Part shown: positions 1 through 64,000 of the stretch, in pieces
Position numbering within the stretch: position 1 is the stretch's first letter
Layout of the letters: each line of letters begins with the position of its first letter
Assembly: GCA_027310185.1 (NCBI GenBank)
Contig: DAIDBH010000018.1
Span: 96,001 to 160,000 of the forward strand
From: Thermoplasmatales archaeon
GTDB taxonomy: Archaea > Thermoplasmatota > Thermoplasmata > Thermoplasmatales > Thermoplasmataceae
DNA: 64,000 nucleotides
Direction of reading: 5' to 3'
Position numbers and translations under genes: made by a program
Notes under the pieces: generated by a model
Seen by the model: the letters and a program-made list of their open reading frames with translations, nothing else
What the model was told of the DNA's origin: nothing
Databases searched by the model: none

Positions 1-930
1 TTTTCCACAGGGATGGCAGGAATAACATCACTTATGATGTCTTTGGTTGGAAAAAAGAAAAGAGTCCTCTCAATAATGGACCTCTATGGCCAGACACTGA
101 GCTTTTTCAAGAACAAGTTGCCAAAATATGGGCTTGATGTGGATATTATTTCCATAGACAAACTGAACTCAATAGAGTTTGACGTTACCCGATATGATGT
201 AATCTATACAGAAAGCATAACAAATCCATCAATGAAAGTTCTTGATCTGAAAACCATAGGGGAGCTTTGCAACAAGAATGGGATCACACTCATTGTAGAT
301 GCAACATTCTGTTCCCCATACAACCAGAATCCCCTTGAGTTGGGAGCTGATTATGTGGTTCACAGTGGAACTAAATACCTGAACGGTCATTCTGATACAA
401 TGTCAGGGTTTGTCAGTTCCAACAGGGAGCTTTCAGACGTATTTGATATGAGGAAAAATCTTGGGGCAACACTGGATGCATTCCAGGCATATCTTATCCA
501 GAGGGGAATGAAGACACTTGGGCTAAGAATGAAGCAGCATAATTCAAATGCAATGGAGGTTGCTGAATTCCTGAGGGAGAATCCACGTGTCATCTCAGTG
601 AATTATCCAGGATTGAAAGATGATAGATATCATTCTGTTGCAGAGAAAAATATGAGGGGGTTCGGGGGAATGCTCTCTTTCAGAGTGAAAGGAGGATTGG
701 AAGGGGCACGTAAATTCATGAAGGGACTTGATAGTATATCAGCTGCGCCAAGCCTTGGTGGTGTTGAGTCCCTTGCCACTCTGCCAATAGACACATCCCA
801 TGGCTCTGTAAGCCAGGAGGACAGGAAGGTCATGGAAGTTACAGAGGATATGGTAAGACTTTCTGTTGGAATAGAAGATCCGGAAGATATAAAGGATGAA
901 CTGGGAAAGGCACTCAGCCAAATCAGCTGA
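1..930 (+). CDS. Cystathionine gamma-synthase/lyase family PLP enzyme (5' end lies outside the window)
   Basis: Frame is open from base 1 (FSTGMA motif). ESITNP, VDATF, PLP-lysine motif HSGTKYLNGHSD, SLGGVESL and RLSVGIED are all present. Confidence 0.9.
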   Translation, partial: FSTGMAGITSLMMSLVGKKKRVLSIMDLYGQTLSFFKNKLPKYGLDVDIISIDKLNSIEFDVTRYDVIYTESITNPSMKVLDLKTIGELCNKNGITLIVDATFCSPYNQNPLELGADYVVHSGTKYLNGHSDTMSGFVSSNRELSDVFDMRKNLGATLDAFQAYLIQRGMKTLGLRMKQHNSNAMEVAEFLRENPRVISVNYPGLKDDRYHSVAEKNMRGFGGMLSFRVKGGLEGARKFMKGLDSISAAPSLGGVESLATLPIDTSHGSVSQEDRKVMEVTEDMVRLSVGIEDPEDIKDELGKALSQIS

Positions 931-2221
931 GTAAATTCTGATTCATCTCAGAACCAGATTTTTTCTTTTTCCCAAACACTTTTTCTTTTTCTGCAAAATA
1001 AAGCATGAATCCCACAAGTATGGTTATTGTTCCTATGTAGAATGCCCTCTCTCCAAGGGCAAACATTATGACTGCAGAGAGTGCAATCGAAAGAATCTGG
1101 ACGAATGGGTATAGAGGAGACCTGAACTTTCCCCTCACGTTTCTCCTCCTGAGTATTACAACAGCGAGGCCTGTAAGGGCATAAGAAAATATGACGCCAA
1201 AATTAGAAGCAAGGGCTATAACCTGAACATTACCAATAAAGAGGGAAACAATGGCAAGACCAGCAATCAGGAGTGTCGCCCTTCTTGGTGAATCTTTCTC
1301 CCTGCCCTGTATCCACCTGGGAAGAAGCCTGTCCTGGCTCATCTGTAGCAGTGTCCGTGATCCTGCAACAATCAGGGACACAGTTACAGTGAATGTGGCA
1401 ATTATGGCAACTATATTTATAGCATATTCCACAGCAACAGGAGCTTTAGCGAAAACGAGTGCATCAAAGAGAGGATTGCCTGTAATTCCGTAATCTCTAT
1501 AGGGCATAAGCGCAAGCATCCCGAAGATTATAATTATATATAGTATGGTACTCACTGCAAGGGCAACCAGTATTGCAAAAGGGATACTCTTTTCAGGATT
1601 CTCAGTTTCCGGGCCAAGGGTTGCAATTGTGTTGAAACCGGAATATGCAAAGAAGGCAAGTGAAGCTGCTTCAATAATTTCCATTGGTTTCGAGGGAACA
1701 AAAGGCGTAAATCTGGGAATTGTCCAGTGACCGTAGAATACGGAAATCAGGATGAAGAGAATGAGGCCTCCAATGGTTATGAATACCAGTATATGCTCAA
1801 CTTTAGCCACTGTGTTTATCCCGTGATAATCAATCAAAGCAGCCACGGCAATTACAATGGCAGCAAGCAGCAATATGTATATATAGGGCAAATTGACAAA
1901 GGAAAGCAGGTATGATCCAAAGCCTATTGCTACTGCGGAGGCGGCAATAGCATATGATATGGCTCGCAACCATCCAACCACAAATCCCGCAGATTCTCCC
2001 ATGGTTACCTTAGTAAAGGAATAGAGACCTCCATGGGACACAATACTGGAAGAAAGTTCAGCACTGTTAAGTGCAATGGTAAGGGCAAGTATTGCTGTTA
2101 ATACAAAAGCAATAATTGCCCCAGGTCCAGCATCACTGATTGCAGTTCCAGCAAGAACAAATATACCTGCACCGATTATATTTCCCAGTCCAATGAAGGT
2201 AGCCTGCCATCTGCTAATCAT
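923..2221 (-). CDS. APC-family amino acid permease
   Basis: IIGAGIF TM1 motif, GGLYSF, FFAYSGF, E..NPEKSIP; about 12 hydrophobic helices. Confidence 0.9.
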   Translation of the reverse strand: MISRWQATFIGLGNIIGAGIFVLAGTAISDAGPGAIIAFVLTAILALTIALNSAELSSSIVSHGGLYSFTKVTMGESAGFVVGWLRAISYAIAASAVAIGFGSYLLSFVNLPYIYILLLAAIVIAVAALIDYHGINTVAKVEHILVFITIGGLILFILISVFYGHWTIPRFTPFVPSKPMEIIEAASLAFFAYSGFNTIATLGPETENPEKSIPFAILVALAVSTILYIIIIFGMLALMPYRDYGITGNPLFDALVFAKAPVAVEYAINIVAIIATFTVTVSLIVAGSRTLLQMSQDRLLPRWIQGREKDSPRRATLLIAGLAIVSLFIGNVQVIALASNFGVIFSYALTGLAVVILRRRNVRGKFRSPLYPFVQILSIALSAVIMFALGERAFYIGTITILVGFMLYFAEKEKVFGKKKKSGSEMNQNLLS

Positions 2222-2317
2222 CCTATGTAATTTATCACTGCCTCAAATATGCTTCCAAATCTTTGTTTATAAAATTAAATTACAAAAATATTATAATCTT
2301 TTGTCGGATATCGAAAA

Positions 2318-3148
2318 ATGGAAAGAGAAAGCATGGTTTGGGACCTGAAATCAACATTCATATTAATGAAGTATCAGATGCTTTTCTACCTCAAGACCAG
2401 AAGATTTCTCACAATGTTGATCCTTGTAATTTTAATAGTAGGGTTGACGGTGGGTATAGATCTCCACGTAGGTGTGAGCAATATACGGACAGAATATGTT
2501 ACTTCAGCAGGATTCCTATCTTCAGGACTATCGTTTGTAGCCATAAGTATTGCAATACTTGCAGGATTCTATGGCGGGGATGCTACAAGTATAGAAACAG
2601 GAACCAATTCAGGGTATTTCATAATGGTACAGCCTGTCAGGAAATCTTCAATCTTAATGGGAAGATATCTAGGAGCATTTATTCTTGCAGCAGGAACACT
2701 ACTGATAGAGTTTGTTGCGGTTGGCGGGATGAGCCAGTACATTTTTGGAGGTATCAACAATAATTTCTGGCTCGCCATAGGAGAATCACTCTTCATACTG
2801 ATGGCATTCCTGGCACTGGCATTCTTATTCAGTTCAATATTCAAGAATCCACTCATAGGAATCCTGTTTTCAATACTTGCATTTGTTCTTATCATGCCAA
2901 TAATAGATGAAGTTATTTCCATTGAGAACATAGAACCATGGTTCAATCTTTACTATGCAACAAGCATCATCCCAGCAGTGTTTGGCCCAATAACTCATGT
3001 AGCAACTCTGGGGGGGCGTGGACCATTCAAAATAGAGACATTCACGCCATATGTCTGGGAAGCTAATTATATAACACTTATTTACCTTGTTCTGTCCCTT
3101 GGCCTTAGTTATGCCATATTCAGGAAAAAAGAGGTGAAACCACAGTGA
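2318..3148 (+). CDS. ABC-2 type transporter permease
   Basis: Six hydrophobic segments and a QPVRKSSILMGRYLG loop typical of ABC-2 permeases; overlaps the ATPase gene (GTGA). Confidence 0.85.
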   Translation: MERESMVWDLKSTFILMKYQMLFYLKTRRFLTMLILVILIVGLTVGIDLHVGVSNIRTEYVTSAGFLSSGLSFVAISIAILAGFYGGDATSIETGTNSGYFIMVQPVRKSSILMGRYLGAFILAAGTLLIEFVAVGGMSQYIFGGINNNFWLAIGESLFILMAFLALAFLFSSIFKNPLIGILFSILAFVLIMPIIDEVISIENIEPWFNLYYATSIIPAVFGPITHVATLGGRGPFKIETFTPYVWEANYITLIYLVLSLGLSYAIFRKKEVKPQ

Positions 3149-4083
3149 TGAACACGAAGTCCGTGAAGGTGATAAATCTCACAAAGAAGTATGGTAATTT
3201 CAAGGCGGTAGATAATATAAGTTTTGATCTTGAAGGTGATGGAGCTATCGCGTACCTTGGCCAGAACGGTGCTGGTAAAACAACCACATTCAAGATGATG
3301 ACAGGTCTTATCAATCCAACTGAGGGAAAGGTACTCATAGAGGGAATAGACGTTACAAAATACAGGACAAAGGCCCTAATGAAGATAGGTGCCTTGATAG
3401 AAACACCGGAACCTTATGCTTCCTTGAGTGTAGAAGAAGCAGTGAGACTGGCAGGTGAGCTTAAGGGTATAAAGAAGAGGGAGGTACTGAATCATCTCGA
3501 AACATTCGGGAACCGTGTAAAGATACCTGATCTGGACAGGAAGGTAGGTACACTGTCCCGTGGCCAGCGGGCCAGGGTGGTTTTTGTTGCAGCTTTTCTT
3601 GGTAACCCGGATATCATATTCCTTGATGAACCCACAAACGGGATGGATCCTGCTGAAAGGAAAATAATAAGGGATGTAATCCTTGAATGGAAGAAGGAGC
3701 ATATGATCCTCATGAGTTCTCACCTGCTCCAGGAAGTTACCGACACATGTGAGAACGTTCTTTTCATCAACAATGGAAAGTTGCTGCTTCAGGATTCCAC
3801 AAGAAATATTGAATCAAGATTCAATTCAAAGAGCCTGAAGGTAGATTTCCTGAAATCTGTGAACATGAATGATCTAAAAGAAGCGCTGGATGGTTTTGCA
3901 GGCAGTGTGGAACCACAAACCGAAAAATCAGCCATAATTTATTTTGATGGTGAACTAGAAAAGAGGGTCAAAATACTAAAAGCTGTCCAGTCCGTGGGAG
4001 ACGTAATTACATTTGCAGAATATGGCTCTTCTCTGGAAGAGGCATTTGTAAACCTGATAGATGATAAGAATCAGGCAAAATAA
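3145..4083 (+). CDS. ABC transporter ATP-binding protein
   Basis: Walker A GQNGAGKT, signature LSRGQ, Walker B IIFLDEP, SSH switch. Confidence 0.95.
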   Translation: MMNTKSVKVINLTKKYGNFKAVDNISFDLEGDGAIAYLGQNGAGKTTTFKMMTGLINPTEGKVLIEGIDVTKYRTKALMKIGALIETPEPYASLSVEEAVRLAGELKGIKKREVLNHLETFGNRVKIPDLDRKVGTLSRGQRARVVFVAAFLGNPDIIFLDEPTNGMDPAERKIIRDVILEWKKEHMILMSSHLLQEVTDTCENVLFINNGKLLLQDSTRNIESRFNSKSLKVDFLKSVNMNDLKEALDGFAGSVEPQTEKSAIIYFDGELEKRVKILKAVQSVGDVITFAEYGSSLEEAFVNLIDDKNQAK

Positions 4084-4143
4084 AACCATTTAAAATATTT
4101 TTTTATCTGGAAAAAATTAAAATTTTATACATATTTTAAAAAA

Positions 4144-6111
4144 TTACTGGAACTTGTATTCTGGTTTCCTTTTCTGGACGAATGCTGATATTCCCTCCAT
4201 GAAATCCTTGGAATTATATAAATTTCCCATGGCTATGGATTCCATTTCTAGGCCGACGTCCGATGGTACCTCTGATCCTTTGTATATCAACTTCTTTGAG
4301 AGGGCTGCTGCTATGGGTGATATCTTTTCGCTCAGTTCAGTCGCAAATTCCATGGTCTTCTGCTTAAGTTCCTCTTTCGGATACAGCCTTGACACTATCC
4401 CATAGTCGCGGGCAACTTCACCTGTAAATCTCTCTCCCGTTAGGATGAGATATGAAGCCCTTGACATGCCGATAAGTTTTGCAAGTTTCTGGCTTCCACT
4501 CCAACCAGGCAGCAGGCCAATTGTCGTTTCAGGAAATCCTATCACGCATTCTCTGTGTGAAACCCGTATATCACAGTTGAGGGACAGTTCAAATCCCCCA
4601 CCAAGAACATATCCTCTCATTTCTGCAATAACAATCTTTGGAATTTCAGATAGTTTCCTGAATATTCTCTGACCCTTTCTAGAATGTTCCATGAATTCCA
4701 TGAAATCAGGTATGAACTGTGTAAGCTCCGCTCCAGCAGAAAATACATTTTCATTTCCAGCAATGACAATAACAAAAACCTCCCTGTCGTTCCATAGCCT
4801 GTCAATAACTTCATTCAATTCGTCCAGGACATTTGTGTTAAGGAGATTGTTCTTTCCATTATTCAGCTCGATCCTTGCAACCTTCCCGGTTCTTATGACA
4901 TTGAGAAGTTTTCCCTCTTCCTTTATTGAATTCCTGGAAGCTGAAGCACTCTTCAGTTTTCCATCCATTGCCTCCTTCATTCTGCCATCTTCAATGGACC
5001 TGGCAGGCTTGAATACATCTGCCCCAAAATTCTCATATAACTGGGTCAATTTATCCTTCACTTCCTTGTTAGAAAGGCCCTTTGCCACGGAAACTGGCCC
5101 AAATGGCCTGTTCATCCCGAGGCAGAACCCCTTCTCAATATCGTCCGGGCTTGCCACCCCTTCTTCTATAAGCTTCACTGCCTCATTGATTTCCAGGCAG
5201 AAAACATCAAGTAACTCAACCTTCGAGGATGGATTAGCCTTAGGTATCTGTGCCTTTCCGTCTTTCCATTTGTAAAATCCCTCTCCTGTCTTAATTCCCA
5301 GCCTGTTCTCTTTGACCATCTTTAATGGTATGGTTGTCTTTCCGTATGCACTCGATAGTGTTTTGCTGTAGTAATCCAGGGAATGCAATACTGTATCAAT
5401 TCCAACGTAGTCCATAAGTTCGTAGGGTCCCATGGGTAAGGCCTGGCTTTTCGCAAATGCATCAATTGCTTCAGGAGAATCTATATTTTTCTCAAGTAGA
5501 AGAATGAAATAAAGTGACTCCGGTGCACTGATCCTGTTTACGACAAATCCTGCAGTATCCCTGAATACTTTAATTGGCTCTTTGCCAATCTTCTTTGAAA
5601 AGTTAAACACTTCCTGAAAGTTTTCTTCGGATGATTTTTCTCCCTTAATAACCTCAACAAGCTTCATCATGACTGGCGGATTGAAGAAATGCATACCAAC
5701 AAGCCTCTCCGGTCTTTTAAGCATACCCGCTATCTCTGTTATCCTTATGTTTGAGGTATTGGTCGCCAGGATCGCATCATGTTCTGCAAACTTTTCCACA
5801 GAATTGAAAACCTCTTCCTTCAGTTCCGGAATTTCAGGGACTGCCTCTATCACAAGCTGTGATCCCTTCAGCGAAGCCTCCATTTCCCTGTGGAATGTGA
5901 TTCTTTCCATCACATGGTTCTGCTCTTCTCCCTTCAGCTTTCCTGCCTTTACAAGTCTTGCTAGACTCTTTTCTATACCTGCTTTTCCCTTCTCGAGTGC
6001 ATCAGGAAAACTGTCAAACAGGTTCACCCTGAAGCCTGCCGTGGCAATAACCTGTGCTATTCCACTTCCCATCAACCCTGAGCCTATGACTGTTACCTGC
6101 TTAATTTCCAT
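4144..6111 (-). CDS. 3-hydroxyacyl-CoA dehydrogenase / enoyl-CoA hydratase fusion
   Basis: GSGLMGSG Rossmann motif, EAVPE, HFFNP and GFVVNR; C-terminal crotonase domain with FSAGAE, GGGFE and PE..IGLLPG. Confidence 0.93.
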   Translation of the reverse strand: MEIKQVTVIGSGLMGSGIAQVIATAGFRVNLFDSFPDALEKGKAGIEKSLARLVKAGKLKGEEQNHVMERITFHREMEASLKGSQLVIEAVPEIPELKEEVFNSVEKFAEHDAILATNTSNIRITEIAGMLKRPERLVGMHFFNPPVMMKLVEVIKGEKSSEENFQEVFNFSKKIGKEPIKVFRDTAGFVVNRISAPESLYFILLLEKNIDSPEAIDAFAKSQALPMGPYELMDYVGIDTVLHSLDYYSKTLSSAYGKTTIPLKMVKENRLGIKTGEGFYKWKDGKAQIPKANPSSKVELLDVFCLEINEAVKLIEEGVASPDDIEKGFCLGMNRPFGPVSVAKGLSNKEVKDKLTQLYENFGADVFKPARSIEDGRMKEAMDGKLKSASASRNSIKEEGKLLNVIRTGKVARIELNNGKNNLLNTNVLDELNEVIDRLWNDREVFVIVIAGNENVFSAGAELTQFIPDFMEFMEHSRKGQRIFRKLSEIPKIVIAEMRGYVLGGGFELSLNCDIRVSHRECVIGFPETTIGLLPGWSGSQKLAKLIGMSRASYLILTGERFTGEVARDYGIVSRLYPKEELKQKTMEFATELSEKISPIAAALSKKLIYKGSEVPSDVGLEMESIAMGNLYNSKDFMEGISAFVQKRKPEYKFQ

Positions 6112-6115
6112 AAAA

Positions 6116-6451
6116 TCACTTCCTGAGTTTCTTGACGAGGCCAGTCATCTTCGTTGCGCTCATGAGATCTCCTGATATCTTGATTTTTCCTGTCATGTAT
6201 GACATGACTGGATCAATTGTGCCATTGAAAAGACTCAGAAGTGTTTCCTCCTTCCCACTGATTGTTGCCGTGGGTGCCTGATCCGTTCCCTTATTGAACG
6301 TAACCTCCCCTTTGGTAACTTTCACATAATAAGCCTCACCATCTGTGGGGGCAAACTGGAAGGTTTTTTCCATGGTGGCTATCTCCTTCTTAACATCCTC
6401 ATCATTTCCATATTTATCCAACATCTGTTTTAAAACATCGCCTGAAGACAT
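6116..6451 (-). CDS. SCP2 sterol/lipid-carrier domain protein
   Basis: PTATI...DPVMSYMTGKIKISGD is the SCP2 C-terminal signature; 4 nt upstream of the HAD/ECH gene. Confidence 0.88.
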   Translation of the reverse strand: MSSGDVLKQMLDKYGNDEDVKKEIATMEKTFQFAPTDGEAYYVKVTKGEVTFNKGTDQAPTATISGKEETLLSLFNGTIDPVMSYMTGKIKISGDLMSATKMTGLVKKLRK

Positions 6452-6523
6452 GGATTATAATGATAAGGCGTATTATATGTTTATTGGTATTATTTATATT
6501 GTTTGGGTATATAAAAAAAGGGA

Positions 6524-7183
6524 TTATTGGGCTTGTGCAGCAGAAAATAGAACCTGATCGAGAAAGATCTCCTCAGGCTGTGCTCCTATTATTGGTTCAT
6601 CCAAATTGCTTATGGTTGTGTGTGGCACACTTGAAACTGCAGCAGCTTCTGCTTCTTCCTCAAATTCATACGATTCAACCATATCTCCTGTAATATTCGG
6701 ATTCACCAGGGCAAAATTATGTGCCATTCTAACTGCTGAAGGACAGTATGGACACGTTGGTGTTATGAACACTCTTATGCTTACAGGTTTCTCAATCGTT
6801 TTTAATTTCTCGATTGTGCTCTCCCTGAGTTCTATCTTTCCATTGGAGAATGTTTCTATATCCTCAATTATTGATCTGAACTCGTAACCTGATGGAATGC
6901 CGAAATACCTTACATTACCATTTTGGAACCTGTTTGAAAACAGTATGACCACCGGTGCTTTTTCTATCTTGTATTTCTTCGAATCCTCATCTCCCAGTTC
7001 ATGAATTTCTACCTTAACCTTATCTGTTATCTCTGCAATCTCCCTCATTAGCTGTTCTGTATCATTGCAGTACTGGCAGGATTTATTGTCATCCTTGAAG
7101 ACCTTGATTATAACTTCATCTTCCATGGTAGTCGAAAACTGTTCCTTTAACTTTGTTCTGTACTCATCATTTATTAATTGCAT
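6524..7183 (-). CDS. Protein disulfide oxidoreductase (two thioredoxin folds)
   Basis: CQYC and CPYC motifs, GIPSGYEF, VSSVP; start refined to MQLINDEY. Confidence 0.9.
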   Translation of the reverse strand: MQLINDEYRTKLKEQFSTTMEDEVIIKVFKDDNKSCQYCNDTEQLMREIAEITDKVKVEIHELGDEDSKKYKIEKAPVVILFSNRFQNGNVRYFGIPSGYEFRSIIEDIETFSNGKIELRESTIEKLKTIEKPVSIRVFITPTCPYCPSAVRMAHNFALVNPNITGDMVESYEFEEEAEAAAVSSVPHTTISNLDEPIIGAQPEEIFLDQVLFSAAQAQ

Positions 7184-7434
7184 GTTTAATGCATCGTGAT
7201 AAGTTATTAAAACATGTTTGTAAAAATAAGAATGTAAATTGGAAATAACCATATTTTATGTATTTTAAATTACATGCTATTCCATATTAATGGCTGAAAT
7301 AAGACAAGAAATACGAACTCATGAAAAATATTCCTATGATTTCTATACTGGCAAGTGTCAGACGGATTGGTTTTTTGTTTAAACACAGTCAATTTAAACA
7401 AAAATAATTTAATCGAGGTGTATATCTCAACGCA

Positions 7435-8082
7435 TTGAAACTCTTGAAGATCAGGAAGATTACAGTCGGCCCACTGATGACTGACTGTTATATACTTTCA
7501 AACTCCGGTGAATGTGTTATAGTTGATGCAGGAGGAAATCCTGAAAAAATACTGGAAGAACTGGAAAAGTTCAATCTGAAGCCGAAATTTATAATTGCTA
7601 CGCACGGTCATTTCGATCACTTCATGTCAGCAAGGGAAATACAGAGAAAGTACGACATTCCTTTCTATATTAACGAAAAGGATACTGAAATGCTGCTGTC
7701 AAAAGAATATTCTGCAGATCATTTCATAAAGGGATTAAGGACAGAAATTCCGGACAACATTAAAACATTCAGTGATGGGTTCACATTTAAAGTTGGAGAT
7801 CATCAGTTGAAGATAATGGAGACTCCCGGGCACACACCTGGAAGTTCCTGTATAATGGGAGACGGTTTTATTCTCACCGGAGACACGTTATTCAGGATGT
7901 CCATCGGCCGGATGGATTTCGGAGGAAACGAGGAAGATATGGTTAGAAGCCTGAAAAACCTTACCCAGATAAAGGAGTCCACAAAAATATATCCGGGTCA
8001 CGGAGATCCAAGCGATATACGTTATGAATTACTGAATAATTTTTATTTCCAGAATGTTGCAAACAGGAACAGTCTATATTGA
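7435..8082 (+). CDS. MBL-fold metallo-hydrolase (glyoxalase II/YcbL-like)
   Basis: THGHFDH, TPGHTPGS, TGDTLF, PGHG. Confidence 0.92.
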   Translation: MKLLKIRKITVGPLMTDCYILSNSGECVIVDAGGNPEKILEELEKFNLKPKFIIATHGHFDHFMSAREIQRKYDIPFYINEKDTEMLLSKEYSADHFIKGLRTEIPDNIKTFSDGFTFKVGDHQLKIMETPGHTPGSSCIMGDGFILTGDTLFRMSIGRMDFGGNEEDMVRSLKNLTQIKESTKIYPGHGDPSDIRYELLNNFYFQNVANRNSLY

Positions 8083-8134
8083 GTTAAAATTTTATAAACC
8101 TGGGAGTTTGATAAAAGAAGTGGCAAATGCCAGT

Positions 8135-9292
8135 TCACTGTCTCTTATCAATTGGTATATATTCAACATCCAGCTTGCCAACATAGTTGTCCAGCGGCCT
8201 GAAAAGCCTGTTGTTTTCCCAGTATTCAAAGAGATGTGCGGTCCATCCAGCCATTCTTGATGCTGCAAATATTGGGGTGAATAGATCGGGTGGGATGTCC
8301 ATCGCAGTGTAAAGTGGACCGGAAAAGAAGTCTATATTTGGCCATATTCCCTTGGTCTTGCTCAGTTTTTCTTCCATCAGCTTCTCAGCTCTTATTGCAA
8401 TTTCAAGCAATTTTTCTATCTGTGGGTCAGTCGTGGTCTTCATGAAAGACTGAAGATATTTATAGACAACTTTTGCCCTTGGGTCATATGCCTTGTATAC
8501 CCTGTGCCCAAAACCCATAATCCTCTGTTTTCCAGCTAGTGCATCCTCTATGTATTTTTCTGTGTTATCGGGTTCTCCTATGGCCTTCATCATGTTCAGT
8601 GCTGCCTCATCTGCACCTCCGTGGAGAGGTCCTCTGAGTGTTGCTATTCCCGCTACAACTGCTGCATAAGTATCTGCCAGTGTTGATCCGGTAACGAGTG
8701 TGGAAAAGGTGGATGCATTACTGCCGTGTTCTGCATGGAGTATGAACATCAGATCAATCAGTTTTGCGGATTCTTTGTCAGGTCTTTTTCCTGTTAGCAT
8801 ATAGAGAAAATTGGATGAATGAGATAATGACCTGTCAGGGTCAATGAAACCCTTTCCTCTCATGGTCCTTCCAATCATCGCAATGATTGTTGGCAGCTTG
8901 GCAATGAGCTTCACTGCTCTTTCAAGATTAGCCTCCCTGCTCCTGTCGCTCATATCGTCATCGTATGTTGACAGGGCTGAAACACATGTTCTCAGGACAT
9001 CATTTGGATGAGCCTTACCGGAATACATCTTTATGATCTCCTTGATTTCACTGGAAACCTCTCTTTCATCTTTCAGTCTAGCATCAAAAACATCCATTTC
9101 ATGCCTGTTTGGAAGGTGCCCGTAGAGAAGGAGAAAAGCAACCTCCTCATAATTTGACTTATCTGCCAGAACCTCTATTGGATACCCTCTGTACCACAAT
9201 TTCCCATTTGTTCCATCAATCTTGCACAGTGTTGTATCAGCAATAAAAATACCTTCGAGTCCCTTGCTGATTGTAACTTTTTCGTCTGTCAT
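8135..9292 (-). CDS. gltA: Citrate synthase
   Basis: GLEG, HAEHGSNAST, GPLHGGA, GFGHRVY, PNIDF; start refined to MTDEKV. Confidence 0.95.
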   Translation of the reverse strand: MTDEKVTISKGLEGIFIADTTLCKIDGTNGKLWYRGYPIEVLADKSNYEEVAFLLLYGHLPNRHEMDVFDARLKDEREVSSEIKEIIKMYSGKAHPNDVLRTCVSALSTYDDDMSDRSREANLERAVKLIAKLPTIIAMIGRTMRGKGFIDPDRSLSHSSNFLYMLTGKRPDKESAKLIDLMFILHAEHGSNASTFSTLVTGSTLADTYAAVVAGIATLRGPLHGGADEAALNMMKAIGEPDNTEKYIEDALAGKQRIMGFGHRVYKAYDPRAKVVYKYLQSFMKTTTDPQIEKLLEIAIRAEKLMEEKLSKTKGIWPNIDFFSGPLYTAMDIPPDLFTPIFAASRMAGWTAHLFEYWENNRLFRPLDNYVGKLDVEYIPIDKRQ

Positions 9293-9393
9293 ATCCCTAT
9301 ATATCAAAAATATACTTATTTGTTTGTCAGGGTTTAATACTCAACATAGGTCAGGTTATAAAAAATTAGGGTTGAATGTATATCACTCTATCT

Positions 9394-9972
9394 TCATCTC
9401 CAGAGATTCAAAAGTTCATCCTTTGCAATTACATTGAACATCAGTTCCATATTTTGCAGTGATCTTTCATGAGCTTCCTTGTTTCCGGAAGAAACTGCAT
9501 CCTTGACAACTACATTGTAGAAACCCCTGTTTGAACCATCCCTCACGCTTGATTCCACACCGATCTCCGTCGCTATACCAGTGAAAATAAGGGTTTCTAT
9601 TCCTGCATTCCTCATCATCATCTCAAAATTTGTTCCTATGAATATGCTTGCAGTATTCTTGTTAAGTACAGTATCAGATTCTCCAGGAGCAATACTAAGT
9701 TCAAACATGCTTTTGTCCATGTCCCTTGGAAACCTCCTTCCAGCTAGTCTTGGGGCAGACTCAAATTTCTCTGGAAGTGGGGTTATCTTTGTGAAGATTA
9801 CCGGTATAGCCAGTTCGTGTGCCCTTTTTATTAGTTCGTTGTTATTTTTCATGAATTCATCTTTGTTGAATATTCTTCCAACAAGCATATTCTGCACATC
9901 CCATATTATAAGGGCTGAATGCTCAGGTTTCACTATATCTTTGATTTCTGTATATATTCCCGTTTTACTCAT
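9394..9972 (-). CDS. Isochorismatase-family hydrolase
   Basis: ALIIWDVQN, K..ASIFIGT, GIATEIGVESSVRD. Confidence 0.88.
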   Translation of the reverse strand: MSKTGIYTEIKDIVKPEHSALIIWDVQNMLVGRIFNKDEFMKNNNELIKRAHELAIPVIFTKITPLPEKFESAPRLAGRRFPRDMDKSMFELSIAPGESDTVLNKNTASIFIGTNFEMMMRNAGIETLIFTGIATEIGVESSVRDGSNRGFYNVVVKDAVSSGNKEAHERSLQNMELMFNVIAKDELLNLWR

Positions 9973-10122
9973 ACTTTCGTATGCATAAATTATATTTACT
10001 TTTTACCTGTTTTCTTAACTCCAGAGCAAATTATAGACACAAATCACAATCAACTGCAATGAACTGTTCCGGGAATTGCACAGTTCAGTAAAGATTAATT
10101 GCTCTCCTATACTACAGTGATT

Positions 10123-12231
10123 ATGGGTATTGTTTCAGAAGGGAAGCCTTATCCCCTCGGATCAATTCTTACAAATGATGGAGCAAATTTTGCAATTTAT
10201 TCTGAAGAGGCCGATTCAATCGAACTGGCACTTTTTAAGCCTTCTGACCTGAAGTCTCCCAATGAAACCATACAGATGAAGGAAGTTGATGCGCATGTCT
10301 GGCACTGTGAAGTTTCCGGTATCAAGGAAGGACAGCTGTATGGTTACTACGTTGATGGTCCGTTCGATCCCACTCAGGGTCTCAGATTCAACAAGAACAA
10401 GCTGCTGATAGATCCTTATTCCAAGTCGCTGAACTCCAGAATAAACTGGGATGATAGCATATTCCCATATGACATCATGTATGGATCAACTGTTAACAAT
10501 GAGGATGACACGGAATTCATGCCAAAGTCAAGGGTTGTCAATGATTTGTACGACTGGCAGGATGTAAGAAAGCCGGAGAGGAGATGGAATGACACAATAA
10601 TTTATGAAACACATGTAAAAAGTATCACGCAGATGAGGGAAGATTTGGATAAGAATATCAGGGGTACATATTCAGCACTTGGTTCCTCGAAGGTGGTCAA
10701 CTATCTTAAAGACCTTGGAATAACTGCAGTTGAACTTATGCCGGTACATCAGCATGTGGATGACAAGATCCTGGTGGATAGGGGGCTGACAAACTACTGG
10801 GGTTACAATACCATAGCATACTTTGCTCCTGACCTGAGATATTCCGCGACCCAGGACAATCAGATAAAGGAATTCAAGGACATGGTCTTCAATCTCCACT
10901 CAAATGGCATAGAAGTAATACTCGATGTAGTTTACAATCACACAGCTGAGGGAAACCATATGGGTCCGCTGCTTTCATTCAGGGGAATTGATAACAGGAC
11001 ATACTATTTTCTTGATCCATCGAACCCATCTAACTACGTTGATTTTACCGGAACCGGAAATAGCCTGAACGTAAGCAATCCCCAGGTTCTGCAGATGATC
11101 ATGGATAGTTTGAGATACTGGGCAATAGAGATGCAGATCGATGGGTTCAGGTTTGATCTTGCCTCAACGCTTGCAAGGAACCTTTACAGCATAAACATGC
11201 TTTCCCCGTTCATGAACGTTATCCATCAGGACCCGGTTCTTTCAAGGCTGAAGCTAATCGCTGAGCCGTGGGATATAGGACCGGGTGGATATCAGGTGGG
11301 AAATTTTCCTCCAAAGTGGAGTGAATGGAATGGGAAATACAGGGATTCCTTAAGAAAGTACTGGAGGGGAGATGATGGAATGACAGGGGAATTTGCTACA
11401 AGAATTTCAGGCTCCCCTGACCTTTATGATGATGGAGGAAAGAGGCCACATTCCAGCATAAATTTTGTAACCTGCCACGATGGTTTCACTCTCATGGACC
11501 TGGTTTCATACAAAACCAAGCATAATGAGGCCAACACAGAAGGATTTGAAGGTGGAGTCGATGAAAATTACAGCTTCAATAACGGTGTAGAGGGAAAAAC
11601 TGATGATAAGAAAATTCTGGGACTGAGGTACAGGAGCATCAAGAATCTCCTGCTCTCGCTTTTTGTGTCACAGGGTACTCCAATGATCCTTGGTGGAGAT
11701 GAAATAGGAAGAACACAGCAGGGAAACAATAACGCATATTGTCAGGATAATGAAATCAGCTGGTACGACTGGAATCTTGATGAGGACAAGCAGAATCTTT
11801 ACAAGTTCGTTAAGAAGGCAATAGCTTTAAGGCGTTCTAACCCGGTTCTTGCCAGGAAGAACTTTTTCAGGGGTGATCTCGTAGCTGGAACAGAAATGAA
11901 GGATGTTGTGTGGCTGGATAAAAATCTCGAGGAACTTAAAATGGAAGACTGGACAAATCCATCCATGAAGCATCTTATGGCATGGATAAACGGTGGGTAT
12001 ACAAGTGAGGTCGAATATTCATACAGGAAGATCACAGGTGGTGATCTTTTGCTACTGTTCAATTCATCTGATATTGATATCATGTTCAAGCTTCCAAACG
12101 ACACCAAGAAATGGGAACTCTACCTGGATACGAATGTTCTAAACATGGATACACTTCCAATCAGGCTGGATTCACCCCAATATCTTCTCAAGGCTAGGGG
12201 TTCAGCCATTTTACGGGAGATAATCAAGTAA
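10123..12231 (+). CDS. glgX: Glycogen debranching enzyme (GH13 isoamylase, GlgX/TreX)
   Basis: NYWGYNT, DVVYNH, DGFRFDLA, IAEPWD, NFVTCHDGFTL, GNNNAYCQD. Confidence 0.96.
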   Translation: MGIVSEGKPYPLGSILTNDGANFAIYSEEADSIELALFKPSDLKSPNETIQMKEVDAHVWHCEVSGIKEGQLYGYYVDGPFDPTQGLRFNKNKLLIDPYSKSLNSRINWDDSIFPYDIMYGSTVNNEDDTEFMPKSRVVNDLYDWQDVRKPERRWNDTIIYETHVKSITQMREDLDKNIRGTYSALGSSKVVNYLKDLGITAVELMPVHQHVDDKILVDRGLTNYWGYNTIAYFAPDLRYSATQDNQIKEFKDMVFNLHSNGIEVILDVVYNHTAEGNHMGPLLSFRGIDNRTYYFLDPSNPSNYVDFTGTGNSLNVSNPQVLQMIMDSLRYWAIEMQIDGFRFDLASTLARNLYSINMLSPFMNVIHQDPVLSRLKLIAEPWDIGPGGYQVGNFPPKWSEWNGKYRDSLRKYWRGDDGMTGEFATRISGSPDLYDDGGKRPHSSINFVTCHDGFTLMDLVSYKTKHNEANTEGFEGGVDENYSFNNGVEGKTDDKKILGLRYRSIKNLLLSLFVSQGTPMILGGDEIGRTQQGNNNAYCQDNEISWYDWNLDEDKQNLYKFVKKAIALRRSNPVLARKNFFRGDLVAGTEMKDVVWLDKNLEELKMEDWTNPSMKHLMAWINGGYTSEVEYSYRKITGGDLLLLFNSSDIDIMFKLPNDTKKWELYLDTNVLNMDTLPIRLDSPQYLLKARGSAILREIIK

Positions 12232-12238
12232 AACAGGG

Positions 12239-12634
12239 TCAGTTCATGACTCCATTATTCAGTCTATTAAGCAACGAGAAGAATGACTGGACTTTACCGT
12301 TATGTCTCTTCCTAGAGATAACTGAATAAAATTTATCACCTATTCCTGATATATGCAGCAGGAACATCATAGGTTCAAGAGGAAATAGAATCTTAACGGT
12401 CTTTGTAAGAGTAAAAATTGCGTCAAATCCTATCTCTGTCTTCCCGTTTCCTATTTTCATGACCAATCCATCTGAGCCGTCAAAGGGAGTGCCATTCAAT
12501 GGTATCTTCCTGAAATTATTTCCTCTAATCAGGGTTGAAGAGAATTTACAAAGCTCGCATCTATCATCATAAAAAATGTTTACTGTATCAGCTTCTGGCA
12601 ATACTGAGTTCTGTCCTTTTTCATATACTTTCAT
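12239..12634 (-). CDS. DCC1-like (DUF393) thiol-disulfide oxidoreductase family protein
   Basis: IFYDDRCELC (DxxCxxC), GFDA and a C-terminal Y..IS..R pattern. Confidence 0.75.
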   Translation of the reverse strand: MKVYEKGQNSVLPEADTVNIFYDDRCELCKFSSTLIRGNNFRKIPLNGTPFDGSDGLVMKIGNGKTEIGFDAIFTLTKTVKILFPLEPMMFLLHISGIGDKFYSVISRKRHNGKVQSFFSLLNRLNNGVMN

Positions 12635-12640
12635 TCACAT

Positions 12641-12811
12641 CTACTTCATTTCCCTTGGCTTGGGAATGGTATAATCACCCTTATCGCCACTGTAATAGTT
12701 GAAATTTGCACCACATCTGGGACAGTTATACCTTGTTACCATGTATGAGTTGAAAGTCCATTGCTTATTTTCCCTTATTCCCTCTGTATTTCCACATACC
12801 GGGCATTTCAT
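12641..12811 (-). CDS. Small CPxCG-type zinc-finger protein, 56 aa (not in ORF track)
   Basis: Manual translation gives MKCPVCGNTEGIRENKQWTFNSYMVTRYNCPRCGANFNYYSGDKGDYTIPKPREMK*, with two CPxCG knuckles; ends 6 nt before the DCC1 start. Confidence 0.85.
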   Translation of the reverse strand: MKCPVCGNTEGIRENKQWTFNSYMVTRYNCPRCGANFNYYSGDKGDYTIPKPREMK

Positions 12812-12974
12812 GAATTAACATGTAATACTTCCTTAAAGTTTTTGCCAGAATTTGGAGAAAACAGAATTTTAGAAATTGCATAAAATTCCATGACAATATA
12901 CTTTTAGGATAGATCTATCCACCGGGCGGTAAAATTTAAAATTGCAGTCTTCCATTACACATCTGGTAAGCGTA

Positions 12975-13400
12975 TTGGAAAACTGTGTATTTTGCAGCAA
13001 TGTTGTAACAGGGAAGGATGCCCACATATTTTACAGGACCGATACAGTCATAGGATTCATGGATAAATTCCCTGTGGAGGAAGGACATGTACTCATCATA
13101 CCTAGCAAACATTATGAAAACATATTCGACATCGAAAATGAGGTATATCTGGAAATCCAGAAAGCTGCTAAACAGGTAGCTTCAGCACTGAGGGATGTAT
13201 TCAATGCAGACGGAATAAACATTGGGCAGAACAATGGGGAGTGTGCTAGACAGATGGTGATGCACTACCATCTTCACATAATTCCTAGGCACTGTGGAAG
13301 GGAAATTGGATGGAACAGATTGAAACAGTCAGAGGAAGAGCTGGAATATGATTGCAGAAGAATAGAAAAGAGATTAAATGAGATTAATAATATAGATTAA
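12975..13400 (+). CDS. HIT family nucleotide hydrolase
   Basis: CVFC, GHVLIIP, NNG..A.Q and the HYHLH triad; TTG start inferred. Confidence 0.92.
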
Positions 13401-13425
13401 CATAATAGGATGGGAGGAAATTAAA

Positions 13426-14022
13426 ATGTACAGCTTGGATGAATTATACAACAAGGCGCTCCAATTAAAGAATAAAGGAATGTCAGATAAAGAGATTTCC
13501 ACGGAATTACATCTCTCAGTGAATACTGTCACATGGCTGCTTGCCAGAGACTTCACAAAGCAGAAGAATGTTCAGGATGTGAAGATTGGATGGAGAAGTG
13601 TTGGTGTCTATGGGAACAGGATTGCCAATCTCTCACAGATTATGCTGGATATAATCGAGGAGGAATCCAGTGATGGAGATTACGAGCCTGATTCCATACT
13701 GGGCATAACAGTCAACGGAATACCCTATGCAACCATGATTTCCTATTTCATGGACAGGGAACTGATCATATACAAACCACACCCTTCCAGAAAGGACGGC
13801 TATTTCAGCAGTAACTTTGCATCCGTCAAGGGTAAGAAAATAGTTGTAATTGATGATGTGTGCAGTACTGGGGAAACACTCAGGAGAACAATAAAGGACA
13901 TTAGAGAGGAAGGCGGAGAAGTGAAACTTGCCATAGTCATCGCATCTAAAATGCAGGAAGATGAAATTGATGGCGTAAGACTGAGGTCATTATTCAGGGC
14001 ATCCCTGATCGGAAAAGAATGA
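13426..14022 (+). CDS. gfcR: Orotate phosphoribosyltransferase-like protein with N-terminal HTH (GfcR-type regulator)
   Basis: N-terminal HTH ([17 protein letters not shown]), [17 protein letters not shown] loop [10 protein letters not shown]. Confidence 0.82.
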
Positions 14023-14027
14023 TTTAA

Positions 14028-15530
14028 ATGTACTGGGGACAATCATTAATACACGAATTGAAAGGAAAGCAGAAAGTTTCTACCGGGATATCTCCATCCG
14101 GTCCAATTCATCTGGGAAATCTCAGGGAAATCCTGACAGGGGACATAATATACAAGAGCCTGCTGATGGATGGAAAGGAATCTGAATTCATATATCTTGC
14201 GGATGATATCGATCCTCTGAGAAAAGTATACCCGTTCCTGCCCGAATCATACAGGGAACATGTTGGAAAACCCCTTAGGGATATACCTGCTCCAAGCGGA
14301 GAGGGTACTTATTCAGAATATTACCTCAACCCATTCCTGAAAGCTCTGAAGTCTCTGGATGTCAGGCCTCAGGTCATAAAAACAGGAGAACTTTACAGGG
14401 ATGGGAAATTTGGAGAAACCATAGAAAGGGTAATAGAGAAGAAGGATGAGATAAGGAAAATACTGGAGACTGTATCTGGAAGGGAGCTCGAAGAGGGGTG
14501 GTTCCCGTACAATCCAAAGTGTTCAGCTTGCGGAAGGATCAATTCAACTACTGTGACAGGCTACAGCAACGGTAAAGTCTCATATAGCTGCAAATGTGGA
14601 AACAATGGTGAAAGTGATATATATCGCGACGATGGCAAGCTTCCATGGAGGATTGAATGGCCAGCCAAGTGGAAAATTCTCAATGTGACCATAGAACCCT
14701 TCGGTAAGGATCATGGAACAGTGGGCGGATCCTATGATACAGGAAAGGAAATCGTTGAAAAGATTTTTGACTACCCTGCGCCACTGCCGCTCATTTATGA
14801 AAGAATACTTCTCAAGGGAAAGGGAGCAATGCATTCATCCACAGGAGTTAATATACCTGCCCAGGAAATACTAAGTTTTGCACCACCAGAGATAGTGAGG
14901 TATATAATGGCAAGAGTTCCGGCAACCAGGCATATAGAGTTTGATCCATCACTCGGATTCCTTTCAACAATGGATGAATTCGAGCGCCTTATGAAAATGG
15001 AGCAGGAGAAAAAGACAACTGAGGAACAGCACTGGATCGCAACACTATCAAAGGCAGGGCGATCCTATGAAACGGTTCCTGATTACAGGCACCTGACAAC
15101 ACTGGTGCAGATATACAGCTCAGAGGAGAGAATAAGGGAGATAATGATATCGGAGGGAAAGGAACAGGATCCTGCTATACTGAAGGAAACAATAGACATG
15201 GCAAGAATCTGGGTCCATAATTATGCTCCTGAATCATCAAAATTCTCCCTGAAGAACACAGAAGACCCGGTAAACATCACCGAAGATGAAAGAAGAATGC
15301 TCTGCGTATTCAACACTAAGCTTCGTTCTATGGATTCATGGGAGCCAGAAAAGATCCACGAATGTGCTAGAGAATCCATCGGAGAATCAGGCATGCAGCC
15401 AGCAGATGGCTTCAAGGTTATTTACAGGGTGCTTATAGGCAATGAACGGGGACCGAGACTTGGGTTCTTTCTATCGGTGATACCGAGAGAAACAGTACTC
15501 GCAAGGTTCAAATCAATTTGTGGTGAATGA
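14028..15530 (+). CDS. lysS: Lysine--tRNA ligase, class I
   Basis: GISPSGPIHLGN, KLPWRIEWP, EPFGKDH, AMHSS (KMSKS equivalent), GPRLG. Confidence 0.96.
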   Translation: MYWGQSLIHELKGKQKVSTGISPSGPIHLGNLREILTGDIIYKSLLMDGKESEFIYLADDIDPLRKVYPFLPESYREHVGKPLRDIPAPSGEGTYSEYYLNPFLKALKSLDVRPQVIKTGELYRDGKFGETIERVIEKKDEIRKILETVSGRELEEGWFPYNPKCSACGRINSTTVTGYSNGKVSYSCKCGNNGESDIYRDDGKLPWRIEWPAKWKILNVTIEPFGKDHGTVGGSYDTGKEIVEKIFDYPAPLPLIYERILLKGKGAMHSSTGVNIPAQEILSFAPPEIVRYIMARVPATRHIEFDPSLGFLSTMDEFERLMKMEQEKKTTEEQHWIATLSKAGRSYETVPDYRHLTTLVQIYSSEERIREIMISEGKEQDPAILKETIDMARIWVHNYAPESSKFSLKNTEDPVNITEDERRMLCVFNTKLRSMDSWEPEKIHECARESIGESGMQPADGFKVIYRVLIGNERGPRLGFFLSVIPRETVLARFKSICGE

Positions 15531-15531
15531 T

Positions 15532-17643
15532 ATGACAGGAAAAATTGTGATCAACTGCGCCTTACCATATGCTAACAGTTCCATTCACATAGGCCATCTT
15601 GCAGGGGCATACCTGCCGGGAGATATATTTCACAGATTCATCAAGATATCTGGAAAGGACAGCATCTTCATCTGCGGTACTGATGAATATGGAACTCCCA
15701 TAGCACTCAAGGCGGAGAAAGAGAAAAAGACCCCAGAAGAGATAGTCAACAAATATTACAGCGAGTTCAAGGAAACATTCAGTAATGTAGATATAAAATT
15801 CGATTATTTCGGAAGGACAACGAGCAAGACTCATGAAACGTTCGTACAGGACTTCTTCGAAGACCTGGAAAAGAAAGGATATCTGGAAAGGAGGATGATG
15901 GAATCTGCATACTGTCCAAGGGAGAAGAGGTTCCTCCCAGACAGGTATGTCAACGGAAAATGCCCAAGGTGCGGTTATGAGTTTGCCAGAGGTGATCAAT
16001 GTGATGAATGCGGCAGGACAAATGATCCCAAGGATCTCATAAATCCTACATGCGCCATTTGTGGTGGGCCAGCTGAATTCAGGGAAACAGCACACATATT
16101 CTTCAAGATATCAGAGTTTTCAGATTTTCTCAGGGAATGGCTGGAATCCAAGAAGGAGTGGAGGTCAAATGTAACATCGTTCCCACTAAATATCATTGAA
16201 AGCGGCCTCAGGGACAGAGCCATAACCAGGGATATGGAATGGGGTGTAAAGCTCAAGGAAAAAGATATGGAAGGAAAGAGGATTTATGTCTGGTTTGAGG
16301 CGTTGCTGGGATATATTTCCAATGCCATGGAATATTCCGAACTTACTGGAAATAATGAATTATGGAGGGAATATTACGATGATGGAGAAACATATTACTT
16401 CCTCGGAAAGGATAATATATTCTTCCATACCATATTCCTTCCAGCAATGCACAGGGCTTCGGGAAAATATCCGCTCCCATACAGGGTTACAGGTAACGAA
16501 TACCTGAGGTTCAAGGGACAGAAATTTTCAAAATCACGAGGCATTGGATTTACGGTAAATGATGTCCTGCAGATAGTGGACAAGGATTCTTTGAGATATT
16601 ACATATCATCTATCCTCCCGGAAACATCTGACTCTGACTTCTCACTTGAGGAAATGAAGGAAAAGGTAAATTCAGAACTGAGTGGTAAGTATGGAAACCT
16701 CGTAAACAGGGTGGTAACATTCGCCAGGAACAAAAATGTTCTTCCAATTAAGGGAGAGTCAGATCATTCAGATATTGAGCTAATAGTACAGATGGATAAA
16801 TTCAGGGAAGATTACAGTGAACTGATGGGAAAGATTGAATTCAGGAAGGCACTAAGTCTGTGGCTGGAAAACGTGAAGGTCGTGAACACATATTTCAATG
16901 ATTCAAAACCATGGGATCTGGTAAAAACAGATAAGAAGCTAACTGAATCAAAACTATGGCATACACTAAAAGCAGTTGAATATCTCACTCTTGCCATATA
17001 CCCCTTTGTCCCATCAGGAGCAGACAGGGCATGGTCTTCAATACACGGGACATCTATTGAAAACGTATCTCTGTCGCATCTCGCGGAGACATGTGAGTTC
17101 AAACCTTCTGAAAGCGCAATCATATTCAAGAAACTTGAGATTGAAGAAGAACCTGAAAACCAGCTCAATCTTGTTGTTGGCAGGATTGTATTTGCAGAAT
17201 TTCATCCAAATGCAGATTCACTGTTACATCTGAGGGTAAGCCTTGGAGATCACGAAATAGATCTTGTTGCAGGAATAAGAAATTATTATACACTTGAAGA
17301 ACTGAAAGATAAGAAGATAATAGTAGTGGAAAACCTGAAGCATGCTAAAATAAGGGGAATAGAATCACAGGGAATGCTACTGGCAGCTCAGGATTCAAAG
17401 GGTGCACATCTATTGACAACAGATGAACCTGAAGGAACATCAGTCAGGATTGGTGACATTGAATGTACCTCCGAAAAGAAAATTGATCTTGACATCCTGA
17501 AAACATATGAACTGAGGATGGACGATGTCAATGGGAAAATGGTCCCAACAGCCATGATCGGGCGAAACAGGCTGCATTTGATGGCTAACGGCAAGGATAT
17601 TCAGGTCGATGGAAAAGTGGAACAAAAATCCATTATTCGATAA
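15532..17643 (+). CDS. metG: Methionine--tRNA ligase with C-terminal tRNA-binding domain
   Basis: ALPYAN..HIGH, zinc knuckles, YVWFEA, KFSKS, C-terminal GIESQGMLLA. Confidence 0.97.
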   Translation: MTGKIVINCALPYANSSIHIGHLAGAYLPGDIFHRFIKISGKDSIFICGTDEYGTPIALKAEKEKKTPEEIVNKYYSEFKETFSNVDIKFDYFGRTTSKTHETFVQDFFEDLEKKGYLERRMMESAYCPREKRFLPDRYVNGKCPRCGYEFARGDQCDECGRTNDPKDLINPTCAICGGPAEFRETAHIFFKISEFSDFLREWLESKKEWRSNVTSFPLNIIESGLRDRAITRDMEWGVKLKEKDMEGKRIYVWFEALLGYISNAMEYSELTGNNELWREYYDDGETYYFLGKDNIFFHTIFLPAMHRASGKYPLPYRVTGNEYLRFKGQKFSKSRGIGFTVNDVLQIVDKDSLRYYISSILPETSDSDFSLEEMKEKVNSELSGKYGNLVNRVVTFARNKNVLPIKGESDHSDIELIVQMDKFREDYSELMGKIEFRKALSLWLENVKVVNTYFNDSKPWDLVKTDKKLTESKLWHTLKAVEYLTLAIYPFVPSGADRAWSSIHGTSIENVSLSHLAETCEFKPSESAIIFKKLEIEEEPENQLNLVVGRIVFAEFHPNADSLLHLRVSLGDHEIDLVAGIRNYYTLEELKDKKIIVVENLKHAKIRGIESQGMLLAAQDSKGAHLLTTDEPEGTSVRIGDIECTSEKKIDLDILKTYELRMDDVNGKMVPTAMIGRNRLHLMANGKDIQVDGKVEQKSIIR

Positions 17644-17648
17644 AAATA

Positions 17649-17813
17649 TTATTTTATTGTTATTGGTATAACATTGTTGTCATATTCCAGTATGGCTATG
17701 TCAACGGGATCAATCATGACCTTTGGGACGTCAATAATAACCGGGGCCCCCATTGATATCTGCAGGGATCTGGCACCTATAATTCTTGCTTTCTCAAATT
17801 TTGTGTGCTTCAT
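17649..17813 (-). CDS. rpoK: DNA-directed RNA polymerase subunit K (Rpo6), 54 aa (not in ORF track)
   Basis: Manual translation gives MKHTKFEKARIIGARSLQISMGAPVIIDVPKVMIDPVDIAILEYDNNVIPITIK*; TKFEKARIIGARxLQI is the Rpo6 signature. Confidence 0.96.
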   Translation of the reverse strand: MKHTKFEKARIIGARSLQISMGAPVIIDVPKVMIDPVDIAILEYDNNVIPITIK

Positions 17814-17951
17814 ATAAACCAGTGTGCCATCAGGTAATTTAAATCCATATAATAGCTTTTGTCTTAAATAGATATTGTTTCAAGATTTCTGCCTTAGATG
17901 GTCAACTCATTCAAATAATAAAAACTATTAAGAAATTTCTCATTCAATTTC

Positions 17952-18647
17952 ATGGAACTGATCCGTCCAGCAAATACTTCCGACAGGGAGAGAATTAAGG
18001 ATATTGCCTCAAAAGCAGGCTATATAGACTACATAAGTGATAACATCGATAAAATGCTTAACGAAGGAGGACTCTATGTATACGAGGATGGAAATGTAAA
18101 AGGTTTCCTGCAGGCTGGGTTCAGGAATATCTGCTGGATAAGTGCCATAAGGGTCGATCCGGAATACAGGCGACACGGTGTTGCAGAGAAGCTGGTCAGG
18201 AAAATAGAAGAAATGGGAAGGGAAAGAAATTGCAGGAGTTATGGAGCACTGGTTGCAGAAGATAATATACCTTCCAGAACAATGTTCAGGAAACTCGGTT
18301 ATGAGGAGATGAATTACTATACGACTTTTATGTGTGAACCCTTAAATATGGTACAGATCGGGAATTATAACCTGAAAGAGGGCAATTATTTTCTTGATTG
18401 GGAAATATTTGATAGAAATGAACTGGTAAAGGGTTTTCCAGATCTCAGGTTCATGAAAGATTCCAAAGGGAATGAATATATCGAAAACTCAGGTACTTAC
18501 CAGATGATAAAGTTGGTATCGAATCCAGATTATTCTGATGGCGGTAGTTTTTTGTCTATAGATAAGAAATTGTTGAATGATGACATTCTTAATGATATGA
18601 GGGATACCAGTTCATGGACTTTTATATATTACGTGAAAAATGTCTGA
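17952..18647 (+). CDS. GNAT family N-acetyltransferase
   Basis: IRPA at the N-terminus, RVDPEYRRHGVA acetyl-CoA motif, N.PS..MFRKLGY. Confidence 0.88.
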   Translation: MELIRPANTSDRERIKDIASKAGYIDYISDNIDKMLNEGGLYVYEDGNVKGFLQAGFRNICWISAIRVDPEYRRHGVAEKLVRKIEEMGRERNCRSYGALVAEDNIPSRTMFRKLGYEEMNYYTTFMCEPLNMVQIGNYNLKEGNYFLDWEIFDRNELVKGFPDLRFMKDSKGNEYIENSGTYQMIKLVSNPDYSDGGSFLSIDKKLLNDDILNDMRDTSSWTFIYYVKNV

Positions 18648-18876
18648 TTTTTCTTTAATACTGTTACTTCAAATAATAGTACGAATGAAATATTCACTCA
18701 GAAGCAATAAAAGATAGAAAAAATATAAAACTTATTTATAAACGAAGTTTGAGCGTATTTTGCAATGATTTATGCATCAGGTCGTGGTATTATATATATG
18801 TATCTCAGTTTAATTTCGACTTCTTGAATTGATAAGTAAGCATAAAACTTATAACCATGTTATAGCATGCCATTTA

Positions 18877-20823
18877 ATGGAAAACAATGAAGATGTAAAT
18901 CCAACTGTTGCTGGAGAAGACAAGAAACTTAAAAAAGAATTGAGTTTTGTCCAGCTACTCTTCCTTTCCATAGGAGGAATAATCGGTTCGGGATGGCTTT
19001 TTGGAGTAAACGCTGGAGCAGCCACAGCTGGTCCAGCTGTAACTCTTTCGTGGCTCATTGGAGGTGTGATGGTTATTTTTATCGCACTTACATACTCAGA
19101 GCTTGCTGCGATGATACCAAGGAGTGGGGCTATAGTAAGATATCCACACATGACTCATGGTAGTTATACGGGCTACATACTTGGATGGGCATACCTGCTT
19201 TCAGCAGTTACTGTTCCATCCATAGAGGCTGTAGCTGCAGTCACATATATATCAGGGCTTAAAGGCCTGGGATTCATGTCCTACTCGGGTACAACAGTAC
19301 TGGGTTCATTCACATCCCTTACAGTATATGGTGTTATGATAGCTGTTTTGCTTATGATAGGTTTCTTCTTCCTTAACTACTTCGGAATAAAATTCCTCGG
19401 AAGATGGAACGAATACTTTGTTTACTGGAAACTGATTATTCCAACAATAACGTTCATCCTGCTGTTCTTTATGTTTCGTGCAAGCAACTTCACTGCCCTT
19501 CCAGGGGGATTCAATGCAATCGGTACACCATTCATATTCACTGCCATACCCGGAGCAGGTATAGTCTTCTCATATCTGGGATTCAGGCAGGCTCTGGATT
19601 ATGGTGGTGAAGCCAAGAATCCTCAGAGAGATATACCCAGGGCATTGATACTGTCAGTAGTCATAGGAATAATAGTATACGAAATCCTTCAGTTAGTCTA
19701 TATAGGAGCAATCAGGGTATCTGTCGCCGATCTAACAACCTTCTCATGGTCAGGCCTAACCGTTTCATCCTACGCTTCCTCACCTTTCTATCACGTATTC
19801 GAGACAGCTGGCATTGCGGGATTTGGTGCGTGGGGCTCAGTATTGCTCGCAGATGCAGTTATATCGCCATCAGGAACTGGATGGATATACCTTGGAACGT
19901 CAACAAGAACCATCTACGGGTTAGCCACGGACAAGTACTTCCCTCCAAGTGTCATGAAAGTAAGAAAGAAGAGTGGAGTTCCCATGATACCATTGATACT
20001 CTCCACAATCATTGGAATAATATTCATAGCTCCTTTCCCCTCATGGTACATTCTGGTAGGGTTCATATCAAGTGCAACTGTCTTCACATATATAATGGGT
20101 GGAGTCAGCCTTAGAGTCCTTAGGAACACAGCTAAAAACGTGGAAAGACCATACAAGCTTCCTTACAGCAGGGTTCTTTCAATCATTGCATTCATAAGTG
20201 CAACGCTGATAGTATACTGGTCAGGATACATCACACTGTCCATATTGATGATGCTGATCCTTGGAGGGATTCCAGTGTACCTGATATACTATGGAACCTA
20301 TAAGCTTGGGATTTCATTGGGGAAGACCATAACAAGTGGACTCATCTTCTGGATAATAATTGGAATTTCGTTCTATCTGCTATATTATGATATAATAATA
20401 CCGGCAGTAGCAAACATAACTGCATCGACACCACTCGCTGCCCCGGATTCAGTCTTCTATTACTTTATAGCTGTATACATAATGATAGTGGTATCAACAA
20501 TTGTTCTGACATTTCTCATCCATCACTGGGCTAAGGATGAAAATAAGAAGGAGATCAAATCAGGCTGGTGGCTCATCTACTTTGTACTGTTCATCTTCGG
20601 TTTCTCATATCTGGGTGCATTCGGTCCATATGTCTCACCAATTGCAGTAGCAGGCCAGTCATTCCCATACGTTCCACTGCTTTTATTCCCCTACGACACA
20701 TTCATCGTAATAGTAGTAGCAATAGCCTTCTTCTTCTTCGCAGTGAGATCAGGTTACTCTGAAGATGATGTACAGTCAATACTTGCAGACCAGGGGGTTC
20801 CTCTCAGCACACTGGAAGACTGA
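18877..20823 (+). CDS. APC-family amino acid permease
   Basis: GGIIGSGWLFG, PRSGAIVRYP, FSYLGFRQ, EAKNPQRDIP; many transmembrane helices. Confidence 0.92.
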   Translation: MENNEDVNPTVAGEDKKLKKELSFVQLLFLSIGGIIGSGWLFGVNAGAATAGPAVTLSWLIGGVMVIFIALTYSELAAMIPRSGAIVRYPHMTHGSYTGYILGWAYLLSAVTVPSIEAVAAVTYISGLKGLGFMSYSGTTVLGSFTSLTVYGVMIAVLLMIGFFFLNYFGIKFLGRWNEYFVYWKLIIPTITFILLFFMFRASNFTALPGGFNAIGTPFIFTAIPGAGIVFSYLGFRQALDYGGEAKNPQRDIPRALILSVVIGIIVYEILQLVYIGAIRVSVADLTTFSWSGLTVSSYASSPFYHVFETAGIAGFGAWGSVLLADAVISPSGTGWIYLGTSTRTIYGLATDKYFPPSVMKVRKKSGVPMIPLILSTIIGIIFIAPFPSWYILVGFISSATVFTYIMGGVSLRVLRNTAKNVERPYKLPYSRVLSIIAFISATLIVYWSGYITLSILMMLILGGIPVYLIYYGTYKLGISLGKTITSGLIFWIIIGISFYLLYYDIIIPAVANITASTPLAAPDSVFYYFIAVYIMIVVSTIVLTFLIHHWAKDENKKEIKSGWWLIYFVLFIFGFSYLGAFGPYVSPIAVAGQSFPYVPLLLFPYDTFIVIVVAIAFFFFAVRSGYSEDDVQSILADQGVPLSTLED

Positions 20824-20832
20824 AAGGAACAA

Positions 20833-20862
20833 TTTTTTTTACCAATAAATAACCATTTTTTT
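20833..20862 (+). terminator. Oligo-T archaeal terminator after the permease gene
   Basis: T8 run at 20833-20840 and a further T run shortly after the stop codon. Confidence 0.5.
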
Positions 20863-21034
20863 ACATTTTTCAAAATCGTTATATACTTCGTTACTATACA
20901 CAGAATTACGCACAAGCCTGAAAATAAAACCAATATAGGCGTATATGGTGAAAGAGAAAAATCTCAATATGATCCATTGATTCATAATTGGTTAAAGATG
21001 AAGTTGTGAATTGCTATCACAACCGAGATGAGAT

Positions 21035-21059
21035 AATGGTGCAAATTGTGGCTCGCCAA
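21035..21059 (+). other. 5' arm of the pre-16S processing stem (BHB motif)
   Basis: AATG-GTGC-AAA-TTGTGGCTCGCCAA pairs with 22578-22602. Confidence 0.8.
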
Positions 21060-21097
21060 TTTCCAAATTTAATAATAATTGTACGGCAATTGGATTA

Positions 21098-22566
<1,469 letters not shown>

Positions 22567-22577
22567 AAATATATACC

Positions 22578-22602
22578 TTGGCGGGCCACAAGCACACTCA
22601 TT
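22578..22602 (+). other. 3' arm of the pre-16S processing stem (BHB motif)
   Basis: TTGGCGGGCCACAA-GCAC-ACT-CATT is complementary to 21035-21059. Confidence 0.8.
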
Positions 22603-22672
22603 TCAGGTTTTTGCGTTTTTTATCAACAAACTTTTTTAATAAGTATTCGTTAACTAAACAATAGGGTAATTT

Positions 22673-22885
22673 ATGTCAGTTGAAGAAGATCTCGTGGAAG
22701 TACAGAAGAAAATCGAGAGACGATTTTCTGGGATAGGGAAAGGGAAGTATGCCAGAATTATAAAGATGGCAAAGAAACCGGGATCCCAGGAATATGTCAA
22801 GGTGCTGGCGATTACCGGTGCAGGTATTATTTTTTTAGGGGCTCTTGGGTTTTTAATTTACTATCTGATGACAATAGCTTTTTGA
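22673..22885 (+). CDS. secE: Protein translocase subunit SecE (Sec61 gamma)
   Basis: YARIIKMAKKP..EY, then a single TM helix (G...LGALGFLIY); directly upstream of spt5. Confidence 0.93.
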   Translation: MSVEEDLVEVQKKIERRFSGIGKGKYARIIKMAKKPGSQEYVKVLAITGAGIIFLGALGFLIYYLMTIAF

Positions 22886-22894
22886 GGGTTTATA

Positions 22895-23776
22895 ATGAGC
22901 ATACAGGAATATGAATGGATTGAGTGTGAGAGTAAGGAAATTAATTCTTATTGTGGACAGAAGGTAAATATACCTGTAACAATAAGAAATATTGAGAAAG
23001 AAAAGAGGACTTTTAAAATAGAATTATCAATGGAATTCATGCAGTCTGATCCCTCTATCATCTGGGAAATGGATTTTACAAACAATGATAGGGGAATACT
23101 TCAGTTCAGTCCGGATGGAGATAAAAAGTTTGACAAGAAGCTTGAACTTGAAGGTCACGCTGTCAGGGAAATGATGTTCACCATCGATTCACCCAAGGGA
23201 GGAAGTATAGGTGACAGTGTTACAGTCCGTATTAGAATAGCATCTGAGGATGGAATTCACTCTGCAAACTTCACGGACAGGATCATACTGAAACCAGTTA
23301 TCATTGCCGTGAAAACAAATGTTGGGAAGGAACTTGAGGTTGCGACAAATCTTCTGAATTCAGACGATAAGGATCTGGAGGAACGATCTGTCCTGAACCC
23401 TTCAGCAAAGAGAGAAATAATGGCAATAATGTCGCCTTATGAGTTAAGGGGATATTTTTATCTGGAAACCATGCACCCTGACAGGATACCATACCTGGGA
23501 AGGTCCATGAGAAATTTCAAGGGTGTCGTTGAAGGTGCAATAAACATAGAAGAGATACAGGAGCAACTCACACCGAAACCAGCAGTCGCAGGTCTTGAAC
23601 TCGGGTCTTTCATTGAACTTGTAAAGGGCCCATTTAAGGGAGAAAAGGCAAGAATAATGAACATCGATCACGAAAAGGAGGAAGTGACAGTTCAATTTAT
23701 AGAGTCTGCAATGCTCATTCCTGTAAAGGTCAAGGCAGAGGATATAAGGGTAATTGAAAGCGGAAAGAAACAATGA
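22895..23776 (+). CDS. spt5: Transcription elongation factor Spt5/NusG with N-terminal extension
   Basis: NGN domain (AVKTNVGKE...LRGYFYLE) and KOW domain (IELVKGPFKGEKARI), preceded by ~135 extra residues. Confidence 0.93.
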   Translation: MSIQEYEWIECESKEINSYCGQKVNIPVTIRNIEKEKRTFKIELSMEFMQSDPSIIWEMDFTNNDRGILQFSPDGDKKFDKKLELEGHAVREMMFTIDSPKGGSIGDSVTVRIRIASEDGIHSANFTDRIILKPVIIAVKTNVGKELEVATNLLNSDDKDLEERSVLNPSAKREIMAIMSPYELRGYFYLETMHPDRIPYLGRSMRNFKGVVEGAINIEEIQEQLTPKPAVAGLELGSFIELVKGPFKGEKARIMNIDHEKEEVTVQFIESAMLIPVKVKAEDIRVIESGKKQ

Positions 23777-25182
23777 GCTATAAACGGGAATCAAGGGAAA
23801 GAAACGAGGCAAGAATAAGAAATATTGAGGAAACTCTGAAGCACCCAAAAACCTTAGTCCCGGACTGTCTTGATAAGGTCATGTTCTGTCCTTTCACTGC
23901 ATATGAGAAAAAACTCACTGGCGAGGTTGATCTTTTAAAATTTGCAAAGTCCCATGATGAGTTTCTGCGGGGACTGGCTGAAACCAAGCGAGCGATTGAT
24001 GATGACGAATTATCATTCTCTGGACTGCTGAAGACACCACACGGAACTGCAACATTTTTCAAGAAGGGAGACACTGACCAGTATGTACTGGCCGGCATCC
24101 AGAATGAAAAACATGATGTGTTCAGGATGCTGAGTTTTTCACGTATTGTCTCATCAGGCAAAGCTGTAATATATTCCGCAGGTTCATATTACAGGGCAAC
24201 CTGCAGGAGTACACCCCCGGAGTCAAAGTTCATAGAGAACATTCTGAACGAGGAAAGTATTTCATATACGCGGGACGAAAGTACAGGTCTACCAGTAGTT
24301 GGAACAGGAGATGATAATACTGAATTATACATTTTTGGTTCGCCACTTTTGCTGTGTGGGTCAATGTCCAAGGTAAACACACCTGCAAAGATATTTAAGT
24401 ATATTCTCTGCAAGGATCCATTGCAGTTAATTTCATTCAACATCTCAAAACTCTCGCGATTTTCAGACAAGTCAGAAAGCACCATATTTGCAAACTACAT
24501 ATCTGGAGGAATGTCTGATTCAGATTTCTTCCAGCAGATTGTATCAAGAAGGAGAAATCTCGCAAAATCATCCGGCTTATTCCTGATTGGAACTGAAACC
24601 TTCCCGGACATCAAAGCATTTCTATCAAAAATAAGCATATCAGAAAGTGAAAGGAATGTCATTTCCGGTCTATGGCCAAAAGGGGAAGGCATCTATATTG
24701 ATGATCCAAGCCCTAGAAAACTATACGAAACTGTATGGCCAGAAATTGGGGAGCAAATAGTTGAAAAGCTTTACCCTGGAGCAACAGAAAAACACAGGGA
24801 TGTAATGAAAGGAAATCCAGTTGAAATTCTTGACCGTCTTAACAGGACTGTAAAGCTGGAGGATACAAAGGAAAGGATGAAATTAAGATCATGGTCGTTA
24901 CCATCATCACAACTTGCGGATCTTATAGCAATAGGAATAACAGAGGAACCGGAATCCCTTACAGAGTACATATCAAAAATGTCCATGAAGGAAAATGACA
25001 GCCAGGCCGTTGCTTATTGCATACAGGAAATTTACAAGCTGAACAGAAGTCAGTCATGGAAGATCTCAAGCGATGCGGTTGTCAAGGGCAGGATGATCAT
25101 GGAATATGTATCAAGAATTATAAAAGATCCATGGAACAACCCGGATGCAATATTCCAGGAGATATCAAAAATAATAAGGTGA
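23773..25182 (+). CDS. Hypothetical protein, 469 aa
   Basis: Long ORF overlapping the spt5 stop (ATGA); N-terminal PDC...CPF cysteines; no family recognised. Confidence 0.8.
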   Translation: MSYKRESRERNEARIRNIEETLKHPKTLVPDCLDKVMFCPFTAYEKKLTGEVDLLKFAKSHDEFLRGLAETKRAIDDDELSFSGLLKTPHGTATFFKKGDTDQYVLAGIQNEKHDVFRMLSFSRIVSSGKAVIYSAGSYYRATCRSTPPESKFIENILNEESISYTRDESTGLPVVGTGDDNTELYIFGSPLLLCGSMSKVNTPAKIFKYILCKDPLQLISFNISKLSRFSDKSESTIFANYISGGMSDSDFFQQIVSRRRNLAKSSGLFLIGTETFPDIKAFLSKISISESERNVISGLWPKGEGIYIDDPSPRKLYETVWPEIGEQIVEKLYPGATEKHRDVMKGNPVEILDRLNRTVKLEDTKERMKLRSWSLPSSQLADLIAIGITEEPESLTEYISKMSMKENDSQAVAYCIQEIYKLNRSQSWKISSDAVVKGRMIMEYVSRIIKDPWNNPDAIFQEISKIIR

Positions 25183-25185
25183 ATC

Positions 25186-25647
25186 ATGGCACGCCACGTT
25201 CTATCAAAGAAAGATCTTAAGATTTTTTTTGAAAAATTGAAAGAAAATAATCTGTGGGCAGATTTCTTCTCAAATTCAAACATAGAAGTTGAGGAACATA
25301 AGGGAAAGAAATGCTATTCAATTGGTGGAAGGTTCATTGCCTATGAAGAGGATCGATTTCTTCCATCCATAGACCTTCTCAACGCAATAAAGCCAGAAAT
25401 TTCATCTGTGACCGTAGATAACGGGGCAGTACCTCATATCCTCAATGGAGCCAAACTGTTTGGGAAAGGAATAACCCAGATAGGTGAAAGCATTAAACCG
25501 GGAAGCCTTGTTTATGTAAAAGACCCATCAGGCAGGTTCATTGCAGTGGGTATTGCAACAAAATCAACAGAAGAACTTAAGATATCCAAGGATGGGCCAG
25601 CTGCAGATATAATAATGTCTCCAGCCAGAAACCCATGCACACAGTGA
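25186..25647 (+). CDS. PUA-domain RNA-binding protein
   Basis: RHVLSKKD N-terminus and VTVDNGAVPHILNGAKLFGKGI PUA motif. Confidence 0.88.
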   Translation: MARHVLSKKDLKIFFEKLKENNLWADFFSNSNIEVEEHKGKKCYSIGGRFIAYEEDRFLPSIDLLNAIKPEISSVTVDNGAVPHILNGAKLFGKGITQIGESIKPGSLVYVKDPSGRFIAVGIATKSTEELKISKDGPAADIIMSPARNPCTQ

Positions 25648-25690
25648 AGGGGGCTAGAAAGGTATTTATTCAAACATTCCTTACTATGGT

Positions 25691-26149
25691 ATGGCAGAAC
25701 TATTGAAAACCGGTTCAAAAATTCCGGAGTTTGAAACAGTGGATCAGCAAGGAAATAGCATTGGATCGAAGGCAATTAAGGGAAAGCCGGCAGTTATATA
25801 CTTCTACCCGAAAGATGACACGCCTGGATGCACGGTGGAAGCGTGTGAATTTAGGGATAATATATCACAGTTCAGGGAAAAAGGCGTCAATGTATTTGGT
25901 GTATCCGTGGATGATCAAAAGTCACACAAGAAATTTGAGGAAAAATTCAACCTGAATTTTCCATTGCTCGTTGACAAAGATAAGAAGATAAGTGAGCAGT
26001 TCGGAGTCCTGGGTGAAAGGTCGGCAAAAAGAGTAACATTCATAGTGGACAGCAAGGGCATGGTGGTTCACGTTTTTCCCAAGGTTTCACCAAAGGGACA
26101 CACTGAAGAAGTAATGAATAAATTGAAGGAATTAAAATTGGTAAATTAG
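25691..26149 (+). CDS. bcp: Peroxiredoxin (BCP/PrxQ)
   Basis: YFYPKDDTPGCTVEACEFRD. Confidence 0.95.
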   Translation: MAELLKTGSKIPEFETVDQQGNSIGSKAIKGKPAVIYFYPKDDTPGCTVEACEFRDNISQFREKGVNVFGVSVDDQKSHKKFEEKFNLNFPLLVDKDKKISEQFGVLGERSAKRVTFIVDSKGMVVHVFPKVSPKGHTEEVMNKLKELKLVN

Positions 26150-26153
26150 GGAA

Positions 26154-26555
26154 TCAGGCAAGTACAAATTTATAGCCGTAATAGATTATCCCACTTTTTC
26201 CATCTTCAGCTATTTTCCTGAATACTTTTTTCACCCTTTTTCCCTCTTTTACTTCTGCGTTACCGACATCAACAAGCTGACCTGTGATCATTGGTCCCTC
26301 ATCCAGCTTGATCAGTGCCAGTACATATGGTTTCTGTCGTGAGAATGCAGGTGGTGCTTCATGAACTATGGTAAACGAAAAGATTTCCCCATCGCCTGAA
26401 AGTTCATGATCCATCATCTTCCCTATGGAATCCCTGTGACATACAGGGCAGATGTCCCTTGATGGAAAATATATCCTGCCACAATTTCCACACTTCTTTC
26501 CAAGCAATCTGTACCTGTTTGGACTTTCTCTCCACATTCTTGATAATTCTCCCAT
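26154..26555 (-). CDS. DUF35 Zn-ribbon/OB-fold scaffold protein
   Basis: CGNCG..YFP.R..CPVC, then an OB fold ending YGYKF; in an operon with thiolase and HMG-CoA synthase. Confidence 0.92.
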   Translation of the reverse strand: MGELSRMWRESPNRYRLLGKKCGNCGRIYFPSRDICPVCHRDSIGKMMDHELSGDGEIFSFTIVHEAPPAFSRQKPYVLALIKLDEGPMITGQLVDVGNAEVKEGKRVKKVFRKIAEDGKSGIIYYGYKFVLA

Positions 26556-27722
26556 TTATTCCACCCCCAGTATATGAACAACAGATGCAACACCTGAGCC
26601 TGCCATGTTATGTATCATTGCGGTCTTTGCGTCTTTTATCTGCCTCTTGTTCGCTCTTCCCTTCAACTGCAAATATGCTTCTACTGCCTGTCCAACGCCA
26701 GTTGCACCATAGGGGAATCCCTTGGCTTTCAGACCACCGGATGGATTTACCGGCAATCTGTCATTAAGAGATATACCCTCTTCAATCAGTTCCTTCGCCT
26801 TTCCCTTATCAGCAAATCCAAGATCCTCCAGAGCTATCAAACCATAAATATTATAAGAATCATGGACTTCAACGAAAGATACATCTGAGTTCTTCATGTT
26901 TGCATCCTTTAGCGCCTTTCTTGCTGCCAGTTTTGTAGGTTCTACTGTATACAGGCATTCCCTGCTATGAAGCGCAAATGGGCCCTGTGACATTGCAGAT
27001 GACAGTATCTTTACACCCTCTATGGAATTCTTCTTCACATATTCCTCAGAAGCAAGTATGACACTTGAAGCACCATCACTGAGGGGTGCACAGTCCATTA
27101 GGTTGAGGGGTTCAGCAATCAACGTAGCATTAAGAGCCTGCTGTACCGTTATTTTATTCCTGAAGTGTGCACTCTCATTGAGACTTGCATTCAGATGATC
27201 ATTTACTGATAGTTTTGCGAGGGCTTCCTTAGGTACATTGAAATCCTTCAGATACTTCCTGGCAGAAAGGGCAGCGAGAGCAGCAGGAGTTCCACCTTCG
27301 AACGCTTCCCACTCCCTGTCAAGTATGGAAGAGGTTATGTCAATGTTCTCATTTCCGTAAAGTTCCGTCATTTTCTCAGCTCCTCCCACCATTACAATAT
27401 CGTATTCTCCTGACTTAATTGCAAGATACCCTTCCCTGATGGCTGCGCCTCCAGATGCAGTTGATGCTTCAATTCTCATTGATGGGATGTACTCAGAAGA
27501 TATTCCTGCATGATCTGACATCAATGCACTCAGATGTTCCTGCCTGCTTATATCTCCACCAAGACTGTTGCTCATATAAATGGCCCCAAGATCCCTTGTC
27601 CTGATTCCTGCATCCTCCACAGCCTTTAAACCAGCTTCCACTGCAATGTCTCTCAGTGATCTGTCCCACAATTCTCCGTACTTTGCCTCTCCTGCCCCTA
27701 TTATATAAACACTCTTACTCAA
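26556..27722 (-). CDS. Archaeal acetoacetyl-CoA thiolase homologue (catalytic motifs degenerate)
   Basis: [14 protein letters not shown] and NPSGGL are present, but EASTASG, HDSY and GFPYGATG replace EAACASG, HDCF and GHP; TTG start after GGTGA. Confidence 0.9.
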
Positions 27723-28776
27723 CGTCTTCACCCAGTATTAATTTCTTCTTGAATTTGGCATACATGCCGTAGTCAAGGAATATGGTATCCTCCAGCATTT
27801 CTCTTACTGTTACTGCACCTCTTTTATGCAAATTCTCTATTTCTGAATTGACTTCAATGTGAAATGCATCAGAACCTGCCCCCGAGCCAAATGACACTGC
27901 AAGTATCCTATCCCCATCCTTCGCAACATCCAGTATGGCTGAAAGTCCAACCATCATTGCACCGGAATAGGTATTTCCTATGAGCGGAGTTAGCAATCCC
28001 TCCTTGTACTGTTTTTCTTCAAATCCCAGTAACTTTGCAGCCCTGGTAGGGAATTTACCATTTGGCTGATGAAATACTGCATAATCATAGTCTTCAGGCT
28101 TGGTTTTCATTCTCTCCATCATTTCCTTTCCAGCAGACACAACATGCTTGAAATAGGCGGGCTCGCCAGTAAATCTCTCCCCGTGTGTAGGATATGGCTG
28201 GCCTTCTCTTCTCCAGAAATCTGGAGTATCTGATGTCACAGATAAAGTTGACTTGATCTCTGCCGCAACATTTTCACTTCCTATGATCATGGCTGTTCCA
28301 CCTGCAGATGCTGAATATTCCAGTACATCACCTGGTGCACCCTGCGAAGTATCAGAACCAATTGCCATTCCTGTCTTGATCATTCCTGACTGGACCATTG
28401 CAAGTACATTCTGCATTCCTGCTGTACCTGCCTTGCACGCAAACTCGTAATCGGCAGCGAACATGTCGAACTTTGCTCCTATTGCTGAAGACACAATTGT
28501 GGCTGTTGGTTTTACTGCATAGGGATGGCTTTCTGAGCCTATATACATTGCCTCTATCTGTTCACCCTTTATACCTCCTCGCTTTAACGCTGTCCTTGCA
28601 GCCTCAACAGAGATTGTTGCTACATCCTCATCAGGAGAAGGAACAGATTTACTCAGAATGTAGATACCATTCTTTATGTTCTCCGGATCCTCTCCCCAGA
28701 TCCTGGCTATTTCGTCTGGTTTGATCCTGTATTTTGGGATATAACTCCCGTAACTTACTATTCCACTTTTTCCCAT
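27715..28776 (-). CDS. Hydroxymethylglutaryl-CoA synthase (archaeal type)
   Basis: [19 protein letters not shown] (catalytic Cys), [23 protein letters not shown]. Confidence 0.95.
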
Positions 28777-28968
28777 ATCTGGGGTTAAAATTTCAAACAT
28801 ATTTAAAAATTGTTAAATATGGCTTCGACAAATGACTAATCAAAAGTTCATAAATTCAAAAAATAAGGAGAAAATCTGCAAACATGACATGAACTGTAAG
28901 CAAAAACAATTAAAGAATAATATCAATAAAAAATAAATAGATATAATATCTATCTCACTGGGAATAAA

Positions 28969-29184
28969 ATGGATGAATTATCAGTAAACGCAAAAAAGGT
29001 TTACGATGCACTGAAAAAAATAAATGCAGTATCAGAGGATAAACTGAAAACTGCAGATGACATAATGAAAGCCTCAAATCTAGGGAAAGCACTTGTTAAT
29101 GCTGCTCTCCAGGAATTATTGAACAAATCCTATGTAAAGAGGATTGCGAGGCAAAAAAGTGCGGGTTATTACGTAACCAAGTAA
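28969..29184 (+). CDS. Small basic winged-helix protein
   Basis: TADDIMKASNLGKALVNAALQELLNKSYVKR..GYY has a wHTH pattern; Lys-rich, 71 aa. Confidence 0.75.
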   Translation: MDELSVNAKKVYDALKKINAVSEDKLKTADDIMKASNLGKALVNAALQELLNKSYVKRIARQKSAGYYVTK

Positions 29185-29236
29185 ATTATCTTACACATAA
29201 ATTTAAGTATATTCTTATACATGCAGATAAGGGGCA

Positions 29237-30367
29237 ATGACCACTCTAATTCTGAATATAGACAGGGATAATGATTACGGAGAGAAGTCCGGTGTTAAAG
29301 GACCGGTTGTAGGATACTCCCAGTGCTATAATGCCGCAGTAAAGCTTATAACTGCCGATCCAGAAGATTCAGATGCAAATGCTCTTTTTGGGGCGCTTAA
29401 ACATTATGAAGACCTGCAGTCAAGAGGAGATGATGTTGAAATAGCCCTTGTTACAGGTGATGATGATGTGGGCGAAAAATCAGACGAGATCATTTCAAGT
29501 CAGCTTGACAGTGTATTTTCTGATGGGAAATATTCAGATTGCATCCTGATTTCAGATGGCGCAGAAGATGATTATGTAATCCCACTAATTCTTTCCAGAA
29601 CAAAAATTAGATATGTAAAGCACATAATTGTAAGGCATAATCAGAATATAGAATCGCTTTATTATTATATTGTAAAGGCAATGAAAGACAAGAAACTCCT
29701 CAAGAAAATCTTTATTCCAGTGGGACTGATCCTTCTTGTATATGGTGTTGCAGTTCTTTCTTTCGTAGCATTCTTCGACCTGACTGGAAGATTGACAACA
29801 AGTCCTTCCCTGTATGCATACACACTCGTCATTGTAGTTCTAGGGGGGTATTTCACAGAGCGTGGTTTTGATATCAGAACAAAGATTGACAGGGTTCTAA
29901 ATGAGGTTAAAGCCTATTCAGAAGAAGCCAGGGTAATGTTCATATCAACAATAGTGTCCATTGGGATATTCCTTGTAGGAATAGCATCTACTTATCCCAT
30001 TCTCTATGACCTGAAGATGCTTCCACTAGACAGGATCCTTTACTTTCTGCAGATCTTTGGATTATGGGTATATGTTTCCATAGTCACAAGAGCATTATTC
30101 AAGATAGCAGATATCTATATCGGCGGGTCTCCAAGATCAGATACCCTGTTCTATGCTGTTTCATTTTCACTTTCTGCAGAATTTCTGATCCTCGGGATAC
30201 TTGGATACCTGAGATATTCACTTAAATACGTTGGGTTTAATCAGGCTCTCGAATCAGTAATCATAATCACAGTTGGTATAGCCATTGCACTGGTCACAGC
30301 TGCTGTACACAGAAAAAGAATGGCCTTTCTCGGATCAGGAAGTTATACAAGTAAAGATCAAACATGA
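29237..30367 (+). CDS. DUF373 family membrane protein
   Basis: LILNIDRDND, DPEDSDAN, SDGAEDD, followed by several TM helices. Confidence 0.88.
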   Translation: MTTLILNIDRDNDYGEKSGVKGPVVGYSQCYNAAVKLITADPEDSDANALFGALKHYEDLQSRGDDVEIALVTGDDDVGEKSDEIISSQLDSVFSDGKYSDCILISDGAEDDYVIPLILSRTKIRYVKHIIVRHNQNIESLYYYIVKAMKDKKLLKKIFIPVGLILLVYGVAVLSFVAFFDLTGRLTTSPSLYAYTLVIVVLGGYFTERGFDIRTKIDRVLNEVKAYSEEARVMFISTIVSIGIFLVGIASTYPILYDLKMLPLDRILYFLQIFGLWVYVSIVTRALFKIADIYIGGSPRSDTLFYAVSFSLSAEFLILGILGYLRYSLKYVGFNQALESVIIITVGIAIALVTAAVHRKRMAFLGSGSYTSKDQT

Positions 30368-31017
30368 TTCTTTGGGATGATCTATATGAAAGAGTCTGCA
30401 AGGAGCTTGAAATAGACTGTAGATCTGATATTGCTGCTACAGAAATCCTGAGTGCAATGGCAGTTCACCAGATAGCGTTTATTGAAAGAATCAACAAGTT
30501 CAGGAAAGGTGATTTTATCATCTATGGACCGGCAGGACAAGCTGTGGATAGAAAGGAAACTGGCATGGTTACTATCATTGCTGATTCCGCAATAGAAAGG
30601 TTCAAAGACTTAATACCTGATGTAATCGTAACAGATCTTGACGGAAATCTCGACAGGATCATGAGTTGCTGGAGGAATGGTTCAATACTGTGTATACATG
30701 CCCACGGAGACAACATAAAGAAAATTCTTGAATTTGTCCCATTACTGAAGGGAGATTTCCTCGGTACATGCCAGTCTCAGAGCACAGAAAACCTGTTAAA
30801 TTTACACGGCTTTACTGATGGGGACAGGGCCGTAAAACTGGCTCAGTTTCTTGAAGCGAACTCCATCAGGCTGGATGGCTTTGATTTCAGGAAACCTGTG
30901 AGTAAATACGGAAGCAGGGATAAGGAAAAAAAACTGAGATTCGCAGAGATGATAATACTTGATTCGGTGAGGGAAAGAACTGGGAAAGAATTTACCTTTA
31001 TTCCTGAGGTTTTCTGA
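30364..31017 (+). CDS. 6-hydroxymethylpterin diphosphokinase MptE-like protein
   Basis: IADSA, VTDLDG, HAHGDN, GFTDGDRA, KKL.FA. Confidence 0.82.
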   Translation: MILWDDLYERVCKELEIDCRSDIAATEILSAMAVHQIAFIERINKFRKGDFIIYGPAGQAVDRKETGMVTIIADSAIERFKDLIPDVIVTDLDGNLDRIMSCWRNGSILCIHAHGDNIKKILEFVPLLKGDFLGTCQSQSTENLLNLHGFTDGDRAVKLAQFLEANSIRLDGFDFRKPVSKYGSRDKEKKLRFAEMIILDSVRERTGKEFTFIPEVF

Positions 31018-31657
31018 CGATCTCTCCATTCTGAAAAATAACCGGGAAGGGAACAAGGTCCCTTTGAAGGCATAGTTCCACATCCTTCTTCCCACCTATC
31101 ATACTGAGTCTTTTCGTACCCTGGCCCTTCCTGGTCTGTTCGATATAATAATCAAACTGGTCCTTTCCTGTTTCCAGGTATGTCTTGACAAACATTCCAA
31201 AGTAATAATCCTCATCTGCATAGCCATCTGGCCTCCCGGAAAGAACTGCATCAATAGCATTGAAATTCTTAAGTAAGGGAAGGGTTGCAAACACATTGGC
31301 ATAGGAGCAGATAAATATCACTTCAGAATGCTTTATTTTATTCAGGACCTTGGTTCCATTTGTAGACGTGAAAATGATGGTTTTACCTTCCAGTTGAGTA
31401 TTCATAACCTCATATGGGGAATTGCTCATCTGGAATCCGGGAACTTTGAACCCATATCTCTCCCCGGCGATTATGTAATCAGGATGTTCACCCTTCATCT
31501 CCTTTGCAACTGAAACAGAGCTTACGGGGAGTATCCTGGTAGCACCCCTTTTCAACATAAGCGGCATAGTAGTGGTTGATCTGTATATATCTATGAGAAT
31601 CTTTGGGTTTTTAGAAAATAAATTTTCCTTTCTACCATTTACAATATTTACTTCCAC
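30998..31657 (-). CDS. comB: 2-phosphosulfolactate phosphatase (ComB) family protein
   Basis: IDIYRSTTT, AGER.G, SNSP, TSTNGT, EDY; GTG start inferred. Confidence 0.85.
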   Translation of the reverse strand: MEVNIVNGRKENLFSKNPKILIDIYRSTTTMPLMLKRGATRILPVSSVSVAKEMKGEHPDYIIAGERYGFKVPGFQMSNSPYEVMNTQLEGKTIIFTSTNGTKVLNKIKHSEVIFICSYANVFATLPLLKNFNAIDAVLSGRPDGYADEDYYFGMFVKTYLETGKDQFDYYIEQTRKGQGTKRLSMIGGKKDVELCLQRDLVPFPVIFQNGEIVRKPQE

Positions 31658-31711
31658 ACATGGTAAAAGTAAAAAAGTATTAAAATGAAACACATATACC
31701 CTTTGATTATC

Positions 31712-32185
31712 ATGGCACAAGAAGTAAGAACAATGGTTGAAGGAGGCAAGGCGTCCACAGGACCACCTCTCGGTCCAGCCCTGGGACCTCTGGGACTTAA
31801 CCTGGGGCAGGTCGTCAAGGAAATTAATGAGAAAACCAAGGATTTCGCAGGAATGCAGGTTCCAATAATCCTGACTGTTACAGATGCAGCAAAGAAAACA
31901 TACGAGATCAAGGTAGGAGTCCCTCCAACATCAGCACTGCTGAAGAAGGAGCTTGGAATTCAGACAGCTTCTGGAAAGAGAAAGGAAGTAACCGCTGGAG
32001 ATGCTACCCTTGAACAGATAAAGAAGGTCGCACAGGCAAAGAAGGATTCCATGATGGCCAACGATCTTAAGGGTGCAGTGCTTGAGGTTCTGGGAACGGC
32101 TTTTTCATCTGGAATAAAGGTGGATGGAAAGGATGCAAGAGATGTCCAGAAATTGATAATTAGCGGAGAAATAAAGATAGAATAA
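31712..32185 (+). CDS. rpl11: 50S ribosomal protein L11
   Basis: GGKASTGPPLGPALGPLG, GVPPTSALLKKE. Confidence 0.97.
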   Translation: MAQEVRTMVEGGKASTGPPLGPALGPLGLNLGQVVKEINEKTKDFAGMQVPIILTVTDAAKKTYEIKVGVPPTSALLKKELGIQTASGKRKEVTAGDATLEQIKKVAQAKKDSMMANDLKGAVLEVLGTAFSSGIKVDGKDARDVQKLIISGEIKIE

Positions 32186-32226
32186 GGGAAAATATTTAAT
32201 TCCACATTTCAATAGGGGATACAGAA

Positions 32227-32258
32227 GCTATAGTAGAACAAACCCGTTTTACTGCGGC
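32227..32258 (+). promoter_or_regulatory. Hairpin in the rpl11-rpl1 spacer (candidate r-protein leader)
   Basis: GCTATAGTAGAAC / GTTTTACTGCGGC stem with an AAACCC loop, between a TATA-like TATTTAAT and the GGAGG RBS. Confidence 0.5.
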
Positions 32259-32277
32259 AATGCCTCAGGAGGGAAAT

Positions 32278-32919
32278 ATGTCAATAGAAGAAAAAGTGAA
32301 ACAAGCGTTAAAGGAGTCGAAGGAGAGGAAATTTACAGAATCTCTAGATCTTTCAGTTAACCTGAAAGGGGTTGATTTAAGCAACCCAAAAAACAGGATT
32401 AACGATGAGATATCACTTCCTAAAGGAAGAGGAAAGGAGATCAAGGTTGCCTTATTCGGGAGTGAAGAGATGAGAGGAAAAGTGAAGGATACAGCCGATT
32501 ATGTTTTTGGCGCGGAGGACCTATCCAAATTCGCCGAAGACAAGAAAGGATTCAAGAAAATAGTGAATCAGGCAGATTTCTTCCTTGCGGAAGCAAATCT
32601 TATGACAACGATCGGTAGATCACTAGGTCAGGTTCTTGGTCCAAGAGGAAAAATACCCAGAGCCGTACCACCAAGCCAGGACCCCTCAAGTCTTATAGTC
32701 TCACTGAAAAAAACAGTTAGAGTGAGAAGCAGGGATAAGAGAACATTCCACGTACCCGTTGGAATGAAGACAATGCCGGAGAAGGATATAGCAGATAATG
32801 TGAGAGAAGTCATAAAGAGGATCACTTCCCATCTTGAAAAAGGTTACGGGAACATAGACAGCATATACATAAAAACAACAATGGGTAAAGCTGTAAAGAT
32901 AGATGAAGGTGATTTCTGA
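32278..32919 (+). CDS. rpl1: 50S ribosomal protein L1
   Basis: RKFTESLDL, LPKGRGK, LGPRGK, KTTMG; ATG after GGAGG. Confidence 0.97.
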   Translation: MSIEEKVKQALKESKERKFTESLDLSVNLKGVDLSNPKNRINDEISLPKGRGKEIKVALFGSEEMRGKVKDTADYVFGAEDLSKFAEDKKGFKKIVNQADFFLAEANLMTTIGRSLGQVLGPRGKIPRAVPPSQDPSSLIVSLKKTVRVRSRDKRTFHVPVGMKTMPEKDIADNVREVIKRITSHLEKGYGNIDSIYIKTTMGKAVKIDEGDF

Positions 32920-33845
32920 TGACAGTTACACCTCAATGGAAAGTTGATCTTGTTGATCATATTGCATCAACAATCTCAGAAAGCCCGGTAACTGCGTTTG
33001 TGAGCATCAAGGGAATAAGGAACAAACAGTTGCAGGGAATAAGAAGGGCACTGAGAGGAGAAGCATCAATAAGAGTGGTAAGAGGGACGCTTCTTGAAAA
33101 AGCTCTTGAAAAGGCAGGAAAGAAAAATATAGATAAACTGAAGGCATTCGTCGGAGGCCAGATCGCACTTGTCACAACAACAGACTCACCTGCAAAGCTG
33201 TACTCAAAACTGGAAAAGAACAGGCAAAAGTCAGCTGCAAGGGGTGGAGAAATTGCTGAAGAGGATATAGTTGTACCAGCCAAGGATACAAACTTTCCTC
33301 CAGGCCCAATGATCAGTGAGTTTCAGAAAGTCGGTTTACAGGCAGCTATCGAGAAGGGAAAAATAGTAATAAAGAAGGAAATGCTCTTTGTCAAGAAAGG
33401 GGACAAGATATCAAAAGAAAAGGCAAAGATACTTGAGAAACTTGAAATTCTTCCTCTTGATGTAGGCCTTGATGTAGTATCTGCATACGAAGATGGCATC
33501 ATATTTGACAGGGAAGCCATGTCCCTGACACCAGAAAAGGTAATGTCTGACATTGCATCTGCTTTCTCGCAGGGTAAGTTCCTTGCAACTGACATAACAT
33601 TCATTGTGAATGAAATAATGCCAGAATTAATAGTGAAGGCAAGAATGCAGGCAGAGTCCCTTGCAATGGCAGCCAATTTCATAGATGAGAACAATATGGC
33701 ATCGTTCATTCTGAAGGCAGCATCGCAGGCTTCGGCACTTCAGAACGAGCTCGAGGGAGAACCCGAGGAAACTAAGGAAGAGACAAAGGAAGAAAAGCCC
33801 AAGGAAGAGGATGGGGCTGCAGGGTTTGGAGCCCTGTTCGGATAA
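32919..33845 (+). CDS. rpl10: 50S ribosomal protein L10 (P0)
   Basis: [19 protein letters not shown], acidic C-tail ending GFGALFG. Confidence 0.96.
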
Positions 33846-33859
33846 AGGAGGTAAAAAGA

Positions 33860-34165
33860 ATGGAATATATATACGGAGCCCTGTTGCTTCATGCAGCAGG
33901 AAAAGAAGTAGATGAGGAAAAACTGAAAAAGGTGCTTGAAGACGCTGGTGTAACACCAGACGAAGCAAGACTGAAATCTTTGGTATCAAGTCTCAAGGAC
34001 GTAAATATTGAAGATGTAATAAAGCATGCAGCAGCTGCACCAGTAGCCGCTGCTCCTGCACAGGCACCTGCAAAGAAAGAGGAGAAGAAGGAAGAAAAGA
34101 AGGAAGAAAAGCCTGAAGCTAATGAAGAAGATGCAATGGCTGGACTGAGTTCATTATTCGGATGA
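33860..34165 (+). CDS. rpl12: 50S ribosomal protein L12 (P1)
   Basis: [11 protein letters not shown], Ala-rich hinge, GLSSLFG. Confidence 0.97.
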
Positions 34166-34169
34166 ACAG

Positions 34170-34364
34170 ATGAACTGGAAAGAGTTTATTTCAGGAATTA
34201 TTCTTTATTTCCTTCCCATAGCCATTTTCTTGGTATCTATATTCATAATACCAAATGCGTTGTGGGTTGCGATATCGATAACCTGGATATTCACTTCACT
34301 TTTCTATAAACTTTTGACCCTTCCAGATTCCCAGGAAAGAAGGGAAAGGAACAACTCATTCTAA
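34170..34364 (+). CDS. Small two-TM membrane protein, unknown function
   Basis: 64 aa with two hydrophobic helices and a charged tail; 4 nt after rpl12. Confidence 0.65.
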   Translation: MNWKEFISGIILYFLPIAIFLVSIFIIPNALWVAISITWIFTSLFYKLLTLPDSQERRERNNSF

Positions 34365-34636
34365 CTCTTTTAAATTGATAAGAAGTTATTATTGAATATT
34401 GTTAATTAACGCATTTTATGATTGGATACTGTAACTCACTAATCGTTGAAGTTCTATCGATGATCAAGGTGTTATTTTAAATCATTGCATATGCTGAAGA
34501 CAAAATGCTTCATTTTTTAGGATTTAAACGTCATCATCTTACATCTGATGAATTTCTGTTCATTGGTCACAACCAATAACTGATAGCCCAGGTAAAAAAA
34601 TAAGTAAAATTAAATGAAGTTGATTTAAAAATATGC

Positions 34637-35158
34637 TTAATAGGTCATTTCTGGATTTGGAGGTAGCTGTTTCCTCTTCATGACCAGTCCAACTATTAAT
34701 ACTATGAAGCCTACGAATCCCAGAACTCCTCCAAGCAAAACTGGAAGAAGCGATACGAGTAAAGAGTCAATTGATTTCTTTATCATACTAACTTTTGCCT
34801 GATGGGTACCAAAAGTAATAATGACATACGTACCTGGAGATATACTGGTGTATTCAATTGTAGTTACACCAGAGGTTGTAGAGACCGTCCCATTTACCTC
34901 ATAACTACCAACATTGCTTGAGGTGACTGAGCTTGCATCGCTTCCTGGAACCAGATACGTCTTGCTGTCGTTGGAAGTAAGCACAATGAGCTGGCCAGAT
35001 GAAACCTGAATGCTGGAACTGTCCCACTGGGAAGTTCCTTTTTCTGTAAAAGTTGGAGAAGTTGTAATTCCTGATATTCCAAGGTCTCCTCCTGCATAGA
35101 AAAGGGCAACTCCCACTATAAGTAGAACAAGCCCTATAATGACGATATTTTTACGCAT
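34637..35158 (-). CDS. Membrane protein with an extracytoplasmic Ser/Thr-rich beta domain
   Basis: N- and C-terminal TM helices flank an S/T-rich segment; AGGTGA RBS before MRKN. Confidence 0.75.
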   Translation of the reverse strand: MRKNIVIIGLVLLIVGVALFYAGGDLGISGITTSPTFTEKGTSQWDSSSIQVSSGQLIVLTSNDSKTYLVPGSDASSVTSSNVGSYEVNGTVSTTSGVTTIEYTSISPGTYVIITFGTHQAKVSMIKKSIDSLLVSLLPVLLGGVLGFVGFIVLIVGLVMKRKQLPPNPEMTY

Positions 35159-35491
35159 TGAAATCACCTTACTTATTGAAATTGAGTTAATTAAAATTTG
35201 TGGACACCAATGTATAATTTTCTTTTTAAGATATTAAATAAACGAATTTAGTCTCATTCAATTGAAACAATTCTGAGACAGATTCATAATCAAATAAATT
35301 CAATAACTCACAGGGGGCATTCTCAATCTGAAAGAACATGAATTCCATAGGGATTACAAAAATAAAAATCAGTTCTTAATGACATAAATCAAGCAGATAT
35401 GAAGCCTGACTATCCTTGAATTTCAGTTGAATCTTAACTTATAGTAAGAAGAGAAACCAAAACTAATATTCACGATCATATTACATCAAAT

Positions 35492-36139
35492 GTGACTTTT
35501 AAAATTTTGATCACAGGGTTTGAACCATTTCTTGAATTCACAACTAACCCTTCTGGAAAAATAGCAGAGTATTTTGAAGGAAGAGTTGAAGGCAACATAG
35601 AATATCATGGAGTGATATTGCCAGTAGATTATTCCTCACTCGAATCCATGCTTATCGAGTCAATAGATAAAATCAATCCTGTTCTGGTCATAGGCACAGG
35701 ACTGGCAGCTGGCAGATCTAAAATGTCATTAGAAAAAATAGGAATGAACTATAAATATTCTAAAAGTCCAGACAACAGTGGGAAAACCATGAATGGTGAA
35801 ATTATAGATCCAGGTTTGCCAGCAGGCATATTCTCCATGTTGGATGTTGAGTCGCTGGTAGATGATCTGAACAGCAGGGGAATACCTGCAGAAATGAGTT
35901 TTACTGCCGGGGCTTATCTTTGCAACAATGCTCTTTTCCTCATACTCAGGGAATGCAGGAAGAGAAATATAAAGGGAGGTTTCATTCATCTTCCAATCAA
36001 TACTGAGTACGCAGCTAAATTCAGTAACAAAAATTATCCAAGCCTGCCCATAAGTGTAATGATTGAAGGGGTAAGGCATGTTGTTCAGAATGAAATTATT
36101 CGTGAATCAGCAAAATCGGAGCTACCGGGGGCAAATTAA
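35492..36139 (+). CDS. pcp: Pyroglutamyl-peptidase I
   Basis: ILITGFEPF, NPS, LE, AGAYLCN, GFIHLP (Glu-Cys-His triad). Confidence 0.94.
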   Translation: MTFKILITGFEPFLEFTTNPSGKIAEYFEGRVEGNIEYHGVILPVDYSSLESMLIESIDKINPVLVIGTGLAAGRSKMSLEKIGMNYKYSKSPDNSGKTMNGEIIDPGLPAGIFSMLDVESLVDDLNSRGIPAEMSFTAGAYLCNNALFLILRECRKRNIKGGFIHLPINTEYAAKFSNKNYPSLPISVMIEGVRHVVQNEIIRESAKSELPGAN

Positions 36140-36215
36140 ATTTTAAGTTATTGAAGCTGAACATTAACATATAAGAGTAGGGTTAATTTAATTTCCTCAA
36201 TTGTATGTGGGTATT

Positions 36216-37112
36216 ATGAAGATAGTAGAGTGTGTCCCGAATTTTAGTGAAGGCAGGGATAGGGAGAAGGTAGAAGCAATTACAAGGGAAATTGCCTCTG
36301 TCGGAAATGTTAAAATTCTTGATATGGAAATGGATGCAAACCACAACAGGAGTGTTGTTACTTTTACCTGCGAACCTCAATATGCAGTTGAGGCTGCTTT
36401 CAGGGGAATAAAGAAAGCATCTGAACTAATAGATATGGACAATCATCAGGGTGAACATCCCAGGTTTGGGTCAGCGGATGTCATCCCATTTATTCCAGTG
36501 TCTGAAGTTTCACTTAAGGAATGTGTAGACCTTGCAAACCAGCTTGGAAAGAGAGTAGGAGAGGAGTTGAATATCCCGGTATTTATGTACTCAGATGCTG
36601 CTGTAACAGAGAAGAGAAAGAACCTGGAAAATATAAGACACAAAAACTTCCAGTATGAACAATTAAAGACAGAAATTGGTAAGGGAGATTACATTCCTGA
36701 TTTTGGGCCTCTTGAACTAAGCAAAGCTGGTGCCTCAATTATTGGAGCAAGAGATTTTCTGGTTGCATACAATGTTAATCTAAGATCTCAGGACATGGAG
36801 GCAGGAAAGAAAATTGCAAAGGCTTTGAGGGCTAAGGATGGGGGACTAAGCTTCGTAAAAGCCCTGGCTTTCTATCTTGAAGACAAGAAGTGTGTCCAGA
36901 TATCAATGAACCTTACAAATTATAAGAAAACTCCAGTATACCGGGCATATGAAATGGTAAAGCTTGAAGCATCCAGGTACGGTATTGAGATCATGGAGTC
37001 AGAAGTTATCGGGCTTATACCACTGGATGCCATTTTAGAAACTGGAAGATTCTATATGAGAATGAATAGCTTCAAGTCAAACCAGATATTTGAAAAGAAG
37101 GTGTGGGAATGA
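36216..37112 (+). CDS. ftcd: Glutamate formimidoyltransferase
   Basis: ECVPNFSEGR, HNRSV, GEHPRFG, GARDFLVAYN, QISMNL. Confidence 0.95.
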   Translation: MKIVECVPNFSEGRDREKVEAITREIASVGNVKILDMEMDANHNRSVVTFTCEPQYAVEAAFRGIKKASELIDMDNHQGEHPRFGSADVIPFIPVSEVSLKECVDLANQLGKRVGEELNIPVFMYSDAAVTEKRKNLENIRHKNFQYEQLKTEIGKGDYIPDFGPLELSKAGASIIGARDFLVAYNVNLRSQDMEAGKKIAKALRAKDGGLSFVKALAFYLEDKKCVQISMNLTNYKKTPVYRAYEMVKLEASRYGIEIMESEVIGLIPLDAILETGRFYMRMNSFKSNQIFEKKVWE

Positions 37113-37741
37113 TCGACCTGAATAATTTCATGAAAGAACTGGAATCATCATCTCCTGCACCAGGTGGGGGATCTGCAGCTGCACTTGTAGGGGCAGTTTC
37201 TGCATCTCTTGGCCTGATGGTTTCACACCTGACGGAGGGAAAGAAGGGATATGAAGCACAGCAGGATGAAATCGGCAGGATAATCAGTGAAATGATTGAG
37301 GTAAAAGCCCTACTAATGAAAGGAATAGAAGATGATACCGAAGCATTCAACGGGATTGCTTCAGCAAGGAAACTTCCAAAATCCAACGAAGAGGAAAGGA
37401 AGATCAGAAAGGAGGCGATGGATATTGCAATGAAGGATGCAATAAGAAGCCCATGGAGGATCGCAATGAACTGCCAGAGAGCAATGAGGCTGAACAGCAG
37501 GTTACTGAAAATAGGAAACAGGAATGCATCGTCGGATGCTGCAGCGGGTCTTATCATGGCTAAGGCTGCTGCTGACTCAGCGCTCCTCAATGTGAGAATA
37601 AACCTGAAGTTCATGAATAAGGACTCCTACAGTGATGAACAGCAACTAAAGGTCAAATTCTTCAATGAAGACTGCGAAACCATTCTTAGGGATTCACTTA
37701 GCACCTTCAACAAGTTGATGGAACCTGAGGGTGGCGCCTGA
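37109..37741 (+). CDS. Formiminotetrahydrofolate cyclodeaminase family protein
   Basis: PAPGGGSAAAL, DTEAF, GNRNASSDA, NVRINL. Confidence 0.92.
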   Translation: MIDLNNFMKELESSSPAPGGGSAAALVGAVSASLGLMVSHLTEGKKGYEAQQDEIGRIISEMIEVKALLMKGIEDDTEAFNGIASARKLPKSNEEERKIRKEAMDIAMKDAIRSPWRIAMNCQRAMRLNSRLLKIGNRNASSDAAAGLIMAKAAADSALLNVRINLKFMNKDSYSDEQQLKVKFFNEDCETILRDSLSTFNKLMEPEGGA

Positions 37742-37742
37742 T

Positions 37743-38969
37743 ATGTCAGAAAACAAACAAATGCCAACAATTGAAGACATACGAGATGCAAGAGAATTCC
37801 TCAGAGGGAAAACAGAGATAACACCCTTGATGTATTCAAAAACATTTTCAGACATGTTCAACGCACCCATATACCTGAAACTTGAGAATTTTCAGAAGAC
37901 GGGGTCGTTCAAATCCAGGGGGGCACTGTTCAAGATAAGCAAGCTTACAGAACAGGAAAAAGGCGCAGGTGTAGTTGCATGCAGTGCAGGGAATCACGCG
38001 CAGGGAGTTGCTTTTGCAGCGAAGGCAAGCGGAATAAGTTCAAAAATAGTAATGCCTTCTTACACAATCAGTGCCAAGATCAACGCAGTGAGGAATTATG
38101 GGGCTGAAATACTTCTTCATGGGGATAGCTATGCGGAATCATACATGGAGGCAAAGAGGATCTCAATGAGTGAAGGCAGAACTTTCATAGATGGATTCAA
38201 TGACAGGTTCATAATCTCAGGACAGGGAACCATTGGGCTGGAAATTATCGAACAGTTGCCGGAAGTTCAGAACGTGATTGTGCCAACGGGTGGAGGAGGG
38301 CTCATATCCGGTATAGCGATGGCAATAAAGGAATCTGGAAAAAATGTCAATATTTATGGAGTACAGAGTGAAAACTGTGATGCAGTAATCCAGAATCTTT
38401 CAGGTGGACCGGTTGTAGGGTCCAGAGGTTTCACAATAGCCGATGGAATCGCTGTCCAGAATCCTGGAGATATGAACATTGATCTGATCAGGAAATACGT
38501 AGATAGTGTAGTCAGCGTCAATGATGAACAGATGGCATACGCACTTTTCAAGTTACTAGAAAGGCAGAAAATAGTTGTGGAAGCATCAGGTGCAGCACCT
38601 ATTGCAGCAGTAATGTCAGGGAAGATAGACCTCAAGGGAAAGCCAACAGTACTGGTAGTTTCCGGAGGGAACATTGATCTTCTTCTTCTTTCAAAGATAA
38701 TATTCAAGAGCATGGAGATAGATCTTGGACTGGTCAGGATTGAGTGCAAGATACCTGACAGGCCAGGAACACTCCAGAGAATTACCTCATCCATATCAGC
38801 GTCAGGGGCAAACATATTTCATGCAGAGGTGGATAACCTTTCCCAGGATACGCCTGTAGGTTATCAGGACATCCGTTTCAGCATAAATGTCAGGGATAAG
38901 GATCACCTGGATATACTTCTTGAAAGATTGAAGGAATCAGGCTATAAATTCGTTGTAAAATCTGATTGA
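37743..38969 (+). CDS. ilvA: Threonine ammonia-lyase with C-terminal ACT domain
   Basis: KLENFQKTGSFKSRG, SAGNHAQG, GGGGLISG, SGGNID, DRPG ACT motif. Confidence 0.94.
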   Translation: MSENKQMPTIEDIRDAREFLRGKTEITPLMYSKTFSDMFNAPIYLKLENFQKTGSFKSRGALFKISKLTEQEKGAGVVACSAGNHAQGVAFAAKASGISSKIVMPSYTISAKINAVRNYGAEILLHGDSYAESYMEAKRISMSEGRTFIDGFNDRFIISGQGTIGLEIIEQLPEVQNVIVPTGGGGLISGIAMAIKESGKNVNIYGVQSENCDAVIQNLSGGPVVGSRGFTIADGIAVQNPGDMNIDLIRKYVDSVVSVNDEQMAYALFKLLERQKIVVEASGAAPIAAVMSGKIDLKGKPTVLVVSGGNIDLLLLSKIIFKSMEIDLGLVRIECKIPDRPGTLQRITSSISASGANIFHAEVDNLSQDTPVGYQDIRFSINVRDKDHLDILLERLKESGYKFVVKSD

Positions 38970-39071
38970 TATCTTTTTTACCATCTGGACTTCCTTCAAT
39001 CTATTTTCCAGATCTGTAGACCGTATTGAGTATATTTATCATTCTTCATCAGCCTGTGATAAAAATTAAAA

Positions 39072-40160
39072 TCAGAATTTACTGATGACTGTTACGATAT
39101 CCCCATCTGATACGCCGTAATCAAGACCAACTCTCATGTCCCTTATCTTTGCGGATTCACTGGTTATGATAGCATACCTGAAAGATTCGATCATCTCCCT
39201 GCTTATCTTCCTGCATACTTCCCTTATGGTTGCACCCTCTGTAAGCACAAGAGGTCTTTCAAAGTCAATTACGCCTGCCTTATTCCTGAGGAATACTCTT
39301 ACAAGGTTTAATTCCCCATACAGAGCCTCCTTCAATTCATCAATGCCCACCTTCGATGAGGCAGATACTCTCACCACCTTTCCATATCTCTTCATGGCAT
39401 CTATCCTGCTTTCATCGTGAGGCATATCAATTTTATTGATAACAACAAGGGCCGGTATGTAAACAACATTTCCCCTGAAAAAATCAATAAGGTCATCGTC
39501 AGTTATATTCTCTCTTATGTACAGTTCCAGATTTGTCAACTTGAACTCCTTGGCAATTGCCTTGATCCGGTCTTCGTTCAGTTCGAGGCTCCTTGGTTTC
39601 CTGATTTTTATTCCACCCGTATTCATCCGCTTCATGGAGATATTCTTCTTCTTCCTGTTTATAACTATACCTGACTTTCTCAGTTCCTCTATGATCCTGT
39701 CCATGCCCTTGCATTCAACATCAGATATGAGCAGGATAAGATCAACTGCCCTTACCATGCTCAGAACTTCCCTCCCTCTTCCAGATCCAAGGGCAGCGTT
39801 ATCTATGATACCGGGAAGATCAAGTATCTGTATCTGGGTGCCTTTGTATTTCAGCGTTCCAGGGATTACTGTAAGGGTTGTGAATGCAAAATTTCCCACT
39901 TCGCTTTCAGTTCCTGTAATGGCATTTAGGAGGCTGCTTTTTCCAACATTCGGGTATCCCACAAGAGCAACTGATGCATCTCCTGACTTCGGGATGGAAA
40001 ATCCACCTTTTCCACCCGAATGACCAGCTTTTTCAGCGTCAAGCTGAAGCTTTGCCATCTTGGCCTTAAGAAGGCCAATATGTGATTCAGTTGCCTTGTT
40101 GTATTTTGTTTTATGAATCTCTTCTTCTATCTCCCTAATCCTGTCCTCTATAGTGGTCAA
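39072..40160 (-). CDS. DRG/OBG family GTPase with TGS domain
   Basis: NKATESHIG, GYPNVGKS, FTT, DLPG, NKID; TTG start after GAGGAGG. Confidence 0.94.
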   Translation of the reverse strand: MTTIEDRIREIEEEIHKTKYNKATESHIGLLKAKMAKLQLDAEKAGHSGGKGGFSIPKSGDASVALVGYPNVGKSSLLNAITGTESEVGNFAFTTLTVIPGTLKYKGTQIQILDLPGIIDNAALGSGRGREVLSMVRAVDLILLISDVECKGMDRIIEELRKSGIVINRKKKNISMKRMNTGGIKIRKPRSLELNEDRIKAIAKEFKLTNLELYIRENITDDDLIDFFRGNVVYIPALVVINKIDMPHDESRIDAMKRYGKVVRVSASSKVGIDELKEALYGELNLVRVFLRNKAGVIDFERPLVLTEGATIREVCRKISREMIESFRYAIITSESAKIRDMRVGLDYGVSDGDIVTVISKF

Positions 40161-40404
40161 TTATCCTCCTCTTTAAATATCAAATTCCTTACAAACAACA
40201 CTCCTGACTCTTTCATCCTTTTGCAAACATTTCAGCAACTTTCTACTACGATTTCCGTATAATGGTTAATGTATTAATTTATCTTTTTATTGTACAGCAT
40301 TTTTTGCAGCAAATGATCTCATTTGATCTAAAAAGAGAAAGTTTCATAAAGTTAGAAAATTTTTTCAGGGAGACACTCTTTTTCCATTACCTCGGAAATG
40401 ATAA

Positions 40405-41679
40405 TTATTCTTTGATTATTGTGCTCTCCCTTATCTTACCTATGGATATGATCCTTACAGGCTTCCCGCAAAGTTTTTCAATTGTTTCAATGTAATTCTT
40501 CATCTCTGGTGGCACGCTTTTATAGCCGGTTTCAACTATATGCTCTATCTCAGATTCCTTGAGCGACCCCCAGCTATCCATATGAATATACTGCGGTTCT
40601 GCCCTGTCATAGCCCATCAGTACTGTCATTGGGTTTATGACATCTGGCTTATAAGATTTGCATATGGAGATTTCCTTGAAAGTTCCAAGAACATCCAGTT
40701 TAGTAATGGAGAGTTCGTCAACATCGTTGAGTTCAGATGCATATCTTACAAGTGGAATATCGAGCCATCCTACTCTCCTGGGTCTTCCTGTAGTTGTACC
40801 ATATTCTGCACCAGCCTCCCTGAGACGATTAGCATCAGCTCCACTGAGCTCTGTGGGAAATGGTCCCTCTCCAACCCTCGAGGTATAGGATTTTATAACA
40901 CCAATTATCCTGTTTATCTTTCTCAGGGAAACTCCAGAACCCGTGTGAATGGCACCAGATATTGTGTTTGATGATGTAACATAGGGGTATGATCCGAAAT
41001 CAATGTCAAGCATTGTTCCATGGCCTCCCTCAAACACCATCTCCTCATTTTTATTCACGCAGTCAAACAGGAAAGATTCAGTCCTGGTAACATAATCCCT
41101 GATCTGTGGCCAGAAGCCGGCAAGTTCAACAGCGAGCTGGTTGAGTTTTTCCTCCGACTGGTATTCAGTTCCCCTGAGCTCAGATTCCCTCATTCTTGAA
41201 ATGAGGGAAAGTTTCTGCCTCACAATATTAATGTCTTTCAGGTCTCCAATCCTTATACCATTTCTTGAGTATTTTTCCTCATATGTTGGGCCTATTCCAT
41301 GGGAAGTTGTTCCTATCTTGCTCGCCCCACGCATTTCCTCCTGAGATTTGTCCATTGCCTTATGAAGTTTTGTAACAACGTTCGCGGCTGAACTTATGAG
41401 TATTCTCAGTTGAGGATTTTCTGGTAGTATGGTCTTAATCTCTGCAATAAGCGCTTCCGGATCTATTACCATTCCATTCCCAAGAACAATGGTTTTAGAT
41501 CTTAGAGATCCGGCGGGAAGAAGATGAAACTTGAATGTTCCCTTGCTTGTGACAACAGTATGGCCGGCATTTGTACCTCCATTGTATCTTACCATAATTG
41601 AATCCTTTCCGGAAACAAAATCAGTTATCTTACCCTTACCCTCATCACCAAACTGCAATCCAAGTACAAGGCTTCTCAT
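40405..41679 (-). CDS. purA: Adenylosuccinate synthetase
   Basis: QFGDEGKGK, GGTNAGHT, YPYVTSS, TTTGRPRR, TKLDVL. Confidence 0.96.
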   Translation of the reverse strand: MRSLVLGLQFGDEGKGKITDFVSGKDSIMVRYNGGTNAGHTVVTSKGTFKFHLLPAGSLRSKTIVLGNGMVIDPEALIAEIKTILPENPQLRILISSAANVVTKLHKAMDKSQEEMRGASKIGTTSHGIGPTYEEKYSRNGIRIGDLKDINIVRQKLSLISRMRESELRGTEYQSEEKLNQLAVELAGFWPQIRDYVTRTESFLFDCVNKNEEMVFEGGHGTMLDIDFGSYPYVTSSNTISGAIHTGSGVSLRKINRIIGVIKSYTSRVGEGPFPTELSGADANRLREAGAEYGTTTGRPRRVGWLDIPLVRYASELNDVDELSITKLDVLGTFKEISICKSYKPDVINPMTVLMGYDRAEPQYIHMDSWGSLKESEIEHIVETGYKSVPPEMKNYIETIEKLCGKPVRIISIGKIRESTIIKE

Positions 41680-41792
41680 AGTTTTTCAATGGAATTTGTT
41701 TCATCTATTAATTACCTTTGCTAAGAATTCATGGAAAAAATTATAGATCATGAAGAATGTGAAAGAAGATCGGGTGACTTTGATTGGGAGAT

Positions 41793-42668
41793 ATGCGGGA
41801 CATTGATTTGATAAAGCTTATAAAGGACAGTTTCCCAGAAATTAAAATAAAAAATACCTTGCACATTGAATATGGATGGAACAACCATGTGGTGATTGTG
41901 AATGATGATCTAGTTTTCAGAATTCCAAGAAACAAAAGGAACGAATCAATCCTGAGAAACGAGTTAAATCTTATTAAAATTCTTAAAAATTGCCCATTCA
42001 GCATTCCAGATTATACTTATCTGAATCATGATGGTATATTCTTTGGGGGATACAGAATGATTCATGGGGACTATCTGAGTAATTCAGTAACACTGGGAAA
42101 TGGCTTGATCAGAGACTTTCTATCCCTCCGATCATTCCTGGAAACAATAGGATCAGATGATCTTGGGAGGACAGGGACACCTGTGTACAATCATGAAGCA
42201 TGGGTCAAGAAGCAGGCGGAAATGATGGAGAAATACAGGCTTTCTCTCAATGATATTATTCCTGGGAAGTTTATTGATGCAGTGGAGGAAAAGTGGTATG
42301 CGGTTTCTGAAGACATGGAAGAGTTAGATATGGGTCTGATTCACGGCGACCTTTACAGGAAGAATGTTATAATATCAGGAAACCACAGAAAGATTAGAGG
42401 CATAATAGACTGGGCAGATTCATCCTACGGAGATCGTGCTCTGGATTATGCTGCATTTGGATATGACTTCACAATGAGGGAAAACATGTCACTGCTTCAG
42501 GCACGTCAGGATCAATTCTCAGAAAGAGCCATGAAGAGAATTGTTTTTTACAGGAATACTGATAGATTCTACCTGGCTCACTATCTTGCAAAAACAGGAA
42601 AAAAGCAGGAGGCAGAAATGGAATGTGGAAATATTGTGAACATATGGAAGCGATATGGCTGGTATTGA
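41793..42668 (+). CDS. Aminoglycoside phosphotransferase (APH/choline kinase) family protein
   Basis: GWNN, VFRIP, HGDL...N, IIDWAD...GD.A.D. Confidence 0.85.
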   Translation: MRDIDLIKLIKDSFPEIKIKNTLHIEYGWNNHVVIVNDDLVFRIPRNKRNESILRNELNLIKILKNCPFSIPDYTYLNHDGIFFGGYRMIHGDYLSNSVTLGNGLIRDFLSLRSFLETIGSDDLGRTGTPVYNHEAWVKKQAEMMEKYRLSLNDIIPGKFIDAVEEKWYAVSEDMEELDMGLIHGDLYRKNVIISGNHRKIRGIIDWADSSYGDRALDYAAFGYDFTMRENMSLLQARQDQFSERAMKRIVFYRNTDRFYLAHYLAKTGKKQEAEMECGNIVNIWKRYGWY

Positions 42669-42776
42669 TATTAATTCCCGAAACATTAAGTTAGTAACAC
42701 ATCTCAATACTGCAATTTCTTTTTAAAAGAAAAAACCTTTAAAAAAAGCATTTATCTGAAGTGAGCATATGGAACC

Positions 42777-43988
42777 ATGGCGTATATAACAGTAGATAGC
42801 GATAATAAATTAAAGGTACCAAACAGGGCAACAATCGGTTACATTGAAGGAGACGGAATCGGTCCGGATATCACAAAAGCCATGATTAATACTGTGAATG
42901 CTTCCATAGAAGTCGCCTATTCGGGTGAGAGATCAATAGAATGGGAAAAAATAATGGCAGGAGAAGAAGCCTTTGAAAAAACGGGGGAACATTTACCCAA
43001 GGATTCACTGAAGCAGATTGAAAAGTGCGTTGTGTCAATAAAGGGACCACTGACAACTCCCATAGGACAGGGATTCAGGAGTCTTAATGTCACATTGCGT
43101 CAACAGTTTGACCTTTATGCCAATGTAAGGCCTGTAAGGTATTTTCCAGGGGTTCCATCACCTGTGGTACATCCAGAGAATATGAATATGGTTGTATTCA
43201 GGGAGAATACAGAAGACCTTTATTCAGGTATCGAATGGAAATATGACTCTGAAGGCGCGAAGAAAGTGAGAGAGTTTTTATCACAGGAGTTTGGAATAAG
43301 CCTGACCGATGATACGGGCATTGGAATAAAGCCAATAAGCAAGTTCAAGAGTCAGAGGCTTGTAAGGAAGGCAATAGAATTTGCCATAGCGAACAGGAGA
43401 AGAAGCGTTACCCTGATGCACAAGGGAAACATAATGAAGTACACTGAAGGAGCTTTCAAGGACTGGGGATACGAAATTGCAAGAAATGAATTTTCCCAGC
43501 AAACTGTTACGGAGGAAGAATATCTCCAGAATCCAGATGCAATGGGAGACAAGATAGTGATAAAGGACAGGATCGCGGACAACATGTTCCAGCAGGCTCT
43601 CACCAGGACAGCTGAATATGATATCATTGCCGCTCCAAATCTTAATGGAGATTATATATCAGATGCACTTGCAGCCCAGGTTGGAGGGATCGGAATCGCA
43701 CCAGGTGCCAATATAGGAGATGTTTATGCAATTTTTGAGGCAGTCCATGGCACAGCACCAAAATACGCAGGAATGGACGTTGCAAATCCAACATCACTAA
43801 TCCTGTCAGCAACAATGCTACTGAGGCATATCGGCTGGACAGAAGCTGCAGACATACTTGATAACGCCGTAACTGCATGTTACAAAGATCAGAAGGTCAC
43901 ACAGGATCTTGCAAGAATACTGAATATAAGAGCACTTAAATGCTCAGAATTCGGTGGCGAAATAATAAAGAGAATGAAGAAGGAATAG
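42777..43988 (+). CDS. icd: Isocitrate dehydrogenase (NADP)
   Basis: GDGIGPD, KGPLTTP, SLNVTLRQ, RENTED.Y, HKGNIMK, NGDYISD, HGTAPKY. Confidence 0.97.
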   Translation: MAYITVDSDNKLKVPNRATIGYIEGDGIGPDITKAMINTVNASIEVAYSGERSIEWEKIMAGEEAFEKTGEHLPKDSLKQIEKCVVSIKGPLTTPIGQGFRSLNVTLRQQFDLYANVRPVRYFPGVPSPVVHPENMNMVVFRENTEDLYSGIEWKYDSEGAKKVREFLSQEFGISLTDDTGIGIKPISKFKSQRLVRKAIEFAIANRRRSVTLMHKGNIMKYTEGAFKDWGYEIARNEFSQQTVTEEEYLQNPDAMGDKIVIKDRIADNMFQQALTRTAEYDIIAAPNLNGDYISDALAAQVGGIGIAPGANIGDVYAIFEAVHGTAPKYAGMDVANPTSLILSATMLLRHIGWTEAADILDNAVTACYKDQKVTQDLARILNIRALKCSEFGGEIIKRMKKE

Positions 43989-43990
43989 AA

Positions 43991-45175
43991 CTATAGGAGC
44001 AGGGTTCTGCTGCTCTCTACATTCCTCAATATTTCAATACCGGTCCTGCTTTTTGCAAAATCTACTGCATTGTATGAATCGGTGAACAGATTTATGAAGC
44101 TGCAGTTTTTCACCGACATAGCCTTTTCCACAGCATCTTTCATGCTCTTGAAGTGATATAAAACGATAACGGGCCCAGGTATCTGTTCCATAGGAACAAT
44201 CTTCTCACCGTACCTGTTCTCAAGAAGGTGAACGCTCTCGTGAAGTCCATCAACATAATCAAAGTCATTTTCTAGGAGTTTCTTCACCGATTGTCTCGCT
44301 CTTTCTGCATCTTCCTGTGTGTTGAAGTAGTTTATATCACCATCGGGTCCATATCCATTTTTTACATCCCTTTTCAGGAATTCTACAATCCTGTTTTTGA
44401 AGAAGATATATTCCTTGTCAGAAACAAGAAAGACCTGACTCCTTAGAAACCTGTTTGATACGGAAATATATGAAAGCCCGGGAACTGCATTTGTTGCCAT
44501 TTCAAGATGGCTGCTATCTGGAACAATACTAACACCATTTTCAAATCGCTTCCAGATTATGTTGTTTCTATTCACAGCCTTCTGGATATCAACAAAATCC
44601 CCTGTATTTCCATAGAAAAGTATCCGTTCTCCTTCGCCCCATTTATCAAAGGCTTTTATAGCGTTATCTTCAGCAACATCCAGGATGTATCCACCAGTCT
44701 CCCTGAGTGATTCATACATATCATTACTGAGGGTCATAGTGCTTATGGGGCATTGTGAATTATGGAGTATCATCGGTCTTGTACCTTGGAGAAGTGATTC
44801 AATTATTCCCCTGAACATCGTGTAAACCGGTATGGAAGCATCGGGAATTACGGCTGATATTTTCCTGAATTGGTCAGTTCTCACATGTTCAGTTCCAAAT
44901 TTCTCAATCAGCCTTTGGGTATATGTGTACCTCATCAATTGTGAAGTTCTAAGTAATTCTTCTCTGCAGGAAAGTGCAGTTCTTCCAGTCTCCATTGATA
45001 AAATGGAAATACGCTCATCTGAACCATAAAACTTTTCAAGAACAGAAATCATTGTTTCCATCAATCTTGAGGGATTCATTCTTGAATCACTGGAATTTTC
45101 AGTTTTAAGTTCTGAAAGCTTTATATCCTCTACTTCTCCAATTTCACTGGAATCAAATTTGCTCTTCACTTTCAT
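43991..45175 (-). CDS. Highly diverged aldehyde dehydrogenase-fold protein
   Basis: ILFYGNTG, SIVPDSSHLEMA, FLVSDKEYIFFKNRIVE and EQIPGPVIVLYHFKSMKDAVEKA echo ALDH motifs in the correct order; the catalytic Cys is absent. Confidence 0.65.
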   Translation of the reverse strand: MKVKSKFDSSEIGEVEDIKLSELKTENSSDSRMNPSRLMETMISVLEKFYGSDERISILSMETGRTALSCREELLRTSQLMRYTYTQRLIEKFGTEHVRTDQFRKISAVIPDASIPVYTMFRGIIESLLQGTRPMILHNSQCPISTMTLSNDMYESLRETGGYILDVAEDNAIKAFDKWGEGERILFYGNTGDFVDIQKAVNRNNIIWKRFENGVSIVPDSSHLEMATNAVPGLSYISVSNRFLRSQVFLVSDKEYIFFKNRIVEFLKRDVKNGYGPDGDINYFNTQEDAERARQSVKKLLENDFDYVDGLHESVHLLENRYGEKIVPMEQIPGPVIVLYHFKSMKDAVEKAMSVKNCSFINLFTDSYNAVDFAKSRTGIEILRNVESSRTLLL

Positions 45176-45589
45176 ATTGAACAGATTAGTATGTATTCGA
45201 GCATAAAGAGTGTTTCTTAAAATTTTACTGTAATTCCAGACGAGAAAGACATTTAATCTGCCGTGAAATAGACTGTGTCCTGTTCATAAATTAAAGATGT
45301 GCATAATCTTTAAGGGAATACTAATGGTTATAAAGGTTCAAGACAAAGTATGCCTCCAGTATTTAATGCATTTAAAAATCTCAAATGGATGAGGATAATT
45401 CTTCAGTACCAAATTGATGAAGAGATGTTTTGTAACTGTAAGAGAACATTTCTGGAAAATAATTTTAAATTTTGGGATTTGTTGTGATGGAACTCATTCT
45501 ATTTTGAATGAACACTAAATTTACAAATGATCGTTTAAAAATAAAGTTAAAAAAGGAAACATTATAGCACAGGCTTATGATATATAAAG

Positions 45590-45910
45590 ATGAAAGTAGT
45601 AATACAGGTATCAGAAAAGGAAAAAATTCCAATGGGAAATATTGTAGGCTCACACATTGCAGTACTGAAGGATGTTGAAACCATAGAGGTGGTTTTCCTG
45701 GAAAGCGCCATTGTAGCAACAACAAATGAGGAAATGATAAAACCTCTACTTGAAGACAAAAAACTCATATTAATGGCATGCAAAACTTCCATGGAAATGA
45801 GCAACATAAAAGCCTCCGATCTTGTAAAAGGTGTTTCAGCAACACCCCAGGGTGGATTCATAGAAATTATAAGGAGACAGCAGGAAGGTTGGTTCTACAT
45901 CCACGTCTAA
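45590..45910 (+). CDS. DsrE/DsrF-like protein
   Basis: MKVVIQ, IEVVF, ACKTSM, G..EI..RQQEGWFYI. Confidence 0.82.
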   Translation: MKVVIQVSEKEKIPMGNIVGSHIAVLKDVETIEVVFLESAIVATTNEEMIKPLLEDKKLILMACKTSMEMSNIKASDLVKGVSATPQGGFIEIIRRQQEGWFYIHV

Positions 45911-46338
45911 TTTTTACAAAACTAGAAGAATGTAACTTCCTCTCACAGCTTTCGCAAGGAACCTCCAGATTCAAAGATTGTTTCTGGAATCCTAAAGAGT
46001 TTGAATTCTCTTCAACAGAGAGTCTTATATCCATAATGTAAGAAATCAGACTTTACGAAAGGTCCATTTTATTGGTTATCTTGGTCATTCATTCACTGTT
46101 ACATTCACCCTGAATTATAAGAGGTATTTGCATGCATCAATATCTTCAGTTACAAAAGAGGCGTCGAGGTTTGTAATATAAATCGAGTTTAAATTCACCG
46201 TAAAACCATATGTATATTCAGGAAAAGGTAAACAAGCTTCCCCGGTAAAATATATATTAATTAAATATAATATACCATTCTACATATCTTATTTTCCGTG
46301 TAACCAAAATTAATATATGACGCATTCTTTAAGTAAGC

Positions 46339-46770
46339 ATGAAAAGACGAATGTTGGATTCAGATGAATCCAGCGGAAGTATGTTGAAGGGAATAGTTGC
46401 AACCTTTCTCTCTATGTTGATACTAGGTCCATTTATGGGATTAGGATGGGTTCTGTCAGGACTTTTCGGAGGAATTGCATCAAGAGGTGGCCTTAGAGGA
46501 TTTGTTGCAGGCCTGATTGGAGGGATAGTCCTGGCTCTCATACTCATAGAGATATCATACTATGTAGCACCTGCAACTATAAACCAGATAATGAGTTACA
46601 CTGGTAATTTCTACTTTGTTAACAACATAAAGACAATTTATCTTGAAACAAGGCAACAGCTTGGTGTAGATCCATTACACACAATAATAAGTGTTGTAGC
46701 GGAGGGGGCAATAGTACCAGCTGTTGGTGGGCTCATAGGTGGCTTTTTCCTGTCAAGAGATTCAGAATAA
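46339..46770 (+). CDS. Gly-rich membrane protein (DUF5518-like)
   Basis: Hydrophobic helices with G-rich repeats (GLFGGIA, GFVAGLIGG, GGLIGG). Confidence 0.7.
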   Translation: MKRRMLDSDESSGSMLKGIVATFLSMLILGPFMGLGWVLSGLFGGIASRGGLRGFVAGLIGGIVLALILIEISYYVAPATINQIMSYTGNFYFVNNIKTIYLETRQQLGVDPLHTIISVVAEGAIVPAVGGLIGGFFLSRDSE

Positions 46771-46772
46771 AT

Positions 46773-47450
46773 TTATAAATTATTTTTTACATTGTCAGCA
46801 AAATATTCTTCATTTTTTCTATCCAGAACCCTGTATGAAGATCGGAGTGTATCAAGAATTGAAAGTACCAGCTTTTCCTTTTCAATTCCAAGGTATCCCA
46901 TTACACTGGAATCAAGTCCACATGGTTTTATCCTCATGAAACCATCAAGGGCTGTTTCCCCATAATTTATTGCCAGTCCATGGTATGAAACACCCCTGTC
47001 GATCTTCATTCCAAGGGAGCAGACTTTCCTGTCACCCAGAGGGGAGTTGGTTACCCAGATACCCGGTTCTTCTCCAAGATGGGGTTCAAATCCGAGCTTC
47101 CTGAACGTATCCATAACTATATTTTCAAGCGTCTGAACAAATAATCTGACATCCTTCCTTTCATTTTCCCTGAAGACCCTGACAATTGGATAAATCAGAA
47201 GCTGGCCTGGGCCGTGATATGTTACATCCCCTCCCCTTTCAATGAGTATTGGGTTCAGTCCCCTGTAATTGTCAGGATTCGCACCTCTGCCTATGGTATA
47301 CACTCCTGGAGAATGTTCAACAAAAATAAATGTATCCTCTATAAAATCGTTGTACCTCAGGAAATGAAGTTTTTTCTGGAATTTCCAGATTTCTTCATAA
47401 TCCCTTATTCCAAGATCAAGATATTGGCTTGAAGTGTAGAGGTTTATCAT
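46773..47450 (-). CDS. lipB: Lipoyl(octanoyl) transferase
   Basis: VEH..VYTIGR, RGGDVTYHGPGQL, RKVCSLG, HGLAIN, IKPCG. Confidence 0.93.
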   Translation of the reverse strand: MINLYTSSQYLDLGIRDYEEIWKFQKKLHFLRYNDFIEDTFIFVEHSPGVYTIGRGANPDNYRGLNPILIERGGDVTYHGPGQLLIYPIVRVFRENERKDVRLFVQTLENIVMDTFRKLGFEPHLGEEPGIWVTNSPLGDRKVCSLGMKIDRGVSYHGLAINYGETALDGFMRIKPCGLDSSVMGYLGIEKEKLVLSILDTLRSSYRVLDRKNEEYFADNVKNNL

Positions 47451-48738
47451 ATGCTATCTCAGCCGACTCCTGTATGCCTTCAGAGAGTGTCGGATGAGGA
47501 TGAATTGTTGATCCAATATCCTCTACATTCATTCCCGTTTCAACAGCGAGACTCAGCTCACTTATCATCTCGGAAGCACGAGGTGCGGCAATGCCAGCTC
47601 CTGTCACAGTGCCATCTTCGTCATAATAAATGCTGTAGAATCCATTTGAACTGTTGAGTCCCTGGCTTCTGCCATTTGCTGCTAGAGGATATCTTGTGGA
47701 TTTCTGTCCCCTGTTTCCGGTAAAGGCAATTTCCGGGTCTGAATAAACTACCATAGGCATGGCATAATAATCTACAGTTGTTTTGTCACCTGCAATGTTA
47801 TGTGCAGCCACCCTACCATCATAGAACGCTCTGTGGGCAAGCATTGGACCTCCAGTTGACACATCACCGACTGCGTAAACGCCTCTCTCACTGGTCATCT
47901 TGTACTTGTCTGTCTTTATGAATCCATTTTCCATTTCTAGTTTAAGGTTTTCAAGTCCGAAGCCTTCTGTATTTGGTCTCCTTCCTACTGTAACAAGAAC
48001 AGCTTCGGCAGAAATACTTGCACCCGATTCCATCTTGACAAAATACTTATCCTTCTTCTCAACAGATGAAACTTTTGCAGATAGGAGTATTCTAATTCCC
48101 ATCTCCTTCATCTTCCTCTCCACAGGTTTAATGAGTTCCGGATCAATTCCCGTTAGAATGCTTGGTAGCATTTCAATAAGCGTAACCTGCGATCCAAGTT
48201 TCGCAAAGGCGGTTCCAAGTTCCACACCAATATACCCGCCACCTATTATGACAAGGTCCTTCGGAACTGTCTTTATATCAAGGATTTCTTTGTTATACAT
48301 AACATCCTTGAAAGCATCTATCCTGGTTGGAGAAGATCCTGTGGCAATAACAAGGCTATCACACTGATGGGTTTCAGAACCGATCTGCACATGCTGCTTG
48401 TCTACTATCTTGGCATCTCCATTAATTATTTTCACTCCATATGCCCTGCAAAGGGTTTCAACTCCAGATACCAGCCTGTTGATCATTGACCACTTCCACC
48501 CCTGCCACTGGTTCATGTCAATATTGTAACTGAGTCTTACACCTGGAAGCGTTTTCAGATATGATAGGCTCTCAGACATCTCTATAAGTGCCTTGGATGG
48601 TATACATCCGTAATTCAGGCATTCACCGCCAACTTTATTCTTCTCTACTAGCAGAACACTTCTTCCAAGTTGCCCCAGCCTGATTGCAGTAGAATATCCA
48701 CCCGGGCCACCACCAATAATTATAGCATCATACTTCAT
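47416..48738 (-). CDS. lpdA: Dihydrolipoamide dehydrogenase (E3)
   Basis: GGGPGGY, GGECLNYGCIPSKAL, GGGYIG, HPHPTLSE. Confidence 0.96.
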   Translation of the reverse strand: MKYDAIIIGGGPGGYSTAIRLGQLGRSVLLVEKNKVGGECLNYGCIPSKALIEMSESLSYLKTLPGVRLSYNIDMNQWQGWKWSMINRLVSGVETLCRAYGVKIINGDAKIVDKQHVQIGSETHQCDSLVIATGSSPTRIDAFKDVMYNKEILDIKTVPKDLVIIGGGYIGVELGTAFAKLGSQVTLIEMLPSILTGIDPELIKPVERKMKEMGIRILLSAKVSSVEKKDKYFVKMESGASISAEAVLVTVGRRPNTEGFGLENLKLEMENGFIKTDKYKMTSERGVYAVGDVSTGGPMLAHRAFYDGRVAAHNIAGDKTTVDYYAMPMVVYSDPEIAFTGNRGQKSTRYPLAANGRSQGLNSSNGFYSIYYDEDGTVTGAGIAAPRASEMISELSLAVETGMNVEDIGSTIHPHPTLSEGIQESAEIAYDKPLHFKPIS

Positions 48739-48742
48739 GAGA

Positions 48743-50131
48743 TCACCTTATCAGGAATGATATTGGGTCTTCCAGATATGATTTTACCTTCACTATGAAT
48801 CTGGCAGCATCTGCACCATCTATCAGCCTGTGGTCACAGGAAAGTGAGATGATCGTACTGTCATCGCCAGATTCGAAGTTAGTCCCTTTCTTTGTGGATC
48901 TGTGAACAGCAAGTATGGCAACTTCAGGATAATTTATGATGGGTGTTGATATCAGGCCACCTATAGATCCTACGTTGGATATTGTAAAGGTTGAATCCTG
49001 CACGTCAGTCAGGGTTAATTTATTCTCTCTCGCCTTCTTTGCAAGATCAGATATCTCCGAAGATATTTGAACGACTGATTTGTCTATGGCATTTTTGACA
49101 ACGGCCACTGTCAATCCGGAGGGTGTATCGATTGCAACACCCATGTTAATGCTCTTTCTGAAGATGTACCTCTTGTTTGCTTCATCATAATGGGCATTGA
49201 ACTTGGGAAACTCTGTAAGTGCTACTGCCACCGCCTTTACAAAGAATGGGGTCAGTGTAACCTTTGTACCATTTTCCCTCATATCATTCATGGTCTTGGT
49301 AAGTTTTGAAATATCAACAGTTTCCGCGACCATGAAATGAGGCATTATCTGTTTCGATTTTGACATCTTTTCGAAGATCAGTCTCCTTAGGCCGTGAGGT
49401 TCAAAGACCTGATCGCCCTCAGAAGTGCTGGCAGTTTCTTCTACGTGAACAACTGGCTCTGGTTCCTTTCCCTGGGGGGAAGAACCCACTTTTGGCTCAT
49501 CCTTGACCGGGGTTGGTTCCTGCATCTTCTGGCTCTGTGACTCAGGAGCTTTTGGTTGTTCAACCTGTCTGGCAGTCGCTGGTGGAACAGGTGCCATCCT
49601 TATGCCAGAACTCTTTGGTGCTTCTGTCTTCTGTTTCATCTCTCTTTCTGCATTATCCAGATCTTCCAGAGTTACCCTGCCATTAGGTCCGGTTGGTGTT
49701 ATGTTATCCAGATCTATGCCTCTATCTTTTGCAATTCTCCTTATTGTAGGAGAAGCCAGTATTCTTCTATTCTGATCATCATTCATCAATTTCTTCTCAC
49801 CTCCCTCCTCTTTAACTGTTTCAGCAACAGACATCTTCTGCTGGGGTTCGTCCTTAAATTCAGCCGGGGATTCAGATTTTTTCTCATCGCCCTTCGATCC
49901 ATCATCGATCTCGATGATGACTTCACCAACTTTAACAACCTGTCCTTCCTTAAAAAGTATTCTGTTAACCTTTCCCTCAACTGGACTTGGTATGTTTATA
50001 TTGACCTTATCGGTCATTATCTCTACCATATCCTGCTCTTTCTTTACCACGTCACCTTCCTTGACAATCCACTTGATTATTTCTCCTTCTGTGACACCCT
50101 CTCCGATGTCCGGCAAAGTAAATTTAAACAT
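48743..50131 (-). CDS. Dihydrolipoamide acyltransferase (E2)
   Basis: Lipoyl domain TDKV, E3-binding domain ASPTIRRIA...TGPNGRV, catalytic DHRLIDG. Confidence 0.95.
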   Translation of the reverse strand: MFKFTLPDIGEGVTEGEIIKWIVKEGDVVKKEQDMVEIMTDKVNINIPSPVEGKVNRILFKEGQVVKVGEVIIEIDDGSKGDEKKSESPAEFKDEPQQKMSVAETVKEEGGEKKLMNDDQNRRILASPTIRRIAKDRGIDLDNITPTGPNGRVTLEDLDNAEREMKQKTEAPKSSGIRMAPVPPATARQVEQPKAPESQSQKMQEPTPVKDEPKVGSSPQGKEPEPVVHVEETASTSEGDQVFEPHGLRRLIFEKMSKSKQIMPHFMVAETVDISKLTKTMNDMRENGTKVTLTPFFVKAVAVALTEFPKFNAHYDEANKRYIFRKSINMGVAIDTPSGLTVAVVKNAIDKSVVQISSEISDLAKKARENKLTLTDVQDSTFTISNVGSIGGLISTPIINYPEVAILAVHRSTKKGTNFESGDDSTIISLSCDHRLIDGADAARFIVKVKSYLEDPISFLIR

Positions 50132-50137
50132 TCTTCA

Positions 50138-51112
50138 TCACCTGTATTGCTGCATCTTGTTTACAGCTTTTAGTATCCTCATCTCATTTGGCATGTAATA
50201 ATCCTCTAGCCTGTATGGGAACGGTGTATCTGGACCTGTTACCCTTATGATTGGACCAAGCAGGTAATCAATGGCTCTTTCTGATATGAAAGCAGAAATT
50301 TCGGCTCCCATACCAAGTGTCCTTGGGGCTTCATGCACTATAATTACCCTGCCAGTTTTCTTTACTGAATTCAGTATTGTTTCTCCATCATAGGGAACCA
50401 GCGTCCTCAGGTCTATAACATCTGCGTCAAGGTTATTTTTGCTTACTGTATTCATCACTGTAGGAACCATGGAGCCATAGGTTATAAACGTAAAGTCATT
50501 TCCTTCATGCAATAGGGATGCCTTTCCTATGGGTATCTCATACTCTTCGTCAGGAACCTCCTGTTTCTGGCTTCTGTAAAGCTTTTTAGGTTCCAGGAAT
50601 ATTACTGGGTCATTCAGTCTCAGACTCTTTATGAGCAAACCTTTGGCGTCATACGGGTTCGATGGAGTAACAACCGTTAGACCTGCAGTATGTGCAAAAT
50701 ATGCCTCCCCACTCTGCGAATGGTAAAGACCACCCCTGATACCTCCACCATATGGCGTCCTCAATACCATGGGTACATTGTATTCACCACCACTCCTGTA
50801 TCTCATTTTTGCAGCCTGATTCACAATCTGATCAAATGCAGTGTAGATGAAATCCTGAAACTGTATCTCAGGAACTGCTCTCAGTCCAGTCATTGACATG
50901 CCGATTGCCATTCCAACAATTCCAAGTTCAACAAGTGGCATATCTATTACTCTTTCTGCACCATATTTCTTCTGCAATCCCTCAGTTACCCTGAATACTC
51001 CTCCATCAACACCAATATCCTCGCCCAGAAGTATTATGGAAGTGTCCGTGGTCATCATATAATCAAGTGTTGAATTAATGGACTGTACAAGATTCATAGT
51101 CCTGGAACTCAC
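50138..51112 (-). CDS. 2-oxoacid dehydrogenase E1 beta subunit
   Basis: GEDIGVDGGVFR, EIQFQDF, GLYHSQS, IDLRTL. Confidence 0.95.
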   Translation of the reverse strand: MSSRTMNLVQSINSTLDYMMTTDTSIILLGEDIGVDGGVFRVTEGLQKKYGAERVIDMPLVELGIVGMAIGMSMTGLRAVPEIQFQDFIYTAFDQIVNQAAKMRYRSGGEYNVPMVLRTPYGGGIRGGLYHSQSGEAYFAHTAGLTVVTPSNPYDAKGLLIKSLRLNDPVIFLEPKKLYRSQKQEVPDEEYEIPIGKASLLHEGNDFTFITYGSMVPTVMNTVSKNNLDADVIDLRTLVPYDGETILNSVKKTGRVIIVHEAPRTLGMGAEISAFISERAIDYLLGPIIRVTGPDTPFPYRLEDYYMPNEMRILKAVNKMQQYR

Positions 51113-52101
51113 AGTATCTCACCTCTCTCTTCATCAATAATCCAGTTGGAATTCTCGTACACATCCTGGAACATTGTTTCGGGGTCTGGAGGTGCTATTT
51201 TTTCCCTTTCATCAAATATCCTGTCTATGCGTTCCTTTGCCTCTGTTTTTATTTTTTCTATGGTCTGGTCGTCAATATAATTAAGCATCTTCAACTTCCT
51301 CTCCGCAATAACGATGGGGTCCTTGTCTGACCCTTCCTTTACATCATCCGCCCTGTATTTGGATGGATCATCCGACGTTGAATGTGGCCCCATCCTGTAA
51401 CTTACGGCTTCTATTAGAACTGGTTTACCATCAACTCTAACCCTGTCTATTTCCTCCTTTGAAACCTTGTACATTTCCAGAAGATCATTCCCATCTACCT
51501 TAACACCCCTCATCCCATAAGCATCTGCTTTCTTCCATATTTCTGCCCTTGTTTGCTTTTCAACTGGCAGGGATATAGCCCATTTATTGTTTTCACATAG
51601 GAAAACTACCGGTAGATCAAAATCGGCAGCTATATTCAGTGCTGCATGAAAATCTGGAGTGGAAGTAGAACCGTCGCCGAATGTGGCCAGAACAATTCCA
51701 TCCTTTTTATGATATCTTATGGAGTAAGCTGCACCAACTGCAAGAGGTAGATTGGTTGCAACAGGACTCTGAACAGACATGAAGTTGTGATCTTTTGCTG
51801 TGTAATGGGATGGCATCTGCCTTCCTTTCTCCTTGTCTTTAGAATTCCCCATAATCTGATCAATAATCGTCCTAGGATCTACGCCCCTGTGAAGCATCAG
51901 TGGAACATCCCTGTAATACTCAAACAGGATGTCCTCATCTTCCAGGGCCATGGACAATCCAACCTGTGTTGCCTCCTGACCCATGGTGGGGGTGTAAAAG
52001 CCAACCCTGCCCTGTCTCTGTGACATTACAATTTTCTTGTCAAGGGTTCTGGATAGTACCATAGCCTTGTACGCTTCGATTATTTTATCTTTTTCATCCA
52101 T
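51109..52101 (-). CDS. 2-oxoacid dehydrogenase E1 alpha subunit
   Basis: RQGR, GQEA, KGRQMPSH, TPP motif GDGS...ENN, HSTSDD. Confidence 0.95.
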   Translation of the reverse strand: MDEKDKIIEAYKAMVLSRTLDKKIVMSQRQGRVGFYTPTMGQEATQVGLSMALEDEDILFEYYRDVPLMLHRGVDPRTIIDQIMGNSKDKEKGRQMPSHYTAKDHNFMSVQSPVATNLPLAVGAAYSIRYHKKDGIVLATFGDGSTSTPDFHAALNIAADFDLPVVFLCENNKWAISLPVEKQTRAEIWKKADAYGMRGVKVDGNDLLEMYKVSKEEIDRVRVDGKPVLIEAVSYRMGPHSTSDDPSKYRADDVKEGSDKDPIVIAERKLKMLNYIDDQTIEKIKTEAKERIDRIFDEREKIAPPDPETMFQDVYENSNWIIDEERGEIL

Positions 52102-52115
52102 ATACTTTCTCACCT

Positions 52116-52976
52116 TTAATTAAGCTTGATATTTTGAGCTGCCCATGCCTCAAATGCCCTGTATGAAGTCCTCACCAATGGTCCGGAAGCTACAAACCTG
52201 AAACCGTGTTTATAACCCAAGGCCTCGAGCCTTTTGTACCTCTCCGAGGAACAGTATTCCTTCACCTCTATCTGTTTCTTTGAAGGCCTGAGATACTGGC
52301 CAATGGTTAATATATCCACTCCATTCTCAATGAGGTCTTCCATCGCCTGCTCCACCTCATCATCAGTTTCTCCATGGCCAAGCATGATAGAAGACTTTGT
52401 AATCATATAGGGGTTTTCCTCTTTTATATACGAAAGAACAGACAGTGACTGATCATATCCTGCCCTTGCGTCCCGTATGACTGGTGTAAGTCTTCTCACA
52501 GTCTCAATATTATGGGCCAGAACATCTGGTCTTGCTTCAATAATTGTTCTTATCAATTTCCTGTCGCCACGGAAATCCGGTATAAGTGCCTCAACCTTAA
52601 TCCCAAGGGTCTTTACCTGTTTTATTGTTTCAGCATAATGCATGGAACCCTGGTCCGGTAGATCATCCCTATCAACAGAGGTTATGACAGCATACTTCAG
52701 GCCCATGCTTTTGACCGAATCCCTGACCTTGATGGGTTCATCAATATCAAGTGGCTCCATATTTCCATGTGTGACTGAACAGAATCGACATCCTCTTGAG
52801 CAATTCTTACCTAAAATCATGAAAGTTGCTGTACCTGACTCCCAGCATTCTGACACATTGGGGCATCTGGCCTCTTCACACACTGTATGAAGTGAGTTGC
52901 CTTTTATCAGACTGTTGAGGCTGTAAAAAGTATCTCCTGAGGGGAGTTTTACTTTAACATAGTCAGGTCTTTCCAT
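52116..52976 (-). CDS. lipA: Lipoyl synthase
   Basis: CEEARCPNVSEC (CX4CX5C), CSRGCRFC (radical SAM), GQYLRP, RTSY. Confidence 0.96.
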   Translation of the reverse strand: MERPDYVKVKLPSGDTFYSLNSLIKGNSLHTVCEEARCPNVSECWESGTATFMILGKNCSRGCRFCSVTHGNMEPLDIDEPIKVRDSVKSMGLKYAVITSVDRDDLPDQGSMHYAETIKQVKTLGIKVEALIPDFRGDRKLIRTIIEARPDVLAHNIETVRRLTPVIRDARAGYDQSLSVLSYIKEENPYMITKSSIMLGHGETDDEVEQAMEDLIENGVDILTIGQYLRPSKKQIEVKEYCSSERYKRLEALGYKHGFRFVASGPLVRTSYRAFEAWAAQNIKLN

Positions 52977-53158
52977 CAGGGTTATATTTTTTCGTCTTAT
53001 ACTAAATTATCTTTTTTTATAAAGGGTAAGCCAAATGAATGATTGTAAGGATTGAGACTTTTTTTTAAAAACGCATCAGCAAAACTTGTAAAAATCAATT
53101 CAGATATGCAGAGTTCCATTCGAAACTTTTATTACTTTACGAAAAATCAAGGTCAAAA

Positions 53159-53233
53159 GGGGTCATAGCTTAGCATGGTTTGAGCACCCGGCTGATAACC
53201 GGGAGGTCACCGGTTCAAATCCGGTTGGCCCCA
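53159..53233 (+). tRNA. tRNA-Ile(GAU), no intron, CCA not encoded
   Basis: Cloverleaf: acceptor GGGGTCA/TGGCCCC, anticodon stem CCCGG/CCGGG with loop CTGATAA, T arm ACCGG-TTCAAAT-CCGGT. Confidence 0.96.
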
Positions 53234-53523
53234 TCAGTCTCAGGATCAGGTACATTCCACTTCGCACCTTTTGTAACGTATCCCCATGTTTTCTTCTTTC
53301 CCCTATAGCCCGGCAATATGGTTCTTACCCTGTTTGCGACAGATTCAGTTGTTACATGTGTATACTGCTGTGTTGTAGAAAGTGACACATGACCCATATG
53401 GATTTGTACCATCCTTATGTCAAGTGGAATCGTTCCGCGATACCCTAAAAGAAGCATTGTGGCACACTTATGCCTTGCAGAGTGTGGATGGAACTTGGGT
53501 ACACCTGATTTGCTTAAATGAGA
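53215..53523 (-). pseudogene. Tyrosine recombinase/integrase C-terminal remnant overlapping the tRNA-Ile 3' end
   Basis: Frame reads SGVPKFHPHSARHKCATMLL...DIRMVQIHMGHVSLSTTQQYTH (HxxR, H and Y catalytic residues). It is bounded upstream by TAA at 53524-53526 with no N-terminal part; its stop codon lies in the tRNA T-loop. Confidence 0.9.
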
Positions 53524-53698
53524 TTAATCTTTGAAAAATGGCAAATTAGGCAAGTCCAAAGTAAAACTCAGGCAATGATATAAAATCCTAAAATCCGTGA
53601 TGAACCAGTTATTTTAACTTAATTTATTAAATTTGAATATTAATCTGAGGAAAAACGGTTACAGTAAATTATATAGTGCACGGAGCCAATCCTATATC

Positions 53699-55678
53699 AT
53701 GTTAGAAGATATGTTCAACCCTAATTCGATTGCCGTTGTTGGTGCATCGAATAACAGGGATAAGATTGGAAATATACTCGTGAGAAATATAAAAGCATCA
53801 TACAGGGGTAAACTTTATCCCATAAACCTTAAGGAATCTGAAATTGAAGGCCTAAAAGCTTATAGATCAGTTAAGGAAATAGGTTCGAAGGTTGATCTGG
53901 TGATAATTAGTGTTCCAAGAGAAGCTGTTGTAGATGTTATGGTGGAGGCGGGCGAAGCAGGAACGAGGGCTGCGGTGATAATAACCTCGGGGTTCAGGGA
54001 AGTTGATGAGAAAGGGAAGGAGCTTGAATTAAAGATAATGGAGGTGGCAAAAAAATATTCCATAAGGTTTCTCGGTCCAAACACAATGGGGTTCATCACG
54101 CCATCATTCAACGCCACCTTTGCATATGAAGATGTAAAGCAGGGTAACATAGCAATAGTTGCACAATCAGGTGGAATGGGTGCTTATATGCTTGACTGGG
54201 CAGAGAAAACAAAAACTGGGCTCAGCTATTTTGTAAGCCTTGGAAATCAGACGGATTTAAATGAAATAGATATTTTCCACTTTCTGGCTGATGACCTGGA
54301 TACAAAGGCTATCTTTTCCTATATAGAAGGTGTTGCAGACGGTGAAAGATTCCTTGCTGAGGTACCGGAAATCACAGCCAAAAAACATCTGGTATTTATA
54401 AAAGGTGGAACAGGAAAATATGGGGCCATGGCAGTTCAGACCCACACGGGAAGCATAGCCGGATCAATTGAATTATTCCGGGCTGCAGTGAAAACTGTTG
54501 GAGGAATACTTGTAAACAATCTTGATGATTTTCTCAACCTCATTACAATAATTCAGTCAGATGAGAAATTTTTAAGCGATATTCTTGTTGTGACTAACTC
54601 AGGAGGGCACGGAGTTTTAACTACAGATGAAATAGAACGTCAATCACTGAACCTGATAGATTTGACAGACAGCATGAAGGCTGACCTGAGAAAAATACTT
54701 CCAGACCAGAGTACTCCAAAGAACCCACTGGATCTTTCAGGGGACGCTAGTGGTGAAAGATTCATGAAGGCAATGAACCTGACAAAGGGTCTGGAATGCA
54801 CAAAGATCGTTCTCGTTCAGGAACTGGCAACAGTAAGTTGCGTAGAAGTTGCAAAGGTTCTTGTAAAATTCAAGGGCAGGAGAATAATAGGTGTTATGAT
54901 GGGAAAGGATGCAGAGTCTGCACTGAGGATTCTTTCATCTGCAGGAATACCCGGATACAGTTTTCCTGAAGATGCAGTAAAGGCAATAAAGCATATACTG
55001 GATGTTAGACCCCCGCTGAAGAAGATAAGAATATCCGAACCCGTTAAGGGCGCGCTGGATCTGGTTAAGGATAGAAGCACACTAAGCGATGAATTTTCCT
55101 TCAAGCTCATGGCATTGTATGGCATAAGAGTACCTGACTGGGGAATCGTTTCTTCCATTGAGGAGGCTAAGGACCTCTGCAAGAAAATAAGTTATCCAGT
55201 TGTCATGAAGGTTTCTTCTGATCAGCCAATTCACAAGACAGAGATCGGAGGAGTGATAATGAATGTTGAGGCAGGGAGCATGGAGTCATCATTCACCACA
55301 CTGATAAGTAAGACTGGAAAGGTAATGATTCAAAAACAGCTTACTGGTGTTGAGATTTTCCTTGGAGGCTTAAATGACCCATCATTTGGTCCATCCATTC
55401 TTACGGGACTTGGGGGGATATATGTTGAAGTGCTAAAAAGCATCAGCTATGGACTTGTTCCTGTATCAGAAAACGAGGCTCTTGAAATGATGTCAGATAG
55501 CAAGGTACTTTCGCTGCTTAATGCGAGAAAGAGAAATTACAATGTTGACGCAACGATCAGGGCTATAACAGGAATATCCAGGATGATTGAGGACCTTGGC
55601 ATAAAGGAGATGGATATAAATCCGTTAATCGTCACACAGGAAGATGCATATGCCGTTGATATCAGGATTGTGCTGTAA
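53699..55678 (+). CDS. Acetate/acyl--CoA ligase (ADP-forming), fused alpha-beta
   Basis: IAVVGAS CoA-binding fold, GPNTMG, QSGG, THTGS phospho-His, TNSGG, NPLDL, HKTEIGGV, DINP. Confidence 0.93.
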   Translation: MLEDMFNPNSIAVVGASNNRDKIGNILVRNIKASYRGKLYPINLKESEIEGLKAYRSVKEIGSKVDLVIISVPREAVVDVMVEAGEAGTRAAVIITSGFREVDEKGKELELKIMEVAKKYSIRFLGPNTMGFITPSFNATFAYEDVKQGNIAIVAQSGGMGAYMLDWAEKTKTGLSYFVSLGNQTDLNEIDIFHFLADDLDTKAIFSYIEGVADGERFLAEVPEITAKKHLVFIKGGTGKYGAMAVQTHTGSIAGSIELFRAAVKTVGGILVNNLDDFLNLITIIQSDEKFLSDILVVTNSGGHGVLTTDEIERQSLNLIDLTDSMKADLRKILPDQSTPKNPLDLSGDASGERFMKAMNLTKGLECTKIVLVQELATVSCVEVAKVLVKFKGRRIIGVMMGKDAESALRILSSAGIPGYSFPEDAVKAIKHILDVRPPLKKIRISEPVKGALDLVKDRSTLSDEFSFKLMALYGIRVPDWGIVSSIEEAKDLCKKISYPVVMKVSSDQPIHKTEIGGVIMNVEAGSMESSFTTLISKTGKVMIQKQLTGVEIFLGGLNDPSFGPSILTGLGGIYVEVLKSISYGLVPVSENEALEMMSDSKVLSLLNARKRNYNVDATIRAITGISRMIEDLGIKEMDINPLIVTQEDAYAVDIRIVL

Positions 55679-55778
55679 TTACAAATAAACATCCTTCACA
55701 TGTTATGGGTGCTGGTTAGAACTTAAAAACTATAACAGTGCTGAATGTTATTATATATAAATGAATACTATCATGATC

Positions 55779-56441
55779 ATGTTCATTCCTGTAATGGAAA
55801 ATAACTTTGCTTGGAGGACACAGGATCCTGAGTATGACTGGGACATGGTAGGTCATTTATTGATAAAAAATGGAAGTATTCTATTGATCGACCCTCCATA
55901 TGTGCACGGTATTGAACAGGCAGTTACATTCATGGGAAAACCAGAGGCTATTATAATAACAACCGCTGACCATACCAGAGGATCGAGATATCTCTCATAT
56001 AAATTAAAGATTCCGCTATACGTTCCAGATCAGGGTGATTCAATTTCTGTCTCACCCGGTGAAATTTATAGAGAAAAGAAAATTGCTAATTATAAGCCCT
56101 ACAACGAAGGTCCTATATTCTGGCTAAATGCAAAGCGAGTTAAGGTATACCGGAAGAGGGAAGATAAAGTCCCATATAAAGATGAAATGATTCTTGCAGA
56201 TAATGATGGAAACATATTCACCGGGGATATCGCTATGGGATCTTCATCTTGTGAACTGTTAACCTGCAACGAAGGATTTACAGATGAGCCAGATGCCATG
56301 CTGGTTAAATCATCATTTGAATCATTGAAAAATGCCACAGAGGAACTCAATAAAAATAATCTGATTTCCTCTCATGGTACTGATATTGTTGGAAACCTGG
56401 ATGAGAAAATAAAGAAAAAAATGAGATTAATTTCAGATTAG
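55779..56441 (+). CDS. Degenerate MBL-fold protein
   Basis: LLIDPP, IIITTADHTR (in place of HxHxDH), FTGD, SSHG. Confidence 0.65.
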   Translation: MFIPVMENNFAWRTQDPEYDWDMVGHLLIKNGSILLIDPPYVHGIEQAVTFMGKPEAIIITTADHTRGSRYLSYKLKIPLYVPDQGDSISVSPGEIYREKKIANYKPYNEGPIFWLNAKRVKVYRKREDKVPYKDEMILADNDGNIFTGDIAMGSSSCELLTCNEGFTDEPDAMLVKSSFESLKNATEELNKNNLISSHGTDIVGNLDEKIKKKMRLISD

Positions 56442-56450
56442 TTGAAAAAA

Positions 56451-58223
56451 TTATTTCTCATAATTTTTAGAGAATACATACTGGATGAAGCTTGCTATAT
56501 ATGATACTTCATCAACAGTATCCTCCAGTCCTGAACCAAGATGACCTCCCTCCCCAATCATTAGATATGCCTCGTTTCCATAGGACTTGAGTTTTTCATA
56601 GAATTTCAATGCATGTGCCGGGTGAACCCTGTCATCTTCCATTCTTGAATATGTTAGGGAAGGAGGATATTTTCCCGGCTTCAACTGTTCATAGGAAGAG
56701 TATTTCCTAAGGAATTTTGCATCATTTTGATCATCAGGATTGCCATATTCACTTACCCAGTACTGTCCTGCCAGCAGCCTATGAAACCTCATGAGATCTA
56801 TTACTGGATTTCCGATAACCGCTCCATCAAGTTCTCCAGGAATCTTTGCAAGTGTATATGAGGAAAGCAGTCCCCCATTGCTAACTCCATAGCATATTAC
56901 GTGATATCTATCATTTCTCAATTTCCTTATTATTGCCTGGAAAGATTCATACACATTTATCTTCTTCTCTCTCATGCCAAATTTGTGCCACTCTTCTCCA
57001 TATTCTCCACCTCCAGGAAGATTACATATTGCAACATTAACATCATTGTCAAGGAGATAAGCAAATAAATTGTTGTATGAAGGCAAAAGAGATATGTTGA
57101 AGCCACCATAACCGTATACCAGAGTGTTTCTCGTATCACTACCTGCACTAAGGAAGAAATAATGAACTTTCTTTCCATTAACTTCCACGCAGCTTTCAGA
57201 GGCATTGAATTTTGAAACTTCATTTCTCTCCCTCAGTTCCATTTTCCCATTCTCAAAGGAATAGATTTCAAATGTTGTACCGAAATCTCCCATTACAAGA
57301 GTTGCCCTCACCTCATCTGAACTCAATGCAATCAGTCCCTTGTAAGTGTTTAGGGAAAACTCTCTTATTTTCTGGCCATCATTGCCATAAAGAACAGGCA
57401 CAGATTTAGCATCCCTCATATGAACAACAAGAAATCCCTCTTTCACTCTCACTGCATCCTCTACAGGTTCGTTTAGGCAGTATTCCTTTTCTCCCACTGT
57501 AATGATACCATTCCCCTCAAACCGCAAGGTATAAAGTGTGTCATCTTCATAATCAATAACCTTAACCTCATGATCATATTTTCTGAAGAGCTTCCACGAT
57601 GATGGATCATTTATCATGCCCATATATATGTCAGTTGAAATGTTATCGCTTGCCTGTATAATGACTGAGTCTCCGTATCTTTCTCCACTGAGTCCTCTTC
57701 CTGACTCAATACCCTTCCCGAAAACATATTTACCATCTAGAAAAATTCCGTTTGATGAATCTTTTGTATTTGAGATGCTTTCATCCCTTTTCTCCTTTAT
57801 AAGATAAAATTCATCATCTAAATATATTATATCATGTATAAATCCATCTTCTGTATATATCTGCCTATCTCTCGAAAATACACGTAGTGTTCCTTCATCT
57901 GAGCCAGAGGTTTCAAAAAGGGCAATCCTGTCACCATTTTTTTCAGGTTTTGTCCAGACTATAATCCCAGAAGTTGAATAGATTTCTTCTCCATTTACAA
58001 CAAGGTTGTTTTTACCATTCTCAACAGTGACAAAGTATTCGTCAGTTTTAGTAAGGTCAACGGACTTTATCTTTTTCTGATAAACAAATTTCTTCATCTC
58101 TGGTCTTATCTTCTCATATATACCTTTCACTTCCTTCTTGAAAATATCTGTTTGCCCCATTGCAAATTCTTTCACTTCCCTATTCATTACTTCAAAATTC
58201 AGTTCAGTCATAATGTCAATCAT
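56451..58223 (-). CDS. Prolyl oligopeptidase (S9) family peptidase
   Basis: YGYGGF, GGGEYGEEWH, GVSNGG (Ser), DDRVHP (Asp), GGH (His). Confidence 0.93.
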   Translation of the reverse strand: MIDIMTELNFEVMNREVKEFAMGQTDIFKKEVKGIYEKIRPEMKKFVYQKKIKSVDLTKTDEYFVTVENGKNNLVVNGEEIYSTSGIIVWTKPEKNGDRIALFETSGSDEGTLRVFSRDRQIYTEDGFIHDIIYLDDEFYLIKEKRDESISNTKDSSNGIFLDGKYVFGKGIESGRGLSGERYGDSVIIQASDNISTDIYMGMINDPSSWKLFRKYDHEVKVIDYEDDTLYTLRFEGNGIITVGEKEYCLNEPVEDAVRVKEGFLVVHMRDAKSVPVLYGNDGQKIREFSLNTYKGLIALSSDEVRATLVMGDFGTTFEIYSFENGKMELRERNEVSKFNASESCVEVNGKKVHYFFLSAGSDTRNTLVYGYGGFNISLLPSYNNLFAYLLDNDVNVAICNLPGGGEYGEEWHKFGMREKKINVYESFQAIIRKLRNDRYHVICYGVSNGGLLSSYTLAKIPGELDGAVIGNPVIDLMRFHRLLAGQYWVSEYGNPDDQNDAKFLRKYSSYEQLKPGKYPPSLTYSRMEDDRVHPAHALKFYEKLKSYGNEAYLMIGEGGHLGSGLEDTVDEVSYIASFIQYVFSKNYEK

Positions 58224-58299
58224 AAACAAATCACGTATTTATAATGTTTTACAGGGTAGAAATGGCATGAAGCAATAAGTTCATGATTATTATAAATTA

Positions 58300-58707
58300 T
58301 CAGTGATAAAACTTGAGTTTGTATACAATATATATCTGGGGTATAAGTGAAAGGATTGCGGCAAATGCCAGTGGAAATTTGAAACCACATATGGTAAAGC
58401 AGGCAATCTGTATTATTAACCCGTATGTATCGTGCGTTCTGCCATTCTTGAACTGTTGAATCCATCCCTCCCTATCGACCGGTGATTTCCATTCATCATT
58501 GAAAAGATGGGAAACATAGTCCACAAGAACACCGAAGGCGGTGAAAGCACCGATTTCAGATATGATAAAGTAAAATAGAAATATTCTTGAGTAGAGTATT
58601 GCAACTGCGAAGAGTGCAAATGAAATTACAGCTAGATATGTTGCAGAGGTTTTGCCTTTCATGAACAGTTTTTCCCATTCCCTGAAGTTTATATTTTCAG
58701 TAACCAT
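58300..58707 (-). CDS. Hypothetical membrane protein
   Basis: 135 aa with about four hydrophobic segments; no family recognised. Confidence 0.6.
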   Translation of the reverse strand: MVTENINFREWEKLFMKGKTSATYLAVISFALFAVAILYSRIFLFYFIISEIGAFTAFGVLVDYVSHLFNDEWKSPVDREGWIQQFKNGRTHDTYGLIIQIACFTICGFKFPLAFAAILSLIPQIYIVYKLKFYH

Positions 58708-58814
58708 GATTCACAGATCGAATTCACATAACATTATGTTTAATTATATTTATTATCTGTTAAAATTGGTTTTTATAGGATATAGCTTTTATAGGATGTT
58801 TTGATTTAAAGCCC

Positions 58815-59207
58815 ATGGAAATATTCAAAAAAGAAAGAATTCTGGAAACTACAAAAAGTCTTGATGAGATCATAAAATCATTTACAGCTTACCTGATAAA
58901 TGACGGCTGGAAAGTACAGAGTAACGTACAGCAGGATAAGGCAATCCTTCAGGCCCAGAAATTTGGAATACTGAGGGGTCTCATAGCAGAGGATAGAGCA
59001 TTGACATTTGTGTTCACAGCTGAATCAGGCGGCCAGGTAAAGGTTAACGTTGGAGTCGGGAGACTGCTGGGAGATATAACTATTACAGCAATTGAGGTGA
59101 TTCTGCTGTCAGAAATATTCATCGTTATTGATATTCCTGAAATTGCATGGTCAGACCACGTAGAAAAGGAATTGCTGAATGAATTGCAAACAATAGCCAC
59201 TCAGTGA
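58815..59207 (+). CDS. Hypothetical protein
   Basis: 130-aa ORF with an upstream TATA-like TTTATA; alpha/beta pattern plus a hydrophobic hairpin. Confidence 0.7.
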   Translation: MEIFKKERILETTKSLDEIIKSFTAYLINDGWKVQSNVQQDKAILQAQKFGILRGLIAEDRALTFVFTAESGGQVKVNVGVGRLLGDITITAIEVILLSEIFIVIDIPEIAWSDHVEKELLNELQTIATQ

Positions 59208-59394
59208 ATCTAATTTTTCATAATTTCAAGTTGATATAATATTTTTAAGTGAAATATAAGTATTTTTCAGAAATGCTATTCCGTGAACAGGACTTCTTTT
59301 TCAAATATTTTATGCTTCTATGAATGTCTGTCATGCAGTGCTCAGCCAAAAATTGCAGGATAAAAGTCATATATTTCATTCAGATTATTTGAAA

Positions 59395-59973
59395 ATGACT
59401 ATTTCTCCAAATTATGGCACATATCACCACACATCACCAGGGCAATCTGAGAACATTAGAAAAGAATAAAGGAAAGCATTCTATGAGATGTTTGAAATTA
59501 TGGACAGAACAGACACTGTCAATTGGATTTTAGATGCAGGATGCGGACTGGGATACCTGTGTGAAGTTTCCGCTTTCTTTTTCAAGAATGCCAAAGTAAC
59601 AGGAGTTGATCTTTTTGGCACATCCAGTCTACCGGAGGGAAATATGAAAAAGGCAATTGAAAACATGGAGGCAGTTGGATTGGAAAGTAGAGTAAACTTT
59701 TTCTGTTCTGATCTACGAAAACCTGTATTACCTAGGGACAGCATTGATCTTTGTGTATCCAGTCCTGTCTTTCATAATCTGGGCGGGGAAAGATTCAAAG
59801 CATATTCTAACATTTTTGAAATTTTAACGAAAAATTGGTATTTCATAGTAGGTGACTTTTTCATGAAAGGGAGCGATAGGGGGTTCCTGAAGGAATTGTT
59901 TTCCATAGTAAAGGTGAAGGAAAATATCAGGAATATGCCGGAACAGCATTCTATCCTGGTTCTTAGAAAATGA
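59395..59973 (+). pseudogene. Class I SAM-dependent methyltransferase interrupted by an in-frame TAA
   Basis: ATG at 59395 reads MTISPNYGTYHHTSPGQSENIRKE*RKAFYE, in frame with the ORF at 59488 (ILDAGCGLG, GVD); the stop is at 59467-59469. Confidence 0.7.
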
Positions 59974-60119
59974 TGAATAAGCGAAGTTTTTATGGCAGTA
60001 GGCCAGGTTGAATAACAAAAGACTGCAAAATACAGTTCTGACCTTAACTGAAATTGGAACGGACCGGTGGTTAAAAAGAAACTATAAAACTTTTATTTCT
60101 ATGTTCTCAATTACCTAAA

Positions 60120-60575
60120 ATGGAAGATACCGATTATGCTTCGTTTCTGGTTGAGGCTAAAACGAAGGGTTACTCATCAGGAGTTTCGTATCTGCCATGG
60201 GCAATCAAGGGCACAAAGGAGTTCACTTACGAAAAGGGAAGGATGAAATATATGGATATATACTCCGGTTCACTGTACTTTATCGGGCAAGAACTTATTA
60301 TTGAAGGCAATGTCCCCCAGTGGGGAATGGTATATTCAGGTGGCCTAATGGACGACAACTACGGAACTAAGGAGGTGTATGACTTCCTAAGGGATGCACT
60401 GAAAAGAGTTCCTGCGGACCTCCCATTAAGGGGAAAGGAATTCTTTTCCAACAGCAGGTTTGTATATAAGAATCTTACAGAAGGAGATCTTGGACACTTC
60501 CTCGGATACGAAACAATAGAGCACGGGGAAAATCTGGTGTACGAATTACACTATTCCGGCGGCTTCATAGAATAA
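60120..60575 (+). CDS. DUF5680-like protein
   Basis: FLVEAK..GY, Y.D.Y.G...F.GQE, WGMVYSG, FLRDAL, P.RG, YELHYSGG. Confidence 0.75.
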   Translation: MEDTDYASFLVEAKTKGYSSGVSYLPWAIKGTKEFTYEKGRMKYMDIYSGSLYFIGQELIIEGNVPQWGMVYSGGLMDDNYGTKEVYDFLRDALKRVPADLPLRGKEFFSNSRFVYKNLTEGDLGHFLGYETIEHGENLVYELHYSGGFIE

Positions 60576-60583
60576 GGAGAATG

Positions 60584-61021
60584 TCAGGATGATGTTATGA
60601 ACTCCAGAGAAAGGTTGCCTGCGTAATTGTGAGATGGCATTGTCACAATTACTGGTATGGTTCCACCTGGTCCTGTCAACTGGTAACTAGATTGTTCGAG
60701 CGCAGCAGTAAATCCTGAAGTCATTGATACTACCCCTGTTATATCAACAGTGGTGCTGATTCCATTATCCTTAAGCTGAATATCAAGAACCATTTTTTTT
60801 CCTGTAGAAAATGTATCCTTGCCATATGCATAGGAATATGTCTTGATTTTCTTATCCGAAAAACTTACACTTATACTCTGGATATTTACAGTTCCGCCAT
60901 TATAAAAACCAAGTACTGCAAGAATTGCGAAGGCAATGATAAAAACTACTATAACTGAACCAAAAACCTTCAACCCAAGCCTTCTTCTTATCCATGGTCT
61001 TTCTACTTCAAGCGGTTTCAT
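60584..61021 (-). CDS. Membrane-anchored extracytoplasmic beta-sandwich protein
   Basis: Basic N-terminus, one TM helix, then S/T-rich beta strands. Confidence 0.7.
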   Translation of the reverse strand: MKPLEVERPWIRRRLGLKVFGSVIVVFIIAFAILAVLGFYNGGTVNIQSISVSFSDKKIKTYSYAYGKDTFSTGKKMVLDIQLKDNGISTTVDITGVVSMTSGFTAALEQSSYQLTGPGGTIPVIVTMPSHNYAGNLSLEFITSS

Positions 61022-61109
61022 TCCAAGCGAAAAGAAATTTGTTCTGGCTATTTACATTTTTGCAGTATTTTGATTTTCTTTTCTTACCGGTTTTGTTTCT
61101 CATCCAGAA

Positions 61110-61610
61110 TCATCTGAAGACATATGAAAAAAAATCCTTAGAAATCCCAGTTATCGTGGAATATGATCCCAAACCAAAGCTTTCAATTATGTTTCCCACT
61201 TCTGTCATAGTATTCTTCTTTACATTATCTTCAATATCCTTCCAGTAAGTGAACAGGGAATCCTCTTCACTGTTGTTATGATCCTGCAACAGTTTGAAGA
61301 AAAGTGGAACCCTTGTTTTCAGAATATCAAAATTCTCTTCATCTTTCCATTTTATTATATTGGAGGCAAGAGTCTCCAGTAATCTGTGATCTGCCATTAT
61401 CCTATCAACATTTCTTATCAGATCCATTTTCTCTCCATCATAAACATCCTTTATCACAGGAACAAAAACTCTTTCCTCAATTTCAATATGGCATTTCTTC
61501 AGATACTCAACAAAAACTTGAAAATCGCTGGATTCAGAATCAAACTTGAAATTGTTGCTAATGTGCCTGATAGCACTATGCTCAGTCATGAGAACTTCAA
61601 CAACATCCAT
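61110..61610 (-). CDS. Hemerythrin-like domain protein
   Basis: EH, H...EE, DH, H...EE (HHE repeats). Confidence 0.85.
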   Translation of the reverse strand: MDVVEVLMTEHSAIRHISNNFKFDSESSDFQVFVEYLKKCHIEIEERVFVPVIKDVYDGEKMDLIRNVDRIMADHRLLETLASNIIKWKDEENFDILKTRVPLFFKLLQDHNNSEEDSLFTYWKDIEDNVKKNTMTEVGNIIESFGLGSYSTITGISKDFFSYVFR

Positions 61611-61707
61611 GTGAATGGATCATACCTATCTATTCAAACGTTTGGAAACAAACTTTACTCTCTACAAGTTTTTGACAAGTTGAAATAGAAGTATGGCATG
61701 TAAATTC

Positions 61708-62682
61708 ATGAAGGCATATGTTATGGATAAATTTGGAATCGAGAATATTGAGATAAAGGAGGTTAAGGAACCATCTTCTACAAAAGGTTTCGTCAAGGTA
61801 AGTCCAGTAATGGCAGGAATTAACCCGCTGGATTATAACGTTATAGCAGGAAAGGTTCTGTATGGTATCCAGCCAATGCCACACATACCGGGTTCAGAGA
61901 TACTAGCCGTGGTGAAGGAGGATAACGGCAAATTCAAGAAAGGGGATCGTGTTGTTGTATACAACAGGATATATGATGGAACATGCGAATACTGCATATC
62001 CGGAAGAGAATACCTGTGCTCTAACGGGGGTATTTACGGGGTGGTTAGTAATGGTGGATTTGCAGAAACCCTTTTGATCAGGGAAGAAAATCTATTCCGG
62101 GTACCTGATATGATTTCAGATGAGGTTGCTGTTTCCTTTCCGATAGCAGCAATGACACCATATCATGCACTCAAGGAGGCAGGGGCAAGGGCAGGCCAGT
62201 CATTGATAGTATATGGTGCTTCAGGAAACACTGGCATATTTGCTATGCAGCTAGCAAACATTATGGGCATGAAAGTTTTTGCAGTATCCACAAAGGGTTA
62301 TCTTGATGAATACGGGGCCACAGAAACATTTCAGGCTGAAAAAATTCCAGAGAATTTCAAAGCAGATATAGTGATCAATCCACTGGGTGGCGAGCTGTTC
62401 TCAAAGTCTCTTGCCCATGTTCAGAAGAGGGGAAAGCTCATAACATTTGGAGTGCTGAACGGTCGGGAGACCACAATAGACATAGGCAGGATATATACAA
62501 ATGAATTGAGTATTATGGGATCAACAGGTGGAAGCAGGAAAGACATGAAGGAACTGATTGACCTGGCTTCAGAGAGAAAACTGAAGGTTAAAATAGATCG
62601 AATCTTTAAGCACGATGAACTTAAAGATGCACTGGTTTATTTTGGGAAACCAAGAGACGGAAGGGTATTGATCAGGTTTTAG
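61708..62682 (+). CDS. MDR-family (Zn-ADH/quinone reductase-like) oxidoreductase
   Basis: GINPLD, HIPGSE, structural Zn site D..C..C.......C, GASGNTG. Confidence 0.88.
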   Translation: MKAYVMDKFGIENIEIKEVKEPSSTKGFVKVSPVMAGINPLDYNVIAGKVLYGIQPMPHIPGSEILAVVKEDNGKFKKGDRVVVYNRIYDGTCEYCISGREYLCSNGGIYGVVSNGGFAETLLIREENLFRVPDMISDEVAVSFPIAAMTPYHALKEAGARAGQSLIVYGASGNTGIFAMQLANIMGMKVFAVSTKGYLDEYGATETFQAEKIPENFKADIVINPLGGELFSKSLAHVQKRGKLITFGVLNGRETTIDIGRIYTNELSIMGSTGGSRKDMKELIDLASERKLKVKIDRIFKHDELKDALVYFGKPRDGRVLIRF

Positions 62683-63328
62683 ATCTTGCAAGATTTTTAA
62701 GATTGGAAATATTCTTCCTGATATCTCCACCATAAATATATGAAGCGGAAACAAGTATGTCTGCTCCAGAATCAACTGCAATCTGGCCTGTATTATTATT
62801 GATGCCACCGTCTATTTCAATCTGGGTATCAAGGGAGTTTTCGTAGATATATTCCCTAGCTTCCCTAATCTTTTGTGTCATTCCATTTATGAAACCCTGT
62901 CCTGAAAATCCAGGATAAACAGTCATTATAAGAAGTATTTCCGCTTCACTCAAAAGGTCACTGACAGCAGAGAAAGGTGTGTCTGGATTGATTACTATCC
63001 CATAGCTTTTTCCCGCCTCTTTCACTTCCCTGAAACACTTTTTCAGGTTGACAGGCGACTCGTAATGAAACATAAGTATGTCAGCACCGGCTTTAGAGAA
63101 AACCTTCCAGTACTTATCAGGATTAGTCACCATCATATGTGCCTCGAGAGGAAGATCAGTGCACCTCCTTATGGCGGAAATCAAGTCCCCTCCCATTGTG
63201 AGATTTGGAACAAAATGGCCATCCATTATATCCAGATGAAACTGATCTGCACCAGAATCTACGCTTATTTCAATCTGATCCCTGAGAAGTTCCAGTCTGC
63301 ATGATATGACTGAAGGTGAAACTTTCAT
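62672..63328 (-). CDS. rpe: Ribulose-phosphate 3-epimerase
   Basis: SPS, HLDIMDGHFVPN, HMM, MTVYPGFSGQ, DGGIN. Confidence 0.96.
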   Translation of the reverse strand: MKVSPSVISCRLELLRDQIEISVDSGADQFHLDIMDGHFVPNLTMGGDLISAIRRCTDLPLEAHMMVTNPDKYWKVFSKAGADILMFHYESPVNLKKCFREVKEAGKSYGIVINPDTPFSAVSDLLSEAEILLIMTVYPGFSGQGFINGMTQKIREAREYIYENSLDTQIEIDGGINNNTGQIAVDSGADILVSASYIYGGDIRKNISNLKNLARSKT

Positions 63329-63481
63329 GTTTATTCCATATGTATTACACGTGATTTACTTTTCTAAAGTAAGTGACTTCCTGAATACTCCTGGTATATA
63401 AACAATGGAATCTGGACTGCATAAATATAAGCAATATTGATCATGGGATATATTTAAATACTGTGTAATAGATTGTTGATC

Positions 63482-63979
63482 ATGGTGGAAAATAGAGACA
63501 CTGTTTCGGGTAAGCCACCAGATGAAGTGATGGAGAAGATAGTCTCGAAACTTATTTCTGTGAAGAGGAACGTAATAAGTAAATACGAAGCAATAAGAGA
63601 AGTCAGCAAACTCCACAACACAATCCAGATTCTGGATGAATTGATAGAACTGGAGAACAGGGACATAGAGATACTGGAGAATGCCGAAGCATTAGAGCAG
63701 GTAATGTATTCAAGAAGAAGCGGGAAAGAGCAGGACTATGGATCCCTGGATCATATCATATCAACCGATCCAGAGCCAGAGAAGGATGATCCAAAGAGTA
63801 TTCTGGCATGGTCAATTTCAAAATCCGATGAAATATACAAAATAGCTGATCTTCTGAGTGGAGAGTATGATGATGAAAACCTTAAGAAGCTCTTGAAGAA
63901 CATTGCAGAGAGTGAAATGAAAAGGAAGAACAGGATGACGGAACTCTACGAAGATATAATAAACAAGGATGACTGGTAA
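63482..63979 (+). CDS. Hypothetical helical protein, ferritin/rubrerythrin-like
   Basis: Two helical repeats (Y.......L..L...E / Y..A......LK.IAESE....L.ELYE) resembling a four-helix bundle. Confidence 0.55.
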   Translation: MVENRDTVSGKPPDEVMEKIVSKLISVKRNVISKYEAIREVSKLHNTIQILDELIELENRDIEILENAEALEQVMYSRRSGKEQDYGSLDHIISTDPEPEKDDPKSILAWSISKSDEIYKIADLLSGEYDDENLKKLLKNIAESEMKRKNRMTELYEDIINKDDW

Positions 63980-64000
63980 TCCTCACTTACATTTTATGAT

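Follow-up and report, generated by a model that had tools for sequence, protein, structure and literature searches.

[quoted passage not shown] In the solved structure, as summarised in PMC12960953 and PMC12329534, the DUF35 protein ties the thiolase to HMGS, and one CoA-binding chamber at the interface is common to both enzymes. The same two papers present the complex as the archaeal way past the unfavourable thiolase step, with acetoacetyl-CoA channelled straight into HMGS. An ACAT/HMGS-DUF35 complex of Pseudomonas fluorescens, as outlined in section 10 of PMC12960953, contains a dead HMGS unit and a live ACAT unit and carries out thiolysis only. According to PMC12329534, the Ltp2/Sal steroid side-chain aldolases (PDB ids: 6ok1 and 9myr) have a thiolase fold and a DUF35 partner and have lost the nucleophilic Cys; their catalytic Tyr is the first residue of a YD[HC][FY] motif. 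The PhlC/MucB Friedel-Crafts acetyltransferase subunits, by the account in section 10 of PMC12960953, keep the CxS Cys and GHx and have lost HDxF. Active thiolase/DUF35 pairs are described from Sulfolobus fatty-acid synthesis (in bioRxiv 10.1101/2024.07.05.601840).

The window, a 64,000-nucleotide stretch of a Cuniculiplasma genome (G000), encodes the same three proteins as the methanococcal complex, each with its 6esq counterpart as best PDB sequence match. The HMGS catalytic tetrad and the DUF35 zinc cysteines are kept here too. The thiolase subunit, unlike that of the methanococcal complex, carries Thr91 in place of the nucleophilic Cys, Phe339 in place of the GHP His and a Ser in place of the HDCF Cys. 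Because the nucleophilic Cys and the GHP His are missing, the channelled two-step reaction from acetyl-CoA cannot run as it does in the methanococcal complex. A literature search found no description of operon thiolases lacking the Cys; Hoshino and Gaucher 2018 reportedly discuss, in their supplements, AACT homologues without the catalytic motif, which may bear on the matter.

The operon and the catalytic residues of its thiolase-like subunit

HMGS occupies 27715..28800 on the minus strand (361 aa counted from the ATG at 28800); Met9 at 28776 is the more likely start, since the alignment with 6esq_I begins there. It is the sole copy in the genome, where the search returned a single match, and its profile scores are 562 bits for NF003274 (cut-off 244) and 550 bits for TIGR00748. 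In the alignment with 6esq_I (E 1.5e-139), E82, C114, H238 and N270 are paired with identical residues, and the resulting E-C-H-N tetrad (E90, C122, H244 and N276) is unchanged in 38 of 38 sequences. The thiolase-like gene (26556..27731, minus strand, GTG start, 391 aa) lies intact between HMGS and DUF35 in one minus-strand operon. Its start overlaps the 3' end of HMGS (27715..27731, minus strand, read from the sequence): the HMGS stop codon TAA is at 27715-27717 and the thiolase start codon is GTG (27729-27731) or TTG (27720-27722), which gives an overlap of 17 or 8 nt. The DUF35 gene (26154..26555, minus strand) starts with an ATG at 26555, directly after the thiolase TAA, and encodes a zinc ribbon and an OB fold (domains zf-ChsH2 and OB_ChsH2_C). 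Its product matches 6esq_E with an E-value of 2.5e-36 in the PDB sequence search, and Cys22, Cys25, Cys36 and Cys39 are unchanged in 38 of 38 sequences. The reading frames, overlaps and alignments bear out an earlier note on this DNA, which had described the thiolase of the operon as full length and translationally coupled, with the Glu/Cys/His residues of HMGS and four Cys of DUF35 retained. The HMGS-thiolase-DUF35 order and spacing are the same in relatives' loci, and the order is kept in Thermoplasmata loci.

Two RNA-library runs of one sample hold this stretch, and both are without cover at 28775-28901, just upstream of HMGS. An RNA-library contig from this other data set is identical to 25600-28764 (0 differences); the sample is possibly the window's own source. 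Such contigs, in which DNA carry-over is possible, give no more than a weak hint of transcription.

The catalytic positions were read from a phmmer search against the PDB, in which residues 7-388 of the thiolase-like protein align, at E 1.8e-86, with 6esq_A, the acetoacetyl-CoA thiolase of M. thermolithotrophicus. At the catalytic sites 6esq_A reads EAACASG, EVHDCFAI and KAAGHALGATG. In the first, the nucleophilic Cys corresponds to Thr91 (27459..27461, minus strand) within E-A-S-T-A-S-G, where E88, A92 and S93 serve as landmarks for numbering. In the last, the histidine position holds Phe339 (26715..26717, minus strand), flanked by G338 and P340. The remaining motif, His290-Asp291-Ser292 (26856..26864, minus strand), reads HD-S-Y for HD-C-F: H290 and D291 are kept, the Cys position is Ser (codon at 26856-26858, counted from the start at 27731), and Phe is replaced with Tyr. 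All three codons are exactly where the earlier note had placed them.

Its statement that all three catalytic fingerprints are lost stands for the nucleophilic Cys and the GHP His. It does not stand for the HDxF motif, in which the His is kept and the Cys is variable. Six of the seven Cys-keeping Thermoplasmata enzymes and the P. furiosus thiolase (PDB id: 7yvy) read HDAF rather than HDCF, so the Cys of this motif is not a firm fingerprint. On this alignment, the losses amount to two firm catalytic residues and one variable position.

The rest of the protein is that of a thiolase. The domain search returns Thiolase_N and Thiolase_C_1, and the subfamily model PRK06064 is passed with 475.5 bits (cut-off 420), while the equivalog NF053570 AcCoTHIOL_METTL is not (410.1 bits against a cut-off of 600). 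The AlphaFold2 model has a pLDDT of 92.6 and superimposes on 6esq_A in Foldseek with a TM-score of 0.94 and an rmsd of 1.4; as modelled, the thiolase fold is intact. The third-best PDB match (E 1.6e-63) is ST0096, a thiolase-like protein of Sulfolobus tokodaii (PDB id: 4yzo), for which a literature search found a passing mention in PMC6392133 and no dedicated paper. Like the protein described here, ST0096 has a nucleophile motif without Cys (N-T-S-G-S-G-G), and the two folds agree with a TM-score of up to 0.85 normalised to the query. Unlike it, ST0096 still has the His of GHP, and its version of the HDxF motif begins HDM.

Age of the loss and selection on the gene

The combination of Ser-Thr at the nucleophile site, HDS[YF] and G[FNYD]P is present in all 22 same-family genomes that have an orthologue, so the close relatives do not keep the Cys and the GHP His either. 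All 27 family sequences examined have Thr91, the codon being ACT in 8, ACA in 7, ACC in 8 and ACG in 4. Ser292 (27/27, all four TCN codons) and Ser90 (27/27) are likewise kept through all four synonymous codons, and His290 is found in 26 of the 27. Position 339 drifts (F 15, N 10, Y 1, D 1). Among named homologues, those of T. acidophilum, T. volcanium, Ferroplasma and Thermogymnomonas have Thr at the nucleophile site, and that of the MAG B_DKE has Ser; the T. acidophilum and T. volcanium proteins also lack His290 and read NDSY. Cys and His are both present in the Cys-keeping homologues of Thermoplasmata, Aenigmarchaeota and Bathyarchaeia.

By the NG86 method, median dN/dS values are 0.039 (thiolase), 0.034 (HMGS) and 0.052 (DUF35). 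These values come from 6, 6 and 9 unsaturated pairs, respectively, out of 231; synonymous sites are saturated in 225 of the family pairs for the thiolase and HMGS and in 222 for DUF35, and the estimate thus rests on six to nine close pairs. Among the 90 columns that Cys-keeping enzymes conserve, 57 have retained their residue in 90% or more of the family. Fifteen columns fixed in Cys-keeping enzymes have been replaced, with less than 20% of the family keeping the original residue; some of these are fixed to one new residue, others are variable, and several lie around the old active-site motifs. The ratio of thiolase to HMGS divergence is only moderately raised: it is 1.4-1.8 in clades without the Cys and 1.10-1.15 in those that keep it.

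Judged by these comparisons, the loss of Cys and His is old and family-wide, and the gene has remained under purifying selection about as strong as that on HMGS, as both dN/dS and codon usage at Thr91 and Ser292 indicate. The earlier note's proposal that the thiolase is retained as a pseudoenzyme gains support from this, and the orthologue and dN/dS comparisons that it had suggested agree with it.

Another explanation considered was that the gene had decayed recently or that the three codons were wrong through sequencing or assembly. Nothing was found in its favour: the frame is open, the same residues occur in the 22 family genomes and in genomes of independent isolates, dN/dS is about 0.04, and the RNA-library contig agrees with the window at every position it covers. 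The conservation data refute this explanation, and the probability left to it is negligible.

Classical thiolases across the class Thermoplasmata

The earlier note had reported the trait from this one genome. It is indeed there, but its scope was understated: it extends over almost all of the class Thermoplasmata, Thermoplasma acidophilum among them. Of 37 relatives across the class, 31 have an operon thiolase without the Cys. Another 22 families, sampled with 40 genomes, gave the same result for every genome, and in all 40 the Cys-less gene is part of the operon. The replacement residue differs (Thr, Ser, Gly, Asn, Asp or Glu), Gly being found in most of the class, and the GHP position is occupied by H, Y, N, Q, D, R or F. 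In 7 of the 40 class genomes a Cys is located two residues downstream (G-A-C-G), and in these lineages the nucleophile may have shifted to it. On the HMGS tree, at least three changes between Cys and non-Cys are required, and the gene was kept each time.

A classical, bacterial-type thiolase scoring over the TIGR01930 cut-off is encoded by all 31 relatives with a Cys-less operon thiolase and by none of the six with a Cys-keeping one; none of the seven genomes known to have a Cys-keeping operon thiolase contains one. In the class sample it is present in 196 of 201 genomes (194 of 199 without the unpublished G121 and G220). The five genomes without it are four f6 genomes and G046, the latter with an operon thiolase that reads ENACASG/HDCF/GHP. 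The f6 genome G036 (99% complete, 200 contigs) is uninformative on this pattern, since neither a thiolase nor HMGS was found in it. Each of five Methanomassiliicoccales genomes has exactly one classical thiolase together with the Cys-less one. Among the genomes examined, a missing Cys in the operon thiolase always goes together with a classical thiolase, both as read from sequence. What this complementary pattern shows is a correlation, drawn from related genomes with few independent events.

G000 itself has three TIGR01930 matches over the cut-off, all with intact Cys, NEAF, GHP and CxG, in line with the earlier suggestion that acetoacetyl-CoA may come from another thiolase. One of them (G000:C4:81064-82203) adjoins a 3-hydroxyacyl-CoA dehydrogenase gene. 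In G028, a classical thiolase and a 3-hydroxyacyl-CoA dehydrogenase are divergent from HMGS, 115 bp from its start, and by their coordinates G032 and G035 have the same adjacency. The classical thiolases have beta-oxidation genes as neighbours, and it may be that they work in that pathway alone. A fused HAD/ECH gene at 4144-6111, which the earlier note had named as an example of beta-oxidation, is real.

Could the operon protein still be an acetoacetyl-CoA thiolase in which Thr91 or Cys214 (part of a conserved M-D-C motif) is the nucleophile and His290 the base? Thr91 is invariant in the family and Cys214 nearly so, and the HDxF His is the residue that, according to section 10 of PMC12960953, is essential in the archaeal complex, where its mutation abolishes activity. 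However, T. acidophilum and T. volcanium are without His290 itself, no GHP His is left and its position drifts among F, N, Y and D, and in most of the class the nucleophile has been replaced by Gly. Cys214 is no replacement nucleophile, since Cys-keeping enzymes conserve it to the same degree. The hydroxyl group of Thr is unable to form the thioester intermediate of thiolase chemistry. With a classical thiolase in every Cys-less genome examined as well, continued thiolase activity is very improbable.

Role of the retained subunit

The thiolase-like protein is probably a non-catalytic structural or CoA-binding subunit, with its catalysis taken over by classical thiolases. The disarmed thiolase would be retained in the HMGS/thiolase/DUF35 complex as a body that still supplies the interface and its part of the CoA site, and HMGS would depend on that body for assembly, stability or substrate binding. 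The condensation of two acetyl-CoA molecules would have moved to free classical thiolases encoded elsewhere; the shared site would take up free acetoacetyl-CoA, whose reaction would follow on HMGS. From the sequences and models we infer complex formation, absence of thiolase activity and CoA binding, and also the identity of the feeding thiolase, for which the gene product of G000:C4:81064-82203 would be the best candidate. Beta-oxidation is another possible source of acetoacetyl-CoA. A complex prediction with HMGS, DUF35 and, as partner, the thiolase-like chain scored 0.90, and a control in which HMGS was replaced scored 0.79; the two scores together count neither for nor against binding. The P. 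fluorescens complex has the same architecture and also retains a thiolase-superfamily subunit devoid of catalytic residues, but it is a mirror image: here the ACAT-type unit is disarmed, HMGS is intact and the context is primary lipid metabolism.

Ser90-Thr91 and Ser292 are themselves invariant and the constraint on the protein is nearly as strong as that on HMGS; a pocket that is still used therefore fits better than an inert scaffold. Along these lines, the remodelled pocket (Ser90-Thr91, His290, Ser292-Tyr293 and Tyr341) might bind or act on acyl-CoA. It might receive acetoacetyl-CoA and pass it to HMGS, or it might catalyse an acyl transfer, a hydrolysis or a reaction of the aldol type, in the manner of other thiolase/DUF35 pairs that have been repurposed. 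The three residues kept through all synonymous codons in the 27 sequences, a dN/dS as low as that of HMGS and the fifteen replaced columns, several of them near the old active-site motifs, speak for such a role. There are also precedents: PMC12329534 and section 10 of PMC12960953 describe the Ltp2/Sal aldolases and PhlC/MucB acylases as thiolase folds with DUF35 partners and rewired sites. Both 6ok1 and 9myr are structural matches of the thiolase-like protein (TM-score 0.85, identity 21-23%). The motifs of these enzymes, however, are absent from it. Where Ltp2/Sal have their catalytic Tyr, the protein has His290 (H-D-S-Y), and these aldolases belong to steroid degradation and not to an HMGS context. 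Relative to PhlC/MucB the pattern is the opposite one, the Cys and GHx His being lost and HD kept. Furthermore, the nucleophile and GHP positions are so varied that the class has no common catalytic set, and HMGS is intact and present in a single copy, so the operon still serves HMG-CoA synthesis. New chemistry or ligand handling of this kind is therefore rather unlikely.

A related and only slightly less doubtful possibility is that, after an early takeover by classical thiolases in Thermoplasmata, the old pocket (invariant Ser90-Thr91 and Ser292-Tyr293, aromatic residues at 339/341) was rebuilt as a receptor or gate for acetoacetyl-CoA or CoA. It might deliver the scarce free intermediate to HMGS via the shared CoA chamber, or catalyse a new step.

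A disarmed thiolase subunit in nearly all Thermoplasmata would mean that the channelling model fails for a major archaeal class, which includes the gut methanogens of Methanomassiliicoccales as well as Thermoplasma acidophilum, the organism in which a variant mevalonate pathway was worked out. The name acetyl-CoA acetyltransferase, which is carried by existing homologue records, would then be wrong for this gene, and metabolic models should use a classical thiolase for the first step. A protein that was kept while its chemistry was lost repeatedly is also a clean natural experiment for asking what HMGS gains from the subunit. Should the receptor or gate proposal prove true, isoprenoid lipid synthesis in a whole archaeal class, its model species included, would start with a complex that uses a ligand-handling pseudo-thiolase.

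The operon and its thiolase-fold product

The operon comprises three tightly packed genes on the minus strand, encoding an HMG-CoA synthase (HMGS, 27715–28800), a thiolase-fold protein (26556–27731) and a DUF35 protein (26154–26555). The HMGS stop codon (TAA, 27715–27717) falls within the 5′ end of the thiolase gene, which starts at GTG 27729–27731 or TTG 27720–27722, and the thiolase TAA is followed immediately by the DUF35 ATG. A 469-residue ORF two genes away (23773–25182, plus strand) matches no Pfam family at E 0.001. In a PDB search, the top solved-structure match of each operon product is the matching chain of the M. thermolithotrophicus thiolase/HMGS/DUF35 complex (thiolase-like protein, 6esq_A, E 1.8e-86; HMGS, 6esq_I, E 1.5e-139; DUF35 protein, 6esq_E, E 2.5e-36). 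HMGS residues Glu90, Cys122, His244 and Asn276 align with E82/C114/H238/N270 of 6esq_I and show no variation in 38 of 38 aligned sequences; the same is true of the four zinc-ribbon cysteines of the DUF35 protein (38/38). This bears out an earlier note on the retention of the HMGS Glu/Cys/His and the four DUF35 cysteines.

The thiolase-like protein reads E-A-S-T-A-S-G where 6esq_A has the nucleophile motif E-A-A-C-A-S-G, H-D-S-Y for H-D-C-F, and G-F-P-Y-G-A-T-G for G-H-A-L-G-A-T-G. The replaced residues are Thr91, Ser292 and Phe339 (numbering of the orthologue alignment), and their codons lie exactly where the earlier note had placed them (27459–27461, 26856–26858 and 26715–26717). Of the three catalytic fingerprints that it considered lost, the nucleophilic Cys and the GHP His are indeed gone, but the HDCF cysteine is not a firm fingerprint. 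It varies even among enzymes that must be active, with HDAF found in six of seven Thermoplasmata enzymes that keep the nucleophilic Cys and in P. furiosus thiolase 7yvy. Mutation has shown the histidine of HDxF to be essential (PMC12960953, section 10), and it is kept here as His290. In NCBIfam, the protein clears only the threshold of the broad subfamily "thiolase domain-containing protein" (475 bits; 420 required); it falls short of the one set for the equivalog that is based on the methanococcal enzyme (410 bits; 600 required). Its AlphaFold model (mean pLDDT 92.6) superimposes on 6esq_A with a TM score of 0.94 and an rmsd of 1.4 Å; the predicted fold is undegraded.

Age of the loss and selection on the gene

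The orthologue was read in 37 of the 41 nearest genomes; G004 and G036 gave no match, G006 matched only through a paralogue and G024 carries three in-frame stops. The G024 copy (L032, contig C9), with TGA, TAG and TAA in frame in a 50% complete genome, may be a broken gene or a product of poor assembly. In all 22 genomes of the window's family the nucleophile site reads Ser-Thr, the HDxF site HDS[YF] (HNSY in two, NDSY in one) and the GHP site G[FNYD]P. Ser occupies the nucleophile site in families f5 (four genomes, with HDA and GHP) and f3 (five genomes, with HDSY and G[YN]P), and Cys is kept in six genomes of f2, f4, f6 and f7, with HDAF and GHP. Named homologues from cultured species are 63–66% identical to the window protein; Ferroplasma reads ESSTASGA, HDSF and GDP, Thermogymnomonas acidicola EASTASGA, HDSY and GNP, and the three motifs of Thermoplasma acidophilum and T. 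volcanium are identical to each other.

Median pairwise dN/dS within the family (Nei-Gojobori; unsaturated pairs only, 6, 6 and 9 of 231, respectively) is 0.039 for the thiolase-like gene, 0.034 for HMGS and 0.052 for DUF35. The two checks proposed in the earlier note, on close relatives (22 of 22 without Cys) and on dN/dS (purifying selection), thus exclude recent decay or sequencing error, since family genomes and cultured species share the lost residues and dN/dS is low. The loss of Cys is old and the gene is under selection. The thiolase/HMGS protein divergence ratio, 1.4–1.8 in Cys-less and 1.10–1.15 in Cys-keeping clades, amounts to moderate relaxation rather than free decay. Among the 90 alignment columns that are conserved across 21 Cys-keeping sequences, 57 hold their residue in 90% or more of 24 family sequences, and in 15 the original residue occurs in less than 20% of the family, some being fixed to one new residue and others variable. 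Among these 15 are the nucleophile position with its neighbour, the position that follows Ser292, and residues 339 and 341 (numbering of the window protein).

Thr91 is unchanged in 27 of 27 sequences through all four ACN codons, Ser90 and Ser292 are likewise unchanged across synonymous codons (27/27), and position 339 varies (F 15, N 10, Y 1, D 1). The invariance of Ser90-Thr91 and Ser292, together with low dN/dS, could indicate that the pocket was rebuilt to handle a ligand or to take on a new catalytic role, but this is unlikely, as a polar set common to the class is absent and the protein does not show the motifs of Ltp2/Sal aldolases or PhlC/MucB (PMC12329534; PMC12960953).

In all 40 genomes sampled from 22 further families of Thermoplasmata (f20, f23, f25 and f32 lie outside this sample), the HMGS-thiolase-DUF35 order is found and Cys is absent. 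Gly takes its place in most cases, and Ser, Asn, Asp or Glu in others; named Methanomassiliicoccaceae and Methanomethylophilaceae MAGs read EAGGASGG. A working thiolase with Thr91 or Cys214 as nucleophile is unlikely, given Gly at this position in most of the class, the loss of His290 too in Thermoplasma, and a Cys214 just as conserved in Cys-keeping enzymes. Outgroup Aenigmarchaeota and Bathyarchaeia loci retain ACAS, HDCF and GHP, and a quick tree built on the HMGS of 70 operons, its deep forks unresolved, requires at least three Cys/non-Cys changes. Seven of the 40 operon thiolases (L142, L143, L145, L147, L150, L157 and L159; families f22, f24, f27, f29 and f33) read G-A-C-G; here a Cys, perhaps a displaced nucleophile, stands two residues downstream of the position where the original one was lost.

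Classical thiolases and possible sources of acetoacetyl-CoA

The main new result is the complementary distribution of Cys-keeping operon thiolases and classical (TIGR01930-type) thiolases outside the operon. A classical thiolase above cut-off is present in 34 of the 41 relatives, comprising all of f1 (the window's family), f3 and f5, and in none of the seven genomes of f2, f4, f6 and f7; it accompanies 31 of 31 Cys-less operon thiolases and none of six Cys-keeping ones. Because the genomes are related, this pattern represents few independent events. Class-wide, 196 of 201 genomes have one (194 of 199 without the unpublished G121 and G220); the exceptions are four f6 genomes and G046 (f8), whose operon thiolase has the full canonical set of motifs (ENACASG, HDCF, GHPVGA). 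Five Methanomassiliicoccales genomes have exactly two Thiolase_N matches each, one classical and one Cys-less operon copy. In G028 (f5; L120, contig C20, 4302–6329), genes for a classical thiolase and for 3-hydroxyacyl-CoA dehydrogenase are transcribed divergently from the operon, separated from the HMGS start by 115 bp, and coordinates place the same pair beside the operon in G032:C13 and G035:C13. G036 (f6, 99% complete, 200 contigs) yielded no HMGS, operon thiolase or classical thiolase in protein, profile and family queries; its operon is either unassembled or genuinely missing.

The window's own genome (1.88 Mb, 19 contigs, 99.5% complete), inventoried as the earlier note had suggested, encodes three classical thiolases above the TIGR01930 cut-off, all with the nucleophilic Cys, NEAF, GHP and the CxG cysteine. 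The one at C4:81064–82203, followed by a 3-hydroxyacyl-CoA dehydrogenase gene, is closest to the single classical thiolase of Methanomassiliicoccales and the operon-side thiolase of G028 (42–44% identity; 33–37% for the other two). The dehydrogenase/hydratase that the earlier note saw at 4144–6111 (minus strand) is real, a 655-residue fusion with 3HCDH_N, 3HCDH and ECH_1 domains. These classical thiolases and the fused enzyme are possible sources of acetoacetyl-CoA. Outside the window, the same genome carries a second SCP-x-type thiolase paralogue (L002, C12:126825–128060; 433-residue open frame, 31–34% identity) that lacks the nucleophilic Cys (E-G-G-G-A-T-G-G) but retains both HDAY and GHPVGATG. 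A longer DUF35 protein of its own (194-residue open frame) comes next, and the same pair occurs in relatives.

A probable non-catalytic partner of HMGS

The simplest account, and probably the right one, is non-orthologous displacement, with the operon thiolase as a non-catalytic partner of HMGS. With a free classical thiolase available, the operon copy would have shed its catalytic residues, more than once, and the Cys-less protein would have been retained after each loss because, we propose, HMGS needs its partner. In the cited sections on known complexes, DUF35 is the bridge joining thiolase and HMGS, and a CoA-binding chamber is fused at the thiolase/HMGS interface (PMC12960953, sections 9 and 12; PMC12329534, section 11). 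The thiolase body would still supply this interface and half of the CoA site, which would explain strong constraint without catalysis. A characterised bacterial complex has the mirror arrangement, in which the HMGS unit is dead and the thiolase unit live (PMC12960953, section 10). The earlier note's pseudoenzyme reading thus gains comparative support from the old loss, low dN/dS and complementary classical thiolases.

Full-text literature searches turned up no account of HMGS operons with a Cys-less thiolase. According to Hoshino and Gaucher 2018 (PMC6107057, section 10), the catalytic motif is missing from many archaeal AACT homologues that fall outside the early-branching clades, and these proteins may serve other functions. 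A solved thiolase-like homologue, S. tokodaii ST0096 (PDB 4yzo), for which no paper was found in the full-text literature, aligns as T-S-G-S-G-G and, like the window protein, has no Cys there; unlike it, ST0096 keeps GHP. The Cys-less operon thiolase marks a new variant form of the known HMGS/thiolase/DUF35 complex. The trait spans nearly the whole class, model organisms included, and is open to direct testing.
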